Positions 1 to 64,000 of a stretch of 64,000 bases of DNA are shown in pieces (the first letter of the stretch is position 1; each line of letters begins with the position of its first letter). The notes under the pieces were generated by a model. That model had not been told where the DNA came from, did not search any database, and was given only the letters and a program-made list of their open reading frames with translations. The DNA comes from an uncultured Isosphaeraceae bacterium (GTDB lineage Bacteria; Planctomycetota; Phycisphaerae; Phycisphaerales; SM1A02), in the NCBI GenBank assembly GCA_964435395.1, contig CAYSYI010000001.1:42516-106515 (forward strand), given 5' to 3'. The position numbers and the translations under genes were made by a program.

Positions 1-317
1 TGGGCACTCTCAGCGTTTCCAAGGTAATAATGAGACCAGCCCAAATAATGCCATGCTGGCGGATATAGTTTTCCTTCAGCATTCGTAGATTTCGTGAGCC
101 ACTCCACGGCTTTTGCATATCTCATTTCGCTGTGGTAACTCAAACCCATAAGGAACAGCGCTTGGCCTGATTGGCCGTTCTCTTTCATATATTGCCGGAG
201 ACGAACTCGAGCTGAACCGTATTGGCCTTCACCAATGAGTAAAAAGTGCGTTTTTAACCCAGAATCGAGCTTTACACGCTCTGGTTCCTCAGAAGTACAA
301 CTAGCAAAGGCAACCAT
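1..317 (-). CDS. partial CDS (N-terminal part; continues past the left edge): TPR-like putative lipoprotein
   Basis: Reverse-strand frame is open from ~317 to position 1; it is absent from the ORF track because its stop lies outside the window. My translation is MVAFASCTSEEPERVKLDSG...GQALFLMGLSYHSEMRYAKAVEWLTKS...HYLGWSHYYLGNAESA, with a lipobox-like AFASC and TPR-like helix pairs. The start is uncertain because the upstream in-frame IKHALLIL hints at an earlier non-ATG start. Confidence 0.4.
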   Translation of the reverse strand, partial: MVAFASCTSEEPERVKLDSGLKTHFLLIGEGQYGSARVRLRQYMKENGQSGQALFLMGLSYHSEMRYAKAVEWLTKSTNAEGKLYPPAWHYLGWSHYYLGNAESA

Positions 318-430
318 TAAGATCAAGAGAGCGTGTTTGATTGTTTGAGTTGGAAGCTTTTCCGAGTACATTGGATGCAACCAATCTTAGAGAAGAATCG
401 TATCTGTGTGTAGATGAAGGAGAGTGTTCT

Positions 431-2107
431 GTGACATTTCATTTTATAACTAGACGAACCGTTCTTATTGCATTGGGTTTATTCTCTATGCTCGATGCGG
501 CATTGGCACAAGTTCCTCAGCCGAGAGCTGGCGACCCCCTCCCAACATTGACCAACGAGCTCCTTGCTCGCTTTGAGATAGGGAAGATTGCATTCAACGA
601 AGATCTCACTGTTGAGGGTGGACTTGGTCCCATTTTTAATCAAACGAGTTGCGGAAGTTGTCATAACAATCCACTAGGCGGTGCAGGTACTCAAACCGTC
701 ACCCGCTTTGGCTTTCTTGGAAAGAAAGGCGGCTTCGACCCCCTTGCAAGTCTTGGTGGTTCACTTCGGCAAGCAGAAGCAATTAGCGATGAGTGCGCTG
801 AAGTCGTACCACCTGAAGCAAATGTAACTTCACTTCGTGTTACAAATAGTGCACTTGCATTTGGACTTGTAGAAGCAATCAGTGACGCAGACCTTCTTAT
901 AGTTCGAGATGCACAACCGGCAGCACAACGAGGCAAGGCGCACATGGTTTCAAACTTTGAAGATCCAAACGGCGCGTTGCATGTTGGACGTTTTGGTTGG
1001 AAAGCACAAGTCGCATCTGTACTTACATTTTCTTCTGATGCGTCACAAAACGAAATGGGATTGAGCAACCGATTCCTGCCATTTGACAACGCTCCTAATG
1101 GCGATGAAGTGCTTCTTGCAAACTGTGATACAGTCGCCGATCCTGAAGATGGACCAGACACCGAAGGCTTTGATTTTATCGATCGAGTAACGGATTTTCA
1201 GCGTTTCTTAGCACCTCCACCACAAACACCGCGGTACGGCATGCAAGGCGAGATAATCTTTAATGACATAGGTTGCGTAGTCTGCCATACTGCTTCGTTC
1301 ACAACAGGCACAAACCCAGAAACAGAATCCATCTTGCGTAATGTCAACATTCGACCATACGGAGACTTCTTATTGCACGATATGGGGATCGCTGGCGATG
1401 GAATTGTACAGGGTGATGGCAATGGTCAAGAATTAAAAACGCCTCCTCTCTGGGGTGTTTCCTATCGTGACCCACTCTGGCACGATGGTCGATTTTCTGC
1501 AGGCACCTTTGAATCTAGAATTCGAAATGCAATCGCAGAACATGGTGTGTTTGGTTCACAAGGCATTCCTTCAGCAGAAGCGTTTGCATCTTCTACACCT
1601 GAAGAGCAAGCGATGGTCATTCAATTTCTCCATTCTCTTGGACAAGCAGAGTTTGACAGCGACAGTGACAACGACGTAGAACTCAATGACTTCCATGGCT
1701 ACATCGATACCATTGGATTTCGTGGTTGCTTCGGAACAACTGTAACTCCAGATGAACCCTGCGCAATTCACGATGCTGACCAAGATGGCGATGTTGATCT
1801 TGATGACTTCGACATCTTCCTTCTTGCTTTTGATGCCACACCTGCTGATTGCAACGCGAACGGCGTTGTAGATATGCTTGACATTCTGCTAGGTGAATCT
1901 GATGTGAATAACGATGGTGTTCCTGATATTTGTCAAGCATGCGTTGGTGACCTAGATGGTGACAACCTTGTTGGTGTCAGCGATTTGCTTGCGATTATCG
2001 AAGCGTGGGGACCATGTACAAATTGTTCTGCAGACATCGACAACGATGGTGCTGTAAATGTTAATGACCTTCTATATATTGTTGGAAATTGGGGCCCTTG
2101 CACATGA
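431..2107 (+). CDS. secreted di-haem c-type oxidoreductase (DUF1111 / putative peroxidase family) with C-terminal dockerin/EF-hand-like repeats
   Basis: ORF 341..2107. Two CxxCH motifs (SCGSCHNNP, GCVVCHTASF) and family-like RFGWKAQ and PLWHDGR motifs. The signal-like TRRTVLIALGLFSMLDAALA suggests a GTG start near 431 rather than TTG 341. The C-terminus carries DLDGDNLVGVSDLLAIIEAWGPC and DIDNDGAVNVNDLLYIVGNWGPC. Confidence 0.8.
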   Translation: MTFHFITRRTVLIALGLFSMLDAALAQVPQPRAGDPLPTLTNELLARFEIGKIAFNEDLTVEGGLGPIFNQTSCGSCHNNPLGGAGTQTVTRFGFLGKKGGFDPLASLGGSLRQAEAISDECAEVVPPEANVTSLRVTNSALAFGLVEAISDADLLIVRDAQPAAQRGKAHMVSNFEDPNGALHVGRFGWKAQVASVLTFSSDASQNEMGLSNRFLPFDNAPNGDEVLLANCDTVADPEDGPDTEGFDFIDRVTDFQRFLAPPPQTPRYGMQGEIIFNDIGCVVCHTASFTTGTNPETESILRNVNIRPYGDFLLHDMGIAGDGIVQGDGNGQELKTPPLWGVSYRDPLWHDGRFSAGTFESRIRNAIAEHGVFGSQGIPSAEAFASSTPEEQAMVIQFLHSLGQAEFDSDSDNDVELNDFHGYIDTIGFRGCFGTTVTPDEPCAIHDADQDGDVDLDDFDIFLLAFDATPADCNANGVVDMLDILLGESDVNNDGVPDICQACVGDLDGDNLVGVSDLLAIIEAWGPCTNCSADIDNDGAVNVNDLLYIVGNWGPCT

Positions 2108-4443
2108 TGATTACATCAATACTTATTGTTGAAATAGCTCTCACTGGAGGCTTCGGCAACTTTACGAACCAAACTTCGCAACGACTGGTCTGCGACCCCG
2201 CTCTGGGCATCAATGATGTTGAAGAAAAAGATTATGCTTGGGGCGACCTTGACCTCGATGGCGACATAGATCTCGTTTGTGTCCGCAAAGAACCCTTCAC
2301 TTCCACTGGAAGAAACATCAACGTTCTCCTTATGAATGAGGGTGGAATTTTAGTTGACCGCACTGCAGAGTACGCAACAGCAACTGATGTGACTGGTGAC
2401 AATGGATTTTTGACTCCAACAAACGACCGAGACGTTGTACTACACGACCTTAACTCCGACGGTTGGCTTGACATGATCACAGTCACAACGCTCACTGATA
2501 ATTCTACAAAAGAACTCTCCCACCCTCGCGTCTACATGAACTTGGGTGAGATCGACGGCATTTGGCAAGGCTTCCGCTTCGAAAACAATCGCATCCCAGA
2601 AATGCACAATACTGCAGGACCTCGTTTTTGCTCACTCGCTGTCGGCGATGTCTCTGGCGATGGTCACCCTGACTTGTACTTTGGCGATTACGACAGTGGC
2701 GGCACGCAAATCTTTGACTACAACAACAGGCTTCTCATTAACGATGGCAATGGTTTCTTCAGCGATCAAAGTGAACAACGCATGAGTAGCGAGATGTTGG
2801 AATCAGCATTTGGAGCTGCAAGCGCCATTGCTGACATGAATGGTGATGGAGTGCTTGACGTTGTCAAACAAACTTCACTCAATGCACCCCAGCATGTTGC
2901 GATTACCTACAACGATCCAAACAATGAAGGCTACTTTAACGGGTACGACATCGTCGACCAACGAGCCCCCTACTTTGTTTCTGTTGGAGATTTAAACGGC
3001 GATGGCAGACTTGACCTCGTTGTTGTCGACGATGGTTCCGACACGTATTACCTCAACACTGGAAACGGCGGCGATGGTTTTGCAAACTTTGACAGTGTTA
3101 CGTTACAAAATAGTGATGGCTTCGGAGGCAATGCAATCTTACGAGACCTTAATAACGATGGGCATCAAGATGTCATAGTTACCGATATTGATGTTGATAT
3201 TTCTGGCTGCACTAGAACAACACATATCTATCGAAACCTCGGCGATGTTCCAAACATCACGCTCTCTGAACAAGATGTTGGCATTTTAAATAGTGAGTTG
3301 CAAGGCGTGCACGATGTTGCGGTGTTTGACATCAATGGAGATGGATGGCTTGACATGGTCATGGGGCGTTGCGACTCCACAGAAATCTGGATTCAAGACG
3401 CACCAACTGGAGTCATCTTTACATATCCAAATGGATTACCCGGCTTCGTTCCTCCAAACCAAGACATTCTGTTTACTATCAATACCCAAGCGGTCGGAGG
3501 CGGCGCGGTAGATCCAAATACAGCGAGCATTTCTGTCCTTGAAAACGGTATCGAAACCGTGTACCCATTAACGACTCTCGGAAAAGGGCAGTTCGAAGCA
3601 AGTTTGCCTGCTGGCGATTGCGCTACTGAACTTCAATTCTTCATTTCAGTTTCACTTACGAGTGGTGGCACGTTTACCGATCCCCCTTCCGGGTGGCACA
3701 ACGTCACGGTAGGCGAAGGGACTGACATTCTTTTTAGAGACGAAATGGAAGCCGACGTTTCAAGTTGGGGAGTTACGAACAGCGGTACTCTTACTACTGG
3801 AGCATGGGAACAAGCAGATCCCAACGGCACAATCTACAACTCAGCGATGGCTGCTCCCGAAGATGACGCAACGGGTGGATCCCAAAACATCATGTGCTTT
3901 GTTACACAAAACGGCGACGTTGGCGGAAGCGCAGGCGCAGAAGATGTAGATGGAGGATCGACGACACTCGTTTCACCGCTACTCGATGTTGCTGGAACAG
4001 ATGGAATCATCTCCTATGCTCGATGGTTTTTTGACAGTCAGACAAGTGACTCACTTCAAACGTACGTGAGTAACAACAACGGAGACACGTGGACATTCGT
4101 GCATGAAACGGGTGGTACAGGTTCTGCTTGGGAAACAACAAGTTTCACTCTGAGCGCATACATCCTCCCAACAAATCAAGTACGGGTGGCATTCATGACT
4201 GAAGACGCAAGCCCCGCGAGTATTGTGGAAGCTGGCATTGATAATTTCCAACTTGAAGTTATATCCTGTGGAGTTGCCTGTCTTGGTGATCTTGATCAAG
4301 ATGGAGTAGTCAATGTCACTGACTTATTGACAATTATTGGAGCCTGGGGCACAAATAATCCCACTGCTGACCTCGATGGCGATGGAATAGTCGCAATAAG
4401 CGATTTGCTCACTGCCATTGGAAACTGGGGATTATGTGAGTAA
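2104..4443 (+). CDS. FG-GAP/VCBS repeat beta-propeller protein with MAM-like domain and C-terminal dockerin-like repeat pair
   Basis: ORF 2089..4443; the ATG at 2104 overlaps the upstream stop (ATGATGA). At least 7 FG-GAP-type Ca-binding loops (DLDLDGDIDLV, DLNSDGWLDMI, GDVSGDGHPDLYF, ADMNGDGVLDVV, GDLNGDGRLDLVVV, RDLNNDGHQDVIV, FDINGDGWLDMVMG). The C-terminus is CLGDLDQDGVVNVTDLLTIIGAWG...DLDGDGIVAISDLLTAIGNWGLCE. Confidence 0.8.
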   Translation: MMITSILIVEIALTGGFGNFTNQTSQRLVCDPALGINDVEEKDYAWGDLDLDGDIDLVCVRKEPFTSTGRNINVLLMNEGGILVDRTAEYATATDVTGDNGFLTPTNDRDVVLHDLNSDGWLDMITVTTLTDNSTKELSHPRVYMNLGEIDGIWQGFRFENNRIPEMHNTAGPRFCSLAVGDVSGDGHPDLYFGDYDSGGTQIFDYNNRLLINDGNGFFSDQSEQRMSSEMLESAFGAASAIADMNGDGVLDVVKQTSLNAPQHVAITYNDPNNEGYFNGYDIVDQRAPYFVSVGDLNGDGRLDLVVVDDGSDTYYLNTGNGGDGFANFDSVTLQNSDGFGGNAILRDLNNDGHQDVIVTDIDVDISGCTRTTHIYRNLGDVPNITLSEQDVGILNSELQGVHDVAVFDINGDGWLDMVMGRCDSTEIWIQDAPTGVIFTYPNGLPGFVPPNQDILFTINTQAVGGGAVDPNTASISVLENGIETVYPLTTLGKGQFEASLPAGDCATELQFFISVSLTSGGTFTDPPSGWHNVTVGEGTDILFRDEMEADVSSWGVTNSGTLTTGAWEQADPNGTIYNSAMAAPEDDATGGSQNIMCFVTQNGDVGGSAGAEDVDGGSTTLVSPLLDVAGTDGIISYARWFFDSQTSDSLQTYVSNNNGDTWTFVHETGGTGSAWETTSFTLSAYILPTNQVRVAFMTEDASPASIVEAGIDNFQLEVISCGVACLGDLDQDGVVNVTDLLTIIGAWGTNNPTADLDGDGIVAISDLLTAIGNWGLCE

Positions 4444-4573
4444 AAACACCTCCAGTACGTCCTATTCATGGAACCGAAGGGGTTAGAAGCCGTATAATTT
4501 CCCAAAGTAGGTGGCTTTTTGCCATTTTTGAGTCAGAATAGACACAAGTAGAGAAAGGTTCTGCAGAACGACC

Positions 4574-6517
4574 ATGAAACTTAAAACCATTATCACAACT
4601 GCTGTTATAGCAGGCACTTTGCCTGCAATTCTTTCAGCACACCAAGACGATCCAAAAATCAAAGATCGGCAACCCGCTGTTAAAGCAAATGCCTATCGAG
4701 CTGATCGCAATCCTGGGCAAGAGCGATCTTTAGGTTTCACATCTGAAAACGTCCAACTCAAAACATGGCTACCACTCAATACACTTGATAATGCTGACAG
4801 TGGTAACGATTGTTGGGGATACGTCTCCCCCTCTGGTCGTGAGTACGCTCTAATGGGAACAAGCAGTGGTACAGTCGTTGTGGAAATTACCAACCCAGGC
4901 AATGCACAAGTCGTGGCTTCGCTTTCGGGTCCAAACAGTCTATGGCGTGATATCAAAACATACGGCACGTACATGTACTGCGTAAGCGAAGGTGGAGGTG
5001 GTATCCAAGTCTTTAACTTAGCAAACATTGACCTCGGTCAAGTACAAACTCTAAACTCCGCTGGTTCTGGTGCATCCCACAATGTTGCTATCGACACCGA
5101 AAGTGGTTTCTTGTACCGAACAGGCGCAAGCAACGATGGACTTATGTTCTATAGTCTGGCGAACCCAGCGGCACCAGTCCAAGTCGGCTCATGGAGCGAC
5201 CGATACGTTCACGATGCGCAAATCGTCACGTACACAAGTGGACCATTTGCTGGTCGACAAATTGCATTCTGTTGTGCAGGTCTTAGCGGTGGATGGAGTG
5301 ACACCGGTCTTACTATCGTAGACATCACAAACAAAAATGCTCCGTTTGTTGTTTCACAAACGTATTACAGCAACGCTGCTTACTCGCATCAAGGTTGGCT
5401 CTCAGAGGACAGACAATATTTCTATCTCAACGATGAACTAGACGAGCAAAACTACGGTGGAAACACCACAACTCGTATCATTAATGTTGCTGATATTGAA
5501 AACCCTTCGTTCGTTGGAACATTCTCTAGTGGAAGGCCCTCAATCGACCACAACTTGTACACACACAACGGATACATCTTCGAAGCGAATTACCGTTCAG
5601 GTCTTCGCGTCTTCGATGCAACAAATCCAACAGCCCCAACACAATATGGATTTTTTGACACATACCCATCAAACGACAACGCGAGTTTTAATGGCTTGTG
5701 GAATGTCTACCCATATTTTCCAAGTGGTACTGTCATTGGAAGCGATCTTGAAAGTGGACTTTTCGTTTGGGAGCTTGGAATACTCGACCCATGCACTGTT
5801 CCACTCGGTTCATGTTCTGACGATATTGATGGAAACGGAATCGTTGGCGTGAGTGACATCCTCGCAATAATTGACAACTGGGGAGCCGTGGGCGATGGCA
5901 CATTTAGACCAATTGGCGATGTGAATGACACATGCAGCGTAGATGTTGCAGACATTCTCCAACTAGTAAGTGTTTGGGGTACAGAGTGTGTCATTACAGG
6001 CGCATGCTGCTTAAGTGATTTTACATGCACAGAAGCGAGCCAAAATGCTTGCACTAGCTTGGGAGGAAGTTTTTACGGAGACGAAACATTGTGTGCAAAC
6101 ACCGTCTGCCCTGGCGCAGGTGACGAATGCAATACTGCAATAACGGCTCATGTTGGTGCTAATGCTTACGAAACCTTTACTGCGACACCAAGCTCGCCAG
6201 CACCAGATGAAAACATGTGTGCAGGCACATACATGAACTGGGCAAATTCGAAAGATATTTGGCTTGCGTGGACCGCAGAGTTTTCTGGCAACGCTCACTT
6301 CACAACGTGCGATAGCGGAAGTTTTGATACATCTATGGTTGTTTATGAAGGCACCTGTGGCAACCAAATCGCATGCAATGGAGATTCAAACGGAGAAACT
6401 GGATGCCAATCCTACTATTCATCTGTTAATGTCGATGTTACTGCTGGCCAAACCTACTTCGTCCGCATAGGCGGCTGGGAAGGCGATACTGGTTCCGGCA
6501 CCCTGACAATCGAGTAA
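4574..6517 (+). CDS. secreted LVIVD-repeat / choice-of-anchor-B-like beta-propeller protein with internal dockerin-like pair, Cys-rich linker and C-terminal beta-sandwich-like domain
   Basis: Signal peptide MKLKTIITTAVIAGTLPAILSA. LVIVD-type strands (GTVVVEITNP, GLTIVDITN, TRIINVADI, GLRVFDATNP). DIDGNGIVGVSDILAIIDNWG...DVADILQLVSVWGTEC, followed by GACCLSDFTCTEASQNACTSLGGSFYGDETLC. Confidence 0.75.
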   Translation: MKLKTIITTAVIAGTLPAILSAHQDDPKIKDRQPAVKANAYRADRNPGQERSLGFTSENVQLKTWLPLNTLDNADSGNDCWGYVSPSGREYALMGTSSGTVVVEITNPGNAQVVASLSGPNSLWRDIKTYGTYMYCVSEGGGGIQVFNLANIDLGQVQTLNSAGSGASHNVAIDTESGFLYRTGASNDGLMFYSLANPAAPVQVGSWSDRYVHDAQIVTYTSGPFAGRQIAFCCAGLSGGWSDTGLTIVDITNKNAPFVVSQTYYSNAAYSHQGWLSEDRQYFYLNDELDEQNYGGNTTTRIINVADIENPSFVGTFSSGRPSIDHNLYTHNGYIFEANYRSGLRVFDATNPTAPTQYGFFDTYPSNDNASFNGLWNVYPYFPSGTVIGSDLESGLFVWELGILDPCTVPLGSCSDDIDGNGIVGVSDILAIIDNWGAVGDGTFRPIGDVNDTCSVDVADILQLVSVWGTECVITGACCLSDFTCTEASQNACTSLGGSFYGDETLCANTVCPGAGDECNTAITAHVGANAYETFTATPSSPAPDENMCAGTYMNWANSKDIWLAWTAEFSGNAHFTTCDSGSFDTSMVVYEGTCGNQIACNGDSNGETGCQSYYSSVNVDVTAGQTYFVRIGGWEGDTGSGTLTIE

Positions 6518-6527
6518 CATCCCGAAC

Positions 6528-7658
6528 ATGTTCACTGCATTGTTTTGCTTACTATTCACAACTGGCGATGTGTCTGCATTGCCTGTTTTTTCTGAAGAAG
6601 AGTGGACGATTTTACGATCCATGAGCCCTGCAATTTTATTGCCTGACACAACGAATGCGTTTGAACAAAACAAAGAGGCTGCAACACTTGGCCAAGCCAT
6701 TTTTTTTGATGAACGGTTTTCTTCAAACAAGGAGGTTTCTTGTGCTACTTGCCATGAACCTGAAAAATATTTTACCGATGGCGTGCAAATTGCTGTTGGG
6801 ACAGGACAAACTACTCGTAACTCTCCTACTGTATTAAATGCTGCACATCAACGTTGGTTTTTCTGGGATGGGCGCACGGACACGTTGTGGGGACAACCTA
6901 TTCAGACTATGGAACATCCTGATGAGATGAACTTTCCACGCGACCAGATAATCTCACTCATTGCGAAAGACAAAACACTTTCTTCACTTTGGATTGATGC
7001 CTTTGGAGAAATGGACTTGAAAGATGTCGATGGCAATTCCACAAAGGTTGCCAAATCCCTTGCGAGTTACATTACAAAACTTGATGCAACTAATGCTCCG
7101 TTCGATGCGTTTGTTGCTGGCGACAGCGAAGCCATTTCGGGTTCTGCTCAACGTGGGTTGAAATACTTTATTGGTGACGGTGGCTGTTTGCGTTGCCACT
7201 TTGGACCATGGTTGAGTGACGGTGCATTTCACTCCGTTGGCATTGGACCACTTGATGGCGGCCCACTACGAGATAGCGGTCGTGCTGGCGCAATTGATAC
7301 GTTACAAACCGCGCAGTTCACAGCTGGCAGTGAACAAAGCGATGACTCCGATGGAATTCGCGCAACCATTTCCAAGCATATTGCAAAACGACGAGAAGAC
7401 TGGGGTTCTTTTCGAACACCTAGTTTACGCAACGTTGCGAAGACAGGACCATACATGCACGCTGGGCAACTAGCAACACTAGAAGATGTGTTAGAACATT
7501 ATTCAACACTAGAAAATTTCGTCAGTGCAGACCACCATCGTGAAACTATTTTGGAACCGTTGAACCTGTCTACAGAGCAAAAGGCGGACTTGATTGTGTT
7601 TTTAGAATCGTTGACTGCACCGTTGCCGGATGTTGCTCTGCTCGCCACGCCAAAGTAG
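6528..7658 (+). CDS. di-haem cytochrome c peroxidase (CCP/MauG family)
   Basis: Two CxxCH motifs (SCATCHEPEKYFTDG, GGCLRCHFGPW). Family motifs RNSPTVLNAA, FWDGR and FRTPSLRNVAKTGPYMHAG. N-terminal signal-like segment. Confidence 0.85.
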   Translation: MFTALFCLLFTTGDVSALPVFSEEEWTILRSMSPAILLPDTTNAFEQNKEAATLGQAIFFDERFSSNKEVSCATCHEPEKYFTDGVQIAVGTGQTTRNSPTVLNAAHQRWFFWDGRTDTLWGQPIQTMEHPDEMNFPRDQIISLIAKDKTLSSLWIDAFGEMDLKDVDGNSTKVAKSLASYITKLDATNAPFDAFVAGDSEAISGSAQRGLKYFIGDGGCLRCHFGPWLSDGAFHSVGIGPLDGGPLRDSGRAGAIDTLQTAQFTAGSEQSDDSDGIRATISKHIAKRREDWGSFRTPSLRNVAKTGPYMHAGQLATLEDVLEHYSTLENFVSADHHRETILEPLNLSTEQKADLIVFLESLTAPLPDVALLATPK

Positions 7659-7762
7659 TTTTTTTGCACCACAGCGACGGGTTTGCCCCTAACTCCAAAG
7701 AAATTCTTCCGAGGTATTCGTCATCAAATTATGCTTCTAACCCACTGCTATTACTAGACATA

Positions 7763-7781
7763 AATTGGCTCAGAGCCAATT
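7763..7781. repeat. palindromic hairpin element AATTGGCTC-A-GAGCCAATT (copy 1 of 3)
   Basis: Perfect 9-bp inverted repeat in the convergent intergenic space. Near-identical copies lie at ~21309 and ~21404. Confidence 0.8.
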
Positions 7782-7814
7782 AATTGAGACAATAAATCTC
7801 AATAAAGTATTCTT

Positions 7815-7825
7815 GGGACAGACCC
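7815..7825 (-). repeat. GGGTCTGTCCC motif copy (read on the minus strand), 3' of the NHL gene
   Basis: The plus strand reads gggacagaccc about 40 nt downstream of the minus-strand stop. A degenerate plus-strand copy (gcgacgggtttgcccctaac, ~7674-7693) lies just after the CCP stop. Confidence 0.6.
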
Positions 7826-7865
7826 GTTTCACCATCAAATAAGGATGGGAGCATAGTGCGACGAT

Positions 7866-9521
7866 TTACGGTTTAAGTGTCACTTCGTCTTGTGCACGCT
7901 CAATGGTTTCGCCGTTGTCGATGTCAAAGTAAATTTCCCACTTCCCAGGCATACTCAAAAGCATGCCGGTTGTTTTGTAACTTCCATCTTCTTGCAAAGT
8001 TGTCACCGGATCAGTCATCATGCCGTGCCCATGTGCTGGCATCGCTGCATCAACGCGAAGTGATTGTATCTCACCGACTCCCTCCACTCGAGTCGTGAGT
8101 TCAAAGACTTCGTTGAGAGGCATCTCCTCTAGTGTAGGCGAAAAAGTCACCTTCCAGTTTCCTGCATTACTTGTCACGGTATGTGGAGGCGGATTTTTCC
8201 CTCGCGTCCAACTTCGACCACGACCAAACGTTGCTTGCCACTTCCCATCAGGGCTGTATACCTGAGCTCGGTGGTTGCCCCAATCAACAACGACAATTGC
8301 CCCGTCATCAAGAACGGTCATTCCAGCTGGCTTAAACATCTGGTGAGGAGCATAGCCCTTTTCGCCAAATGTGAACAACAACTCGCCTTCAGGCGAGAAC
8401 CGTTTAATGTTCGACGCTCCAATGTCTGAAACTAATATATTTCCATCTGGTTCTATTTCGATTCCGCTTGGCTCTATGAAGCCAACGATTGTTTGCACGA
8501 CTTCAAAATTTGGCAACGTTGAATGCGTAACTGTTTCTGCAACTGCATCGACAGACCATATTGAATTTCCATCAAGCGAAACAGTAATGTCTGTTGCACT
8601 TGGCATGACATGAGCGTCATCAATTGGTCCATTGAAACAAGCATTATTCTGCGATTTTTGAAACTTCACCATGCCCGGTATTTGTTTGAATGGACTTGCT
8701 GAGTCATGTTCGTACACAAATGTTTTTACATTCCTATCACCAACAACTTTTATTTCGCCGTCACCAATCCACAAACCATTAATCCATTTGAATTGATGTG
8801 GAGCATTTCCTTCTCCACCAAAACGTGTCATTGGAATTGGAACATCGAGACCCGTTCGAAAGAGATACACATCTCCAAGTTCTGGTTCAGCAAGCAGAAT
8901 CAAATCCCTGTATGAATCTATGTGTTTCCCAAAATGCGCAATATTGGCAATCAGTGGTGCACTTTCTGGTTCTCCTTCTCCGAGTTCAAAAATTTGAATG
9001 CGACCTTCAAACCCTTCGCAGACAATGATTTTTGACCCGTTAGGCGAAATGGAAACAGCGTTGGGGTAATGCAACTTTCCTTTACCCTCATGTGGAAGAA
9101 GCGCATGCACACCCCACTTGCCAAGCCACTTTCCTTTAGGGTCATACTGATGAATTGCATGTCCATAGATATCAGGAATAAACCAGCCCTGCGAACTTTG
9201 CACAGGTACACCAGGGCTTACGACTTCATCAGTGCCCCACTCTGGTCGGTGAACAGTTCCAATTGCAGGAGAGCCTTGATCATCTATGACCAACTCCATC
9301 GGATTTTCTGCTTCGATTGTACGAAGTCGCTTCCCATCGACGCTGATAATCACAATTTCGTCCGCCAATCTGTCCGCAACAGCTATATTTCCATCTGCAA
9401 GCCAAATGGCATGTGATGGCTCGAGGAAGCCATCAATTTGTTGCAAAAAACGTCCTGAGGGGGCCATAAAGATGGTTGATAGTAGTAATCCGGTCAGCAT
9501 TCTCACATCGTACCATCCCAT
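7866..9521 (-). CDS. NHL-repeat beta-propeller protein with C-terminal YtkA/FixH-like domain carrying a Met/His motif
   Basis: 551-aa ORF. NHL-like blades (GNHRAQVYSPDGKW, SNIKRFSPEGELLFTFG, GRIQIFELG). C-terminal AAMPAHGHGMM...GKWEIYFDI. Confidence 0.7.
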   Translation of the reverse strand: MGWYDVRMLTGLLLSTIFMAPSGRFLQQIDGFLEPSHAIWLADGNIAVADRLADEIVIISVDGKRLRTIEAENPMELVIDDQGSPAIGTVHRPEWGTDEVVSPGVPVQSSQGWFIPDIYGHAIHQYDPKGKWLGKWGVHALLPHEGKGKLHYPNAVSISPNGSKIIVCEGFEGRIQIFELGEGEPESAPLIANIAHFGKHIDSYRDLILLAEPELGDVYLFRTGLDVPIPMTRFGGEGNAPHQFKWINGLWIGDGEIKVVGDRNVKTFVYEHDSASPFKQIPGMVKFQKSQNNACFNGPIDDAHVMPSATDITVSLDGNSIWSVDAVAETVTHSTLPNFEVVQTIVGFIEPSGIEIEPDGNILVSDIGASNIKRFSPEGELLFTFGEKGYAPHQMFKPAGMTVLDDGAIVVVDWGNHRAQVYSPDGKWQATFGRGRSWTRGKNPPPHTVTSNAGNWKVTFSPTLEEMPLNEVFELTTRVEGVGEIQSLRVDAAMPAHGHGMMTDPVTTLQEDGSYKTTGMLLSMPGKWEIYFDIDNGETIERAQDEVTLKP

Positions 9522-9715
9522 ACAAAGGGAGTTTTTTGCTTCTTATGAAAAAAGTTTCCTAATTTTGTGTCAATCTTTTATTTTTTAACGCATTAGACAA
9601 TGTGGAGCATTTCCAACTGCTCTCATCGAGCCCAACGGGAGTTCCGGGGTTTGAGGTGTTCAGGGAGATTCGTGGGAAATCTGGGGGATGGCAATTCGGG
9701 GTTTCTGGGATTAAA

Positions 9716-10555
9716 TTAAATCGCAGTGAACTCTTCTCTCACTGTGGTTTTTTTTCTTCGTGCTTTTGCCCTATGTATATAGAGTTTTACTCTTTCCATC
9801 GCTGAAGCCTTTTTCGTTGGTGTGCTCCTCAGTGGTCGACAAGCAATTTTACAGGATCGCCCTAACCGAACAGTGAGTACAGCCGTTGCTACTGCTTGTC
9901 CTGCTGATGGGAGCAGTCCCCCTATTGATGGGACCCTTGCCGCAATCCATTGCGTGACATGCTCCGATGCATCAGCAAAGACGACTGAAATCAACACCTT
10001 GCGAAGGAGACGTAGTGTTCCAATGGTGCTTGGGCGAACACCATAGCTTTTCGCAACACTTCGCATCATGCGAAATTGGCGCCATGCAACAATTGCACCG
10101 TCTATCATTGGCCATGGCGAAATACCCACAAATGCAGCAATCAAAACTGCTTCTTTTGCGATACCTTTGTCAACTTTCGAATCAATTGCGTTCAATTGCG
10201 ATGCGATATATTGCCGTATCTCTTGCACAGAATCAAGTGATTCAAAATCCTCAGAATTACCATCAATCGAGTGCATCCACTGCTTCGCTAATCGACGTGC
10301 GTGCGAAACATCCTCACTTAAGAGTGCTCTTGCGAGTCGGTCAACGCGCCTTATTGAAAAATACCCTACCAATTCAGTAAAGCAGAGATACCCAAAGCCA
10401 CCAACAATCATTGATATACACGCCAGTGTCGCCCATCCGATGAAGGCACCTGCATCAAATGAGTCTTGAACAAGTTCGATGCACCCCAAACACGACCAAA
10501 ACAAGAGGGCACCAAATAGCCCAATCACCATTGCAATGCACGCATATCTCCGCAT
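9716..10555 (-). CDS. DUF697 / YcjF-like inner-membrane protein
   Basis: 279-aa ORF with N-terminal TM segments. ISPWPMIDGAIVAWRQFRMMRSVAKSYGVRP...LRLLRKVLISVVFADASE resembles the DUF697 core. Confidence 0.6.
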   Translation of the reverse strand: MRRYACIAMVIGLFGALLFWSCLGCIELVQDSFDAGAFIGWATLACISMIVGGFGYLCFTELVGYFSIRRVDRLARALLSEDVSHARRLAKQWMHSIDGNSEDFESLDSVQEIRQYIASQLNAIDSKVDKGIAKEAVLIAAFVGISPWPMIDGAIVAWRQFRMMRSVAKSYGVRPSTIGTLRLLRKVLISVVFADASEHVTQWIAARVPSIGGLLPSAGQAVATAVLTVRLGRSCKIACRPLRSTPTKKASAMERVKLYIHRAKARRKKTTVREEFTAI

Positions 10556-10737
10556 AGGTATCGTTATTGGGCATGTATCCCATTCATTTTCACAAAAAAA
10601 ACCTATGGGGAAATTGTTTCGTGTGATGGTCTGAGACGGGTGTGACCCTAGCGCTTGGGGTCAGTCCCACGCTGCAAGCTACGTTGCTTATCTCAAGGCA
10701 TCAATATGGTCGATAACTCGGAAAAGGAGTTTTTACG

Positions 10738-10884
10738 ATGTCTGAAAACGAAAATAGTTGTTGTCCAGCAAAGAAATTTCCCTTTAAATGCCTGTACGCC
10801 GTATTGCACATCTTGATTTTGACGTGCATGGCGACATCGCTTTGGCAAATCGCAGGGCACCTTTCGGTGATGGCTGATAAGTAA
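10738..10884 (+). CDS. candidate small membrane protein (48 aa), Cys-rich N-terminus
   Basis: Below the ORF-track length cutoff. The ATG is preceded by GGAAAAGGAG with 7-nt spacing. My translation is MSENENSCCPAKKFPFKCLYAVLHILILTCMATSLWQIAGHLSVMADK. The stop lies 5 nt before the cupin gene ATG. Confidence 0.35.
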   Translation: MSENENSCCPAKKFPFKCLYAVLHILILTCMATSLWQIAGHLSVMADK

Positions 10885-10889
10885 GAAAT

Positions 10890-11261
10890 ATGTCCATCGA
10901 TTTTCCGCATTTCTGCACGGATGATGAGCAGATATCAAAGGTCGAAACGTGGTCCATTGGCACCAACGATCATGGCCACGGAACATCTGTCAGTGATTTA
11001 ATTGAATGCCACAGCGTTCGGCTTGCTGAAACAAAGCCAGGCGGGGTCTACGATTGGCACCCAGCCCCGCGAAAACAGTATGTCATAACTTTAGACGGCA
11101 TAATCGAGTTTACGTTTGGTAGCGGTGAAATCCTTGTAGTAAAACCCGGCGATATATTTTTAGCAGAAGATCTTGAGGGACGTGGGCACAAATGGCGAAT
11201 CATCGGCGATGAACCATGGCGACGCGTCTATGTTCATTTAGAGAAAGCCCCCGCAACATAA
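10890..11261 (+). CDS. cupin-domain protein
   Basis: 123 aa. YDWHPAPRKQYVITLDGIIEFTFGSGEILVVKPGDIFLAEDLEGRGHKW looks like a cupin barrel. Confidence 0.6.
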   Translation: MSIDFPHFCTDDEQISKVETWSIGTNDHGHGTSVSDLIECHSVRLAETKPGGVYDWHPAPRKQYVITLDGIIEFTFGSGEILVVKPGDIFLAEDLEGRGHKWRIIGDEPWRRVYVHLEKAPAT

Positions 11262-11262
11262 T

Positions 11263-11571
11263 TTAGTCTTCCATGTGGTGCTTGACTTCATCTACCTTTT
11301 GATCAGTGGATTGATTCGCAGGTGGCAAATCGGTCGTATTTGATTGTTCGACTTGCTTCTGGTCTTGGCGACTTGCTTCATCATCAATATCTTCACCAAT
11401 TCCCTTGATGCCTTTTTTAAACTCGACGATGGATTTACCCAAGTTTCGGCCAACCTCGGGGAGTCGTTTTCCGAAAATAAGGAGCCCAATTACGAGAAGA
11501 ACGGCAATTTCCGCCCATCCGGGCATGCCAACAAGTGCGAGTGAATAGGATGCGATGAGTGATATGGACAT
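11263..11571 (-). CDS. tatA: twin-arginine translocase subunit TatA/E
   Basis: GMPGWAEIAVLLVIGLLIFGKRLPEVGRNLGKSIVEFKKGIKG is the canonical TatA TM plus amphipathic helix. Start set to the second ATG (MSISL), which has AAGGAA 9 nt upstream. The ORF maximum is 11592. Confidence 0.85.
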   Translation of the reverse strand: MSISLIASYSLALVGMPGWAEIAVLLVIGLLIFGKRLPEVGRNLGKSIVEFKKGIKGIGEDIDDEASRQDQKQVEQSNTTDLPPANQSTDQKVDEVKHHMED

Positions 11572-11679
11572 AATAGTGTTCCTTGACTGCAATCAGCAGG
11601 TGTGTCATTCTAGCATGCAACGCCTACTTATCTATCACCTATTTGGTATAAATCACTTGACTTGCCGATGTATACACTG

Positions 11680-12894
11680 ATGAAAACATACATTATTCCC
11701 ATTCTACTTTTGGTTCTCGGGTTTTCGGGTTGCAAAAGCCCACAAACAACTGCTGAGAAGAAAGACTCCACAAACTACACAAAGGCACTGCCAACAGGCC
11801 GAGCAGCACTTCATAAGGTATCCCCGCGTGATTGGCCAAATATCGAAATAGCTTGGGAATCGAGAGATCTCTTCCTACAAGATTCCATCGAAAACAGCAT
11901 TGAATGGTTCAACGCACCATCGAGCAAGCAGTGGTTTCCCATCGAGGGAATCACGCACGAACAAGCAAAGAACTCTGTCATTGTCCTTCAAGATATTCTT
12001 ACACAATCCACAACAAAAGATGAATTCCTTGCAGTAGTCCAAGAACGATTCGATGTGTACAAATCTGTAGGATGCGATGGCTTGGGAACAGTGCTCTTCA
12101 CTGGATACTACTCTCCAGATTTTCACGCATCTCGAAGCAGAAGTCCATCCTTTAATGCTCCTCTCTACACAAGACCGAGCGACCTCGTTACTAATCCATC
12201 TTCCGGCGAACCACTTGGACGAAAAAATAAAGATGGCACTCTTTCAAAATGGCCAACAAGGCGTGCGCTTGAATCGTCTGGCGATCTTGATGGGACAGAG
12301 CTTGTCTATGTAAAAGATGATCTCGATGCTTACACGATTCATGTCAATGGCTCTGCTCGTTTGCGTATGGATGATGGTGAATTGATGTACATCGGTTACG
12401 CTGGAAAAACGGATCGACCCTACACAGGCCTAGGACATTCTGTTCTTGAAGCAGGCCTGCTTCCTCCAGAAAAATTAAGTTTGCAAGCGATTCGACGACT
12501 TTACGATAAAAATCCAGAGGCAATTCAAAACTTAATCGACAACAATGAATCTTATGTGTTCTTCCGAGAATACAACGGTGGAAACTGGCCAGCTGGTTCG
12601 CTTGGAGTTCCAGTCACCGCAGAACGCTCCATTGCAACTGATAAAAAAATCTTCCCACGAGGCGGAGTGGTTCTCGTAGACACAACCGTTCGTTCACTCA
12701 CTGGTGAAAAGAACTCATTCACCCAATTCATGACTGACCAAGACACAGGTGGCGCAATTCGAGCGCCTGGCCGTGCTGATTTATTCATGGGTGTTGGGCC
12801 AACCGCTGGCATTAAAGCCGGTGGGCAATACGCTGAAGGCAATCTGTATTACCTGTTCCTAAAACCAGATTCAATCGCGATTGTCAACGACTAG
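11680..12894 (+). CDS. mltA: membrane-bound lytic murein transglycosylase A (lipoprotein)
   Basis: Lipobox LVLGFSGC. MltA motifs LFTGYYSP, IHVNGSARL, ESYVFFRE, VPVTAERSIATDKKIFPRGG, DTGGAIRAPGRADLFMG. The ORF maximum starts at 11662. Confidence 0.85.
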   Translation: MKTYIIPILLLVLGFSGCKSPQTTAEKKDSTNYTKALPTGRAALHKVSPRDWPNIEIAWESRDLFLQDSIENSIEWFNAPSSKQWFPIEGITHEQAKNSVIVLQDILTQSTTKDEFLAVVQERFDVYKSVGCDGLGTVLFTGYYSPDFHASRSRSPSFNAPLYTRPSDLVTNPSSGEPLGRKNKDGTLSKWPTRRALESSGDLDGTELVYVKDDLDAYTIHVNGSARLRMDDGELMYIGYAGKTDRPYTGLGHSVLEAGLLPPEKLSLQAIRRLYDKNPEAIQNLIDNNESYVFFREYNGGNWPAGSLGVPVTAERSIATDKKIFPRGGVVLVDTTVRSLTGEKNSFTQFMTDQDTGGAIRAPGRADLFMGVGPTAGIKAGGQYAEGNLYYLFLKPDSIAIVND

Positions 12895-14715
12895 TTTTGG
12901 TGGCCACGGGCGAACAGCTTTGCCATTTCGCTCATCGCCAGTCATTTTTGTCGTTCCATCCAACCCTATACAAGTATCAAAATAATGCGTGTCGCGTGAT
13001 GGGTCAAAGCAAGCGCAAAAATGAAAGAAAACGTCACCAAGTTTTGTAGGATCAACATCGCTATCCACGGCAAAAATTATCGATGCTTGTTGGTTTGCTT
13101 CATGTGCTTTTTGTAATGCAGTCGCACCATCGCCACCATTTTTCTTTTCAATCGAAATGATTTTGATTGCACCGTCCTGTTGCTTAGTGTTTGTACAGTC
13201 AAAACCTATCTTTCCACCTGCGCCAACTTCTGGTGCTGCATGGTCAAGGATATCAAGCGCTCCACGAACAATTTCGATGTCGCTCTGGACATCAATTCTG
13301 CTGAGTGCTTCAAAGACGGCGTGTTCATCGTGCACGTCCACCGTTTCATTTACAACAACAATAACTTTTGTCCAAGCAATTTGACCAGCACCCCAAATTG
13401 CGTGCATCACTTTTCTAGCATTCTCTTTGTACTGCGAATTCATTTTGACAAAGACACAATTATGAAACGTGCCAAACATCGGCAAGTGATAATCGATGAT
13501 ATCTGGAATCATTACCTTTAATAAAGGCAACATAATTCGCTCAGTTGCTTTTCCTAAGTAATAATCTTCTTGTGGCGGTGGGCCAACAACGGTTGCAGGA
13601 AATACCGCGTTTTTTCGGTGCGTCACTGCTGTCACATCAACGAGTGGATACCTATCTGGCATTGAATAAAAACCTGTGTGGTCACCAAATGGCCCTTCGA
13701 ATACTGCACCCTCTCCGAGTTCGCCATCTTTCGGTTCCCAACCACAAGGGCCACAATCTGTGTTTACAAATCCTTCAATGACCATCTCACTGTTTGCTGG
13801 TACCCAAAGAGGAACCGTTTTTGCACGAACAAGTTCGATGCCTTTCCCTTGTAAAAAACCTGCCATAAGCAACTCGCTCATGCCTGGTGGAAGTGGACAT
13901 GTTGCTGCATAGGGCAAGACAGTTTCGCCACCAAAGCAAATAGCGATTGGCATTGGTTCACCAATTGCTTTCCATGATCGCCAATGTGCTGCGCCGTCGT
14001 GATGAATATGCCAATGCATCGCCAAATGCGTTTCGTCAACAAGCTGTGAACGGTACATGCCAATATTATGTGATTTTGGGTTTGGATTATTTCTATCGTC
14101 CGCATGAATTGTGTGCATGCCCGCGAACGTAATGAACCTTCCACCGCCATCGGAAGTTCGTGATTGCTGAGGCGAAAAATCGTAACCAACCCTTCGTGGG
14201 TCGCCATCAAACGGCCAACATTTAATAATTGGTATACGAGTTAAATCAACCTTGCCATTCTTCACCAATTGCACAATGTCTTGGCAAAGGCCATTTCCTT
14301 TCTTGCGCTTTGGTTTCATGTTCATTAACGGCTTGAATTGCTTCGCCATCGCAACAAGATCAGACAACCCTGAAGGCGGGGCAATATTCGTAAAGGATGC
14401 AATCGTCTGAGCTATCTCTTCAAAACATCTACTACCCAATGCTTCTTCCATTCTGAAGTAAGACCCAAACGTATTAATTGCAAGTGGGAAATCGCACCCT
14501 CGAATGTTTTCTAACAACAAAGCTTGCCCGCCAAGTGTTTCTCGACCTGCGTCATACGTTCCTGCAGTCTTACTCGGCGTTGGGCAATTCGCTACCGCTT
14601 CTACCTGCGCGAGGTCGGTCACTTCCAACATGGGTGAAACTTCTTCTGTGATGCGGCGAAGTTCGCCATGTTTTTCTAAGTGTTGTAAAAAAGATTGAAG
14701 ACACCGATGTCGCAT
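12871..14715 (-). CDS. UbiD-family decarboxylase (long form, menaquinone/futalosine-type)
   Basis: MRHRCLQSFLQHLEKHGELRRITEEVSP is a UbiD-type N-terminus. NIGMYR, GGPPPQED-like and FGDHTGFY motifs. Start trimmed from 14811 to the internal ATG at 14715. Confidence 0.85.
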   Translation of the reverse strand: MRHRCLQSFLQHLEKHGELRRITEEVSPMLEVTDLAQVEAVANCPTPSKTAGTYDAGRETLGGQALLLENIRGCDFPLAINTFGSYFRMEEALGSRCFEEIAQTIASFTNIAPPSGLSDLVAMAKQFKPLMNMKPKRKKGNGLCQDIVQLVKNGKVDLTRIPIIKCWPFDGDPRRVGYDFSPQQSRTSDGGGRFITFAGMHTIHADDRNNPNPKSHNIGMYRSQLVDETHLAMHWHIHHDGAAHWRSWKAIGEPMPIAICFGGETVLPYAATCPLPPGMSELLMAGFLQGKGIELVRAKTVPLWVPANSEMVIEGFVNTDCGPCGWEPKDGELGEGAVFEGPFGDHTGFYSMPDRYPLVDVTAVTHRKNAVFPATVVGPPPQEDYYLGKATERIMLPLLKVMIPDIIDYHLPMFGTFHNCVFVKMNSQYKENARKVMHAIWGAGQIAWTKVIVVVNETVDVHDEHAVFEALSRIDVQSDIEIVRGALDILDHAAPEVGAGGKIGFDCTNTKQQDGAIKIISIEKKNGGDGATALQKAHEANQQASIIFAVDSDVDPTKLGDVFFHFCACFDPSRDTHYFDTCIGLDGTTKMTGDERNGKAVRPWPPKLVVDNRD

Positions 14716-14738
14716 AATAGGAATGGTACACTCTGTGC

Positions 14739-15650
14739 GTGCCAGCGATACAAATAAATGGCGTTGTAAAAACCTACAGAGGCAAAGTGCACGCTTTGCG
14801 TGGTGTCTCATTAGAAGTTATGGATGGAGAAATCTTTGGGTTACTTGGACCAAATGGTGCAGGGAAGTCAACGCTTGTCAAAATCTTGATGACTGTTATC
14901 CATGCTTCAGAATGTTCGGGAACCATGCTCGGGAAGCAAATTGGGCATCGCCAAACACTCGAAAATGTTGGCTATCTACCTGAACACCACAGATTCCCAT
15001 ACTACCTCACTGGAAAACAAGTACTGCATCACTATGGTGCGCTAAGTAATGTGCAAAGGAAAGAACGTCAATCACGCGCTACTTCCCTGCTTTCTCGGTT
15101 GGGTCTCTGCGGCTGGGAAAATAAAAAAGTAAGTTCCTACTCAAAAGGCATGTTGCAACGGCTTGGCATCGCCCAAGCACTCATGAATGACCCAAAGCTG
15201 CTCATTCTTGACGAACCAACCGATGGCGTGGACCCAGTTGGTCGTCGCGAAATCCGCGACTTGCTTGCGGAATTGAAAGAAGAAGGCAAAGCGGTGTTCC
15301 TCAACAGCCATCTCCTGAGCGAACTCGAATTGGTCTGCGACCGTGTTGCCATCATGGTCAAGGGGCTTGTCACGATGCAAGGCACAATCGATTCGCTCAC
15401 TGTAGATTCAAGACGGTACGAAATTACAACTTTGGGAACGATTCCAGAATGGGCAACAGAATTCGCAGATGATGTTTCTGCAAATGCGCTGACACTACTC
15501 GGTGATGATCCTGCAAAAATCCAAGCAGTCCTTGACCGACTCCGAGCAGAAAACGTAACTATAGTTTCAGTGCAACCAGTCCGCGAAAACTTAGAAGACT
15601 TATTTATGCGAGCCGTTGACCACAAAGATGCACCTGGGGCTATTCAATGA
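14739..15650 (+). CDS. ABC transporter ATP-binding protein (ABC-2 type)
   Basis: Walker A GLLGPNGAGKST, signature YSKGMLQRLGIA, Walker B LLILDEPTDGVD. Confidence 0.9.
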   Translation: MPAIQINGVVKTYRGKVHALRGVSLEVMDGEIFGLLGPNGAGKSTLVKILMTVIHASECSGTMLGKQIGHRQTLENVGYLPEHHRFPYYLTGKQVLHHYGALSNVQRKERQSRATSLLSRLGLCGWENKKVSSYSKGMLQRLGIAQALMNDPKLLILDEPTDGVDPVGRREIRDLLAELKEEGKAVFLNSHLLSELELVCDRVAIMVKGLVTMQGTIDSLTVDSRRYEITTLGTIPEWATEFADDVSANALTLLGDDPAKIQAVLDRLRAENVTIVSVQPVRENLEDLFMRAVDHKDAPGAIQ

Positions 15651-16789
15651 TGCAGTTTAAAGCGCTATTGATTGATGCATATCGACAACTCAGTGCAGCG
15701 AAACTGTTTTGGGTGACTGTTGGCATCTCTGTCCTTGTCGTTGTTGCTTTTGGCTCAATTAGTTTTAATACGGAAGGTATCTCTATTGGCTTTGGGGCTT
15801 ACCAAATTGAATCTGAACAACTGAACGCTGGCAGCCCGTGGGCCCGTGGGCTCTATATTGGTATTTTCTCAAACTTTCTCGTGAAAATTTGGCTTGCGTG
15901 GATTGCAACTGTACTTGCACTCATTTCGACTTGTTCTATCTTCCCTGAATTTGTACACAGCGGTTCCATTGAACTCACAATTTCAAAACCAATTGGTCGG
16001 TTCAAACTATTTTTCTCAAAATATATTGTGAGCTTGCTTTTTGTCGTATTGCAAGTTGCAATATTTTGTTTTGGCATTTTTCTTTGTGTTGGGTTGCGAA
16101 TTGGTGAATGGAACCCATTAATTTTTTCCGCCATCCCAATCGTGGCGACATTCTTTAGTTATTTGTTTGCTGTCTGCGTTCTCATTGGAATCTTGACACG
16201 TTCAGGTATTACTGCGCTACTTATCACAGGGATTTTTTGGATGCTGCTCTGGTCTGTGCAAACTTCCGAAGTCATACTCAATCGTTTTGTTACTGGCTTA
16301 CATGTCGACATTGAACGTTTTGACGAAGGTGTCGTTGCAACAACTGAAGAACTTAACGCAATTCGTGCAGAGTCTGAAACTGATTTCAGAATTCCGAAAC
16401 TTGAAAAACGAATCGAGTCGTACGAAGAAGATAGTATTGAAGCGCAAGATTCCCTTGCTAAACTCACACCTTGGCACACACCGGTAGAGTTGGTGTTAGC
16501 CGCTTTGCCTAAAAATGCGCAAACAATTGGATTGCTCGACCGTTGGCTGAGTGATCCTGAAGGCTTCGATATTGGCGCAATCATGAACGGCGATATGCGT
16601 GCCTTCGAGGGTGAAGAAGTTAAAGAGTTTGATCCAACAGCACGAGGCGCTCGCGATAGAGAGGCAAATCGCAGGATTCAAGATGATTACGAATCTCGTT
16701 CGCTTTGGTACGTGGTTGGAACATCCCTTCTTTTTGAAGGGTTCGTTCTTGGGCTAGCATCGATGTATTTCTCCAGAAAAGATTTCTAG
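15647..16789 (+). CDS. ABC-2-type permease-like membrane protein
   Basis: 4-nt overlap with the ATPase gene. Six predicted TM segments, a charged cytoplasmic insert and a final TM. Confidence 0.6.
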   Translation: MMQFKALLIDAYRQLSAAKLFWVTVGISVLVVVAFGSISFNTEGISIGFGAYQIESEQLNAGSPWARGLYIGIFSNFLVKIWLAWIATVLALISTCSIFPEFVHSGSIELTISKPIGRFKLFFSKYIVSLLFVVLQVAIFCFGIFLCVGLRIGEWNPLIFSAIPIVATFFSYLFAVCVLIGILTRSGITALLITGIFWMLLWSVQTSEVILNRFVTGLHVDIERFDEGVVATTEELNAIRAESETDFRIPKLEKRIESYEEDSIEAQDSLAKLTPWHTPVELVLAALPKNAQTIGLLDRWLSDPEGFDIGAIMNGDMRAFEGEEVKEFDPTARGARDREANRRIQDDYESRSLWYVVGTSLLFEGFVLGLASMYFSRKDF

Positions 16790-16805
16790 CGGTTTTAAAC
16801 TGCTA

Positions 16806-16816
16806 GGGTCAGACCC
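16806..16816 (-). repeat. GGGTCTGACCC motif copy
   Basis: The plus strand reads ctgctagggtcagaccc, in the intergenic space 3' of proC. Confidence 0.8.
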
Positions 16817-16888
16817 TTGTTAAGTCGTAATCTCACCAGCACAAAAACGTGATTCAACTTGAGAATGAATACTACGTTCTACATTTGT

Positions 16889-16899
16889 GGGTCAGACCC
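16889..16899 (-). repeat. GGGTCTGACCC motif copy with GCGAC 5' extension
   Basis: The minus strand reads CGGTTCTGCGACGGGTCTGACCC about 15 nt after the proC stop, almost identical to the copy at 34827. Confidence 0.8.
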
Positions 16900-16914
16900 G
16901 TCGCAGAACCGTCG

Positions 16915-17697
16915 TTACTTCCCAAGTTCGCTACCTCGATTTCGCGCCGCAACAACTGCGTCAGTAATTGCTTTTGGAACATCTCTCTCTTGCATAACTT
17001 GAATTGCTGCAGCTGTTGTTCCCCCCTTACTCGTCACCGCTTCACGCAATTCGCCCGCGCTACGATCGTCTTGCAAAAGCAAGGCCGCAGACCCAAGTAA
17101 TGTTTGGCGGACAAGTGCATCAGCTGTTTCTTGGTCTAGTCCAGCCTTCACACCACCATCAATCATCGCCTCAGCAAGAAGAAAGAGATACGCTGGCCCA
17201 CTGCCACTCACCGCAGTCACGGCATCCATACGTTCTTCAGGAACCTCTGTAACAATCCCAATTGCTGAAAACAATTGATACGCAAGGGAAGCATCTTCTT
17301 CAGATGCAGATGCTCCAAGAGCCAGTCCAGCTGCACCGTACCCAATACTACATGGTAAATTAGGCATTATTCGAACAATTCGCTGGTGCCCAACGGCTTC
17401 CTCAATTCGAGCAATGGTGACACCAGCCATAATTGAATAGACCACATCACTTTTCACATGGGGTGCAACGGAATCGAACACTTGCGGTTTTACAGCAAGG
17501 ATTACATACGACGCATCTGGCAACAACTCTGCACTCTGAAATGTTTCACACCCAAGCGTAGTAAAAAAATCTCGACTCGATTCCGTTGGATCAGCAACTG
17601 CGATTGCATTGCCATCTAAAATACCATCAGCAATCGCTCCTTCGATGATTGCTTTTGCCATATTTCCGCCGCCAATGACTGCCAGTGTTATGCTCAT
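16915..17697 (-). CDS. proC: pyrroline-5-carboxylate reductase
   Basis: MSITLAVIGGGNMAKAII Rossmann N-terminus and VTSKGGTTAAAI motif. Start trimmed from 17742. Confidence 0.9.
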   Translation of the reverse strand: MSITLAVIGGGNMAKAIIEGAIADGILDGNAIAVADPTESSRDFFTTLGCETFQSAELLPDASYVILAVKPQVFDSVAPHVKSDVVYSIMAGVTIARIEEAVGHQRIVRIMPNLPCSIGYGAAGLALGASASEEDASLAYQLFSAIGIVTEVPEERMDAVTAVSGSGPAYLFLLAEAMIDGGVKAGLDQETADALVRQTLLGSAALLLQDDRSAGELREAVTSKGGTTAAAIQVMQERDVPKAITDAVVAARNRGSELGK

Positions 17698-17719
17698 GAG
17701 TAGAGGGTACACTACTCTT

Positions 17720-18709
17720 ATGCGTAACGGCAAGGGCAACAAGATAGCTCCACTCCCTTTTGAGACCCCTGTCTCAGAAATTGATAAGCAAATACTTGCA
17801 ATTCATCAACGGGATGACGCTGATCAATACAAGGAAGAACTCGACGAACTCCGCGAAACAAGAAATAATTTGCTTGGGAAGTTGTACGAAAATTTGACTC
17901 CATGGCAAACTGTGCAAGTTGCTCGCCATCAAAATCGCCCACAAACAACCGATTACATTCGCATGATTTGTAGGGATTTTCGCGAATTGCATGGAGATCG
18001 ACATTTCGGTGACGACCCAGCAATCCTAACTGGCTTCGCTCGAATCGGCTCCCATAAGGTCATGGTGATTGGTCACCAAAAAGGGAAAAATACCGAGGAA
18101 AGAATTGCATGTCATTTTGGGTGTGCTCACCCAGAGGGATATCGCAAAGCACTCGCAAAAATGAAACTTGCTGAGAAGTACGGGCTACCAGTCGTCGCCT
18201 TCATCGATACACCCGGCGCGTATCCAGGATTAAAAGCAGAAGAACGAGGACAAGCAGAAGCAATTGCTTTGAACCTTAAAGAAATGAGCCGACTTAAAAC
18301 ACCAATCGTTTCGGTAGTGATTGGCGAAGGCGGTTCAGGTGGTGCGTTAGGTCTTGGTGTTGCGGATCGTGTCGCGATGCTGCAATATTCATGGTACTCC
18401 GTAATTAGCCCTGAAGGATGTGCTGCAATTCTCTGGAAAATCGCGAACGAAGAAACGAATGAAGCTGCTGCTTCAAGTCTCGCGTTAACGAGTAAAGACA
18501 ACCTACGAAATGGCTTGATTGATGCAATCATTCCAGAGCCTGAGGGTGGAGCGCATCGGGACAACGATGCAACAGCGTTGAACTTAGAAAAATGGATAGT
18601 TGACACCCTTAGAGACCTCGAGCGGTTCAATCCACAAACCCTAGTGCATCGGCGCTATGAAAAATTTGCTGGAATGGGTGTCTATTCTGAAGATAACTCT
18701 TCGAATTGA
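17720..18709 (+). CDS. accA: acetyl-CoA carboxylase carboxyltransferase alpha subunit
   Basis: PFETPVSEIDKQI, RPQTTDYI, FIDTPGAYPG, AEERGQAEAIA and VIGEGGSGGALG motifs. Start trimmed from 17609 because the extension is antisense to proC. Confidence 0.9.
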   Translation: MRNGKGNKIAPLPFETPVSEIDKQILAIHQRDDADQYKEELDELRETRNNLLGKLYENLTPWQTVQVARHQNRPQTTDYIRMICRDFRELHGDRHFGDDPAILTGFARIGSHKVMVIGHQKGKNTEERIACHFGCAHPEGYRKALAKMKLAEKYGLPVVAFIDTPGAYPGLKAEERGQAEAIALNLKEMSRLKTPIVSVVIGEGGSGGALGLGVADRVAMLQYSWYSVISPEGCAAILWKIANEETNEAAASSLALTSKDNLRNGLIDAIIPEPEGGAHRDNDATALNLEKWIVDTLRDLERFNPQTLVHRRYEKFAGMGVYSEDNSSN

Positions 18710-18814
18710 CTTCGAATCAAATTCCCCATAAAATACCATATTCCACCCTAAGTTTCGCATAAGCGAACATCTTATAACCTGTTTGTTTACAGGATTTTAC
18801 GAAAGGAATGGCTT

Positions 18815-19606
18815 GTGGCTAAGAAGAAGACAACAAAGAAAAAAACTGCAAAAAAGAAGGCTTCTCGGAAGACCTCCAAAAAGGCTGCTAAAAAGAAGGT
18901 TCTGAAGAAAATTGCCACAAAGAAAAAAGTTGCGAAGAAGAAGACAGCAAAAAAAGTTGCCAAAAAAACTGTAAAGAAAAAGTCTGCTCCTAAAAAAGTT
19001 GCAAAGAAATCCGCAAAAAAGATCGCAAAAAAAACGGCTGTTCGTAAACGAAGACGACGTGGCGTTTCAGTGTCCGATGCTGCTCGAGAAGAAGAAGCAG
19101 ACGAACATGGTTTTGTATACATCAATGGTCGCCGAGTCAGACTGATTGCTTCAAATGGACTTGCGAAAAAGAAACGTCGTTCAAAAGCGAAAACTACAAT
19201 CGGTGGTGAGAAGAAAGCGATTTCCTTAAAAACAAAACTAACGGCTAAGGAACTTCGAGATTTCCGAGATCGTTTACTAAAATACCGTGCGCAACTTCTT
19301 GTTGACCTTGGAGCGATTGAGAAAGAAGCTCTTGATGCTAATTCGGACATCAGCCACATGCCAATTCACATGGCGGATGTAGGAAGTGATGCATACGATC
19401 AAGATTTGAAATTAGGAATGGCTGCAAGTGAACGAAAAAGAATTCATGATATTGAAGAAGCTCTTGTTCGTATAAAGAAAAAAACGTATGGTGTTTGTCA
19501 TCTCACCGGTGAAAAAATACCCAATGTACGTCTCCGTGCTAAACCATGGGCAAAGTACACATTGGAATCGGCCGAAAAAGTAGAACGAAGAACGAGTAGA
19601 AGATGA
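18815..19606 (+). CDS. DksA/TraR-family regulator fused to an N-terminal lysine/alanine-rich histone-H1-like tail
   Basis: The first ~83 aa are KKxAKK repeats. The C-terminal part has HMADVGSDAYDQD...IEEALVRIKKKTYGVCHLTGEKIPNVRLRAKPWAKYTLES, which is DksA-like but retains only one Cys of the usual four. Confidence 0.75.
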   Translation: MAKKKTTKKKTAKKKASRKTSKKAAKKKVLKKIATKKKVAKKKTAKKVAKKTVKKKSAPKKVAKKSAKKIAKKTAVRKRRRRGVSVSDAAREEEADEHGFVYINGRRVRLIASNGLAKKKRRSKAKTTIGGEKKAISLKTKLTAKELRDFRDRLLKYRAQLLVDLGAIEKEALDANSDISHMPIHMADVGSDAYDQDLKLGMAASERKRIHDIEEALVRIKKKTYGVCHLTGEKIPNVRLRAKPWAKYTLESAEKVERRTSRR

Positions 19607-20241
19607 CGCACTCCGCTTGGCGTTCGCCACGGGCGTGGGTAATTTTACTAGCTGTTACGTTCATTGGTTTTACTGCTGATATATATACTAAATCAGTTGC
19701 GTTTCAAAATATAACAAGTTCTCCAGTCATCCTTGAACGAGACCAACTTCTCTCAAATCCAAACTGGACGCCAATCCCAATGCACCAGGGAGTTGTTGCA
19801 ATTCCAGGCAGAATTTTAAATTTTCGGCTCGTTCTAAATGACGGTGCTATTTTTGGAATTGGGTCAAGACAACGAGTCTTTTTTATTACCTTCACGCTCA
19901 TTGCGTTGTTGATTGCTGGATGGATTTTCGGGCGGCACACAACAAGTAAAAACGTCATTGCCCACATTGCCTTAGGACTTATCCTTGGTGGAGGCCTCGG
20001 CAATTTATATGACAGGATTTTTATTGGTCGCGTTCGGGATTTTATGTATCTCTTTCCAGATCGCCACTTACCGTTTGAATTGTCTTGGCCAGGAAGCAAC
20101 TCAGAATTATTCCCATGGATTTTTAATACGGGCGACGTACTACTCTTAACTGGGATGGGTCTCTTGATGATCTTCTTCTGGCGTCAACCTAACCAAGCAG
20201 TTCAGAAACCTGACTCGGTGAAATCAAATCTTCCTGAGTAA
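19603..20241 (+). CDS. lspA: lipoprotein signal peptidase II
   Basis: NDGAIFGIG, GGGLGNLYDR and FNTGDVLL motifs. ATGA overlap with the upstream gene. Confidence 0.85.
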   Translation: MTHSAWRSPRAWVILLAVTFIGFTADIYTKSVAFQNITSSPVILERDQLLSNPNWTPIPMHQGVVAIPGRILNFRLVLNDGAIFGIGSRQRVFFITFTLIALLIAGWIFGRHTTSKNVIAHIALGLILGGGLGNLYDRIFIGRVRDFMYLFPDRHLPFELSWPGSNSELFPWIFNTGDVLLLTGMGLLMIFFWRQPNQAVQKPDSVKSNLPE

Positions 20242-20905
20242 GAAACTCTGGCAAATTTTCTAGTTGTTTTGAAATCTCAAGCGTAAACTTGCCAACTTCG
20301 GTTCGACGTATTTCGGTGCAATAACCGCCCGTTCCAAGTTGCTTACCTAAATCCCGAGCAAGAGAACGAACATAAAAACCTTTCGTGCACGCAATGTCAA
20401 TCGTAACAAATGGCCATGAATACGAAGAGACAGAAATGTTATGGACTGTTACTTGCCGAGGTTCGATGGTGACGTCTTTTCCCTTTCGAGCAACAGCATA
20501 GGCTCGATGACCACCTACTTTTACTGCACTAAATATGGGTGGCACTTGCATAATTTCACCTAAAAATGTTTGTACCGCTGCTGCAACTTCATCTTCTGTT
20601 GGAACTACTTTTATATCGATTTCTTCGCGGGGTGATTCGCAATCGTGACCAGCGGTCGTTGCAGACAAATCGATTACCGTTGTGTAGCGCTTCGCTGTAT
20701 TCATCATCAACCCCAATTTTTTCGTCATTTTCCCAATCCCTAAGACCAAGACACCTGTTGCAAGTGGGTCAAGGGTGCCTGCGTGCCCTGTCTTGGCTCT
20801 ATGACATTTACGGCGAATGAGATTCACCATAGACATCGATGTTGGGCCTCTAGGCTTATCGATTACGATGACGCCACATAAATCAGGTTTGCTTGCTCGC
20901 TCCAT
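20189..20905 (-). CDS. truB: tRNA pseudouridine(55) synthase
   Basis: VIDKPRGPTS and GHAGTLDPLATGVLVLGIG motifs. Start trimmed from 20962 because the extension would overlap tRNA-Ser. Confidence 0.9.
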   Translation of the reverse strand: MERASKPDLCGVIVIDKPRGPTSMSMVNLIRRKCHRAKTGHAGTLDPLATGVLVLGIGKMTKKLGLMMNTAKRYTTVIDLSATTAGHDCESPREEIDIKVVPTEDEVAAAVQTFLGEIMQVPPIFSAVKVGGHRAYAVARKGKDVTIEPRQVTVHNISVSSYSWPFVTIDIACTKGFYVRSLARDLGKQLGTGGYCTEIRRTEVGKFTLEISKQLENLPEFLTQEDLISPSQVSELLG

Positions 20906-20929
20906 GTCGGTACAATACCTCTCTTCACT

Positions 20930-21017
20930 GGACAGGTGACCGAGCGGCTGATGGTGCAGCACTGGAAATGCTGTGTGCGCCTTGTGCGTACCGAGGGTTC
21001 GAATCCCTCCCTGTCCG
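20930..21017 (+). tRNA. tRNA-Ser (anticodon GGA), long variable arm
   Basis: Hand-folded cloverleaf: acceptor GGACAGG/CCTGTCC, anticodon stem CAGCA/TGCTG with loop CTGGAAA, 6-bp variable stem, T-arm GAGGG-TTCGAAT-CCCTC. No encoded CCA. Confidence 0.85.
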
Positions 21018-21021
21018 TTTG

Positions 21022-21096
21022 CGGGCTGTAGCGCAGCTTGGTTAGCGCGCCTGACTGGGGGTCAGGAGGTCGGAGGTTCAAATCCTCTCAGCCCGA
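21022..21096 (+). tRNA. tRNA-Pro (anticodon GGG)
   Basis: Acceptor CGGGCTG/CAGCCCG, D-stem GCGC/GCGC, anticodon stem CCTGA/TCAGG with loop CTGGGGG, T-loop TTCAAAT. It starts 4 nt after tRNA-Ser. Confidence 0.85.
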
Positions 21097-21105
21097 CTCT
21101 GAAGT

Positions 21106-21130
21106 AACCCCGCAAATGCGGGGTTATTTC
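21106..21130 (+). terminator. rho-independent terminator after the tRNA pair
   Basis: AACCCCGC-AAAT-GCGGGGTT followed by ATTTC. Confidence 0.6.
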
Positions 21131-21174
21131 AAAGTCGATAATTGCTGTCGAAACAATCGCAATTTGGGTATTTC

Positions 21175-21185
21175 GGGTCTGACCC
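21175..21185 (+). repeat. GGGTCTGACCC motif copy
   Basis: tttcGGGTCTGACCCTAGtagc, downstream of tRNA-Pro on the same strand. Confidence 0.8.
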
Positions 21186-21308
21186 TAGTAGCATCCAACT
21201 CTGGCAATTCGAAATTATTGCCTCGGAGGAATTTTATTACCGCTTGTTCTTGTAAACAGTTGTAAATATGTGACTTGCCTACCCTAGAGCAACAAAAAAT
21301 CCAAGGAA

Positions 21309-21330
21309 TTAATTGGCTCTGAGCTAATTA
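21309..21330. repeat. palindromic hairpin element TTAATTGGCTC-TG-AGCTAATTA (copy 2 of 3)
   Basis: Same core as the copy at 7763, with one G-T wobble position. Confidence 0.8.
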
Positions 21331-21403
21331 TGCCTTTCCGCAGGAGGTAGAAAAAACGCTTTGCTTTTTAACTCAAAAAAGCAGATTGGTTATAGTCGCA
21401 CCA

Positions 21404-21424
21404 TTAATTGGCTCTGAGCTAATT
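21404..21424. repeat. palindromic hairpin element (copy 3 of 3)
   Basis: Identical 21-mer to copy 2, 95 nt away, abutting the stop codon of the YkgJ-like gene. Confidence 0.8.
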
Positions 21425-21849
21425 TATTTGGATTCGCGTTGAATGCGAATTTCGGAAGATGAAATCAGTTTTCCACCGCCCATACCAGGGCAAGGCGTTT
21501 CCTTTTTGGCTCTGAGCCAAGAAGCTTCGGATGTAAGGTTCTCTGGCCAAAAGGGCCATGATCGGCATTGAGATGGACGAGCACCGTACAATTTACAACT
21601 TGGCTTTGTGGTTTCCCGATCCAAAAAAACGCAGTCATGATTGCCGTCAATCAAATTTTCCGTCAAGGACCATCTTGTACCGACCATTCTCGTATACCGC
21701 TGATAAAAATCTTCAACAGTAATATCAAGTACTTTGGCCATTGCACGTCCCTCCTCGTCCGTAAACCAGACTGCCCCGGGCGGTCCTGTGCAACAATTCC
21801 CACACTGGGTGCAGGAAAACCGAAGTCCATCTTCAAACCAATCGCTCAT
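21424..21849 (-). CDS. YkgJ-family (UPF0153) cysteine-cluster protein
   Basis: CTQCGNCCTGPPG...CVFLD...CKLYGARPSQCRSWPFW, a CxxCxxCC zinc/iron-chelating pattern. Confidence 0.75.
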   Translation of the reverse strand: MSDWFEDGLRFSCTQCGNCCTGPPGAVWFTDEEGRAMAKVLDITVEDFYQRYTRMVGTRWSLTENLIDGNHDCVFLDRETTKPSCKLYGARPSQCRSWPFWPENLTSEASWLRAKKETPCPGMGGGKLISSSEIRIQRESK

Positions 21850-21920
21850 GTGCTGTATCGTATATCATCAAACAGGTACTAGACAAGCCTTGCACTTGCA
21901 AACCTTAGGAGCTCGCTTTC

Positions 21921-23723
21921 ATGGAATTTAACATAAACGACGTCATCAACACAATCAATAAGATTTTCTTTCATGACCACGTGGTCTACGCCCTGCTTGC
22001 GACCGGCGTGCTCTTCACACTTTGGACGGGTTTTGGTCAATACCGAGCCCTCACCCACGGCGTCGAAGTAACTCGAGGCAAGTTTGATAAAAAAGATGAC
22101 CCAGGAGCCATCAGCCACTTCCAAGCTCTTTCCGCTGCACTCTCCGCAACCATCGGCTTAGGTAACATCGCGGGCGTCGCACTTGCAATTGCACTTGGCG
22201 GCCCAGGCGCCGTCTTCTGGATGTGGGTTATCGGTTTGCTCGGCATGGCACTCAAAATGACTGAAGTCACGCAGTCCATGCTCAGTCGAGATTTGTCCGA
22301 TCCAAACAATCCACACGGCGGACCTATGTACGTTGTTGACAGTCTGTTCAAAAAAGCTGGCGGTCGTTTTGGCGCAACTATCGGTGGTATCTTTTGTCTC
22401 ACGCTTATTCTCTCTGCAATCACTGGCGGAAACATGTTCCAAGCATGGAACGTCGCCGCCGTCACGACGCAATATTTTGACGTTCCTGGCGTTTCCGAAA
22501 TGGCAAAGACCGATGGCTTTAATCCAGAAACATTTGCAATCGGCATCATCCTCGCCATTATCGTTGGCAGCGTCATCATCGGAGGAATCAAACGAATCGG
22601 CTTGGTCGCTGGAAAACTCGTGCCGTTCATGTGCGGGCTCTACCTCATCGCGGGCATCATTGTCCTTCTTATGAACGTAAGCGCGATTCCAGAAATCATA
22701 ATGGAAATCTTTAAGTATGGCCTCGGCTTTGGCGACGCTTCTGCCGGAGGCGCATTCATTGGTGGCACGTTTGGCTACGCCATGATGTGGGGAATCAAAC
22801 GCGCGCTCTTTAGTTCTGAAGCGGGCCAAGGTTCTGCTCCTGTTGCGCACGCTGCAGCGAAGTGCGAAGAACCTGTTCGCGAAGGTATCGTTGCTGGCCT
22901 TGGACCATTCGTTGATACACTCGTTGTCTGTACAGTTACAGCTCTCATCATCCTCACAACTGGTGCTTGGAACCGTGAAGCAGAAGCAACTTTTGCGGAT
23001 GATGCTCCCATCACCCTTGAACTCAACGGTGATGCATGGACACTCACTACACCAGCGCTACCACATAAAAACGAAGAAGCAAAACTTACTAATCTTGTTG
23101 ATGAAGATGAAACTGGATGGTCATTAAATGACTCGGTCTTCATGATGATAAACGCAAGTCCAAATGGCGACACTGGAAACAACCAGCACCGCATCGAAGG
23201 TACTGTTGTTGCGAATGACGATGGCGAACTTGCTGTTAACTGGAACACCATCGATCTTGAACTAGATAAAGAAAAAAACCAAATACCAGTCACGTTAATG
23301 GGCAATGGCATTTGGGCGAATTATCCCGGAGCAAGCTTGACGGCTCATGCTTTTGACCGTTCCATTCCTGGGCTTGGCAAATGGCTTGTAGTCATTGCGT
23401 GTTGGCTCTTTGCAATTTCAACCATGATTTCGTGGAGTTATTACGGCGAGCAGGGTGTTATCTATATCTTTGGCAAAGAAGGCGCGGTCTCGACTTTTGC
23501 CGTAACTTTCTATCGCATGGCGTACACCGTTCTCGTCGCCGTTTCAACAATCGGATTTATTACAACCGATGCGGAACTTGATATGTGGACAACACTTGGT
23601 CTTGGTGCCATGCTTGTCGCGAACATTCCAATCATGTGGATTTATGGACCTAAAGCAATGCGAGCCTATCACGCCTACATTGGAAAACTTAAACGAGGTG
23701 AGTTTACGCAAAACGGAGAATAA
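21921..23723 (+). CDS. alanine/glycine:cation symporter (AGCS family) with a ~115-aa loop insertion
   Basis: FQALSAALSATIGLGNIAGVALAIALGGPGAVFWMW, FSSEAGQGSAPVAHAAA and ISWSYYGEQ motifs. 600 aa, against roughly 450-500 aa typical for the family. Confidence 0.85.
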   Translation: MEFNINDVINTINKIFFHDHVVYALLATGVLFTLWTGFGQYRALTHGVEVTRGKFDKKDDPGAISHFQALSAALSATIGLGNIAGVALAIALGGPGAVFWMWVIGLLGMALKMTEVTQSMLSRDLSDPNNPHGGPMYVVDSLFKKAGGRFGATIGGIFCLTLILSAITGGNMFQAWNVAAVTTQYFDVPGVSEMAKTDGFNPETFAIGIILAIIVGSVIIGGIKRIGLVAGKLVPFMCGLYLIAGIIVLLMNVSAIPEIIMEIFKYGLGFGDASAGGAFIGGTFGYAMMWGIKRALFSSEAGQGSAPVAHAAAKCEEPVREGIVAGLGPFVDTLVVCTVTALIILTTGAWNREAEATFADDAPITLELNGDAWTLTTPALPHKNEEAKLTNLVDEDETGWSLNDSVFMMINASPNGDTGNNQHRIEGTVVANDDGELAVNWNTIDLELDKEKNQIPVTLMGNGIWANYPGASLTAHAFDRSIPGLGKWLVVIACWLFAISTMISWSYYGEQGVIYIFGKEGAVSTFAVTFYRMAYTVLVAVSTIGFITTDAELDMWTTLGLGAMLVANIPIMWIYGPKAMRAYHAYIGKLKRGEFTQNGE

Positions 23724-24804
23724 TCTCTGCTGCTTCCCTGCTCGGGCTGTGCTCTGCATAGACCTCAGTTTCATCTTGTAGTTGCTCACGCATCTTTTGC
23801 ATTGCTTCTTCGTCACTGAGCAAAGCAATTGCGACTTCTGCAATCTTCCCTGCAATATTTCCACAAGGAATAAACTCTGGCACAATTCTCTTACCTGCAA
23901 TTAAGTTGGGCAGTAATCGATGCGGTGTATTCAACATTATTTTTGAGCCGACCATCGATAACGGGTTCACTTTATACATGCCTATCATTGGGGTCGCGTG
24001 ATTCATACAATGCAGCGAAACCGTTCCCGATACATTCAGTGCAAGATCTGCCCATTCCAACACGCTCGGCAATTCATCTGCGACAATTTGTAAGCCCTTC
24101 GCGTATGGCGTAACACGATCACAGTCTTCACCTCGACACGCTATGACTGCTTCTGTTCCTGGAAACTCTGAGCAAATTCGACTTAGTATTTCTTGTTGCA
24201 TCGGAAGATTTTTTTTAATTTCACGATTGCGGGAACCAGGAAGCAATACGATGTTTGGAATGCCCCCTGGAAGTTCAATGTTTTTTATTTCCTTGTTCTT
24301 CATCGCAGGATGTCCAATGAAGGTCGCAGGCATACCACGCGATTCAAACCACTCAGGTTCAAATGGAAGCAAACACATTACGTGGCTACTCAAGCGTTTC
24401 ATTTTTTTAATTCGCCACGGGGCCCATGCCCAAAGTTGCGGTGCTGCAAGGTGTACAACCATGCACCCATGTTTTCTTGCAACTTTACAAACCGGCCAGT
24501 TCGCTGCAGGCGAATCAACCGCAACAACAACATCCGGCTTGTGTTTTGAAATCCAAGTTTCAACTAAGTCAACAAGTCGTTTAATTCTTTTTATTTCGGA
24601 GATCGCACCAACTCCCATTGCCGCCTCTTTGGTTGTGTGTTCAAGCAATTCCACTCCTGCAGATTCCATCAACGCGCCACCCAACCCAACGATTCGAATG
24701 CCAGGTTTTATATCCTTCAGCCCATTTGTCGCCATCGCACCAAGTGCGTCACCGCTTGGCTCAAATGCGGTCATGAGAATTGTCGTTGTGCTTGTTGTGT
24801 TCAT
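23704..24804 (-). CDS. lpxB: lipid-A-disaccharide synthase
   Basis: ILMTAFEPSGDALGA, VDSPAANW, LAAPQLWAWAPWR and LLPGSRNREI motifs. Start trimmed from 24861. Confidence 0.85.
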   Translation of the reverse strand: MNTTSTTTILMTAFEPSGDALGAMATNGLKDIKPGIRIVGLGGALMESAGVELLEHTTKEAAMGVGAISEIKRIKRLVDLVETWISKHKPDVVVAVDSPAANWPVCKVARKHGCMVVHLAAPQLWAWAPWRIKKMKRLSSHVMCLLPFEPEWFESRGMPATFIGHPAMKNKEIKNIELPGGIPNIVLLPGSRNREIKKNLPMQQEILSRICSEFPGTEAVIACRGEDCDRVTPYAKGLQIVADELPSVLEWADLALNVSGTVSLHCMNHATPMIGMYKVNPLSMVGSKIMLNTPHRLLPNLIAGKRIVPEFIPCGNIAGKIAEVAIALLSDEEAMQKMREQLQDETEVYAEHSPSREAAEIILRFA

Positions 24805-24839
24805 AGAACAAATTCCGAGTGCGGGGGTACAATACCCGA

Positions 24840-26630
24840 ATGCTGAAAAGAACATGTACATGTGGTGAGCCTCGGAAAGAAAATGCTGAGGATACGATTA
24901 CACTCAGTGGTTGGGTAAACACCTATCGCGACCAAGGCAAAGGGCTCGTTTTTATCGATTTGCGCGACCGATATGGCTTAACCCAAGTCGTATTCGATGC
25001 CGAAGACACCCCAGAAAGTGTGATGGAACTTGGTGCATCACTGAGGCGAGAAGATGTTGTTAGCGTGACTGGCGAAATTCGCGTGCGAGACGGCAAGCCC
25101 AACAAAAAACTCGAGACCGGTGATATTGAACTCGTTGCAAGAGAAATAGAAGTCATCAACCGAACTGCGAAACTTCCGATCCTTCCAGATGATCATGAAG
25201 CAGACAAAATCGGCGAAGAGCATCGACTTCGGTATCGTTACATTGATTTGCGTAGACCAAAAATGCAAAAAATTCTAGCGCTTCGACATAAAATTACACA
25301 GTTCACACGTAATTTTTTTACGGACCACAATTTTCTTGAAATAGAAACTCCCCTACTGATTACGCCAACTCCAGAAGGCGCTCGCGATTTTATTGTTCCA
25401 TCAAGACATCAATCGGGTTGTTGGTACGCTCTTCCACAGAGTCCCCAAATTTTTAAACAAATTTTAATGGTCGCTGGATGTGACAAGTACTTACAAATTT
25501 GCAAATGCCTGCGCGATGAAGATCCTCGCGCAGACCGCCAAGCGGAGTTCACGCAAATTGACCTTGAAATGAGTTTCGTTGACCAAGATGACGTGCTTAC
25601 TCTTATGAGCGAGTTTGCAACTAGGTTATATAAAGAAGTTGGTGACATTGACCTTGGCGAACTCCCACAAATGTCTTGGAAAGTTGCGATGGACAACTAC
25701 GGATCAGACCGACCTGACATCCGTTTCGATTTACAACTAAATGATATTACAGATATTGCAAGCAAAACTGAGTTCAAAGTCTTCAACGAAGTATGCGATT
25801 CCGGCGGATCAGTCAAAGCAATGCGAGTCCCAGGCGGCGCTGAAAAACTTAGCAGAAAAAAAACGGACGCGTATGCAGAAATTGCAAAAACATATGGGGC
25901 AGGCGGTTTGCCTGTTGTCAAATACCAAGATGGCGAATTTGTGACTGGCGTTGCTAAGTTTGTTACACCAATCAAAGACGAACTCGTCGAAACACTTGGG
26001 CTAGAAGATGGCGACATTGTGATGTTTGGTGTTGGTTCGTACCGAGTGGCGTGCACCGCACTTGGAGAAGTGCGTCTCGCTGTTGCCAAGGAATTAGACC
26101 TCATCCCTGAAGGCATGTTTCGCGGTCTTTGGGTTATCGATTTTCCAATGTTTGACTGGAATGAAGATGCACAGCGCTGGGTTAGCGAACACCATCCGTT
26201 TACTGCTCCTTTGGAATCGCACATCGACATCCTCGAAACCGACCCCCGAAATTGTCTCTCCTCGGGGTACGACCTCGTCATTAACGGTGCTGAAGTCGGC
26301 GGTGGCTCGATTCGTATCCACTCCCCCGAAGTTCAATCAAAAGTTTTCGGACTTCTAGGTTTGTCTACCGAAGAAGCCGAAGACAAGTTTGGCTTCCTCT
26401 TGAACGCACTTCGTTTTGGTGCACCACCACATGGGGGTGTTGCATTTGGTCTTGACCGCCTCGTCATGATGATGATTGGCACAGATAACATTCGAGACGT
26501 CATCGCATTTCCAAAAACGCAAACTGGTGCTGACCTCATGTGTGAAGCTCCCGGGATAGCGGATCCAAACCAACTCGACGAACTCGGCATCATTATGAGA
26601 GAACCTGTTGACGCCACAACTCAAGAGTAA
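24840..26630 (+). CDS. aspS: aspartyl-tRNA synthetase (bacterial type with GAD insertion)
   Basis: MLKRTCTCGE N-terminus. Class II motifs FRDEDPRADRQAEFTQID, GGGSIRIH and GLDRLVMM. Start trimmed from 24819. Confidence 0.95.
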   Translation: MLKRTCTCGEPRKENAEDTITLSGWVNTYRDQGKGLVFIDLRDRYGLTQVVFDAEDTPESVMELGASLRREDVVSVTGEIRVRDGKPNKKLETGDIELVAREIEVINRTAKLPILPDDHEADKIGEEHRLRYRYIDLRRPKMQKILALRHKITQFTRNFFTDHNFLEIETPLLITPTPEGARDFIVPSRHQSGCWYALPQSPQIFKQILMVAGCDKYLQICKCLRDEDPRADRQAEFTQIDLEMSFVDQDDVLTLMSEFATRLYKEVGDIDLGELPQMSWKVAMDNYGSDRPDIRFDLQLNDITDIASKTEFKVFNEVCDSGGSVKAMRVPGGAEKLSRKKTDAYAEIAKTYGAGGLPVVKYQDGEFVTGVAKFVTPIKDELVETLGLEDGDIVMFGVGSYRVACTALGEVRLAVAKELDLIPEGMFRGLWVIDFPMFDWNEDAQRWVSEHHPFTAPLESHIDILETDPRNCLSSGYDLVINGAEVGGGSIRIHSPEVQSKVFGLLGLSTEEAEDKFGFLLNALRFGAPPHGGVAFGLDRLVMMMIGTDNIRDVIAFPKTQTGADLMCEAPGIADPNQLDELGIIMREPVDATTQE

Positions 26631-27651
26631 GTAACGCAAATAATTCCTGAGCATGATCTGCCTCTCCATCGCGATGAGCATCCAATAATTGCATGCCTTT
26701 CTTGTTCTCAATCGGAAAACTAAAAAAAGCATCCGGCGAGTTCAAGGTGTCGCCCAAAAGTTGTCCTAGCGAACTTTGCGGACTTCGTAGCCAAGTTGAA
26801 AGCGGGAATGAAATTGGTTCTATCCGCTTGTGTTCTGGCGAAATCGACAGTGCAACGTCAACGTAACTAGCAATCGCGTCAAGTTCAATTCTTCGTGCTG
26901 CATTTCGCTGGACTACCATTTGTTTTTCTTCTTGTTTTGAAGAAAACAATCGCCTGAACAATCCTTGCTCTTGAGCAATGACCAAGCCGTCTACAACATC
27001 GGAACCAGTTTCTTTTGCATAACGATATTGTTGCAAAGTTGAAAGCAAATCAGAATCAGCAAATGGAACCCCTAAGACGCGAACAAGTGTTTGAACATCT
27101 TCTGCAACAGTTGTCGAAAATTCGCAGTCCAATGTGCTCGTCATTGATGGGAAACATTGCAAAGTGTTCTGAAGTGGCATGGAACAAACCGGTAAGAGAA
27201 GTTTACTCCCTTCTGCTACAAATCCATACTGCAAATATTCCAAGGCGCCTTGCGAGAGATTCCCGTTTGGCAATTCAAGTTCATGTGCTATTTTGAGTAA
27301 TGGCAATGGGTTAGAGCAAAACAGAAGCCCGTTCCCTGCCTCTCCCAAATCAAACCAATAGAGTGATTTCTGACCTGTACCCATTCGTCCAAGTTCAAGT
27401 TCCAGCGTATCCTCGTTCCACCGAGCATAGCAGCACTCGCCCTCCAAATCACCATCCACACAGGCCTCGGGCATCATTGAGCCTGACATAGAAAGGAGAC
27501 GTATCTGAAGGTCGCCATGTTCTACAGGGATGGAATCTTCAAAGCGAGAGGTCAATCCACCACCGAGCATGAGTGATTTCTCAAGCAAAGTAATCCAATT
27601 TTCAGGAACTGGTCCACCGTCTCGTCTCAGAATGCCTGCAATACCACTCAT
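26593..27651 (-). CDS. truncated asparagine-synthetase-like protein lacking the Cys nucleophile and the PP-loop (probable pseudoenzyme)
   Basis: Starts MSGIAGILRRDGG where the family has MCG. GQKSLYWFDL...LLFCSNPLPLL resembles the GATase-2 core. The C-terminus LLDAHRDGEADHAQELFALLTLELWRQQ resembles the AsnB tail. I found no SGGxDS. Start trimmed from 27879. Confidence 0.55.
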   Translation of the reverse strand: MSGIAGILRRDGGPVPENWITLLEKSLMLGGGLTSRFEDSIPVEHGDLQIRLLSMSGSMMPEACVDGDLEGECCYARWNEDTLELELGRMGTGQKSLYWFDLGEAGNGLLFCSNPLPLLKIAHELELPNGNLSQGALEYLQYGFVAEGSKLLLPVCSMPLQNTLQCFPSMTSTLDCEFSTTVAEDVQTLVRVLGVPFADSDLLSTLQQYRYAKETGSDVVDGLVIAQEQGLFRRLFSSKQEEKQMVVQRNAARRIELDAIASYVDVALSISPEHKRIEPISFPLSTWLRSPQSSLGQLLGDTLNSPDAFFSFPIENKKGMQLLDAHRDGEADHAQELFALLTLELWRQQVLS

Positions 27652-27670
27652 TTCGGATAGGGTACAACGC

Positions 27671-28963
27671 ATGACACATCGAAGTACCAATATTCTGACG
27701 TTACTTATTCTTATTGGGTTGGTTGCAGGGGCACTAGTTGGCGAATACGGGCTGCATGCAGTTGGCGCAACAGTGGATAACGACCATTGGCTTAAAGCTA
27801 CAGGTGATCTTGTTTTGATTCGACCGCTGAAACTTCTCATTATTCCATTGATTTTCTTTAGCGTGATCTCTGGCATCACCCGAATTGGCGACCCGTCAAA
27901 ACTTGGCGTTGTCGGCGGAGCAACGCTTGTCTATTACCTCGCCACGATGTTTATGGCTGTCACGCTCGGAACCGTACTTGTGACATGGATTTCCCCCGGT
28001 GTATTAGCTCCTGAAATCCAAGAACAGTTACGGGAAACCGCAGGCAATTTTTCAGCAGGAGAGGCCGCCACTCGTTCACTTGGCTCCGCGTGGATGAACA
28101 TTTTATATCAACTTGTACCTGTCAATATTTTTGAAGACATGGTAAAAGTTCGACCATTAGGTGTCATTGTATTTGCAATTGCCTTTGGCCTAGCGATAGC
28201 CGCTGGTGGTGATAAAACAAAAGCAGCAAGAGATGTTTGCAATGCGTGCTTTGAGGGTTTAATGATTTTAGTACGTTGGGTGATTTGGCTTACACCAATT
28301 GGCGTATTCTTTCTAGTTGCATGGACCGTTGGAAAGATTGGTTTCGATTCAATTAAAAGTCCGCTTGGTTTGTACATGATTACCGTTTTAGTAGGGCTCA
28401 CAATTCATGGATTCCTAGTTCTACCTCTTGTCCTATGGATTTGCACTGGAATGAAACATCAGCCCTACCGCTTTTTGTGGCGGATGAAACGCGCCCTGAT
28501 GACCGCCGTTGGCACCGACTCAAGTTCAGCAACGTTGCCAGTGACGATTGATACAGCGGAGGGAGAAGGCGGATGTTCCAAACGTGCGGCAAACTTTGTT
28601 TTGCCACTTGGGGCTACCATCAACATGGACGGCACAGCGCTGTACGAAGCAGTTGCCGTTGTCTTTTTGTTTCAACTCTTTGGCATTCAATTGGAGTTTG
28701 GACAACTTCTCGTTGTTGTTATCACCGCAACGCTTGCTGCAATTGGCGCTGCAGGCATTCCATCGGCTGGCTTAGTCACGATGGTCATCGTGATTTCTGC
28801 TGTGAATATGAACTTGACTGGTTCGCCTGATGGGCCACTGCCCGTTGCTGCCATTGGCATCATCATTGGCGTGGATCGAATTCTCGACATGTGCCGAACT
28901 GCAGTAAATGTTTGGGGTGATGCCGTAGGTGCAAAGATTATTACGCGGATTGCGCCAGATTAA
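27671..28963 (+). CDS. dicarboxylate/amino acid:cation symporter (DAACS/GltP family)
   Basis: Multiple TM segments. SSSATLP, NMDGTALYEAVA, GIPSAGLVTM and DRILDMCRTAVNVWGD motifs. Start trimmed from 27530. Confidence 0.9.
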   Translation: MTHRSTNILTLLILIGLVAGALVGEYGLHAVGATVDNDHWLKATGDLVLIRPLKLLIIPLIFFSVISGITRIGDPSKLGVVGGATLVYYLATMFMAVTLGTVLVTWISPGVLAPEIQEQLRETAGNFSAGEAATRSLGSAWMNILYQLVPVNIFEDMVKVRPLGVIVFAIAFGLAIAAGGDKTKAARDVCNACFEGLMILVRWVIWLTPIGVFFLVAWTVGKIGFDSIKSPLGLYMITVLVGLTIHGFLVLPLVLWICTGMKHQPYRFLWRMKRALMTAVGTDSSSATLPVTIDTAEGEGGCSKRAANFVLPLGATINMDGTALYEAVAVVFLFQLFGIQLEFGQLLVVVITATLAAIGAAGIPSAGLVTMVIVISAVNMNLTGSPDGPLPVAAIGIIIGVDRILDMCRTAVNVWGDAVGAKIITRIAPD

Positions 28964-29022
28964 CTACGCATATTCGCAAACACATCCAACACACGCAAAG
29001 GGGACACTCACTGGCAATTCTA

Positions 29023-29068
29023 GTGACAGTCACTTTGCGCTCCCAGCGTCGCTTAGTGTGACAGTCAC
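29023..29068. repeat. two copies of the dyad GTGAC-A-GTCAC, 35 nt apart
   Basis: tagtGTGACAGTCAC-type sites at ~29023-29033 and ~29058-29068, in the convergent intergenic space. Confidence 0.7.
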
Positions 29069-29105
29069 GTCGAATTGTTGTGCGAATGTCCCCCAGCAAG
29101 GACAT

Positions 29106-30068
29106 TCAAGAGCTTAAATAATGTTCTGCGTCGATTGCTGCTTGGCATCCCATGCCTGCTGCGCTGATTGCTTGGCGGTACACCGAATCGGCAACATCTC
29201 CCGCAGCAAAAACACCTTCAATGTTAGTCTTACTGCCGCGAGAATTGAGTTTGATGTACTTTGCATCGTCGAGTTCAACGCCAGATCCTTCAAGGAAACT
29301 CGTCGTTGGCGTATGACCAATGGCAACAAAGAGGCCTCGCAATTCTAGCGTGGACTCTTCACCTGTAATGGTGTCCCTCAGCAAGACACCTGTGATCGCA
29401 TCGTCACCAAGCACATCGACAACTGTTTTATTCCAAAGTGGCTCAGCATTTGGCGCATCAATTATTCTTTTTTGCATTGCCTTTGAAGCGCGGAATTCGT
29501 CTCGCCTGTGAATGATGTATACCTTCGAAGCGAACTTTGTCAGATAACTTGCTTCTTCAAGGGCACTATCACCACCGCCAATAACTGCGAGGGGTTGATT
29601 GCGGAACGCAGGCAACGCACCATCGCAAACAGCACAAGCGCTCACGCCTCCGCCACTTTGAGCAAGGCGCATCTCGTTTTCTAACCCGAGCCAATTCGCC
29701 ATTGCGCCTGTTGCAATAATCACCGCGCGTGTGAGGACCGTTTCGCCTTTGCTAGTCTCTAGCTTGAAGGGTTTTTCCGAAAAATCACAGGAAACAATAT
29801 CTTCACCACGCGTCCGTGTGCCAAATCGTTCTGCCTGTTTCTGAAATGCAGCCATCATGTCTGGACCTGTAATTCCCTCAGGAAATCCAGGATAGTTTTC
29901 GACTTCGGTCGTTAACATCAACTGACCACCTGGCAACACTATCGAGGGTGATGTTTTAGGAACACCAACATATACAAGCGGATTCAAATCAGCTCGTCCT
30001 GCATAAATTGCTGCTGTCCACCCTGCTGGCCCACTACCAATAATGACTACATTTTCAATCTCTGACAT
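29106..30068 (-). CDS. trxB: thioredoxin-disulfide reductase
   Basis: IIGSGPAGWTAAIYA, redox-active CAVCDG, VIGGGDSALEEA and FAAGDV motifs. Confidence 0.95.
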   Translation of the reverse strand: MSEIENVVIIGSGPAGWTAAIYAGRADLNPLVYVGVPKTSPSIVLPGGQLMLTTEVENYPGFPEGITGPDMMAAFQKQAERFGTRTRGEDIVSCDFSEKPFKLETSKGETVLTRAVIIATGAMANWLGLENEMRLAQSGGGVSACAVCDGALPAFRNQPLAVIGGGDSALEEASYLTKFASKVYIIHRRDEFRASKAMQKRIIDAPNAEPLWNKTVVDVLGDDAITGVLLRDTITGEESTLELRGLFVAIGHTPTTSFLEGSGVELDDAKYIKLNSRGSKTNIEGVFAAGDVADSVYRQAISAAGMGCQAAIDAEHYLSS

Positions 30069-30071
30069 AAT

Positions 30072-31541
30072 TTATTTCAACTGTCCTGCATTTCTCTGGA
30101 GCATTTTTAATGGAGGCCAAAATATCAAATCTTCGCCACCGTCTAATCCGCGGTCATCTTCATTATCTATCGATTCACTGTACAGCAAACATTGTCCATC
30201 CTGAACGAACACTTCAAACGCAAACACCTTTATCTTTGTTTTCTTGTCAATCTTACGGTAGTGAAGGGCACCCACAGGATATGTGTATAGAGACCAGTCA
30301 GCCTCCGTACGCAACGTCAATTGACGAAACATGTCAAGATTGTTTGCACGATGTAACAACTGAGCGTACATCATTTTTACGCTTGCTGGATATACACCAT
30401 AGTGATTTTTATATCCGCATAAAGCAGCCGACACAGCCGTTCCATTAACTTGAGTAGCTAATAAATCTCGCTCAAAAAACAAATCTTGAATATCCCGAAT
30501 GATCATATTCACAGCTGCATATTTAACTGGGTTTGACTTTTTGAATTCACTTGCAACAGAAAGTTGTGGATGGAATTGACGCAACTTCCATCGTCTCCAC
30601 CAATCGTTGTATATCTTGTTCAATCGAGCAAGTGAGTCATCACGGCCAAGATGAAGTACTGCGATTGACTCCCAGTATTTTGCCGCTCCAAAACGAGAAA
30701 GCTTTTCTTGACTTGATTGAATGTCTGTCAAGACTGTTCTAAATTGTTCTGAGTCAGTTGTCCCGTTCGAAGTAAAGAGTTCTCCTAAAAGTGATTCGCC
30801 AACGAAACGATCACCTTCTGGCATTAGAAGACGTGTGGGATCTGTGCGAATATATGGGATTCCATCTCTTGCAAAGAAACGAAATTGTGTTGGAGAAATT
30901 GATTCTCGATACGTATAAAACATGTCCCGTGTATTTGAAAGCGCATCTCCGAGCATTGGCATAAATGACATCTGTTCTTTTAAAAATTCTCGGTCGCAAA
31001 ACTTTCGCAGAACAATCAACTCAGACATTAACAATTGGGTTGCTTGCTCAATCTCTTCCTCTTCGAAGAGTCGATACAACTCTGCAGTTACCCACAAACA
31101 AGCAACTTCAACGGTTTGTATGTATCCAAAGTCAGAGATGTGCAGATTCCCACCAACTCCAATTTCCGCGACAACATTGTTTGCTACATAGTTACTCGGC
31201 ACATGTTCGCTTCCATAAGGAAAACCAATTGAGGCAAGTTTACCTGACTCAACAAATGCTCTTGTCATATGTTCGTTATCCCTAGCCCAGTTAGATACTT
31301 CCGACCAACCTTCCATTCCAGGCCACACGGTATTCATATTAAAAGTGTCGCTCAGTGGCTGAGGTGGAGGAGTCATTTGCAAACAAGCGTCAAAAAATAT
31401 CTTCCAAGATTTCGCGCTGTCATCACCCCCTGTTGAAGGCAATGTATTTAATTTCTTTATGACTTCATCCCTGCTTCCAGCATCAACTGGAGTGGTAAAA
31501 AATGCTAAAAAGCATAGTACTGTCATTAATCTCAAAATCAT
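30072..31541 (-). CDS. secreted protein of unknown function
   Basis: 489-aa ORF with signal peptide MILRLMTVLCFLAFFTTPVDAG. Its stop lies 3 nt before the trxB start. I recognise no family motif. Confidence 0.6.
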   Translation of the reverse strand: MILRLMTVLCFLAFFTTPVDAGSRDEVIKKLNTLPSTGGDDSAKSWKIFFDACLQMTPPPQPLSDTFNMNTVWPGMEGWSEVSNWARDNEHMTRAFVESGKLASIGFPYGSEHVPSNYVANNVVAEIGVGGNLHISDFGYIQTVEVACLWVTAELYRLFEEEEIEQATQLLMSELIVLRKFCDREFLKEQMSFMPMLGDALSNTRDMFYTYRESISPTQFRFFARDGIPYIRTDPTRLLMPEGDRFVGESLLGELFTSNGTTDSEQFRTVLTDIQSSQEKLSRFGAAKYWESIAVLHLGRDDSLARLNKIYNDWWRRWKLRQFHPQLSVASEFKKSNPVKYAAVNMIIRDIQDLFFERDLLATQVNGTAVSAALCGYKNHYGVYPASVKMMYAQLLHRANNLDMFRQLTLRTEADWSLYTYPVGALHYRKIDKKTKIKVFAFEVFVQDGQCLLYSESIDNEDDRGLDGGEDLIFWPPLKMLQRNAGQLK

Positions 31542-31670
31542 CGTTAAATCCTATATTTTCTAAGTCTACAATTCGTTGAAGAAATGCGAGTGTACCAGAT
31601 GAGGGGTGGGCTGGTCATTCCTTGCAAGTGCCTATATCATGCCACATTCCAGCATCTTAAGGAGATTATT

Positions 31671-32780
31671 ATGACAATTGTTGGCATTCCAACTGAAGTA
31701 AAAACTGATGAATACCGTGTAGGCATGCGACCCGTAGGGGCTGAAATTCTGTCTCGCGAAGGCCACACTGTTTATATTCAAGCAGGAGCAGGCGCTGGCT
31801 GTGGATATGAAGATGCCATGTATGAGTCAGCTGGAGCGACCATTCTTTCAACAGCAGAAGAAATTTGGGCACTCTCAGACATGATTGTCAAAGTCAAAGA
31901 ACCACAGCCCCAAGAGATTGCTCTCATCCGTGATGGACAAACCGTTTTTACTTACTTCCATTTCGCTGCAGACAAAGAACTCACTGTGGGATGTCTTGAA
32001 CAAGGATGCATCTCAGTTGCCTATGAAACCTTAACTGATAGCCACGGTCGCCTTCCACTCCTCACGCCGATGAGCGAAATTGCCGGTAAACTTTCTATTC
32101 AAGAGGGTGCAAAATATTTAGAACGTCCACAAGGTGGTCGGGGCATTCTTCTGGGAGGTGTTCCTGGAGTTGAAGTTGGCAAAGTACTTGTACTTGGCGG
32201 TGGCATCGTTGGAACTTGCGCAGCACAAGTCGCGGCAGGCATGGGCGCGGATGTTGTCATCATGGATATAAATATTGATCGCATGCGGCAACTTGGTGAA
32301 TTCATGCCTGATAACTGCCGAACAATTTATTCTGATCCCGAAGCCATTCGCGATCATCTGGCATGGGCTGATCTTGTCATCGGAGCAGTGTTGATTCCCG
32401 GAGCAAAAGCGCCCAATCTCATCCACCGAGACGATTTATCCCACATGAAACCCGGATCGGTCATCGTCGATGTAGCTATCGACCAAGGTGGCTGTTTAGA
32501 AACTGCAAAAGTAACGACACACTCTGATCCTATCTACACCATTGATGGTGTCGTTCACTATTGTGTGGGAAATATGCCAGGAGCAGTCGCTCGAACAGCA
32601 ACGCAAGCATTGACAAATGCAACTATGCCGTGGGTGTCCCGACTTGCATCAACAACAGCAGACACTCTTGCAAAAAAAGATCGCCACTTTGCAAATGCCA
32701 TAAACACAAATCGTGGCGTCTTAACAAATCAACCAGTCGCAGATGCACACGACCTCCCATTTGAGCCGTTGGCTATCTGA
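31671..32780 (+). CDS. ald: alanine dehydrogenase
   Basis: MTIVGIPTEVKTDEYRVG N-terminus, VLVLGGGIVGTCAA NAD fold, AAGGAG RBS at ~31659. Start trimmed from 31584. Confidence 0.95.
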   Translation: MTIVGIPTEVKTDEYRVGMRPVGAEILSREGHTVYIQAGAGAGCGYEDAMYESAGATILSTAEEIWALSDMIVKVKEPQPQEIALIRDGQTVFTYFHFAADKELTVGCLEQGCISVAYETLTDSHGRLPLLTPMSEIAGKLSIQEGAKYLERPQGGRGILLGGVPGVEVGKVLVLGGGIVGTCAAQVAAGMGADVVIMDINIDRMRQLGEFMPDNCRTIYSDPEAIRDHLAWADLVIGAVLIPGAKAPNLIHRDDLSHMKPGSVIVDVAIDQGGCLETAKVTTHSDPIYTIDGVVHYCVGNMPGAVARTATQALTNATMPWVSRLASTTADTLAKKDRHFANAINTNRGVLTNQPVADAHDLPFEPLAI

Positions 32781-32785
32781 GAAAA

Positions 32786-33958
32786 ATGCAACTGTACTTC
32801 GATAACGCTGCGACATCTTTCCCAAAGCCCGATGTTGTCCATGAGGCAATTGAGAAATACGTAAAACGATGTGGCGCAAGCCCAGGGCGAGGTGCGTATC
32901 CCCAAGCAGCAGATGCAACGGCTCTACTTGACAAATGCCGTGAACTCCTTTGCGAACTTGTAAATGCACCATCACCAAAGCGGTGCATTTTTACTTTGAA
33001 CTGTACCGATGCACTTAATCTTGCCATCTCGGGTGTAGCGCAACACTTTCTCCATAAAGGTGAGCCAGTACACATTGTCACTACTGCGATGAGTCATAAC
33101 TCTGTCCTTCGTCCACTTCATGCTCTCGCTGCTTTTGGTGTTACGCACACAATCGTGCATGCAGATGCAAAAACTGGATTAGTTACTCCAGCGAACATTC
33201 AAAGTGCAATTACACCTTCCACAAAACTCGTCGCGGTTACTCACGGATCAAATGTAACTGGCACTGTGCAAGATATAGAGGCGATTGGCACGCTTTGTAA
33301 GAATATTCCCTTCCTTGTCGATGCTGCACAAACCATGGGGCACATACCCATAGATGTACAAAAAATGAACATAGATTTACTTGCATTTCCTGGACATAAG
33401 GGGCTGCTTGGTCCTCTTGGCACTGGCGGGCTCATGATAAAACCCGGCATTGATGAACTCGTCACCCCTTTTCGCACTGGTGGAACTGGCAGCGAGAGCG
33501 AGTACCCCGTACAACCAGAAACACTTCCAGATAAATATGAAGCTGGGTCACACAACATGGTTGGAATCGCTGGTCTTTTGGCGAGCGTTCGTTGGATTCT
33601 TTGTCAGGGTGTTTCTACTCTTCACAAAATGGAACAAACTCTTTCTGAAAAGTTCATTCATGAAATTAATAAAATCGATGGTGTTCGAATCGTTGGACCG
33701 CAAACAACCGAGAATCGCTGCGGCGTCTTTTCATTAGCGTTTGAAGATGCACCTCACGATATTGCGAAGCGTCTCGAAGAAAGTTCAGGAATATGTGTTC
33801 GCTCGGGATTACATTGCGCACCGTTTGCTCATAAAACAGTGGACACCGAGACCCAGGGAGGCACTGTCCGCATTTCATTTGGTCCATTTAACACTTCAGG
33901 GGACATCTCATTTCTTGTTCAAGAAATTGCGAATATTACAGAAAAGGTTCTTTCATGA
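32786..33958 (+). CDS. class-V aminotransferase / cysteine desulfurase family protein
   Basis: YFDNAATS, AFPGHKGLLGP (PLP lysine) and RSGLHCAP (active-site Cys) motifs. Confidence 0.85.
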   Translation: MQLYFDNAATSFPKPDVVHEAIEKYVKRCGASPGRGAYPQAADATALLDKCRELLCELVNAPSPKRCIFTLNCTDALNLAISGVAQHFLHKGEPVHIVTTAMSHNSVLRPLHALAAFGVTHTIVHADAKTGLVTPANIQSAITPSTKLVAVTHGSNVTGTVQDIEAIGTLCKNIPFLVDAAQTMGHIPIDVQKMNIDLLAFPGHKGLLGPLGTGGLMIKPGIDELVTPFRTGGTGSESEYPVQPETLPDKYEAGSHNMVGIAGLLASVRWILCQGVSTLHKMEQTLSEKFIHEINKIDGVRIVGPQTTENRCGVFSLAFEDAPHDIAKRLEESSGICVRSGLHCAPFAHKTVDTETQGGTVRISFGPFNTSGDISFLVQEIANITEKVLS

Positions 33959-34554
33959 ATACACTTATTACACAACGACTTGACGACGCTGCAGAGGTAA
34001 TTGAAAATCTTCGTGGCTTTACTGAGGAAATTGCAGCTATTGCTTCAATCCTAATCGATCGAATGAGCACTGGCGGAACCATTATGGCTGCAGGCAATGG
34101 TGGCTCTGCCGCTCAAGCTATGCACTTCTGCGAGGAACTTACTGGAAGGTATCGAGACACAAGATCCGCACTTCCTGCAATTTGTTTGTGCAGTGATGCA
34201 GCAGCAATGACGTGCATTGCAAACGATTTTGGTTGGGAGCATGTGTTTAAACGTCAAGTTGAAGCACATGCATCATTCTTAATTGATGAAGAAGACGATA
34301 CTGCAATCTGTAACGATGTCTTACTTATCCTTTCTACTTCTGGCAATAGTGCAAATGTAAACGTCGCGCTTGAATGTGCTAATGAACTAGGACTCGTCAC
34401 GATTGGACTGCTTGGAAATGATGGTGGAGAATCTGCTGATCTTTGCGACCATTCAATCGTAATCGGTTCCACCGACAGCGCGGCTATTCAAGATGGGCAC
34501 CAAGTTATCATTCACGCACTTTGTGAAATTATTGATGCATGGGTGACTGAATGA
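33955..34554 (+). CDS. SIS-domain protein (phosphoheptose isomerase GmhA / DiaA-like)
   Basis: GNGGSAAQAMHFCEEL and LSTSGNSANV motifs. ATGA overlap with the upstream gene. Confidence 0.75.
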   Translation: MNTLITQRLDDAAEVIENLRGFTEEIAAIASILIDRMSTGGTIMAAGNGGSAAQAMHFCEELTGRYRDTRSALPAICLCSDAAAMTCIANDFGWEHVFKRQVEAHASFLIDEEDDTAICNDVLLILSTSGNSANVNVALECANELGLVTIGLLGNDGGESADLCDHSIVIGSTDSAAIQDGHQVIIHALCEIIDAWVTE

Positions 34555-34559
34555 CAAAA

Positions 34560-34791
34560 GCGTGTAAAGGGTCTGTCCCCAGTCAGAAGCGTACACGTAT
34601 TTGTGCACTGGCTTACCCAAATTGAATTTTAGTATAGAAGTTGGGTTGTGCGGGACTGACCCCAAACTGCTAGCGGCGTGTAAAGGGTCTGTCCCCAGTC
34701 AGAAGCGTACACGTATTTGTGCACTGGCTTACCCAAATTGAATTTTAGTATAGAAGTTGGGTTGTGCGGGACTGACCCCAAACTGCTAGCG
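34560..34791 (+). repeat. perfect tandem duplication of a 116-bp non-coding unit
   Basis: Unit gcgtgtaaaGGGTCTGTCCCCagtcag...gcGGGACTGACCCCaaactgctagcg occurs twice head-to-tail with no mismatch I could see. A third copy aborts after gcgt. Confidence 0.9.
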
Positions 34792-34826
34792 GCGTTCTCT
34801 GTTAGGTCGTGTTCGCGCTATCGATA

Positions 34827-34837
34827 GGGTCAGACCC
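34827..34837 (-). repeat. GGGTCTGACCC motif copy with GCGAC extension
   Basis: The minus strand reads CGGTTTGCGACGGGTCTGACCCTATCG about 12 nt after the stop of the MscS-like gene. Confidence 0.8.
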
Positions 34838-34849
34838 GTCGCAAACCGA

Positions 34850-36235
34850 TTAACCTTCGCCGCCCTCGCCGCCAGCATTGCCACCATCTCTCGCACCAGT
34901 GAAGGTGTATGGTGGTGGAAGATTCTTTCGCCAATCGTCATCTGAAGTAAACTCTTCGACAACATTGCGACCCTCATCCTCTGCAGATTCCATCCAGCCC
35001 TCGGGTCGCATCGCAGAGATTTTTTCTGGACCATTTTGCCAATCGTCTTCTTTCCGCAAGTAGACCGTCCTCGATGGAAATGCAAATTCAACTTCGAGTT
35101 CACCAGCAAGCCGAATCATGTCAAGCATAAAACGATGCCTCTCACGCAACTCTGTTTGCCAATCTGGGGCAGTCCAGAAAACATACACCAACACGTTCAA
35201 ACTTGATCCTCCAAACTCATTGAGCCAAACCTGGTAATAATCTTTTCGCGTGTATGGATGTACTCGAAGGAGTTCTCGAATGCCCTCGCAAAATGCAGCG
35301 ATTTTTTCAGGTGGTGTTGCATAACCAATACCTACCATCTGCTTCCATCTTCGATAACGACGTTTCGAATAATTATTGCATTTACTTGTGACTAAAATAG
35401 AGTTAGGTATTGTGACGACGGTGTCGTAGAACGTTCGAATGCGAGTTGAGCGCATGCCGACTGAGATAACGGTGCCCTCAACGCCATCGACTATAACCCA
35501 ATCACCAATTTCAAACGGCTTGTCAAGGATAACAGTGATAGATCCAAAAAAGTTTTCAATCGTATCTTTCGCTGCAAACGCAAAACCCAAACCTCCGATG
35601 CCGAGCCCAGCGATAATCGGTGCAAGTTGAATCTGCATGCTATCTGCGAGATATACAACACCGAATACGATGACAACTGCTTTTAAAGTTTTTCGAAGGA
35701 GAGGAACAAGCAGATCATCTAATTTGTTTTTTGTTTTTTCTGCCTTTTGATGTGCAACCCAAGCTATCAGGTCAGTTCCTCTAAATCCAAACCAAATACA
35801 TGCAAACGTAATATAAATGTGAATGGCTGGTTGAACGATTGACAACACTCCATTGGGCAGTCCAATAAGGGGCAGGAGAATAAGCCAAATTACGCCGCCT
35901 GCTGCTCCACCTGCTGGGCGTGGGACTCGCCTTAATATGTGTACAAGTTCTACATCACGCTTGTCAGCATGCGTTATTGAGCGGAGGATGGCTCGCAAGA
36001 TAATACGAACGATCAAGTCAACTGCAAAACCAACTGCAATCATGGCGACGATTGCAACCCATCGCCAATATTCCATACCTAGAAACTCGGTGGTAAACCA
36101 ACTTGAAAGATTTTCAGAAACCCACAAATCAATCGGTGTTTGTGTCAGTGTTGATGAACAAGGGAGTAATTGCAACAAAGAGTGGATAATCATGGGTCGC
36201 ATAGTACGCCAGAACGAGTGAAGATGGAAACACAC
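34850..36235 (-). CDS. mechanosensitive ion channel (MscS family)
   Basis: GLGIGGLGFAFAAKDTIENFFGSITVILDKPFEIGDWV...GTVISVGMRSTRIRT. The start may be an internal Met (MRPMII). Confidence 0.85.
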   Translation of the reverse strand: MCFHLHSFWRTMRPMIIHSLLQLLPCSSTLTQTPIDLWVSENLSSWFTTEFLGMEYWRWVAIVAMIAVGFAVDLIVRIILRAILRSITHADKRDVELVHILRRVPRPAGGAAGGVIWLILLPLIGLPNGVLSIVQPAIHIYITFACIWFGFRGTDLIAWVAHQKAEKTKNKLDDLLVPLLRKTLKAVVIVFGVVYLADSMQIQLAPIIAGLGIGGLGFAFAAKDTIENFFGSITVILDKPFEIGDWVIVDGVEGTVISVGMRSTRIRTFYDTVVTIPNSILVTSKCNNYSKRRYRRWKQMVGIGYATPPEKIAAFCEGIRELLRVHPYTRKDYYQVWLNEFGGSSLNVLVYVFWTAPDWQTELRERHRFMLDMIRLAGELEVEFAFPSRTVYLRKEDDWQNGPEKISAMRPEGWMESAEDEGRNVVEEFTSDDDWRKNLPPPYTFTGARDGGNAGGEGGEG

Positions 36236-36386
36236 TACTCTATATTGCCTAAATTAACACAACGCGACCGCTAACCCTCACAAACCGAACCACCCTGATA
36301 AATGATTTCATACAAGACTTCAGGGGACTCATCTCTACTGCCGAAAAAGGTGGCATAGGCGCCATAAGCGTTCTAGAGACTTAACG

Positions 36387-37094
36387 ATGCAAACTAGAAA
36401 TGCACTCACAATTACCATGTTAACAATCCTCGTTGCCGTACCTGCACGTGCGAGCGTTATTCAAATCAGTAATGCTTCGGGGTCCTTTGCATTGAATTCC
36501 AATGAAATGGGGCTCTTTGGTAATAGCGCCCCTGATTTGTCAACTTCCGACCTCACATCTATCCATGCAACTCTGAGCAATTGGGGCGTAACGACAGATG
36601 GAAAAATAACACTTCTCCCTGTAAATACGTCTCAAGGACTTTCATTCTTAACCCTAATCGATCGTGAATTTGGTGGCGGAGATACAGCTGCGAATGCGAC
36701 CCTTGGGGTAACGAGCACTGCTTCCAGTTCACTTGGCATGTATATCAACGATTCCCTTCAGGACTCCTGGCAACTTATTGAGCCACCCTTTGGATCACAA
36801 ACACTGGGTGCGACTTTTATTTGGGACGGTGCGAGCAGTGGCGATGGCTTTGCATGGACGAACCTCGTCCTAGGTGATAGTTTTTCCTACTCATTTGCAG
36901 ACTTAGGAAGCTCTGGGGCAATTGATGCTGAAGCATTCCAGTTTGTGGGATGGACAGATAATGGATGGAGCGTCGTCTCGACCAATGGTTTTAATGGTGG
37001 AAGCAGCGTCTTTTCAGGAATGGTGATTCCTGCACCACCAGTGGCTCTTCTTCTGTCGGGTTTTGCATTGGGGCATCGCCGAAGACGCCACTGA
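36387..37094 (+). CDS. PEP-CTERM-anchored secreted protein
   Basis: Signal peptide. C-terminal VIPAPPVALLLSGFALGHRRRRH is a PEP-like motif followed by a TM segment and a basic tail. Confidence 0.7.
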   Translation: MQTRNALTITMLTILVAVPARASVIQISNASGSFALNSNEMGLFGNSAPDLSTSDLTSIHATLSNWGVTTDGKITLLPVNTSQGLSFLTLIDREFGGGDTAANATLGVTSTASSSLGMYINDSLQDSWQLIEPPFGSQTLGATFIWDGASSGDGFAWTNLVLGDSFSYSFADLGSSGAIDAEAFQFVGWTDNGWSVVSTNGFNGGSSVFSGMVIPAPPVALLLSGFALGHRRRRH

Positions 37095-37119
37095 TTGATT
37101 CCCCCGTTAAAATCCACAT

Positions 37120-38094
37120 ATGACAGACACAAAATCCTCTGCTCAAAAGCGGCTTGTTCTTGGTTGGATTGGTGCTATCCTCGTTCGACTCATCGTTCCA
37201 GGGTGGGTCTTCTACGGAGCGCTCACAAAAACGCTTAGTGCTGCCCCAGATTCACTTCCACCAATCATGTACAAGGCTGGTGACTTGATAGGATTCAGCG
37301 ATCGCTTCTTTTTGCTTGCTGTTCTCGTTAGCATCGAATTCATCTTCGTAGGAATCATGCTCTTTGGACCCAAAGTAGCAAGACGAGCAGCGATTGTCAT
37401 ACTCAGTATTTTTATCTCAGTACTAAGTATCGAAATGTTCGTGTTCGGGCATTACGATAGTTGTGGTTGCTTTGGGGAGGACTCCCTAAGCCCAGTCACG
37501 ATGTTTAGTATTGACCTTGCACTTCTAATTGGAGTTGCACTATGTAGACCAAGGGCGAGTAAGTGTGGACTTAATAAGGGAAATCGATCTGCCATCTGCA
37601 TGAGCATCTTTTTTGTTGTTGCGTTGATATTCACATACACCACGGTCATGTCAAAAAAACCTACTGATACTAAAACCGCCACCTTGCCAGTTGGAGAGTA
37701 TTGGTATCCTGAAAATATTGGTGACTGGACAGGGAAAGACGTAGATGATCTTGAACTCTTTAATTCGGTACAAGAATGGCCTCGCGATATTCGAGATGGA
37801 AAACAATACGTTATTTTTTACTCGCTAACCTGTGACCATTGCGAGGAATTGCTTTTCGCACACTTCGAATTCCCTCAAACACCAACAACACTTGTTGCAA
37901 TTCCAGAGTCCTCAGAAGGATTCGATTACGACAATGCGTTTTACAACCCCTGTGATAGTTGTGCAAAAGCTGAACTGATTGTGGGTCCAAACTGGACAAT
38001 CGGGACTCCTCTCGTTGTCGCACTTGAAAACGGCATCGTATTGTGTGCCACAGAAAACGAAAATGCTGAGGCCCCCGCATGTCTGATTCATTAA
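37120..38094 (+). CDS. MauE/DoxX-like membrane domain fused to a thioredoxin-like CxxC domain
   Basis: Four or five N-terminal TM helices. The C-terminal domain has KQYVIFYSLTCDHCEELL. Confidence 0.5.
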   Translation: MTDTKSSAQKRLVLGWIGAILVRLIVPGWVFYGALTKTLSAAPDSLPPIMYKAGDLIGFSDRFFLLAVLVSIEFIFVGIMLFGPKVARRAAIVILSIFISVLSIEMFVFGHYDSCGCFGEDSLSPVTMFSIDLALLIGVALCRPRASKCGLNKGNRSAICMSIFFVVALIFTYTTVMSKKPTDTKTATLPVGEYWYPENIGDWTGKDVDDLELFNSVQEWPRDIRDGKQYVIFYSLTCDHCEELLFAHFEFPQTPTTLVAIPESSEGFDYDNAFYNPCDSCAKAELIVGPNWTIGTPLVVALENGIVLCATENENAEAPACLIH

Positions 38095-39476
38095 AGCCCG
38101 TCCTTGAACATATTGAACATAGTATTGAAGGTTCGATTGAACGACTTCAAACTTTTTTGCAAATCCCAAGCATTAGTACGGACCCAGAATACAAAAGTGA
38201 AGTGCGTAGGTGTGCTGAATACATCACAAATGAGTTAAGTTCTATCGGGCTTGAAGCAACGTTGCACAACACCATCGGGCATCCAATGGTCATGGCAACT
38301 GATGACAGCGCTGGACCTAACGCGCCAAGGATTTTGTACTACGGTCATTACGATGTCCAACCAGTCGAACCACTTGATGAATGGGAATATCCTCCATTCG
38401 ATGCTACTCTTGTCGAAGGAGAGAATGGTAAAAAATTCGTAGCGAGAGGCGCAGCTGATGACAAGGGACAACTGATGACTTTTGTCGAAGCTATTCGCGC
38501 GTGGAAGGAAGTGCATGGTTCGCTTCCTGTTCGAGTTGTCATCTTGCTTGAAGGCGAAGAGGAGTGCGGAAGTGAATCACTTGCTCCGTTTTTACATGAA
38601 CACAAAGAGGCTCTCCAAGCTGACACTTGTATCGTTTGTGACACAGGAATGTGGGACAAGGATACACCTGCTATCACAAGTCGACTGCGTGGGCTTGTGT
38701 ACATCGAAGCAACACTACACGGCCCCTCGCATGACTTACACAGTGGAAGTTACGGAGGCGCTGTAGTTAATCCTGCAAATGCACTCGCCAAAATTCTCGG
38801 TCAACTTCACGACGACGATGGAAAAATTCAAATTGATGGATTCTATGATGATGTTGTAGAGGCAAGTAGCGAACAAATTGATCAATGGAACTCGCTTGGT
38901 GATGCAGATGCGCTCACGCTCGAAAGTTCTGGAGCAAAAGCAACATTCGGCGAGAATGGCTACAGCACACTTGAACGATTGTGGTCTCGTCCAACTTGTG
39001 ACATCAATGGCTTGCGTGCTGGATATATTGGCGAAGGAGCGAAAACTGTCATCGGGGCAACTGCGACTGCAAAAATAAGTTGCCGACTGGTCGCAAGCCA
39101 AAAGCCAGAACAAATTGAAAAAGCACTCTTCTCATTTTTAGAAGAACGCACTCCTAAAGGATGCCACTGGGACTTAAAAAGTTTTGGAGTAGCACCAGCA
39201 ATTGCAGTGCCAACCGAATCTCCATGGCTAGCAGCAGCGAGTGATGCTCTCACAAATATTTTTCCAAACCCCACAGTACTCATTGGCACTGGTGGTTCAA
39301 TCCCAGTTGTTGGTGAGTTCCAAGAAATACTCGGCGTGGATGCTGTCATGATTGGTTTTTCTTTAGATGACGATTTAATTCATGCACCAAATGAAAAGTT
39401 TGAACTTTCGTGTTTCCATCGTGGCATCTTATCTCATGCAACAATTCTGGAAGCGTACGCATCAATTCATGCTTAG
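38079..39476 (+). CDS. M20-family metallopeptidase / dipeptidase
   Basis: YGHYDVQP, ARGAADDKG, LEGEEECGS and HAPNEKF motifs. Confidence 0.85.
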   Translation: MSDSLKPVLEHIEHSIEGSIERLQTFLQIPSISTDPEYKSEVRRCAEYITNELSSIGLEATLHNTIGHPMVMATDDSAGPNAPRILYYGHYDVQPVEPLDEWEYPPFDATLVEGENGKKFVARGAADDKGQLMTFVEAIRAWKEVHGSLPVRVVILLEGEEECGSESLAPFLHEHKEALQADTCIVCDTGMWDKDTPAITSRLRGLVYIEATLHGPSHDLHSGSYGGAVVNPANALAKILGQLHDDDGKIQIDGFYDDVVEASSEQIDQWNSLGDADALTLESSGAKATFGENGYSTLERLWSRPTCDINGLRAGYIGEGAKTVIGATATAKISCRLVASQKPEQIEKALFSFLEERTPKGCHWDLKSFGVAPAIAVPTESPWLAAASDALTNIFPNPTVLIGTGGSIPVVGEFQEILGVDAVMIGFSLDDDLIHAPNEKFELSCFHRGILSHATILEAYASIHA

Positions 39477-41787
39477 TGTTGTAACTCTACTTGCATCTTC
39501 TGCACTTGGCATTGCAAACGAGTATGCCATCAACGTAAACTCACTTGGTGTAGGCAATACATGGACTCATGGCATTGTTACACCACTCCATGTAAGCGTA
39601 ACTTCAAATGTTGACAAAGCTACGGCTGCTTGGGTGCAGTGGGAAGTACCTGATGCTGACGGCGACACTGTGTTCTGGGGGAAAACAATCACGCTCTCGC
39701 CAAATGGCACTACTTCAACGTGGTTGTATGCTCCTTTGCAGCCTTGGGCAAACCCATCAATAACTTGGGATGTTCGATTGCGAACATGGGATGGCAACGA
39801 ACCAACAACTGAACTTGCCACCATGCGCTTTTCTCCCAACTCAATTCGCGCATCAAAATTTAATCTGCCTGAGGGTTTGATCGCCGTGTTTGGTTCGCGT
39901 CGACTAGGGCTTGATGGGTATCAGCCACGAAAAATATTCGATGTAAAACAGGAAGCAACCGTTATTGTTTCTGGATTGCAAAGTACAGACTTGCCAGATG
40001 CATGGCCTGCCCTTGAATATCTTGACGCTATTGTCTGGGCAGACACCCCTGCACAATTTTCGTTACGTCAGGAAAACACACTCCAAGAGTGGGTAAAACG
40101 TGGCGGGCATTTTGTTATCTCAATCCCTACGATTGGTGACCAGTGGAGCATTCGCTCAGGCAACGGTCCGCTTTCAGAACTACTCGGCGGGATAACAACA
40201 ACTGTAGAGCAAATAGGCATTGACAATCTCCATCGGGTTATAGGAAGAAACAACGGCTGGCCAAAAATGGACGTAACAGTTCGAACGTTTGAACCAAAAA
40301 ACACAACATGGGAGTCGAGCAAATACTACCCACTCTTAAAACTTTGGAACAATAAAATTGTAGGAGTTCAACGGACATACGGATTTGGAGCCGTGACCAT
40401 TATTGGAATTGACCTTGCAAGTGGACAACTTGCTTCGCTAGGATTACCTGAAACAGATATTCTTTGGAATAGAGTTTTGGGGCGTAGTACTGACACGCCT
40501 TCACAGAAGACCATCGACCTATTAAAGGAAGATGGGCAACTTTCAGACACCATCCCAACAATAACACACTTACCGATGGGCAATCTTATCGCACAAGAAA
40601 TTGCCATGTCAACGACTGCAAGCGGTCGATTAAGCACAGTCTTTCTTCTCATTATTTCCTATTGGTTATTGAGTGGACCAATTGCATTTTTTGTTCTTCG
40701 AGCCAAGCGGAAACAACGGTGGGCATGGGCCACGTTTGCAGGAGTTGCAGGCATCTTTACCTTCGTAACTTGGATATTAGCAGCCACAACAGCAGGTGTG
40801 CAGACTCCATTAAAACACGTAACAATCCTTGACCACGTGTACGGTGGAAATTCGCAGCGAGCAACTGGATGGTGCTCTGTTTACTTACCAACATTTGGCC
40901 GGTCAGATGTAACCATTGATGGAAGTGGCAATCTTATTCTTCCCTGGACGTCTCCAGACACTTCTTTAACTCCACAATTTGTAGACCACCGAGAAATCAT
41001 TGTCAATCTCGACCATGTTCCGAATTCATTCAACCAACCTGCAAGATCCACAACTTCAAACTTTTCTTACGATTGGCTTGGAAATGTTGAACATGCATTT
41101 TACGATTCACTCATCCGAGTTGTACCCAATGATGACCCGCTCGTCAAAAAGTCAAAAGGCAAAAATACTGTTGGCGAATTGCAAGGTTCAATCATGAACA
41201 ATGTGACGCGACCACTAGAAAACGTCACTGTACTTTGGGTCACGGACAATCAAAATCCCCTTCCTCCTCTTGGATACTTTCAAGATAAAACTCTCGCGCC
41301 TTGGACACAACGAAACAAAAGTGGGCAACCACTAAATAAAATGTTCTCTTGGAGAGTGCCGTCTTGGAATCCGGGAGAGATTTTACATTTAGCGGAATTG
41401 GAAGTTGCTCCACTCGCCGACTTTCGAACAGCAAATAAAAGATACAAGCCAGATAACTCAAGCCGATTTTTCAGAAGCAACGCAATCATAGCCAAAGGTC
41501 CGTGGAGAACAAAAATGGAGATGCTCTCACTGTATTCACATTTAGACCCACCAACATATCAAAAAAATCCGGCTGTAAAACAAAGCCCACCCTACCATCA
41601 AGTGCAAAGGACAGGCGGCAGGGAACTTGATTTTGCGCAGTGGTTTAGTCGGCCATGCATCATAGTGATGGGTTTTGTTCCAAACTCACCAATTCCTGTG
41701 AAAATTTCGATTGATGGTGAACAAATATCCGAGAGTAACGGTGAAACATTTGTACGATGGGTTTATCCTTTAGGGGATTCGCAATGA
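39469..41787 (+). CDS. large membrane protein with a class-I glutamine-amidotransferase-like (GldG/DUF4350-like) domain
   Basis: 772 aa. Signal-like MLSVVTLLASSALG. LEYLDAIVWADTP...LQEWVKRGGHFVISIP. Two central TM helices. 8-nt overlap with the M20 gene and ATGA overlap with the downstream ABC ATPase. Confidence 0.55.
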   Translation: MLSVVTLLASSALGIANEYAINVNSLGVGNTWTHGIVTPLHVSVTSNVDKATAAWVQWEVPDADGDTVFWGKTITLSPNGTTSTWLYAPLQPWANPSITWDVRLRTWDGNEPTTELATMRFSPNSIRASKFNLPEGLIAVFGSRRLGLDGYQPRKIFDVKQEATVIVSGLQSTDLPDAWPALEYLDAIVWADTPAQFSLRQENTLQEWVKRGGHFVISIPTIGDQWSIRSGNGPLSELLGGITTTVEQIGIDNLHRVIGRNNGWPKMDVTVRTFEPKNTTWESSKYYPLLKLWNNKIVGVQRTYGFGAVTIIGIDLASGQLASLGLPETDILWNRVLGRSTDTPSQKTIDLLKEDGQLSDTIPTITHLPMGNLIAQEIAMSTTASGRLSTVFLLIISYWLLSGPIAFFVLRAKRKQRWAWATFAGVAGIFTFVTWILAATTAGVQTPLKHVTILDHVYGGNSQRATGWCSVYLPTFGRSDVTIDGSGNLILPWTSPDTSLTPQFVDHREIIVNLDHVPNSFNQPARSTTSNFSYDWLGNVEHAFYDSLIRVVPNDDPLVKKSKGKNTVGELQGSIMNNVTRPLENVTVLWVTDNQNPLPPLGYFQDKTLAPWTQRNKSGQPLNKMFSWRVPSWNPGEILHLAELEVAPLADFRTANKRYKPDNSSRFFRSNAIIAKGPWRTKMEMLSLYSHLDPPTYQKNPAVKQSPPYHQVQRTGGRELDFAQWFSRPCIIVMGFVPNSPIPVKISIDGEQISESNGETFVRWVYPLGDSQ

Positions 41788-42725
41788 TCCAAACAACAAG
41801 TCTAACGAGAAAGTATGGCGACCTTGTTGCCCTTGATAACTTGAACCTTCAGATTGATGAAGGCGAATGCTTTGGCTTCATTGGACCAAATGGGGCGGGT
41901 AAAACGACAACCATTAAAATCCTTTCAACGTTACTTAAGCCATCATGGGGTGAAGCGAGAGTTGATGGCAAAGTTATTGGATATCAAAACCCAGAAATTC
42001 GACCAGTTATTGGGTATGTTCCCGACTTTATGGGTTCATATGACGACATGATTGTTCGCGAGTATCTTGATTTTTTTGCTACTTGTTATGGGCTTGATGG
42101 TTCACAGCGACTCAGGGCTGTCGGCGACGTTCTCGAACTTACTGAACTTAATTACAAAGCAAACTCACAAGTTGCAGGACTTAGCAGAGGGATGAGCCAG
42201 CGTCTCTCGATTGCACGGGTCCTGCTTCACGATCCAAAAGTTCTTTTACTCGATGAACCTGCATCGGGACTCGATCCGCGTGCACGAATTGAGATTCGAG
42301 AACTTCTCAAAGAACTTCACCGCATGGGAAAAACTATTTTGATTAGCTCACACATTTTGCACGAACTTGCGGAATTGTGCACGAGTGTTGGAATTATCGA
42401 GCAGGGAAAATTGCTCTTCTCTGGCAAAGTGTCTGACATTTTAGCGAAGGCGAAAGTGGGACAGATTATTCACATCGAAGTCACACAGAAAAGCGAGGAT
42501 GCGGCGACGTTACTTCGGAGCGTGGATGGCATTCGAATGGTTGATGTTGTAACGGAGAACAACAAAACTCGCATCGATATTACCCTAGAGTCAAATTCTT
42601 CCTTCGATCAATCTGAAATCCCCAATCGACTTATCGCCCAGGGGTTCAGAATAAAGTCGATGCAAGGTGAACAAGTCAACCTCGAAACCGCATTTATGCG
42701 ACTCACCAAGGGCCTAGTCAGCTAG
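41784..42725 (+). CDS. ABC transporter ATP-binding protein (ABC-2 / GldA-like)
   Basis: Walker A GFIGPNGAGKTT, signature LSRGMSQRLSIA, Walker B LLLDEPASGLD. Confidence 0.9.
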   Translation: MIQTTSLTRKYGDLVALDNLNLQIDEGECFGFIGPNGAGKTTTIKILSTLLKPSWGEARVDGKVIGYQNPEIRPVIGYVPDFMGSYDDMIVREYLDFFATCYGLDGSQRLRAVGDVLELTELNYKANSQVAGLSRGMSQRLSIARVLLHDPKVLLLDEPASGLDPRARIEIRELLKELHRMGKTILISSHILHELAELCTSVGIIEQGKLLFSGKVSDILAKAKVGQIIHIEVTQKSEDAATLLRSVDGIRMVDVVTENNKTRIDITLESNSSFDQSEIPNRLIAQGFRIKSMQGEQVNLETAFMRLTKGLVS

Positions 42726-42748
42726 TCCTCTGTGTACTACTCAGAGGA
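42726..42748 (+). repeat. hairpin element containing CTCTGTGTACTACTCAGAG (copy 1 of 2)
   Basis: Starts 1 nt after the ABC ATPase stop. The 19-mer core is identical at ~50066. The 3' arm AGAGGAA can pair alternatively with the downstream TTCCTCT. Confidence 0.75.
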
Positions 42749-42803
42749 ATGCCTGTTTCCTGTTCCTCTAAGTTGCGTCGAAGTTGTCCCAGAGGTTCAC
42801 GAG

Positions 42804-42809
42804 TATAAT
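42804..42809 (+). promoter_or_regulatory. perfect TATAAT -10 box 8 nt upstream of the nadK ATG (possible leaderless mRNA)
   Basis: gagTATAATgcacaaatATG, with no Shine-Dalgarno sequence between the box and the ATG. Confidence 0.3.
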
Positions 42810-42817
42810 GCACAAAT

Positions 42818-43642
42818 ATGGCCCGCTGCCCTGCCATCCTGCTTGCCGATCGCTCGCTTCAAGATGTTGATGCGATTGCTGTTTCATTAGAGACTGGCCT
42901 TGCTGACATCGTGGAGTTTGTCCCTCAAGAAAGTGATGAGGCTGTTTTAGCAATTGCCATTGGTGGGGACGGCACGCTTCTCCAACATGGAAAAATGCTT
43001 TCTCAAAAGAAAATCCCGCTCGTAGGTGTCAATAGTGGCCGTCTAGGCTTCTTAGCTCGGTTCGATGCAAACTCCCTTATTGAAAATCGACATGCAGTGT
43101 TCGCCGCATCACCAACAATTCTTGAAGCAATGCTCCTTGAAATTACACTCGATGACCAAAACCCAATCATTGCTGTTAATGAAGCGATGATTGCCTCAGG
43201 TCCACCCTTTCGAATGGTCGAACTTGGCCTATTAATCGATGGTATCCCCGCCCCAACTCTTCGAGGCGATGGGGTAATTCTTGCTACCCCAACAGGCTCA
43301 ACTGCACACAATGCCTCTGTTGGTGGGCCCATTGTTGATCCATCAACAAATGCTTTTATCTTGACACCAATAGCTGCTCACTCACTAGCAGTGCGACCGA
43401 TTGTCCTTGATGGGAAAGCAAACGTTACAATTGAAGTGTTACAAGCCAATGAAGGCACGTCACTCGTCATCGATGGACAAGTTCACTTCGCAATGAGGCA
43501 AGGGATGAAGCTACAAGTGCAACAATCTTCGCACGCGCTTTCGATAGTGCTCAATCCGACGTACTCCTACTGGAATACTTTAGTCGATAAACTTCACTGG
43601 GCAGCACATCCTGAACTTCAAGAAAAAGCGGATACAGAATGA
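42818..43642 (+). CDS. nadK: NAD kinase
   Basis: AIAIGGDGTLL, GVNSGRLGFL and ATPTGSTAHNAS motifs. Confidence 0.9.
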   Translation: MARCPAILLADRSLQDVDAIAVSLETGLADIVEFVPQESDEAVLAIAIGGDGTLLQHGKMLSQKKIPLVGVNSGRLGFLARFDANSLIENRHAVFAASPTILEAMLLEITLDDQNPIIAVNEAMIASGPPFRMVELGLLIDGIPAPTLRGDGVILATPTGSTAHNASVGGPIVDPSTNAFILTPIAAHSLAVRPIVLDGKANVTIEVLQANEGTSLVIDGQVHFAMRQGMKLQVQQSSHALSIVLNPTYSYWNTLVDKLHWAAHPELQEKADTE

Positions 43643-45060
43643 TCGATATTAAGTCACTCAGAGAAAACCCTCAACGATACATTAATGGCGCCGAAGAAAA
43701 AAATATCTCGGTTGATATTACTACCCTTCTTGATCTTGACGAACAAAAACGTCTTTTTACTCGACAACGTGAAGAACACCGAGCTGAACAAAAAATCCTT
43801 TCAAAAAAAATCGGGCCAGAAATTGGGAAACTAAAGGGGCAACTCAAGGCTGCGAATGACGAGCAAAGAAAAGAAATTGAAACCCAACTTGCAGAATTAG
43901 AAACAAAGCCAATCGCACTCAAGAATGAGATTCAACGACTTGATGATTCTATTTCAACTATCAACCCAAGGTGGAAAGAATTGCTCCTGCAAGTTCCTCA
44001 GCCCGCTGATGAAGACGTTCCAAAAGGAAAAAGTGCTGATGACAACGTACAGCTCCGTACTTGGTCATCTGACAATTATGATCTCTCGAAATCATTTACA
44101 GAGAACAAGGGGTTTGAACCAAAATCCCACCTAGAAATCGTCAAAGATTTACACCTTGCTGATTTCGAACGCGGTGTCAAAATGTCTGGCACGCGCCATT
44201 ATTTGTTAACAGGAAATGGGATGCGATTGCAACAAGCAATGCTACGTTTCGCTTTTGACTTCATCACAAATGAACATGATTTTACGCCTATGTCTGTTCC
44301 AGTCATCTTACGAGAAGAGTGCATGGTTGGCACGGGGTTTTTCCCTACGGGACGTGACCAAGCGTACCACATTGAAGAATCAAAACGAGGCGCTGGCCAT
44401 GACTTGTTTCTTGCAGGTACTGGCGAAGTTGGTCTCATGGGAATGTTTGCTGACGAAATACTTGATAGTTCAAAACTGCCAATCAAAATGGCAACTGTTT
44501 CAACGTGTTTTAGGCGAGAAGCTGGAGCAGCTGGGCGAGATACCGCTGGCTTGTATCGCATCCACCAATTCGAAAAAGTTGAACAGGTTGTAATCTGTAA
44601 AGCAGATGAAGAAGAGAGCCGAAAATGGCACGCAGTCATGTTAGGAATTGTTGAAGAACTACTTCAAAAATTGGAGCTCCCCTACCGATTGTTGCAGTGC
44701 TGCACTGCAGACTTGGGTTCAAAAAATGCAGATATGATTGACCTTGAGTGTTGGATGCCAGGCCGTGGCGAACTAGATTCAAATGACAATCCCGTGGGCG
44801 ACTGGGGCGAAACGCACTCTGCCTCTCGGCTCTATGATTATCAGTGTCGTCGATTAAACATGCGATACCGAGATGAGGACGGAGACACCGTCTTTGCACA
44901 CTCACTCAACAATACTGTTCTGGCGAGCCCGCGCATTTTGATTCCGTTTCTTGAAATGCACCAGCAAAAAGATGGTTCGGTTTCTATTCCTGAATGTATA
45001 CAACCATACATGAATGGAGCACAGGTGCTTGAACCAAATCAAACAGCATCATCAGTGTAA
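43639..45060 (+). CDS. serS: seryl-tRNA synthetase
   Basis: MIDIKSLRENP N-terminus, coiled-coil arm, FRREAGAAGRDTAGLYRIHQFEKVE, HSLNNT. Confidence 0.95.
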   Translation: MIDIKSLRENPQRYINGAEEKNISVDITTLLDLDEQKRLFTRQREEHRAEQKILSKKIGPEIGKLKGQLKAANDEQRKEIETQLAELETKPIALKNEIQRLDDSISTINPRWKELLLQVPQPADEDVPKGKSADDNVQLRTWSSDNYDLSKSFTENKGFEPKSHLEIVKDLHLADFERGVKMSGTRHYLLTGNGMRLQQAMLRFAFDFITNEHDFTPMSVPVILREECMVGTGFFPTGRDQAYHIEESKRGAGHDLFLAGTGEVGLMGMFADEILDSSKLPIKMATVSTCFRREAGAAGRDTAGLYRIHQFEKVEQVVICKADEEESRKWHAVMLGIVEELLQKLELPYRLLQCCTADLGSKNADMIDLECWMPGRGELDSNDNPVGDWGETHSASRLYDYQCRRLNMRYRDEDGDTVFAHSLNNTVLASPRILIPFLEMHQQKDGSVSIPECIQPYMNGAQVLEPNQTASSV

Positions 45061-46010
45061 TGGCAGACGTCGTTCCACTTGAAGTTCGAAGGCATCAACT
45101 TGTTTCAAGTGTTTGTGATTCTATTGGCAATAAAAATGTAGTAGTTGGGGTGAGTGGTGGTGCAGATTCTTTAGCGTTACTCTTGCTATGCCTTGCTGCC
45201 TCCATGCAAAAGTCCTCAACGTTTTCTGTCATCGCAGGGCATATTCACCATGGACTTCGAGTTGAATCTGATCATGAACAAAAACTCGTCGAATCCATTT
45301 GCACACGCTTTAGCGTTCCGTGCATAACAAAAAAAGTGACTGTGATAGCAAAAAATGGAAGCCTAGCTGCTGGTGCTCGAGAGGCGAGATACGATGCGCT
45401 TTGCGCAATTGCAAATACAAATAATGCGCCAACAATTGCGGTTGGCCACCACGCAACCGATCAACTGGAAACCATGCTTATGGCACTGTGCAGAGGTGGC
45501 GGCATTCGAAAACTTGCGGGCATGGCGCCGTCTCGCCCCCTCACCGATGAGATTGCTCTTCTTCGCCCCCTCCTACATGCCGACAAAAATATGTTGGAGA
45601 ATATTTGTCGCATTTCGGATGTGCCATGGTGCGAAGACCCAACCAATTCAGATAAAACAACACCTCGGGGAAGACTCCGAAAAGATGTCATTCCAATTCT
45701 TCGAGAATTATGGCCCGCAGCCGACCGACATGCGGCAAATGCTTCTTCAATGTTACAGGCTGCTGCAGATTCCTTTCAATTAGATGTGCCAAACGGAAAC
45801 TCTTGGAAAAGAGAGACGTTATCTGTACTACCGATTCCAGTTATTGCGGCTGCTGTGCACAATGCTGTTGGGAATCATGCAACCTACGAAACCGTTCAGT
45901 CAATCGCAGTAGCAATTGCGGACAACAGTACAGAACCACGAACATTTGTCTGTAGCGACGGATGCGTCACAAAAGTTACGGCGCATCGTGTTGAAGTGCT
46001 TTACACATAG
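45060..46010 (+). CDS. tilS: tRNA(Ile)-lysidine synthetase (short form)
   Basis: PP-loop VGVSGGADSLALL. HHATDQLET motif. Confidence 0.85.
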   Translation: MADVVPLEVRRHQLVSSVCDSIGNKNVVVGVSGGADSLALLLLCLAASMQKSSTFSVIAGHIHHGLRVESDHEQKLVESICTRFSVPCITKKVTVIAKNGSLAAGAREARYDALCAIANTNNAPTIAVGHHATDQLETMLMALCRGGGIRKLAGMAPSRPLTDEIALLRPLLHADKNMLENICRISDVPWCEDPTNSDKTTPRGRLRKDVIPILRELWPAADRHAANASSMLQAAADSFQLDVPNGNSWKRETLSVLPIPVIAAAVHNAVGNHATYETVQSIAVAIADNSTEPRTFVCSDGCVTKVTAHRVEVLYT

Positions 46011-46717
46011 CCCGCAGGCCCGCTCATCACAACAACACCATCTTTGTCCAATCGATAACTCAACGTTCCTCCGACGCTTGAGACAAGGTACTCTCCATCC
46101 ATTCTTGAAGCAACAAAGACAGAAGCGCCGCCTGTTCCGGAAGCGTGGGTTTTTCCAACACCCCGCTCCCAAGATGCGCAAGTAGCATATTGTTTTGCGT
46201 CTTTACGCGCAAAGTGGACATTCATTCCAGCAGGAAATGACTGATGTGTTGCTATTTTTTCCCCAAGTACTTCCCGAACTTCAAGTGGATCTTCATCTGT
46301 CCAATAGACTGCATTCGGATTTCCCATATTCACAAAAATGAGGTCTGGAAAATCTGAAATGAATGTATTTTCAATTGCTGGTTTACAGAGAGTAACTGAG
46401 ACTTCATTGCACTCTTCGCGAACTATGCAATGGCTAATTCCAGCAAGCGTTCGAATTGTCAATGCTGGATCATCAACTAATTTCATTCGCACAAGATGTA
46501 ATGCGACGCAACGCAAACCGTTTCCACACTGCTCTGCCTCACTTCCATCTGCATTAAACACACGCATATATGCATCTGCATGCTCATCCTCTTGCAGAAG
46601 CAGAAGGCCATCAGCACCTTGTAGATTATTCAGCGCATTCTCTGGGAGAGTATTTCCAAAATGCAATAAAAATTGATTTGAGGCACCATGCATTCGTACA
46701 TCTTGCAACAAACTCAT
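46001..46717 (-). CDS. dapF: diaminopimelate epimerase-like protein with the second catalytic Cys replaced by Ser
   Basis: MHGASNQF, FNADGSEAEQCGNGLRC (first Cys present) and NMGNPNAV motifs. WERGVGKTHASGTGG occupies the place of the family's ERGxGxTxACG(S/T)G. Confidence 0.7.
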   Translation of the reverse strand: MSLLQDVRMHGASNQFLLHFGNTLPENALNNLQGADGLLLLQEDEHADAYMRVFNADGSEAEQCGNGLRCVALHLVRMKLVDDPALTIRTLAGISHCIVREECNEVSVTLCKPAIENTFISDFPDLIFVNMGNPNAVYWTDEDPLEVREVLGEKIATHQSFPAGMNVHFARKDAKQYATCASWERGVGKTHASGTGGASVFVASRMDGEYLVSSVGGTLSYRLDKDGVVVMSGPAGYV

Positions 46718-47934
46718 ACGATGAATCCTAACACAAGAGATAGAATGATTCCAATTTTAACGAATCGTACCGTTCGATTAATTGGGACTTTCTTAATTGG
46801 GCATCCAACCAACTGCTCTAGATACTCTTGGCGAGTCTGAATTGAGCCATGCAATGGATCATCGCGATCTAGATTGATGTTTTGTGAAAATGCCAATGCT
46901 TGAAGTGAGGAAGACATGTTTTTTGCTGCTTGCTCGGTCACCGTAGAACTCCCTTCCGATTTGGATTGATCAAATGCAGAGAACGCATCCGCCTGTCTTT
47001 CAAATATTCTTGACACTACACCAAACAAGGACAACATAATGACCAATTGAAAAAATTGTACGTAGGGAGATTCAGGATTGAGATGCAAGAGACCAATACA
47101 ATAATTAGACCAAATCAATGCGCTAAACGTCGCGAGTAATAGAAACGATAAGTGCCAATACTTATGATGGGCAAACTCATGCCTTGCAACTGCAAGCAGT
47201 TCTTCTCGAGTCAAATTATCAATGAGCTTGTCCGTGAGGATAATTGTTTTCCGCCGAAAAAGAGCTCCAACCGCAAACGCATTCATCAGACGACCGTGGG
47301 TATCCCACACTAGAACATTTGGATGTCGAACACCAGCTCTCTCCCCTAGGTCTCGTACTTGGCGCAACAAAACTGTGTCTTTCATTGTTCTCGCTGACAA
47401 GATAAGTCGGATATAGAGTGGCGAAAATAGAATAATCAACACAAAACCTACGATTTCTGCAATTTCCAAGTAGGTTTCACCTCCGTAAAAAAACGCTACT
47501 TCTCTAATTCCTAAAAATCCTAACACGAGGATGAGCAATAACAATATCTCTAAACGAAGTTTGTGGAACATCCAAGCGAATCGATTCTTTATTGGAGATG
47601 TGAAATACCACAACAGAGAAAGCGATACAACAACGGGCAGAAGAATAAGCACTTCGTCAATGAGAATTTGGTCTCCGACAAAAGCTCGCACTAACCTTGA
47701 CCATGCAAAGACGAACAGTGCGATGCACCATGAAAACAGAATCACTACTGTCATACCTTCCACACCGAATTTCTTTTTTTGTAGGAATCGTGAAAGCAAA
47801 ATCGTGACAAGCGGAACAACACCTAACAAGAATGCGAGCCAAAGTCCGAAACCTGCTGGGTCAACATTTTTTGGCTGCATATGCTCAAAAAGCATCAAGC
47901 CTGCGATTAATACAAATGAAATTGGGCGAAACAT
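46714..47934 (-). CDS. M48-family (HtpX/Ste24-like) membrane metalloprotease
   Basis: Multiple TM segments, HEFAH zinc motif, 4-nt overlap with the dapF-like gene. Confidence 0.7.
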   Translation of the reverse strand: MFRPISFVLIAGLMLFEHMQPKNVDPAGFGLWLAFLLGVVPLVTILLSRFLQKKKFGVEGMTVVILFSWCIALFVFAWSRLVRAFVGDQILIDEVLILLPVVVSLSLLWYFTSPIKNRFAWMFHKLRLEILLLLILVLGFLGIREVAFFYGGETYLEIAEIVGFVLIILFSPLYIRLILSARTMKDTVLLRQVRDLGERAGVRHPNVLVWDTHGRLMNAFAVGALFRRKTIILTDKLIDNLTREELLAVARHEFAHHKYWHLSFLLLATFSALIWSNYCIGLLHLNPESPYVQFFQLVIMLSLFGVVSRIFERQADAFSAFDQSKSEGSSTVTEQAAKNMSSSLQALAFSQNINLDRDDPLHGSIQTRQEYLEQLVGCPIKKVPINRTVRFVKIGIILSLVLGFIV

Positions 47935-49355
47935 TAGTTGCGAACAATCGTCCCAAGATCAACAACTACTCCAGTATGTCGATAGTAGTCTACGTTCAAG
48001 GTACTTTCGTTCACAAATGTAAACACAAGGCAGTTTGCTCTTGTGTTCGTTGCGTAATTCTTATCACCCATGCCTGGCCCTGCGTGATCGCCATTGCGAT
48101 ATTTTTGGGCATGAAAATGAAAATGGAACAAGGCTGTATATGCTGCGTCAAACATTTCTTGAGATGCATTAAACCGTCGGTCATGATGGCGAATGCGCGG
48201 TTCAAACTCAAGTATCTCAAAGCGCCCTTTTTTGTCAAGAGCAATCACACCACCATATTCTGTCGTTGTATCTTCAAGGTCACGTTTTGCGTAATCAAAG
48301 ATGTGCGTTCGAACCTCTGGAACGTCGAGTGCTTCAAGTGCAATTTCTAAAGCAATTGCATCTCCCCAAGTCAGTTTAGACTTATACGTTGCGAGCATTT
48401 CTGCGCCATGTTGATAACTACCCCCACCGCCTTCACGCTCGAAATAATGTTTCTGACCTTGAGTAGCACTCTCAACGCTTCGAATAATTTCACTTGTTGA
48501 CCTTGAAAGTGCACCGGCATCACCATGTCTTTTCAAAGAAACAGCCATTGGAATATCGCGGATTTCAAGTTCGCTTCGTCGTTGTTCGCTTACTTCTGAA
48601 AGAGCGTCTATTGCTTCATTCCAAAAGGATTCATATTCCGGTTTCGCGAGTTCTCGAATCCATAAGATTTCTTCACGTCGCAGAGGAATTATTCCAAAAT
48701 CGTTCATCGCTTTTCTGAGGTCAAGAAGAAAGGCATCATCTTCTTCAACAAATTCACTATTTAATAACTGAACAATTCGTTCACTCTCCGCGAGTCGGTG
48801 CAACAATTCCCAACACCTGGTTCGATAGCCTTGTTTCCAAGTTGTATTTGACTCAACAAGTGAATCAAAAATGACATTCACAACTTCATCTTCGCCAACA
48901 AGACGAATGAGTGCTTTGTACTCTGGTCGATCCTCTTCATTTTCAACCATGAGCGTTGGTTTAGCCCAAGAACTTATCAGCGCTTCGTCGAGTTCTTCAA
49001 CCTGTTCGTCAGCTATCCATGAGCAAACTTCTGCTAGCCAACTCCAATTGTTTAATCTTGGGAGACGTTGTCGAATAATCCGAATGGTTCCTACTCGATC
49101 CGATGCCCATAGACGATCAAGAGCTTCCATTCGAGCATCATTTGTGTATCCAGGTGCCCATAACATTTGTTGTAACATTTCTTGGTAATGTTGATCCTCG
49201 ATACCTAGTTGCACATCAAGCAGTTCCATTGCTTGTGTGTGAACAGACGATGAGCGCCCAGTTTCACGAAGAACCTTGCTCGGGCTCTTCATAGTTTGAC
49301 CGCCACATCCAAGAATCAAGAGGCTGAAAATCAATAGGAGTACAGTTAGTTTCAT
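47934..49355 (-). CDS. lipoprotein of unknown function with a C-terminal His-cluster domain
   Basis: Lipobox LLILGCGG after MKLTVLLLIF (start trimmed from 49403). C-terminal FHFHFHAQKYRNGDHAGPGMGD. Its stop overlaps the M48 gene start. Confidence 0.55.
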   Translation of the reverse strand: MKLTVLLLIFSLLILGCGGQTMKSPSKVLRETGRSSSVHTQAMELLDVQLGIEDQHYQEMLQQMLWAPGYTNDARMEALDRLWASDRVGTIRIIRQRLPRLNNWSWLAEVCSWIADEQVEELDEALISSWAKPTLMVENEEDRPEYKALIRLVGEDEVVNVIFDSLVESNTTWKQGYRTRCWELLHRLAESERIVQLLNSEFVEEDDAFLLDLRKAMNDFGIIPLRREEILWIRELAKPEYESFWNEAIDALSEVSEQRRSELEIRDIPMAVSLKRHGDAGALSRSTSEIIRSVESATQGQKHYFEREGGGGSYQHGAEMLATYKSKLTWGDAIALEIALEALDVPEVRTHIFDYAKRDLEDTTTEYGGVIALDKKGRFEILEFEPRIRHHDRRFNASQEMFDAAYTALFHFHFHAQKYRNGDHAGPGMGDKNYATNTRANCLVFTFVNESTLNVDYYRHTGVVVDLGTIVRN

Positions 49356-49411
49356 GAGCACAGTGTACAAGCACGAGCAGAGAAAACGACTTCCGCGTAC
49401 CATCTAGAGAT

Positions 49412-49669
49412 ATGAGTTCAAGTGAGAAGCAAAGTAAAGGTCCACTATTCGATGATGTCGCTGAAGTGATTCAACTTATCCGACCATCCATTCAAGCGGA
49501 TGGTGGAGATATTGAGTTGATTTCAGTAGATAGCGCCGGCGTTGTTTCGATAAAATTCCTCGGTGCCTGTATAGGGTGCCCTTCACTCGATATGACGCTT
49601 CAGGGTGGGATTGAAGCAACACTGAAAGATCGGATCAAGGGAATCAGCCTCGTAAAGGCTGTTGAATAG
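49412..49669 (+). CDS. NifU-like (Nfu) Fe-S cluster domain protein
   Basis: IQADGGDIELISV...FLGACIGCPSLDMTLQGGIE. Confidence 0.85.
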   Translation: MSSSEKQSKGPLFDDVAEVIQLIRPSIQADGGDIELISVDSAGVVSIKFLGACIGCPSLDMTLQGGIEATLKDRIKGISLVKAVE

Positions 49670-49825
49670 CCCAGCACACGCAACATATTGCTAATAAAGT
49701 GGTTGCGGGGCATTTTTCATAATCAACTGGATATTATTCAGCGTCTTTGCTACGATATGAGTTGGTGGTTCGCGCAGGCTGCGCGATATTTCTCAAAATG
49801 GAAGTGGCGACAGGAGGTTCGCATT

Positions 49826-50044
49826 ATGCTTGTAATTACACGAAGAGAAGGGGAAGAAGTCGTCATCGGAGACCCAGCAAACCCGCTAGGTGTTATTCGA
49901 ATCGCAACAATAAAGGGTGATCGCGTTAGAATTGCGCTCGATTTTCCACGAGAAGTCCCAGTTCATCGCAGGGAGGTCGCAGCTGAAATTGTGAAATCTG
50001 GCCCAGCCATCGCTGGAAAAATCCGCCCAGCATCTCAAGATTAA
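49826..50044 (+). CDS. csrA: carbon storage regulator CsrA
   Basis: MLVITRREGEEVVIGD...IRIATIKGDRVRIALDFPREVPVHRREV. AGGAGG RBS at ~49812. Start trimmed from 49688. Confidence 0.9.
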   Translation: MLVITRREGEEVVIGDPANPLGVIRIATIKGDRVRIALDFPREVPVHRREVAAEIVKSGPAIAGKIRPASQD

Positions 50045-50065
50045 TAACTTTTTACCCTTTATTTA

Positions 50066-50084
50066 CTCTGTGTACTACTCAGAG
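50066..50084 (+). repeat. hairpin element CTCTGTGTACTACTCAGAG (copy 2 of 2)
   Basis: About 22 nt after the csrA stop. Its 3' arm CAGAG can pair alternatively with CTCTG at ~50097, enclosing the loop GGAAGAGGATAT. Confidence 0.75.
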
Positions 50085-50120
50085 GGAAGAGGATATCTCT
50101 GGGGCATATGCCTAAGGCTT

Positions 50121-50157
50121 AAAAAAAAGGCTCGCGGCATGTGGTGGGTCATGCCGC
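50121..50157 (-). terminator. rho-independent terminator (minus strand), distal
   Basis: The minus strand reads GCGGCATG-acccacca-CATGCCGC-GAGCC-TTTTTTTT. Confidence 0.6.
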
Positions 50158-50200
50158 AAGCCAAGGGAAGGTAGTCGAACAAAGTTCGACCGACTTGAGG

Positions 50201-50232
50201 AAAAGCTCTCGACACGGGCACGAGTCGAGAGC
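50201..50232 (-). terminator. rho-independent terminator (minus strand), proximal
   Basis: The minus strand reads GCTCTCGAC-tcgtgcccgt-GTCGAGAGC-TTTT, about 10 nt after the stop of the small ORF following mraZ. Confidence 0.65.
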
Positions 50233-50241
50233 CAAGTTTGA

Positions 50242-50415
50242 TTAGTACCTTACGTCCGTGCAGGTACTTTCAAGTGAAAGAGTCGTCCTTGACTCATGCT
50301 GTGCAGCAGGTGCTGCAAGTATTTCAAAGAAGGTCGAAGCGTCATCCGTGGCGCTACTTCCCTCGAGTACTGAGCGTCCCTGCTCAGCAATAGAAATCGA
50401 TGTAGTGCGACTCAT
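50242..50415 (-). CDS. candidate 57-aa protein translationally coupled to mraZ
   Basis: Its ATG overlaps the mraZ stop (ATGA). MSRTTSISIAEQGRSVLEGSSATDDASTFFEILAAPAAQHESRTTLSLESTCTDVRY. A strong terminator follows. No homology recognised. Confidence 0.3.
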   Translation of the reverse strand: MSRTTSISIAEQGRSVLEGSSATDDASTFFEILAAPAAQHESRTTLSLESTCTDVRY

Positions 50416-50867
50416 GACTGCCCTCCGGCCGAGCTCTTCTTTTTCCTTGCTCGTTTCATGATGTCGCGAAGTTTTGCAAGATTTTCCGCTCGTTTTGCGT
50501 TCCAAGTGACAAAATTGTGCACTTCCAAATGATCTCCTGCTCCCAGCACGAATGCTTGATCTGCTATTCCTGCAAGAGACAACAATGTATCGGGGAGACG
50601 AATTCGTCCCTGCTTGTCGAGTTCGATTCTTCTGGATTGCGAAAAAAGGATTTGTTCGAACTCCATGACGTCCTCGTCTGGAAGCAATGTCTGTTCGAGC
50701 GAACTCGCCTTCTTCTCGAAGGTATCTTCCGGTGAGAGCCAAATCGTATCGTTCGGGCCTGGCGAAGCATAAACAATTCCTGAGGAAAATCCTGCACGCA
50801 TCTCTGCTGGTAAAGAGATTCGCAACTTTTCGTCGATAGATCGTTCTGTTTCGCCTGTAAATAACAT
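50412..50867 (-). CDS. mraZ: transcriptional regulator MraZ
   Basis: MLFTGETERSIDEKLRISLPAEMR and ELDKQGRIRLPDTL form the duplicated SpoVT/AbrB-type MraZ halves. Confidence 0.9.
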   Translation of the reverse strand: MLFTGETERSIDEKLRISLPAEMRAGFSSGIVYASPGPNDTIWLSPEDTFEKKASSLEQTLLPDEDVMEFEQILFSQSRRIELDKQGRIRLPDTLLSLAGIADQAFVLGAGDHLEVHNFVTWNAKRAENLAKLRDIMKRARKKKSSAGGQS

Positions 50868-50899
50868 GGTGTGGGTTTTGGGTATTCATTACCAATCGT

Positions 50900-50924
50900 C
50901 CCCACAGTACCCCACCTTTCCCCA
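50900..50924 (-). promoter_or_regulatory. three direct TGGGG repeats at exact 10-nt phasing (MraZ-box-like operator), overlapping a candidate promoter
   Basis: The minus strand reads TTGCAAaaTGGGGaaaggTGGGGtactgTGGGGacgatt, 35-60 nt upstream of the mraZ ATG. TTGCAA-N17-TACTGT is a possible -35/-10 pair. Confidence 0.6.
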
Positions 50925-51052
50925 TTTTGCAACACTTTTGTAAAAAAAGGTGAAGACAAACATTCTCGGACGTTGCATTTCTTCTAATGTGTGGCATTCT
51001 AAGTACTGTTGGCACAACAAGTTCCAACGTTTTGTTATGGTGAAAAAAAAGA

Positions 51053-51607
51053 ATGCCTGACCCCTCCGTTAATCCACAAGTAATCCACAATGCATTGCGC
51101 TCTATTCCGCACGCCCTGTTTGTACTGACATGTCGCCATGATCAATATCGTGATGGCATCATTACGAAGTGGGTTCAACAGTGCAGTAGTGATCCACCAA
51201 TGCTCATTGTTGCAGTTACAAAAGGGAAAACAATTGAGCCGATGCTTCGGGATGCACGCGCTTTTGCACTTTGCATGGTGCAAGCAAACGATCGCGCTGC
51301 TCTACGGCTCTTTGGCGGAGACCATGAACTCGGTGAAGACCCATTTCTCACCCTCTCAACTGATGAGGCTGTTACGGGTATGCCAATTTTGAAACAATCA
51401 CTCGTGTGGTTCGATTGCAAACTTGAGGGGCATCTCTCACCAGACGCCGATTGCAGGTTATATCTAGGCCAAGTCGTTGCTGCACATATCTGCAAACCAA
51501 AACTACTCGTTGCACATCCCGGAGATGTTGTGGTGCCACCGACAACTCACAGGCGCCAATCTACAAGAGCGCGAGTAGTTCAAACTTCGAAAAAATATCA
51601 AAAGTAA
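51053..51607 (+). CDS. flavin reductase-like (FMN-binding split-barrel) protein
   Basis: LRSIPHALFVLTCRHD...GIITKWVQQCSSDPPMLIVAV...FALCMV pattern. Transcribed divergently from mraZ. Confidence 0.65.
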   Translation: MPDPSVNPQVIHNALRSIPHALFVLTCRHDQYRDGIITKWVQQCSSDPPMLIVAVTKGKTIEPMLRDARAFALCMVQANDRAALRLFGGDHELGEDPFLTLSTDEAVTGMPILKQSLVWFDCKLEGHLSPDADCRLYLGQVVAAHICKPKLLVAHPGDVVVPPTTHRRQSTRARVVQTSKKYQK

Positions 51608-51614
51608 CAAGCAC

Positions 51615-52667
51615 TTACACTAGTGCATGCAGTCGCATTTGGAGGGATTCAATAAAACGAGACGGTGTAACAAGTGAACGAACCGTCGCAACTCGATCTG
51701 CACACTCAATCTGAGAAGACGAGGTGCTACTCTCAAGATTTAGCATCCACCCACTCACTTCAATATCATCAGCTACCCACGCAATGTGTGGACCTACCGT
51801 TGAAATAGTTGATGCTGGGTGATTCTTCGATACTGCGAGTGGTGTTTCAACGCACGCAGCAGACAGAACATCTAACACATTTGTGGAACGATCAAATTGT
51901 GCTATTGAAGGACACCAAGCACAATGAGCTATGTGCACGACATCGACCTGACGAATTGATGGAGGGACATCATGAAATTTACTACGCAACCCATGTGTTT
52001 TCGCTGCATTCATGAGTATCGCACGGTCTCTATATCGAGGAGGAAGTACAAAATGCACCGAGGGGAGTATGGTGTTTAGACGAACTGCCATATCAATGAT
52101 GTTTTGCCAAGAACCAACATCACCAACAATACTTATAAGGAACTCCTCACCGCTCAATCCCAATGCTTCCTGAACGGTTGCCCGATTTGCTACAACTGCT
52201 GATGGCTCAACGCCGATGAGCGGCTCTGTTAACTGCGATGGCCGTACACCGGCTTCGATTGCAACAGCAACTGCACACATTGTCGTTGGTATGACAATGT
52301 GTTCGCTCGCACAAGGAGCCCACAAATCAATCTCATCAATCATTGCGTATACGTCATACTCTTGCGAGCATTTCTCGGTTGACCTCATCGCTTGCCATCC
52401 CCAAGCAAGTATCTTTTCTGGTCTTAACTGTTGCGTTTCTTTCAGAAAACGTAGCAACCTCTTATTCAATGTCTTTGATGCATCAAGAGATCCGCTAAGT
52501 GAACCAAGAACTGGAACGCCTTGATTTCGACACCAAGTTGCGTCGTCGCCAGTACCAAGAACGAGCACTCGATGCTCCTCTTGATGCAACTGATGTATTG
52601 CGAGTCGCATCAAACCAAAAAGTGATGTTGAAGTCGTAAAATGAGATGGCGAAAATACGTGCAACAT
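51615..52667 (-). CDS. hypothetical protein, possibly a degenerate GT-B glycosyltransferase fold
   Basis: 350-aa ORF and last gene of the ParA-like operon. MLHVFSPS...RVLVLGTG...LGLSGEEFLISIVGD...VHFVLP has the spacing of a GT4-like scaffold, but I saw no clear catalytic motif. Confidence 0.5.
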   Translation of the reverse strand: MLHVFSPSHFTTSTSLFGLMRLAIHQLHQEEHRVLVLGTGDDATWCRNQGVPVLGSLSGSLDASKTLNKRLLRFLKETQQLRPEKILAWGWQAMRSTEKCSQEYDVYAMIDEIDLWAPCASEHIVIPTTMCAVAVAIEAGVRPSQLTEPLIGVEPSAVVANRATVQEALGLSGEEFLISIVGDVGSWQNIIDMAVRLNTILPSVHFVLPPRYRDRAILMNAAKTHGLRSKFHDVPPSIRQVDVVHIAHCAWCPSIAQFDRSTNVLDVLSAACVETPLAVSKNHPASTISTVGPHIAWVADDIEVSGWMLNLESSTSSSQIECADRVATVRSLVTPSRFIESLQMRLHALV

Positions 52668-52676
52668 TCACATGCA

Positions 52677-53327
52677 CTACTTTCGGTCTAGATTCTCGCC
52701 CAATCGACCTGTCGTATGTGCGTAAAAGACTTTTGCTATGGAGTCAGCGAGTTTCAGCGAAAGTTCCTCTGCAAGTTCTCTAGCTTCTGAAGCAGTCGTT
52801 ACACGATTTGGACCTACATGCTGCATTCTTTCTGCCACAGTAAGTGATGCTGATTCGAGAGGGAACAGACGTTCTCTATTTTCCACATCAATAATTCGAA
52901 GATTGCAACTCGTTCGTGGATTCGCAGTCTGCCCATCACTTGTCAGGCCAAATGCCGTCATCTCAATATAAATAACAACAGTAGCGCCTACTGCTTTCCC
53001 AATTTCATCGACTGGCAATGGTTCATTGTATTTGTCGTTTGTCACGCTCACTCGCATGGCATCGCGGGGCGATATCATCGTTGTTAACAATTCCCGCCCG
53101 AGCAGTTCTTCTGTAATCTTATCTGCGATAACTCGACGAAGCCGAGTGGGATGCATTACGTTTCTCCGGTCGTCAACAAAGACTACCGTTGGAACATTCG
53201 GAAGTTCGAACAGTGCTTCCTGTTCTGGATCTGGAGATGTGACGTATGCGACGACGGCTGCAATATTGCATGAGCCAAGGACAACGCAAACACAACAAAT
53301 TATGAACAGCAAAAGAATGCGTTTCAT
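52677..53327 (-). CDS. lipoprotein of unknown function (paralog B)
   Basis: Lipobox VVLGSC. PTVVFVDDRRN...VDEIGKAVGATVVIYIEMTAFGL aligns by eye with the upstream paralog. Confidence 0.65.
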   Translation of the reverse strand: MKRILLLFIICCVCVVLGSCNIAAVVAYVTSPDPEQEALFELPNVPTVVFVDDRRNVMHPTRLRRVIADKITEELLGRELLTTMISPRDAMRVSVTNDKYNEPLPVDEIGKAVGATVVIYIEMTAFGLTSDGQTANPRTSCNLRIIDVENRERLFPLESASLTVAERMQHVGPNRVTTASEARELAEELSLKLADSIAKVFYAHTTGRLGENLDRK

Positions 53328-53998
53328 TGGTCAAGCTCCGGCCGATATCGATCTGGATGCTTTGGTTCTTCGTGAAAGTAAAATAACCATGCGGCGTTTT
53401 TTATAAACTCATGAAGTAATCCCTGCTGAATCGTCTCTTTACTTGCCTCTTCACGGCTTAACACAGAGGGGCGTCGAGGAAATTCAACCGCAATCTCGTA
53501 TGAGTCTGCGAAACCATCGTGTTCATAACTCCCTGCTTCAATAATTCCAATTGTTGCAGAACATCTCCCCTCCCAAAGCCACTGATTCCCTGGTGGAGTT
53601 AGAGAATAGTTTTGTAAGTCAATAAAAACAACGCGATCGACGTTCAGCGCCTTTGCAATTTCAGTCGAGGGCATTGCGGACCACTGTGGCGTTTCAAATT
53701 GCCAACGCGCCACAACATCCGGACGAACGACTTCTACATCCGGAACGTTCTTTGCAATTCTCGATGCTATCCCTCCTGCGATAGTAGTTGATACACCGGG
53801 GTGCTCATAATGAACTGCGAGATCAGTATCAATAACAACTGCCACTCGATGCCCCTCAAGGGAATACTCTGCTGGCTTCTCGATTAACATTTGATCTTCC
53901 ATCGCTTGTTTGCCAGCACCAATAAAGCCAAAGACAGAACAGCCTACGCCAGTTAGCGTGGCTACTGAAGCGAGTGAAATAAGAATGATTCGAATCAT
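53324..53998 (-). CDS. lipoprotein of unknown function (paralog A)
   Basis: Lipobox LTGVGC. HRVAVVIDTD...STEIAKALNVDRVVFIDLQNYSL. 4-nt overlaps with both neighbours. Confidence 0.65.
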   Translation of the reverse strand: MIRIILISLASVATLTGVGCSVFGFIGAGKQAMEDQMLIEKPAEYSLEGHRVAVVIDTDLAVHYEHPGVSTTIAGGIASRIAKNVPDVEVVRPDVVARWQFETPQWSAMPSTEIAKALNVDRVVFIDLQNYSLTPPGNQWLWEGRCSATIGIIEAGSYEHDGFADSYEIAVEFPRRPSVLSREEASKETIQQGLLHEFIKNAAWLFYFHEEPKHPDRYRPELDQ

Positions 53999-54525
53999 AA
54001 AACACCTTTGTGCAAAAGAATTTTAAATCCCCACGCTGCAAGCGCGAGCCCGATGAGAAGAAAAAATATTCTTGAAGGAGGAAATCGATAAAGCAACGGC
54101 TGAAAAGAATACCCTGTACATGCGGTGACACTTCCACCAATAAAAACTAAAAATGCAGCGAGAGCGAGGAGCATACCAAGTGGCTGCGTCATAAATGCCG
54201 TGGCAAACTCCCCACGAACTGTATGACTCCACGCCGTCGTCATCCCACACGTCGGGCAGGGAACATCTGCAGCGAGAATCCAGCCACACTGTGGGAGCCC
54301 AAGTTGCTGATGGGTGCCGAGACCTTTCCCTGAAGGTTGGAGCACAAAAGCAATTGACAGGAGAAACAAAGCTGCCAAAGCAACTCCAATCGCATGAATT
54401 CGTCGTCGTCTCTCTGATTTTACTGGGACACATATTTCAACTGTTTCTTTTTGTTCCTGCATCACGTGTACAGGATACCCGCCCTTTACCCACAGGGCTT
54501 GGTTTGTTAATTCAACGGCGTGCAA
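53995..54525 (-). CDS. DUF2752-family membrane protein
   Basis: LPQCGWILAADVPCPTCGMTTAWSH is the Cys-x-Cys ribbon typical of DUF2752. Flanked by TM helices. Confidence 0.7.
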   Translation of the reverse strand: MHAVELTNQALWVKGGYPVHVMQEQKETVEICVPVKSERRRRIHAIGVALAALFLLSIAFVLQPSGKGLGTHQQLGLPQCGWILAADVPCPTCGMTTAWSHTVRGEFATAFMTQPLGMLLALAAFLVFIGGSVTACTGYSFQPLLYRFPPSRIFFLLIGLALAAWGFKILLHKGVL

Positions 54526-55712
54526 AATACGCCTGTCTTACCTTCAACTTCAACTTCAGTTAGAAGGTGTAATCGAACACCACTACCTTGTAAATCAGCA
54601 ACTGACGGTGCGTTATTCGTAAAGAAGTGTTGGATAGGAACCGAGGATAGATCAATTTCGATACCATTACATGCCATCGCAACAAGCGAGCTGTTACGAA
54701 TTGCCCATGCTGTCACTATTGATGCTTCTCTAAAGTCATCAACAAATGCAAGGATATGCAAGCAACCTTCGCTATCAACTGCTAGCTCAATCTGTTCATG
54801 TTCAGGGCAACGCGGCGTAATAGCGAGCAAGCCATCTATTCGAGATACGAAAGTTTCCGAAGAACTTGATGTTTCTTGAGCAGTATGAACTGGCACTTTT
54901 GAATCTTCTTGCATTGGTGGTTCAATAGAAGCAGCCACTTCTTGAGTTTCAGGCACCTTCGATGTCGGCGCTACTCGCTGTAGCGTTTCCTTCGAGCTGA
55001 ATCTTGGAGTCAAAGGCAAATCAGTTGCGCTTGAGTTCTCTTGAGTCTCTGTTCGTAATCGACCCACAAAGTCAACAACATTGCTTGACCGAGGAAAAGT
55101 AACTTGAGAAACAACGTTGCTTGTGCTTCCCATCGCGGGCAGTGGATGTCCAACTTCTAGATTTACACCAAGTTGATGGTGTGCAGTTTGAACAATTCGA
55201 CTCGCAGCATCACTTGACGCTCGTTCTTCTGCCCCAACAATTACTAAACGAATAGAAGGAAGGTTCACACCCTCGCTCGTTGCGCTTATCAATCCCTTGA
55301 GCAATCTATACGCACCAACGACTGCCGCCTGATCCGCACCTGAAAGAAGTGTGACGTAGTCTGCATCGCAATGCAACAAAGAGGTAGGGTCTGCATCCGA
55401 CGGCGGTTGAATAATCCAATTTGTTATGTGGCCATCAAGGTGCTCGATAACCTCTTCGATTGAAGTGCATGTTGTAATATCACAATTCCGCTCTTTACCA
55501 ATGATGGCAACATCAATCGAATCCTCATGCATACGAACAAGAACTGAAGTGCCACCTTGAGCCTCTCGGCCTGCGTATGGAACAAGCCATAATCCACCTT
55601 GAACTGGAAGATGCGCAGGAAGAAGAAGTTCAATTGATGCACGCTCGGAAGAATCCGAACTTGTCGTAAACATTGCTGCAAGTTGTGCGTATTGTTCAGA
55701 GCTCGGTGCCAT
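54507..55712 (-). CDS. hypothetical protein: P-loop-less ParA/MinD-like N-domain, S/T/P/E-rich linker, unknown C-domain
   Basis: 401 aa. DYVTLLSGADQAAVVGAYRLLKGLI...IRLVIVGAEERASSDAASRIV resembles the second half of ParA/MinD folds, but there is no Walker A. Overlaps both neighbours by 17 and 19 nt. Confidence 0.6.
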   Translation of the reverse strand: MAPSSEQYAQLAAMFTTSSDSSERASIELLLPAHLPVQGGLWLVPYAGREAQGGTSVLVRMHEDSIDVAIIGKERNCDITTCTSIEEVIEHLDGHITNWIIQPPSDADPTSLLHCDADYVTLLSGADQAAVVGAYRLLKGLISATSEGVNLPSIRLVIVGAEERASSDAASRIVQTAHHQLGVNLEVGHPLPAMGSTSNVVSQVTFPRSSNVVDFVGRLRTETQENSSATDLPLTPRFSSKETLQRVAPTSKVPETQEVAASIEPPMQEDSKVPVHTAQETSSSSETFVSRIDGLLAITPRCPEHEQIELAVDSEGCLHILAFVDDFREASIVTAWAIRNSSLVAMACNGIEIDLSSVPIQHFFTNNAPSVADLQGSGVRLHLLTEVEVEGKTGVFCTPLN

Positions 55713-56640
55713 CTCTATTCTCTTCTGGGTTTATTCGACCGATGACGGGCGACTGTTGCGATTCAGAAAATGTGCCAACTCGCCGAGCAAGTTCTGCGGC
55801 ACGTCCACCAACTCCAGTTGTTACTTCGATAATTGGTGCAGGTGGAGTATACATCTCTTCTAACCATTCTATTAAAGCTTCGAAATCTCGTTCAGCTTCA
55901 CTCCCTGGAGCAAACTCACATATTGGCTGCCCAAAACTCGCAGCTTCTCTAAGGGTTTCATGGTCTCGAATAACTGTTGGGGCAACCTCAGGTGCAAATG
56001 ACTCTTGCAATCGTTGCAATAATGTTCGGGCAAGCGGCGAGGGGCGATGAATGGATGGAATAATTCGACATGGAAGAGGTTTTCCAATTCTTGCAATGAG
56101 CGCATCGACCGTTTTTCGCTGGCGTCGAGCGCCTCGAAGTGAGAAATAGCCTGTTTCAACAGGAATCAACGCTTCAGTTGCTGCTCGCAACGCGTTGTAT
56201 GTCAGTAATCCAATATTGGGAGGGCAATCGATTACGCAACGATCAAAATCAGTTTCCCAAGCTTTCAACACGCCTTCAAGCCGGCAATCACGGTCTGGCA
56301 TACTCTGCAAAGCCCCCCCTGGCGCCTCAATGGCTGTCAGCATCATCGTGCTTGGAGCGAGATGTAAATTCCGGGTAATTTCCCAAAGATATTTCTCCTT
56401 CTCGAGCGGGGCATCATGGGAAGCAATCATTGCATCCCCAATATTTTTTTCAATTTGATCCTCAGGAACCCCAAGTCCCGCAGCACAATGTGCTTGAGGA
56501 TCCATATCGATCAATACCGTTCTCAACCCACGCTTCGCATACAAAGCGGCTAGGTTAATCGATGTTGTCGTTTTACCACAACCCCCTTTTTGATTCACTA
56601 TCGCAAATGTACGCACGTATGATTCCTCTCTGGGCTCCAA
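55696..56640 (-). CDS. ParA/Soj/MinD-family P-loop ATPase with a C-terminal extension
   Basis: Deviant Walker A FAIVNQKGGCGKTTTSINLA, then LIDMDPQ and VIDCPPNIG. About 60 extra C-terminal residues. Confidence 0.85.
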   Translation of the reverse strand: MEPREESYVRTFAIVNQKGGCGKTTTSINLAALYAKRGLRTVLIDMDPQAHCAAGLGVPEDQIEKNIGDAMIASHDAPLEKEKYLWEITRNLHLAPSTMMLTAIEAPGGALQSMPDRDCRLEGVLKAWETDFDRCVIDCPPNIGLLTYNALRAATEALIPVETGYFSLRGARRQRKTVDALIARIGKPLPCRIIPSIHRPSPLARTLLQRLQESFAPEVAPTVIRDHETLREAASFGQPICEFAPGSEAERDFEALIEWLEEMYTPPAPIIEVTTGVGGRAAELARRVGTFSESQQSPVIGRINPEENRDGTEL

Positions 56641-56718
56641 TAAAGAAGCGACTGTACCTTATCGGAACCAAGAGGATGTTTCCTTGAAAGAGAGAGAAAA
56701 AACGTGACCTTTTGGGCA

Positions 56719-57825
56719 CTATGCGGTCGCGCCTACAGATGCCCACGCCAATCCAATTGCACCGGAGTCAATTCCGTCCACGACAGACGCCCCGGTTCCT
56801 GTTGGCAAGACTAGTCGAATCGAGGAATCGAGTGTTTTTTTGTCTCTTTGCATAAATGCCAACAACTCCTCAACCTGCACGGGAATCGGCAGCCTTGTTG
56901 GCAATCCAAGTTTTTTCAATATGGTTCGAATTCGATCAACATACTCGGCGTCAATGAGATCCATCGCTTCAGCGCACGACACCGATGCACACAATCCAAT
57001 TGAAACAGCTTCACCATGAAAGAGTGAAAGTTCAGGAAGTGGTTCAATTGCATGTGCAAATGTATGGCCAAGATTCAGCAGTGCTCGACACCCAACCTCT
57101 CGCTCGTCCTTCACAACGACCTCTGCTTTTATGCGAGCACATTGAGAAACAAGTTCAACCATCAAGTCAGCTTCACGAGTGAAGATTGCATCTATATTTT
57201 TCTCAATCCAAACAAGCAGCGAGTCATTGCCGAGCATTGCGTGTTTTACACATTCTGCAAGTCCACAGCGTAACTGTCGATCATCAAGGGTCTGCAACGT
57301 GTCTACGTCCGCAACAACAAGCGAAGGTTGCCAAAACGAACCAGCAAGATTTTTCCCAAGAATGACTTCGCCATCTTGTCGTTCAATTGGCAAGTTAATC
57401 CCTGTCTTGCCTCCAATCGAAGCATCGACCATCGCAAGCAGCGTTGTTGGCACTTGGATAACTGGAACGCCTCGCATGAAAGTTGCAGCAGCAAAACCAC
57501 CTACATCTCCTACAAGTCCTCCACCAACAGCGAGTAGTGGAGTGCTTCGATCACAACTGTATGAAAGCATCGCGCTCCAAACATCCTGAATTGTGCTCAT
57601 AGTTTTATTTGATTCAAGTGCCTGTACTGAGCACGCGTCTGTTTCTTCTGAAAAGGATTGGATGGCAACGCTACCGTGCGTCGACTCTACGTTTTCGTCC
57701 AATACAAAAAAGTATTTTGAAGCTGGCACTATCTTGCGAACGATATCGCCAAGATTTTGAAGTATGCCACTTCCAATCTGTATGGAATATGCACAATCAC
57801 CAAGTAAAACTTTGACTTCTTTCAA
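56719..57825 (-). CDS. aroB: 3-dehydroquinate synthase
   Basis: GGGLVGDVGGFAAATFMRGVPVIQVPTTLLAMVDASIGGKTGINL and LNLGHTFAHAIE motifs. Confidence 0.9.
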   Translation of the reverse strand: MKEVKVLLGDCAYSIQIGSGILQNLGDIVRKIVPASKYFFVLDENVESTHGSVAIQSFSEETDACSVQALESNKTMSTIQDVWSAMLSYSCDRSTPLLAVGGGLVGDVGGFAAATFMRGVPVIQVPTTLLAMVDASIGGKTGINLPIERQDGEVILGKNLAGSFWQPSLVVADVDTLQTLDDRQLRCGLAECVKHAMLGNDSLLVWIEKNIDAIFTREADLMVELVSQCARIKAEVVVKDEREVGCRALLNLGHTFAHAIEPLPELSLFHGEAVSIGLCASVSCAEAMDLIDAEYVDRIRTILKKLGLPTRLPIPVQVEELLAFMQRDKKTLDSSIRLVLPTGTGASVVDGIDSGAIGLAWASVGATA

Positions 57826-58544
57826 GTTGCGCCCTCCGAATCCTCGTACAACATTGCGAGCGCTTCAGACGGTTCTTCTGGCAACTCACCCACAGTTTCA
57901 CTAGTGGCGTCAAGCACTTCATTTGTTTTGATTGCTCTTCTCTTACCCAAACTTTTTTTCCCTTTACACACTTTAACAATCACAAAAAAACCAACAGCGA
58001 TAACACACAATAAGGGAATTGCCAACAATGCGGTCGGGATTTTTTCTTGCAATGCTGATGTTTGTAAAACAAATTGCGTGGTCACAAACGTAGGGTACAA
58101 GCGTTCTCGATTGTCGCGTCCCTGAATTGACATAGTTTTATAAAACAGCGCTGGCCCCTCGATAGTTTGCGGCTGGGACAGGCCACTCTTTCCAACGACA
58201 TATAAACCAAACAGATTCCCCTCACCATCTCGAACAAAGAGTTCTTCTACGCCACTCCAAGGTGCTGACATGGATTTCTGGAGCTCCACTTGCCCAACTA
58301 CAGTGAAGAGATTTCCTCGAAATAGTTCCGGAGTAGCTAGTAACGCTGAGGTGTTTGGGCTTTCCGAAGTTTCAGCAGAGCCCTCCCATCCTCGAACATG
58401 ATCGATCAAAGCTGCAAACCCTTCGCCCCTAGAATCCAGCCCATCGACGACTGCTTGGAGTTGAATTTGAGTATTTTCTCCAATGGGGGAAATATCTCCT
58501 ATCCTGAATAGACAGAAAAGCAGTATCAAAGTCTCTCGGTGCAT
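57822..58544 (-). CDS. single-pass membrane protein of unknown function
   Basis: N-terminal signal MHRETLILLFCLF (start trimmed from 58601, which abuts tRNA-Glu). C-terminal TM LLAIPLLCVIAVGFFVIV. 4-nt overlap with aroB. Confidence 0.55.
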   Translation of the reverse strand: MHRETLILLFCLFRIGDISPIGENTQIQLQAVVDGLDSRGEGFAALIDHVRGWEGSAETSESPNTSALLATPELFRGNLFTVVGQVELQKSMSAPWSGVEELFVRDGEGNLFGLYVVGKSGLSQPQTIEGPALFYKTMSIQGRDNRERLYPTFVTTQFVLQTSALQEKIPTALLAIPLLCVIAVGFFVIVKVCKGKKSLGKRRAIKTNEVLDATSETVGELPEEPSEALAMLYEDSEGAT

Positions 58545-58601
58545 TTTTACAGGATACTCGTAGCAGCGAAGTCGTGAGTAGAGTATCATTCCTCGCCTCA
58601 A

Positions 58602-58675
58602 GGTCCCATCGTCTAGTCAGGTCAGGACACCAGGTTTTCATCCTGGGAACAGGGGTTCGAATCCCCTTGGGATCA
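58602..58675 (+). tRNA. tRNA-Glu (anticodon UUC)
   Basis: Acceptor GGTCCCA/TGGGATC, D-arm GTCT..GGAC, anticodon stem CCAGG/CCTGG with loop TTTTCAT, T-arm AGGGG-TTCGAAT-CCCCT. Confidence 0.85.
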
Positions 58676-58694
58676 TTAATAGGGAGGTTTTCTC

Positions 58695-59333
58695 ATGATT
58701 TCAGCACTCGCTCTTCCACTCATTCTTCTTTCTGCATCTCCCGATTTTCAACCGATCGATTTTGCTGCTGCAACGAGTTTATCGTTCGATTGCCAGCCGG
58801 AGATGCCAGATGCTCCGATTGAAGTGCAAGAAAAAAGCACAATGGAAGCGCTACCACCGACCTGGGGTATGAAAGACACATGGCGTTGGAGCATCCAAGG
58901 GGGCTGGGCAAAAGATGTCAAAAATTCCGAGAATACGCTCGAGGTGTACGGTGTTGAATTTGACTATTTTGTTGACGAGAATTTGAGTCTTGACCTTGGT
59001 TTTTTTGGAATGACTGTCGATCAAGATGGTCCAAATGCAAACGGTTTTAATTTTACGTTGCAACTGCGGTGGCATTTCATCGCAAAAGAATCGTGGTCTA
59101 TGTTTCTCGAAGGCGGTGCGGGGCTGCTTCGTACAAGCGATAACGTTCCATCGGGTGGCTCAAGTTTTAACTTTACGCCACAAGCGGGACTCGGATTCTC
59201 GTTTGACATTGGCAATCAAAATCGTTGGCTTGTAGGCGTAAAATGGCATCACATTTCAAATGCAAATACGTATTCGACTAACCCTGGTCGCGACAGCATC
59301 ATGATCTGGAGCGGCATTTCGTTTCCCTTTTAG
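58695..59333 (+). CDS. outer-membrane beta-barrel, lipid A 3-O-deacylase (PagL)-like
   Basis: Alternating beta-strand pattern. WHHISNANTYSTNPGRDS (H-x-S-N plus NPG) and a terminal aromatic residue (FPF). Confidence 0.65.
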   Translation: MISALALPLILLSASPDFQPIDFAAATSLSFDCQPEMPDAPIEVQEKSTMEALPPTWGMKDTWRWSIQGGWAKDVKNSENTLEVYGVEFDYFVDENLSLDLGFFGMTVDQDGPNANGFNFTLQLRWHFIAKESWSMFLEGGAGLLRTSDNVPSGGSSFNFTPQAGLGFSFDIGNQNRWLVGVKWHHISNANTYSTNPGRDSIMIWSGISFPF

Positions 59334-59337
59334 CGAA

Positions 59338-59460
59338 GGGTCTGTCCCCGGGTCTGACCCTTGCTCTGTCCCCTGCTCTGTCCCCGGGTCTGACCCTTGC
59401 TCTGTCCCCTGCTCTGTCCCCCGCTCTGGCCCCGGGTCTGACCCTTGACCTGACCCTAGC
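59338..59460 (+). repeat. array of ~10 degenerate 12-nt units (36-nt superunit, two perfect copies) built from GGGTCTGACCC / TCTGTCCCC
   Basis: Begins 4 nt after the stop codon. GGGTCTGTCCCC GGGTCTGACCCTTGC TCTGTCCCCTGC TCTGTCCCC GGGTCTGACCCTTGC ... Exact GGGTCTGACCC at ~59350, ~59386 and ~59434. Confidence 0.9.
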
Positions 59461-59523
59461 AATGACACAGGAAAGCATGTCTAACGCACGATAGATGGAC
59501 ACTCACTGTAAGATTTGAGCTGA

Positions 59524-60780
59524 TTACCCGTCAAACTTCGCAAAAGCGAGTGAGACGTTGTGCCCACCGAAGCCGAAGGAATTATTCAACGCAACCGAGA
59601 TGCTACGTTCTTGAGCTGTATTGGCAACAAAATTTAAATCAAAGCCATCGTCTGGGTTGTCTAGATTAATCGTGGGAGGCAAGACGCCTTCAGAGAGTGC
59701 CTTCACAACCGCGATCGATTCAATCCCACCAGCAGCACCAAGCATGTGACCTGTACTAGACTTTGTTGAACTCATTGCAAGGGCGTGTGCATGGTCTCCG
59801 AACAGATTCTTCACTGCAGACACTTCAGCCTGATCGCCCAATGGAGTCGATGTTCCATGCGCATTGATGTAGTTCACCTGTTCAGGCTCTATTTTTGCAT
59901 GCCGAAGTGCTGCCTTCATCGCTGCCTGAGCACCAGTCCCGACAGCATCTGGAGCGGCTATGTGTCCAGCATCACCTGTAATGCCGAATCCAATGATTTC
60001 AGCAAGGATATTCGCTCCACGAGCTTTAGCATGCTCTAATTCCTCCACAGCCAAGACAGCAGCGCCCTCTGAGAGCACAAAACCATCACGGTCACGATCA
60101 AATGGCCTTGAAGCAAGCGTTGGCTCATCATTTCGAGTCGAGAGCGCCTTCATTGCAGAAAAAGAACTCACACACACAGGCGAGACAGCCCCCTCAGCAC
60201 CACCCGCAAGAATAAAGTCTGCAAGGTCCGAGGCGATAAACATATACGCTTCAGCGAGCGCGTGCCCACCAGTTGCACAAGCAGTCGCTGGCGCCGAGTT
60301 CACGCCACGAAGGTTGAACTTAATCGAAACATTACCAGCAGTCGCATTGACCATTAATTTTGGAACAGTAAATGGACTTAACCGGCGGGGCCCTTTTTCA
60401 CAGAGAACACCTGCATTAAACTCAATCGTTTGAATTCCACCAACACCAGAACCAATAACCACTCCGTTGCGGTATGGGTCGCCCTGTTGCCAATCTAAGC
60501 CACAGTCCTCCATTGCTTCCATTGCAGCCCACAACCCAAGTTGGGCAAAGCGATCCGTTTTTTTCAATTCACTTCGGTCAAGTTTTGTTGTTGGGTCCCA
60601 CTCTCGAACTTCACCAGCAATTCTCGTAACCCAACGGTCATCCTGTTCAAAAGCAGTAATTGGACCAATGCCAGATCGACCTTCTTTCAAACCAGACCAA
60701 GTAGACGAAACATCGTGACCGAGATTTGAGATTGCACCGAGACCAGTAATAACCACTCGGCGTTGACGTTGAACTGTCAC
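59524..60780 (-). CDS. fabF: beta-ketoacyl-ACP synthase II
   Basis: RRVVITGLG N-terminus, active-site ATACATG, HGTSTPLGD, GHMLGAAG, NSFGFGGHN. Confidence 0.95.
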   Translation of the reverse strand: MTVQRQRRVVITGLGAISNLGHDVSSTWSGLKEGRSGIGPITAFEQDDRWVTRIAGEVREWDPTTKLDRSELKKTDRFAQLGLWAAMEAMEDCGLDWQQGDPYRNGVVIGSGVGGIQTIEFNAGVLCEKGPRRLSPFTVPKLMVNATAGNVSIKFNLRGVNSAPATACATGGHALAEAYMFIASDLADFILAGGAEGAVSPVCVSSFSAMKALSTRNDEPTLASRPFDRDRDGFVLSEGAAVLAVEELEHAKARGANILAEIIGFGITGDAGHIAAPDAVGTGAQAAMKAALRHAKIEPEQVNYINAHGTSTPLGDQAEVSAVKNLFGDHAHALAMSSTKSSTGHMLGAAGGIESIAVVKALSEGVLPPTINLDNPDDGFDLNFVANTAQERSISVALNNSFGFGGHNVSLAFAKFDG

Positions 60781-60795
60781 AGGGTACCCTTACTA

Positions 60796-61044
60796 TTATT
60801 CAGCTTCTGTTGCAGCAACAATAAAGTCAACTGCATTGCCAACTGTTTGGATTTGTTCTGCCTTGTCATCTGGTATGGACGTTGAGAACGCATCCTCTAA
60901 TTCCATTACTAATTCGACAGTATCAAGACTATCAGCATTCAAATCATTTGCAAAACTTGATGCAATAGTGACTTCGTTTTTATCAACACCAAGTTGCGTT
61001 GAAACAATATCGATCACTTTTAATTCAATTTCGGCTTTCGTCAT
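60796..61044 (-). CDS. acpP: acyl carrier protein
   Basis: [17 protein letters not shown] phosphopantetheine-attachment motif. Confidence 0.95.
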
Positions 61045-61059
61045 CGTAAGAATCTCCTT

Positions 61060-61079
61060 AAAAACCGCGACTACCGCGG
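61060..61079 (-). terminator. weak hairpin plus T-run between fabG and acpP (possible attenuator)
   Basis: The minus strand reads CCGCG-gtagt-CGCGG-TTTTT, immediately before the acpP AAGGAG RBS. Confidence 0.3.
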
Positions 61080-61143
61080 GTCTGCGAATTATATCGAGTA
61101 TCGGCCAAGAGTGCCTACTTGGCGCTAGTTGGTTTTTGAAGTG

Positions 61144-61902
61144 CTAACACGTGAGCCCGCCATCGACAACAAGGACTTGACCTGTAACATATCCCGCATC
61201 TTCAGAGGCAAGATAGGAGACTGCGGCGGCAATCTCCTCGCTTTGACCATATCTTCGAAGTGGCACCATTTTTTCTACCCCTTTTCGAATTTCTTCACCA
61301 AGAGATGCTGTCATATCGGTCTCGATGTACCCTGGAGCAATGGCGTTGGAGGTAATCCCTTTCGAACCGAACTCCTTTGCAATTGTTTTAGTTAATCCGA
61401 CGACTCCTGCCTTTGCTGCTGCATAGTTGGCTTGCCCAGCGTTGCCACTGAGACCAGTGACTGATGTAATATTGATGATTCGCCCCCACCGGCCCTTCAT
61501 CATTGGTCGAGCAGCTGCTTTACTACCCGCAAAAACCGCTCGTAAATTAACGTTAATAACTTCATCAAAATCTTCTAATGACATTCGCAACATTAATCCA
61601 TCTTTTGTCATGCCAGCGTTATTTACGAGAACATCAAGACGACCATACTGGTCAACAATCGATTCGATTGTAGTTGCATACGCCGCGCAGTCGGACAAAT
61701 CACAAACATGAACACTTGACAAGCCGCCAGTAGACCCAATCTCTTTTTGCACTTCAAGGAGTGCATCACCATTTCGTGCTAGGAGTGCAACCGCAAAACC
61801 ATCTGCAGCAAGCCGTGTTGCAATTGCTCTTCCAATACCGCGACTTGCACCTGTGACAATAGCTACGCGTTCTTCGTTATCTTCTTCTTTTATAATTGTC
61901 AT
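61144..61902 (-). CDS. fabG: 3-oxoacyl-ACP reductase
   Basis: VTGASRGIGRAIA, NNAG and YAAAKAG (SDR catalytic YxxxK) motifs. Confidence 0.95.
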   Translation of the reverse strand: MTIIKEEDNEERVAIVTGASRGIGRAIATRLAADGFAVALLARNGDALLEVQKEIGSTGGLSSVHVCDLSDCAAYATTIESIVDQYGRLDVLVNNAGMTKDGLMLRMSLEDFDEVINVNLRAVFAGSKAAARPMMKGRWGRIINITSVTGLSGNAGQANYAAAKAGVVGLTKTIAKEFGSKGITSNAIAPGYIETDMTASLGEEIRKGVEKMVPLRRYGQSEEIAAAVSYLASEDAGYVTGQVLVVDGGLTC

Positions 61903-61923
61903 GCTCCGTGTTGCTTTGGCTCA

Positions 61924-62643
61924 TTATCGCCCAATTGGACCTCCGGGCTGACTCGGTGGTCCCGGTTTGGATTCATCCGTCCCAACAGTTCCATCAGAAC
62001 TTGTCAGTTCGCCAGCTAATGTATAAGACGTTTCTTCATCTGGCTGCAGTGCTATCTCGGCAAGTTTACTTTTTAGTTCAAAATAACTTTGAACCAAGTT
62101 GCCGCTTAACTTTTCAATCAAATTCGGAGCTGTTTCAGCAGCAGAAAAAGTGATATCTGAACCCATTCCATCGTAAAACCACATCTGGACTTGGTAGTCC
62201 ATACCTATCTCGTAAATTGCCATCACGCATGATCTGCCTTCTGGACTATCGCCAGTAAGCAACTCAATGAGAGACACTTCACTCATATATGACGCGAGAT
62301 CCTCATCAACCATCGTGTCAAGTTCCACTTGGTCGCCGTATGACAACATACTTTTTATGGTGTCCAAATCTACTTGAACCATCGCATCGAAAAATTTCAA
62401 TAGTGCAATTCGCTCTGTTTCAAGTCGTGGCGCTTCACTCTCGCTTAGAAAAACTCTGTCGTCAATTCCTAGTTTAGTAACAAGTTCTTCGACTGTTTTT
62501 GCTTTTGGCTTCTTCGGCGCAGTTGGTTTCTGAGTAACAACTGGCTTCTTCACCTCTTCTTCTCCACCGCAACCAACTCCAAAGATGGTCATTGTGAGAG
62601 CAATCAAAAGGATTAAACATTTATTATTATTTTGGTTCATCAT
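61924..62643 (-). CDS. lipoprotein of unknown function inserted between fabD and fabG
   Basis: Lipobox IFGVGCGG, a K/P-rich linker, then a ~180-aa domain. Overlaps the fabD stop by 17 nt. Confidence 0.6.
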   Translation of the reverse strand: MMNQNNNKCLILLIALTMTIFGVGCGGEEEVKKPVVTQKPTAPKKPKAKTVEELVTKLGIDDRVFLSESEAPRLETERIALLKFFDAMVQVDLDTIKSMLSYGDQVELDTMVDEDLASYMSEVSLIELLTGDSPEGRSCVMAIYEIGMDYQVQMWFYDGMGSDITFSAAETAPNLIEKLSGNLVQSYFELKSKLAEIALQPDEETSYTLAGELTSSDGTVGTDESKPGPPSQPGGPIGR

Positions 62644-63544
62644 GGGACTGCACCTTTACCTCTCTATTTACACGTCGCATGAGACCCCGCAGCACACCGC
62701 TCGGGGCGAGTTCATGCCAACTATACCCATCATACTCATTTGCCATTGCACTGCAAGATTGTGCCCAACGAACTGAGCTCGTTATTTGCTCAATGAGCCT
62801 ATTTACAATCGATTCTGGTCTATGCAACGCGGCAGTTACATTTGACCAAACATCGATTTCTGGAGCGTGCAGGGTCGCTTTCGCGAGTGCTTCACGCATA
62901 CCTTCTGCTGCAGGAGCCATAAACGGTGAATGGAACGCGCCTGCAACCGAGAGTGGGGTTGCTCGAACGCCCTTCTCTTCAGCGAGTGTTGCAACCCGTT
63001 CGCATGCCAAGACCGAACCGCTCAAAACGGTTTGTCCGGGGGCGTTAAAGTTTGCTGCGACGAGAATTTCTTCGCCCTCTTTCGCTTCATCACATAGCGA
63101 GAGCGCTGCATCCTCATCACCTATCACAGCGACCATTGTGCTCTCCTCTGCCTCGGCTGCTTCTTGCATCAGTTCACCTCGCCTTGCGACGAGTCGCAAA
63201 CCATCGGCGAATGAAAAAACGCCTGCAAGATGAAGCGCCGTGTATTCGCCAAGTGACAACCCTGCGGTTGCTACCATCTCACCTTCGAGCCCTTGCTCGC
63301 GAAGACCGTGCCACGATGCAACCGAACACGTATAAATTGCTGGCTGGCTTATATTGGTTTTGTTAATTTCGCCATTTGGATCGCTAAAGCAAATTTCGCT
63401 CAATGGTAATCCCAGTGCGTCTCCTAGAACTTCATCCGCTTCTTCAAAAATTGCTTTCGCGGCGGGCGACGCATCAAACCATGCTTTACCCATGCCTGCT
63501 TTTTGTGCGCCCTGACCGGGACACAACACTACGAGTTTCGACAT
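62627..63544 (-). CDS. fabD: malonyl-CoA:ACP transacylase
   Basis: VVLCPGQGAQKAGMG, active-site GLSLGEY and AFHSPFM motifs. Start trimmed from 63574. Confidence 0.95.
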   Translation of the reverse strand: MSKLVVLCPGQGAQKAGMGKAWFDASPAAKAIFEEADEVLGDALGLPLSEICFSDPNGEINKTNISQPAIYTCSVASWHGLREQGLEGEMVATAGLSLGEYTALHLAGVFSFADGLRLVARRGELMQEAAEAEESTMVAVIGDEDAALSLCDEAKEGEEILVAANFNAPGQTVLSGSVLACERVATLAEEKGVRATPLSVAGAFHSPFMAPAAEGMREALAKATLHAPEIDVWSNVTAALHRPESIVNRLIEQITSSVRWAQSCSAMANEYDGYSWHELAPSGVLRGLMRRVNREVKVQSHDEPK

Positions 63545-63546
63545 TG

Positions 63547-64000
63547 TTATATTCTCCACGCGCTGCTTGCCCACGTAAGCCCACCGCCAAAAGCGAGAAG
63601 CACGATGACATCGCCGCGATTAATTTTTCCATCTTGCCAAAGTTGGTCGAAGCAAAGCGCGGCTGCGCCTGCGGAACTGTTTCCAAAATGACTTATGTTT
63701 TTATAGACCTTGTCGTCTTCAAGACCAAGTTTTTTCTGTGCTGACTCAATGATGCGCATGTTTGATTGGTGACAAATAAACTGGCTGACATCATCTGGAG
63801 TCAAGCCTGTTTCTTCAAGCAACGTTTCGGCAATTTGCTGGAATGTCGTCACGGCAAATTTATAGACTTCTTTGCCACGCATGCGTAAATTGCCCATTGT
63901 TGTTGTGGCAGTGTCACCTTCAACAACTTCTTCTTCGCACGATGGGATGTACAACGCTGGCCACGGTTCGCCATCCGCGTGCATGGTTTGATAAAAACAT
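63547..64000 (-). CDS. fabH: beta-ketoacyl-ACP synthase III, C-terminal part (gene continues past the right edge)
   Basis: MRGKEVYKFAV, ICHQSNMRII, GNSSAGAAAL and LLAFGGGLTWAS motifs. Confidence 0.9.
   Translation of the reverse strand, partial: CFYQTMHADGEPWPALYIPSCEEEVVEGDTATTTMGNLRMRGKEVYKFAVTTFQQIAETLLEETGLTPDDVSQFICHQSNMRIIESAQKKLGLEDDKVYKNISHFGNSSAGAAALCFDQLWQDGKINRGDVIVLLAFGGGLTWASSAWRI

What the first reader, a model, noticed from the sequence alone, without database searches (positions are those of the whole stretch)
51615..56640. Six-gene translationally coupled operon: ParA-like ATPase, P-loop-less ParA-like partner, DUF2752, two paralogous lipoproteins, GT-B-like protein
All six minus-strand genes overlap or nearly abut (overlaps of 17, 19, 4 and 4 nt, then a 9-nt gap), indicating one unit with fixed stoichiometry. 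Gene 1 is a bona fide deviant-Walker-A ParA/MinD ATPase (KGGCGKTT) with a ~60-aa C-terminal extension. No parB, parS-type or min partner is present. Gene 2 (401 aa) resembles the second half of a ParA/MinD fold without a P-loop, followed by a long S/T/P/E-rich linker and an unknown C-terminal domain. Gene 3 is a DUF2752 membrane protein with a CPxCG ribbon. Genes 4 and 5 are paralogous lipoproteins whose layout (lipobox, then an alternating beta-alpha core: VAVVIDTD...IAKALNVDRVVFIDL) recalls LpoB/TolB-N-like envelope lipoproteins. Gene 6 has a GT-B-like scaffold without obvious catalytic residues. A cytoplasmic positioning ATPase wired to a membrane protein and to envelope lipoproteins is the architecture expected for a spatial organiser of envelope or cell-wall synthesis or division. 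I know of no described system with this composition, and DUF2752 has no assigned function.
Basis: partly seen in the sequence, partly recalled or inferred. Interest (0 to 1): 0.7.

Follow-up and report, generated by a model that had tools for sequence, protein, structure and literature searches.

The report
ParA-like pair beside an envelope module
A marine planctomycete (class Phycisphaerae) carries a real, conserved gene cluster in which an uncharacterised ParA-type positioning ATPase and its P-loop-less look-alike partner sit directly upstream of a membrane protein, two PelC/LptE-like lipoproteins and a degenerate glycosyltransferase. What the cluster positions or builds is still unknown.

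Summary
The six minus-strand genes exist as described. Two starts are probably over-extended, so the 19-nt g2/g3 overlap is more likely a 44-nt gap.

- g1 is an intact deviant-Walker-A ParA.
- The g2 N-domain has a MinD/ParA/FlhG-type fold (Foldseek only, no sequence homology) with no P-loop. A disordered linker and an orphan C-domain follow.
- g3 is DUF2752.
- g4 and g5 are paralogous lipoproteins with a PelC/LptE-type fold.
- g6 descends from GT4 glycosyltransferases but has no recognisable EX7E motif.

No parB or parS is present. A closer Soj paralogue sits beside the g1 orthologue in a related MAG.

The cluster is two modules, not one ancient six-gene unit. The g1+g2 pair is adjacent in 66 of 68 loci (the other two are cut at a contig end), all Phycisphaerae, and the g2 family has about 1,480 50%-identity clusters. 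In most relatives g1 carries an AMPK-beta-type glycogen-binding domain that the window protein lacks. The g3-g6 module joins the pair only in a subset of lineages. It is often separated from g2 by an opposite-strand M19 dipeptidase gene.

Function is unproven. Best reading: a novel ParA/partner pair, possibly coupled to an envelope scaffold.

The parts
55696..56616 (-). g1: ParA/MinD-family ATPase. It is 306 aa from GTG 56616 (the longest ORF runs to TTG 56640, 314 aa). The Walker A motif NQKGGCGKTT is intact, as are DMDPQ and IDCPP. About 60 aa of C-terminal tail hold a family-wide RAAELARR helix. The tail lacks the CBM48 domain found in most orthologues.
   Evidence: Pfam AAA_31 7.4e-39 and CbiA 4.8e-19. 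PDB ParA 8ray 1.7e-36 and Thermus Soj 3e-27. No NCBIfam equivalog cut-off is reached. Family alignment. Start site.
55032..55640 (-). g2 N-terminal domain (residues ~25-227): a SIMIBI (MinD/ParA/FlhG-like) alpha/beta fold without a P-loop. HLPVQGG occupies the Walker A position. A conserved short helix (residues 5-15, YAQLAAMFTT) precedes it.
   Evidence: AF2 model with mean pLDDT 79.8. Foldseek: FlhG 4rz3 E=2.6e-5, then ParA, MinD, FleN, McdA, NifH. No sequence-profile similarity to the g1 family: hhalign probability 0.4%. Alignments.
54861..55031 (-). g2 linker (residues ~228-284): S/T/P/E-rich, length-variable and predicted disordered.
   Evidence: pLDDT below 50 for residues 227-284. The columns are poorly aligned and variable in length.
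54507..54860 (-). g2 C-terminal domain (residues ~285-401, plus the stop codon): a compact alpha/beta domain with invariant R301, P303, D313, H319, W336, H362, T365 and H382. No known relatives.
   Evidence: pLDDT 90-96. No PDB or Pfam sequence match. Invariant columns.
53995..54462 (-). g3: DUF2752 membrane protein. It is 155 aa from ATG 54462 (the longest ORF runs to TTG 54525). The three hydrophobic segments were identified by eye. It has a conserved GTHxQLGLPxCGW...PCPTCGMTTA (His/Cys) motif.
   Evidence: Pfam DUF2752 7.1e-10, 39.2 bits against a cut-off of 27. Orthologue alignment and start site.
53324..53998 (-). g4: lipoprotein (invariant G19-C20 lipobox) with a PelC/LptE-type fold. Its start overlaps the g3 stop by 4 nt.
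   Evidence: AF2 pLDDT 91, pTM 0.81. Foldseek: PelC 5t11 E=8.6e-7 with TM(target) 0.60, followed by FlgT, GNA1162, CT253 and LptE. No Pfam or PDB sequence hit.
52677..53327 (-). g5: a paralogue of g4 (lipobox LGSC). It overlaps g4 by 4 nt.
   Evidence: BLASTP to g4 at 22% identity, E=3e-4. Profiles cross-hit. Joint alignment with invariant C20, P93, G137, F206 and H209.
51615..52667 (-). g6: a diverged GT4-family (GT-B) protein. The EX7E signature is not recognisable. It starts 9 nt after g5.
   Evidence: The window protein has no Pfam or PDB hit. The marine-clade profile hits the positional orthologue in L008 at E=1.5e-7. Positional orthologues in L143, L134, L147, L125 and L008 pass the Pfam GT4 or GT1 thresholds. 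Motif region.

Best explanation
The cluster is two adjacent modules. In this lineage they have become one co-directional and probably co-transcribed block.

Module 1 (g1+g2) is a Phycisphaerae-wide ParA-type ATPase with a dedicated partner. g1 is catalytically intact, so it should cycle between ATP-bound dimer and monomer like other ParA/MinD proteins (inferred). g2 is always encoded immediately downstream and is often translationally coupled, so it is the cognate partner. I propose that its P-loop-less ParA/MinD-like domain docks on or mimics a g1 monomer (inferred). Its disordered linker and conserved orphan C-domain would connect to whatever is being positioned (inferred). In most relatives g1 itself ends in an AMPK-beta-type glycogen-binding domain, so the ancestral surface or cargo probably involves an alpha-glucan. 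The window lineage has lost that domain.

Module 2 (g3-g6) is a DUF2752 membrane protein, a pair of paralogous PelC/LptE-fold lipoproteins and a GT4 scaffold that has probably lost catalysis. I read it as a non-enzymatic trans-envelope scaffold (inferred).

Whether module 1 positions module 2 is plausible but not shown.
For: g1 and g2:
- g1 has an intact ParA core.
- g1 and g2 are adjacent in 66 of 68 loci, all Phycisphaerae. The other two loci (L041, L048) begin at a contig end, about 40 nt upstream of g2. The 17-nt overlap recurs.
- The g2 family comprises 1,484 50%-identity clusters at E<=1e-3. The sampled named members are all Planctomycetota or Phycisphaerales.
- The g2 N-domain is SIMIBI-like with no Walker A.
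- Most g1 orthologues carry CBM48: Pfam AMPK1_CBM up to 1e-13 and PDB 1z0n at 3.6e-11, with FNNW, DGQW and NNI retained.

Not the chromosomal Soj:
- No parB or parS was found.
- A second ParA next to the g1 orthologue in L044 is far closer to Soj: 178 bits against 99 bits.

Module 2 cohesion:
- 44 of 45 loci have both lipoproteins after g3, and 30 of 36 have g6.

Modularity:
- An M19 dipeptidase gene lies on the opposite strand between g2 and g3 in many relatives.
- The Phycisphaeraceae loci have g1+g2 only.
Against: - No experiment or complex prediction links g1 to g2, or either of them to g3-g6.
- The similarity of g2 to ParA/MinD is structural only. TM to target is 0.45-0.48 at 12% identity, and the profile-profile comparison is negative.
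- The window's g1 lacks the CBM48 domain, so the glucan inference may not apply to this organism.
- PelC/LptE-type folds occur in lipoproteins of many unrelated systems.
- Loss of the EX7E motif was judged by eye against a motif recalled from the literature.
- Flanking housekeeping genes are equally syntenic, so the neighbourhood may partly reflect shared descent.
Confidence: 0.5

Rival explanations
1. One reading: all six proteins form one machine in which the ParA-like ATPase spatially organises an envelope, cell-wall or division complex. This is attractive because Phycisphaerae divide by binary fission without FtsZ.
For: - The six genes are tightly packed in the window.
- 28 of 30 metagenomic loci with enough upstream DNA have g2 upstream of g3, in lineages as divergent as about 41% g3 identity.
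- The block also occurs in L008 and L037, where g2 identity is 28-33%.
- mraZ is conserved a short distance downstream.
Against: - The Phycisphaeraceae loci keep g1+g2 but have no g3-g6 within 10 kb.
- An opposite-strand M19 dipeptidase gene splits g2 from g3 in many relatives.
- aroB and mraZ are equally syntenic, so gene order is not specific evidence.
- No peptidoglycan or divisome domain was detected in any of the six proteins.
- mraZ here is not followed by dcw genes.
Confidence: 0.25
2. A Pel/Bcs-like polysaccharide synthesis and export apparatus. A BcsQ-like ParA/MinD ATPase localises a complex made of a GT4 (PelF-like), an inner-membrane protein and PelC-like lipoproteins.
For: - The g4 fold is closest to PelC.
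- g6 belongs to GT4, and its orthologues pass Pfam thresholds.
- g1 and its orthologues hit Pfam CBP_BcsQ: 1.2e-8 here and up to 2e-19 in orthologues.
- The CBM48 domain on g1 orthologues gives a third carbohydrate-related domain.
- A GNAT acetyltransferase follows g6 in L008.
Against: - No synthase-translocon, porin (PelB, BcsC), flippase or PelD/E/G homologue is present in the cluster.
- The EX7E motif is absent from the whole g6 orthologous group.
- The NCBIfam BcsQ model scores 73.9 against a cut-off of 157.85.
- No Pfam PelC match was found.
Confidence: 0.12
3. g1 is the chromosome-partition ParA (Soj) of this organism, and g2 is a non-orthologous replacement for ParB. g3-g6 are unrelated neighbours.
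For: - The best solved-structure relatives of g1 are chromosomal ParA/Soj proteins.
- g2 occupies the position that parB normally holds.
- The pair is class-wide, as a core function would be.
Against: - g1 scores only 97 bits against a cut-off of 180 for the NCBIfam ParA partition model, and 99 bits to Thermus Soj. A neighbouring paralogue in L044 scores 178 bits to Thermus Soj.
- No parS is present.
- g2 has no detectable DNA-binding or ParB-like domain.
- A glycogen-binding domain on most orthologues is hard to reconcile with centromere segregation.
Confidence: 0.08

Closest known systems
Orphan ParA/MinD positioning systems with a dedicated partner (McdA-McdB for carboxysomes, PomZ-PomXY, ParC-ParP, Soj-Spo0J)
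   Same: g1 is a deviant-Walker-A ATPase with intact catalytic motifs. A partner gene lies immediately downstream and is often translationally coupled. The partner has a long disordered region.
   Different: The g2 partner contains a P-loop-less copy of the ParA/MinD fold plus an orphan C-domain. It has no basic N-terminal peptide, no HTH and no ParB fold. In most orthologues the ATPase itself is fused to a CBM48 glycogen-binding domain. The cargo is unknown.
FlhF-FlhG (two adjacent SIMIBI-class proteins that set flagellar number and place)
   Same: Two SIMIBI-fold proteins are encoded side by side. FlhG is the top structural match of the g2 N-domain.
   Different: FlhF is an active GTPase, whereas g2 has no nucleotide-binding loop. 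No flagellar genes are present in the cluster. The similarity is at fold level only (12% identity).
BcsQ(-BcsR-BcsE) of bacterial cellulose secretion
   Same: It is the precedent for a ParA/MinD-family ATPase wired to an envelope-spanning, glycosyltransferase-containing complex. g1 matches Pfam CBP_BcsQ above that family's cut-off.
   Different: The NCBIfam BcsQ equivalog cut-off is missed by a wide margin. No bcsA, B, C, R or E genes are present. The GT here is a GT4 that looks inactive, not a GT2 synthase.
PelC (Pel exopolysaccharide export) and LptE (LPS insertion) outer-membrane lipoproteins
   Same: g4, and by paralogy g5, are lipoproteins with the same alpha/beta fold (Foldseek E=8.6e-7 to PelC and about 2e-4 to LptE).
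   Different: There is no sequence-level similarity. g4 and g5 are about 70 residues longer and carry a conserved C-terminal WLFYxHxEPKHPDRYRP or FYxHxxGRLGENL segment. They come as a paralogous pair. No PelB- or LptD-type barrel gene is adjacent.
GT4 retaining glycosyltransferases (PelF, WaaG, PimA type)
   Same: g6 is the positional orthologue of proteins that pass the Pfam Glyco_transf_4, Glycos_transf_1 or Glyco_trans_1_4 thresholds.
   Different: The window protein no longer matches any GT model. Both glutamates of the EX7E signature are replaced throughout the orthologous group (for example PLLWAM in place of the expected E...LEAM).

Membership tests
ParA/MinD (deviant Walker A) ATPases - g1 | Deviant Walker A KGGxxGK[ST] with the N-terminal signature lysine | tested here: met
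   NQKGGCGKTT is invariant in 17 aligned family members.
ParA/MinD (deviant Walker A) ATPases - g1 | Family HMM match over the whole NTPase domain, with the Walker A' and Walker B aspartates | tested here: met
   Pfam AAA_31 scores 133.9 bits against a cut-off of 27, and CbiA scores 69 bits. D45/D47 (DMDPQ) and D138 (IDCPP) are invariant and align with ParA 8ray.
ParA/MinD (deviant Walker A) ATPases - g1 | ATP-dependent sandwich dimerisation and partner-stimulated hydrolysis | not testable with these tools
   Needs biochemistry.
Chromosomal Soj/ParA-ParB-parS partition system | Adjacent parB (ParB box II, GERRxRA) | tested here: not met
   No real match in the six-frame translation of the window or in the ORFs of 68 related loci, where all four hits are spurious. 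This was a motif search only, not an HMM search.
Chromosomal Soj/ParA-ParB-parS partition system | parS sites (TGTTNCACGTGAAACA) | tested here: not met
   0 matches at up to 3 mismatches in 64 kb, against 3.65 expected by chance.
Chromosomal Soj/ParA-ParB-parS partition system | Equivalog-level similarity to partition ParA | tested here: not met
   NF041546 scores 97.1 bits against a cut-off of 180. A paralogue in L044 is much closer to Soj: 178.5 bits against 98.7 bits to 1wcv.
MinD | MinD equivalog score and minC/minE neighbours | tested here: not met
   TIGR01968 scores 40.3 bits against a cut-off of 212.9. None of the ten genes scanned at the cluster matched a MinC or MinE family in Pfam or NCBIfam, and none appears in the gene tables of the same-organism contigs.
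BcsQ (cellulose secretion) | BcsQ equivalog score and bcs operon context | tested here: not met
   TIGR03371 scores 73.9 bits against a cut-off of 157.85. The Pfam domain model is matched (35.2 against 21.3), but no bcs genes are nearby.
SIMIBI NTPases (MinD/ParA/FlhG) - g2 N-domain | Fold | tested here: met
   Most of the top 50 Foldseek PDB hits are SIMIBI proteins, including four of the top five. The best is FlhG at E=2.6e-5, probability 1.0, TM(target) 0.48.
SIMIBI NTPases (MinD/ParA/FlhG) - g2 N-domain | P-loop (GxxxxGK[ST]) and detectable sequence homology | tested here: not met
   The loop after strand 1 is HLPVQGG, with no Lys or Ser/Thr. hhalign against the g1 family gives probability 0.4%. 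No Pfam or NCBIfam hit.
DUF2752 (PF10825) - g3 | Pfam gathering score | tested here: met
   39.2 bits against a cut-off of 27, covering the CPTCG motif and the following hydrophobic segment.
PelC / LptE-type lipoproteins - g4, g5 | Lipoprotein signal with lipobox cysteine | tested here: met
   G19-C20 are nearly invariant to invariant after a hydrophobic N-terminus in both paralogue families. This was judged by inspection; no predictor was run.
PelC / LptE-type lipoproteins - g4, g5 | Fold | tested here: met
   g4 model pLDDT 91. PelC at E=8.6e-7, LptE at about 2e-4. g5 was not modelled; its fold is inferred from paralogy.
PelC / LptE-type lipoproteins - g4, g5 | Sequence-family membership and a partner barrel (PelB or LptD) in context | tested here: not met
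   No Pfam, NCBIfam or PDB sequence hit. No such neighbour was found in the gene tables of same-organism contigs or in the profile searches for the cluster genes across related loci.
GT4 glycosyltransferases - g6 | Family HMM match | tested here: inconclusive
   The window protein has none. Its positional orthologues pass thresholds, and the marine profile links to them at E=1.5e-7.
GT4 glycosyltransferases - g6 | EX7E catalytic and nucleotide-sugar motif | tested here: not met
   The aligned region reads NVLDVLSAACVETPLAV in the window and PLLWAMAAGVPVIAE in Pfam-positive orthologues. Neither glutamate is present. The motif definition was recalled from the literature.

The most novel reading that the evidence does not exclude
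The g1+g2 pair is a previously unrecognised, class-wide ParA-type system of Phycisphaerae whose ATPase is ancestrally fused to a glycogen-binding module. Two readings are open. It could be the first ParA system that partitions glycogen granules. Alternatively, it could couple carbon-store status to spatial control of envelope growth or FtsZ-independent binary fission, using a pseudo-ParA partner and, in many lineages, a DUF2752/PelC-like/pseudo-GT4 trans-envelope scaffold.
Probability: 0.2. Interest if true: 0.85.

Novelty: new variant of a known kind. Interest (0 to 1): 0.6.

Why it matters
ParA/MinD ATPases are the general bacterial solution for placing chromosomes, plasmids, carboxysomes, chemoreceptor arrays and division sites. 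Each new partner type has revealed a new cargo or a new way of regulating the ATPase.

Three features here appear to be undescribed:
- The partner is itself a nucleotide-loop-less copy of the ParA/MinD fold.
- In most relatives the ATPase carries an AMPK-beta-type glycogen-binding domain.
- The partner family is large (about 1,480 50%-identity clusters), matches no Pfam or NCBIfam model, and turned up in none of the literature searches.

The host class divides by binary fission without FtsZ, and how it does so is unknown. A class-wide spatial ATPase is therefore a concrete, testable candidate.

The work also gives first structural assignments to three orphan families and a conserved genomic context for DUF2752.

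Tried and rejected
- Sequence searches of g2, its isolated C-domain, g4/g5 and g6 against Pfam, NCBIfam and PDB sequences found nothing usable.
- The profile-profile comparison of the g2 and g1 families was negative, so I do not claim sequence homology.
- A PADLOC scan gave no defence-system assignment.
- Rfam found only tRNAs in the window.
- Promoter and terminator scans did not exceed shuffled background.
- The third homologue search, with a g4/g5 profile, listed only close marine relatives, so it did not extend the family.
- Literature searches found nothing relevant for DUF2752 (0 papers) or for ParA-like proteins combined with glycogen, CBM48 or Phycisphaerae.
- I rejected the LpoB/TolB-N label for g4/g5 because neither appears in the top 50 structural hits. 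The fold class is nonetheless related.
- I rejected 'second half of a ParA fold' for g2, because the alignment spans about 220 columns of the 244-residue FlhG chain.
- I could not scan whole Phycisphaerae genomes for parAB or for a displaced g3-g6 module.

Full report
**Observation**

The window carries six consecutive minus-strand ORFs at exactly the coordinates given.

Two starts are probably too long.
- g1 most likely begins at GTG 56616 (306 aa). This start follows a GAGAGGAA ribosome-binding site and matches the MRTFAIV start of orthologues.
- g3 most likely begins at ATG 54462 (155 aa), because the preceding 21 residues are not conserved. g2 and g3 are then separated by 44 nt rather than overlapping.

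Base composition is uniform across the region, so there is no sign of a foreign island. The cluster continues upstream on the same strand with aroB (after a 102-nt gap) and an unknown gene that overlaps aroB by 4 nt. A tRNA on the other strand ends the run.

**Organism**

Exact copies of the proteins occur only on marine metagenome contigs. Named homologues come from Phycisphaerales or Planctomycetota MAGs. Many MAG records are labelled 'uncultured Isosphaeraceae', yet they carry the same locus at 47-70% g2 identity to the window.

**What each gene is**

- **g1** is an intact ParA/MinD ATPase. The motifs NQKGGCGKTT, DMDPQ and IDCPP are all invariant in the family. Its closest solved relatives are chromosomal ParA/Soj proteins (8ray 1.7e-36, Thermus Soj 3e-27). 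It reaches no NCBIfam equivalog cut-off, including partition ParA, MinD and BcsQ.
- **g2** has no Pfam or NCBIfam match. An AlphaFold2 model built from 99 homologues is confident in two domains joined by a disordered linker.
  - The N-domain matches mainly SIMIBI NTPases in the PDB. FlhG is best at E=2.6e-5, followed by ParA, MinD, FleN, McdA and NifH. Identity is only about 12%, and a profile-profile comparison with the g1 family is negative.
- The loop where a P-loop would sit reads HLPVQGG. The match covers the whole fold, not just its second half.
  - The C-domain (residues 285-401) has several invariant His, Asp and Arg residues and no detectable relatives.
- **g3** is a DUF2752 protein with a conserved His/Cys motif.
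- **g4 and g5** are paralogues with a conserved lipobox cysteine. The g4 model (pLDDT 91) is closest to the Pel export lipoprotein PelC. FlgT, GNA1162, chlamydial CT253 and LptE follow.
- **g6** has no family match itself. The profile of its marine orthologues finds the positional orthologue in L008 at E=1.5e-7. Several positional orthologues pass Pfam GT4 or GT1 thresholds. In the whole orthologous group the two glutamates of the GT4 EX7E signature (as I recall that motif) are replaced. A non-catalytic scaffold is therefore likely.

**Conservation and modularity**

A genome scan seeded with g2 returned 59 loci, all from Phycisphaerae MAGs. Together with nine loci fetched through exact or homologous proteins, g1 lies immediately upstream of g2 in 66 of 68 loci. 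The other two begin at a contig end just before g2. An exhaustive HMM search finds 1,484 50%-identity clusters of g2 relatives. The named ones that I sampled are Planctomycetota or Phycisphaerales.

The full g1-g6 block is present in the marine clade and in two distant lineages, L008/L009 and L037 (g2 identity 28-33%). In the Phycisphaeraceae loci only g1+g2 are found within 10 kb.

A metagenome scan seeded with g3 gave 80 further loci.
- Where enough DNA is present, 28 of 30 have g2 upstream of g3.
- 44 of 45 have both lipoproteins downstream, and 30 of 36 have g6.
- The g2-g3 junction is variable. It is 150 nt or less in 36 of 60 loci, 0.7-1.3 kb in 18, and longer in 3.
- The inspected insertions hold a family M19 membrane dipeptidase gene on the opposite strand. 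L008 has a DUF6504 gene there instead.
- aroB upstream and mraZ downstream are conserved in the same order. Synteny at this depth therefore also preserves genes that are clearly unrelated in function.

I conclude that the cluster is two cohesive modules, g1-g2 and g3-g6, that are habitual neighbours. In the window lineage they abut directly.

**The glycogen-binding domain**

Most g1 orthologues outside the marine clade are 440-580 aa long and end in a CBM48/AMPK1_CBM domain. This includes orthologues in lineages that also carry g3-g6. The domain aligns to the AMPK beta-1 glycogen-binding domain (1z0n, E=3.6e-11) and retains the FNNW, DGQW and NNI segments. From memory, these segments hold the carbohydrate-contacting residues. 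The window g1 has lost this domain. It keeps a family-wide RAAELARR helix in its tail.

**Is g1 simply Soj?**

The evidence says no, with one caveat.
- No ParB box II motif occurs in the window or in any fetched locus.
- No parS-like sequence occurs in the window.
- In one Phycisphaeraceae MAG (L044), a second ParA next to the g1 orthologue is far closer to Soj: 178 bits against 99 bits to 1wcv. It is only 30% identical to g1.
- I could not scan whole genomes, so a distant parAB locus is neither shown nor excluded.

**Mechanism**

Shown:
- g1 has intact ParA motifs.
- A partner gene is obligatorily adjacent.
- The partner has a SIMIBI-like fold without a P-loop.
- g4 has a PelC/LptE-type fold.
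- g6 has GT4 ancestry and a degenerate motif.
- Orthologues of g1 carry a CBM48 domain.

Inferred:
- g1 works as an ATP-driven dimerisation switch.
- g2 docks on it, or mimics a monomer, through its pseudo-NTPase domain, and links to a target through its linker and C-domain.
- g3-g6 form a trans-envelope, largely non-enzymatic scaffold.

Three carbohydrate-related elements (CBM48, GT4, PelC-like fold) hint at a polysaccharide theme that connects the two modules. This is suggestive only.

**Rivals**

- A Pel/Bcs-like secretion system with a BcsQ-like ATPase.
- A Soj/ParB-substitute pair with unrelated neighbours.

**Comparison with known systems and novelty**

The system works like an orphan ParA/partner pair. 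It fails the membership tests for Soj-ParB, MinD, BcsQ and McdAB-type systems, and its partner architecture is not described. PADLOC gives no defence assignment. Full-text searches found nothing on DUF2752 or on ParA proteins linked to glycogen or CBM48.

I rate it a new variant of a known kind, of moderate to high interest. The genomics is solid and the partner family is large and unannotated. The function is unproven, and the link between the two modules is uncertain.

Noticed in passing
L043:9201-9500 (also L008, L038, L055, L062, L124, L138, L143): Orthologues of g1 outside the marine clade end in an AMPK-beta-type glycogen-binding (CBM48) domain that retains the FNNW, DGQW and NNI segments. 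A ParA fused to a glycogen-binding module appears undescribed. The window protein lacks the domain.
   Followed up: partly
L019:11169-12164 (minus strand); also L124, L133, L139, L143, L115: A family M19 membrane dipeptidase gene (Pfam 1.8e-61) lies on the opposite strand between g2 and g3 in many relatives. It is absent from the window.
   Followed up: yes
L044:6066-7160: A second, more Soj-like ParA (KGGVGKTT; 178 bits to Thermus Soj) is encoded about 1 kb upstream of the g1 orthologue in a Phycisphaeraceae MAG. No parB is next to it.
   Followed up: partly
window 57822-58601 (minus strand): An unknown protein with a C-terminal hydrophobic segment has no Pfam or NCBIfam hit. Its stop overlaps the aroB start by 4 nt. 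The pairing with aroB is conserved in the marine clade and in L008. Its longest ORF abuts a tRNA gene, so the real start is probably further downstream.
   Followed up: no
window 50412-50867 and 50129-50162: mraZ is followed only by a 57-codon ORF and a strong terminator-like hairpin (13 bp, T-run), not by rsmH, ftsL, ftsI or mur genes. This orphan mraZ stays a short distance downstream of g6 in most related loci.
   Followed up: no
window 59341-59444: A tandem array of about 8.7 copies of a 12-nt unit (TCTGTCCCCGGC; also scored as a 36-nt period at 94% match) lies in the intergenic region between the PagL-like gene and fabF.
   Followed up: no
window 58602-58675; 20930-21096: A tRNA gene lies on the plus strand directly upstream of the co-directional g0-aroB-g1...g6 run. 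Two adjacent tRNA genes lie at about 21 kb.
   Followed up: no
L008:7868-8245: In the distant L008/L009 lineage a DUF6504 gene sits between g2 and g3 on the same strand, and a GNAT acetyltransferase follows the GT4 gene.
   Followed up: no
window 58695-59333; L007:5998-7092: Lipid-A-related genes recur near the g1-g2 pair: a PagL-like deacylase in the window, and lpxK in 17 of 32 Phycisphaeraceae loci. This may be coincidental, but it is relevant if g4/g5 are LptE-like.
   Followed up: no
L011, L013-L015, L018, L023-L025, L030, L032-L035: Many MAG records that carry this locus are titled 'uncultured Isosphaeraceae'. Their g2 proteins are 47-70% identical to the window's, and records titled Phycisphaerae or Phycisphaerales fall in the same identity range. 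The label is probably a taxonomic misassignment.
   Followed up: no
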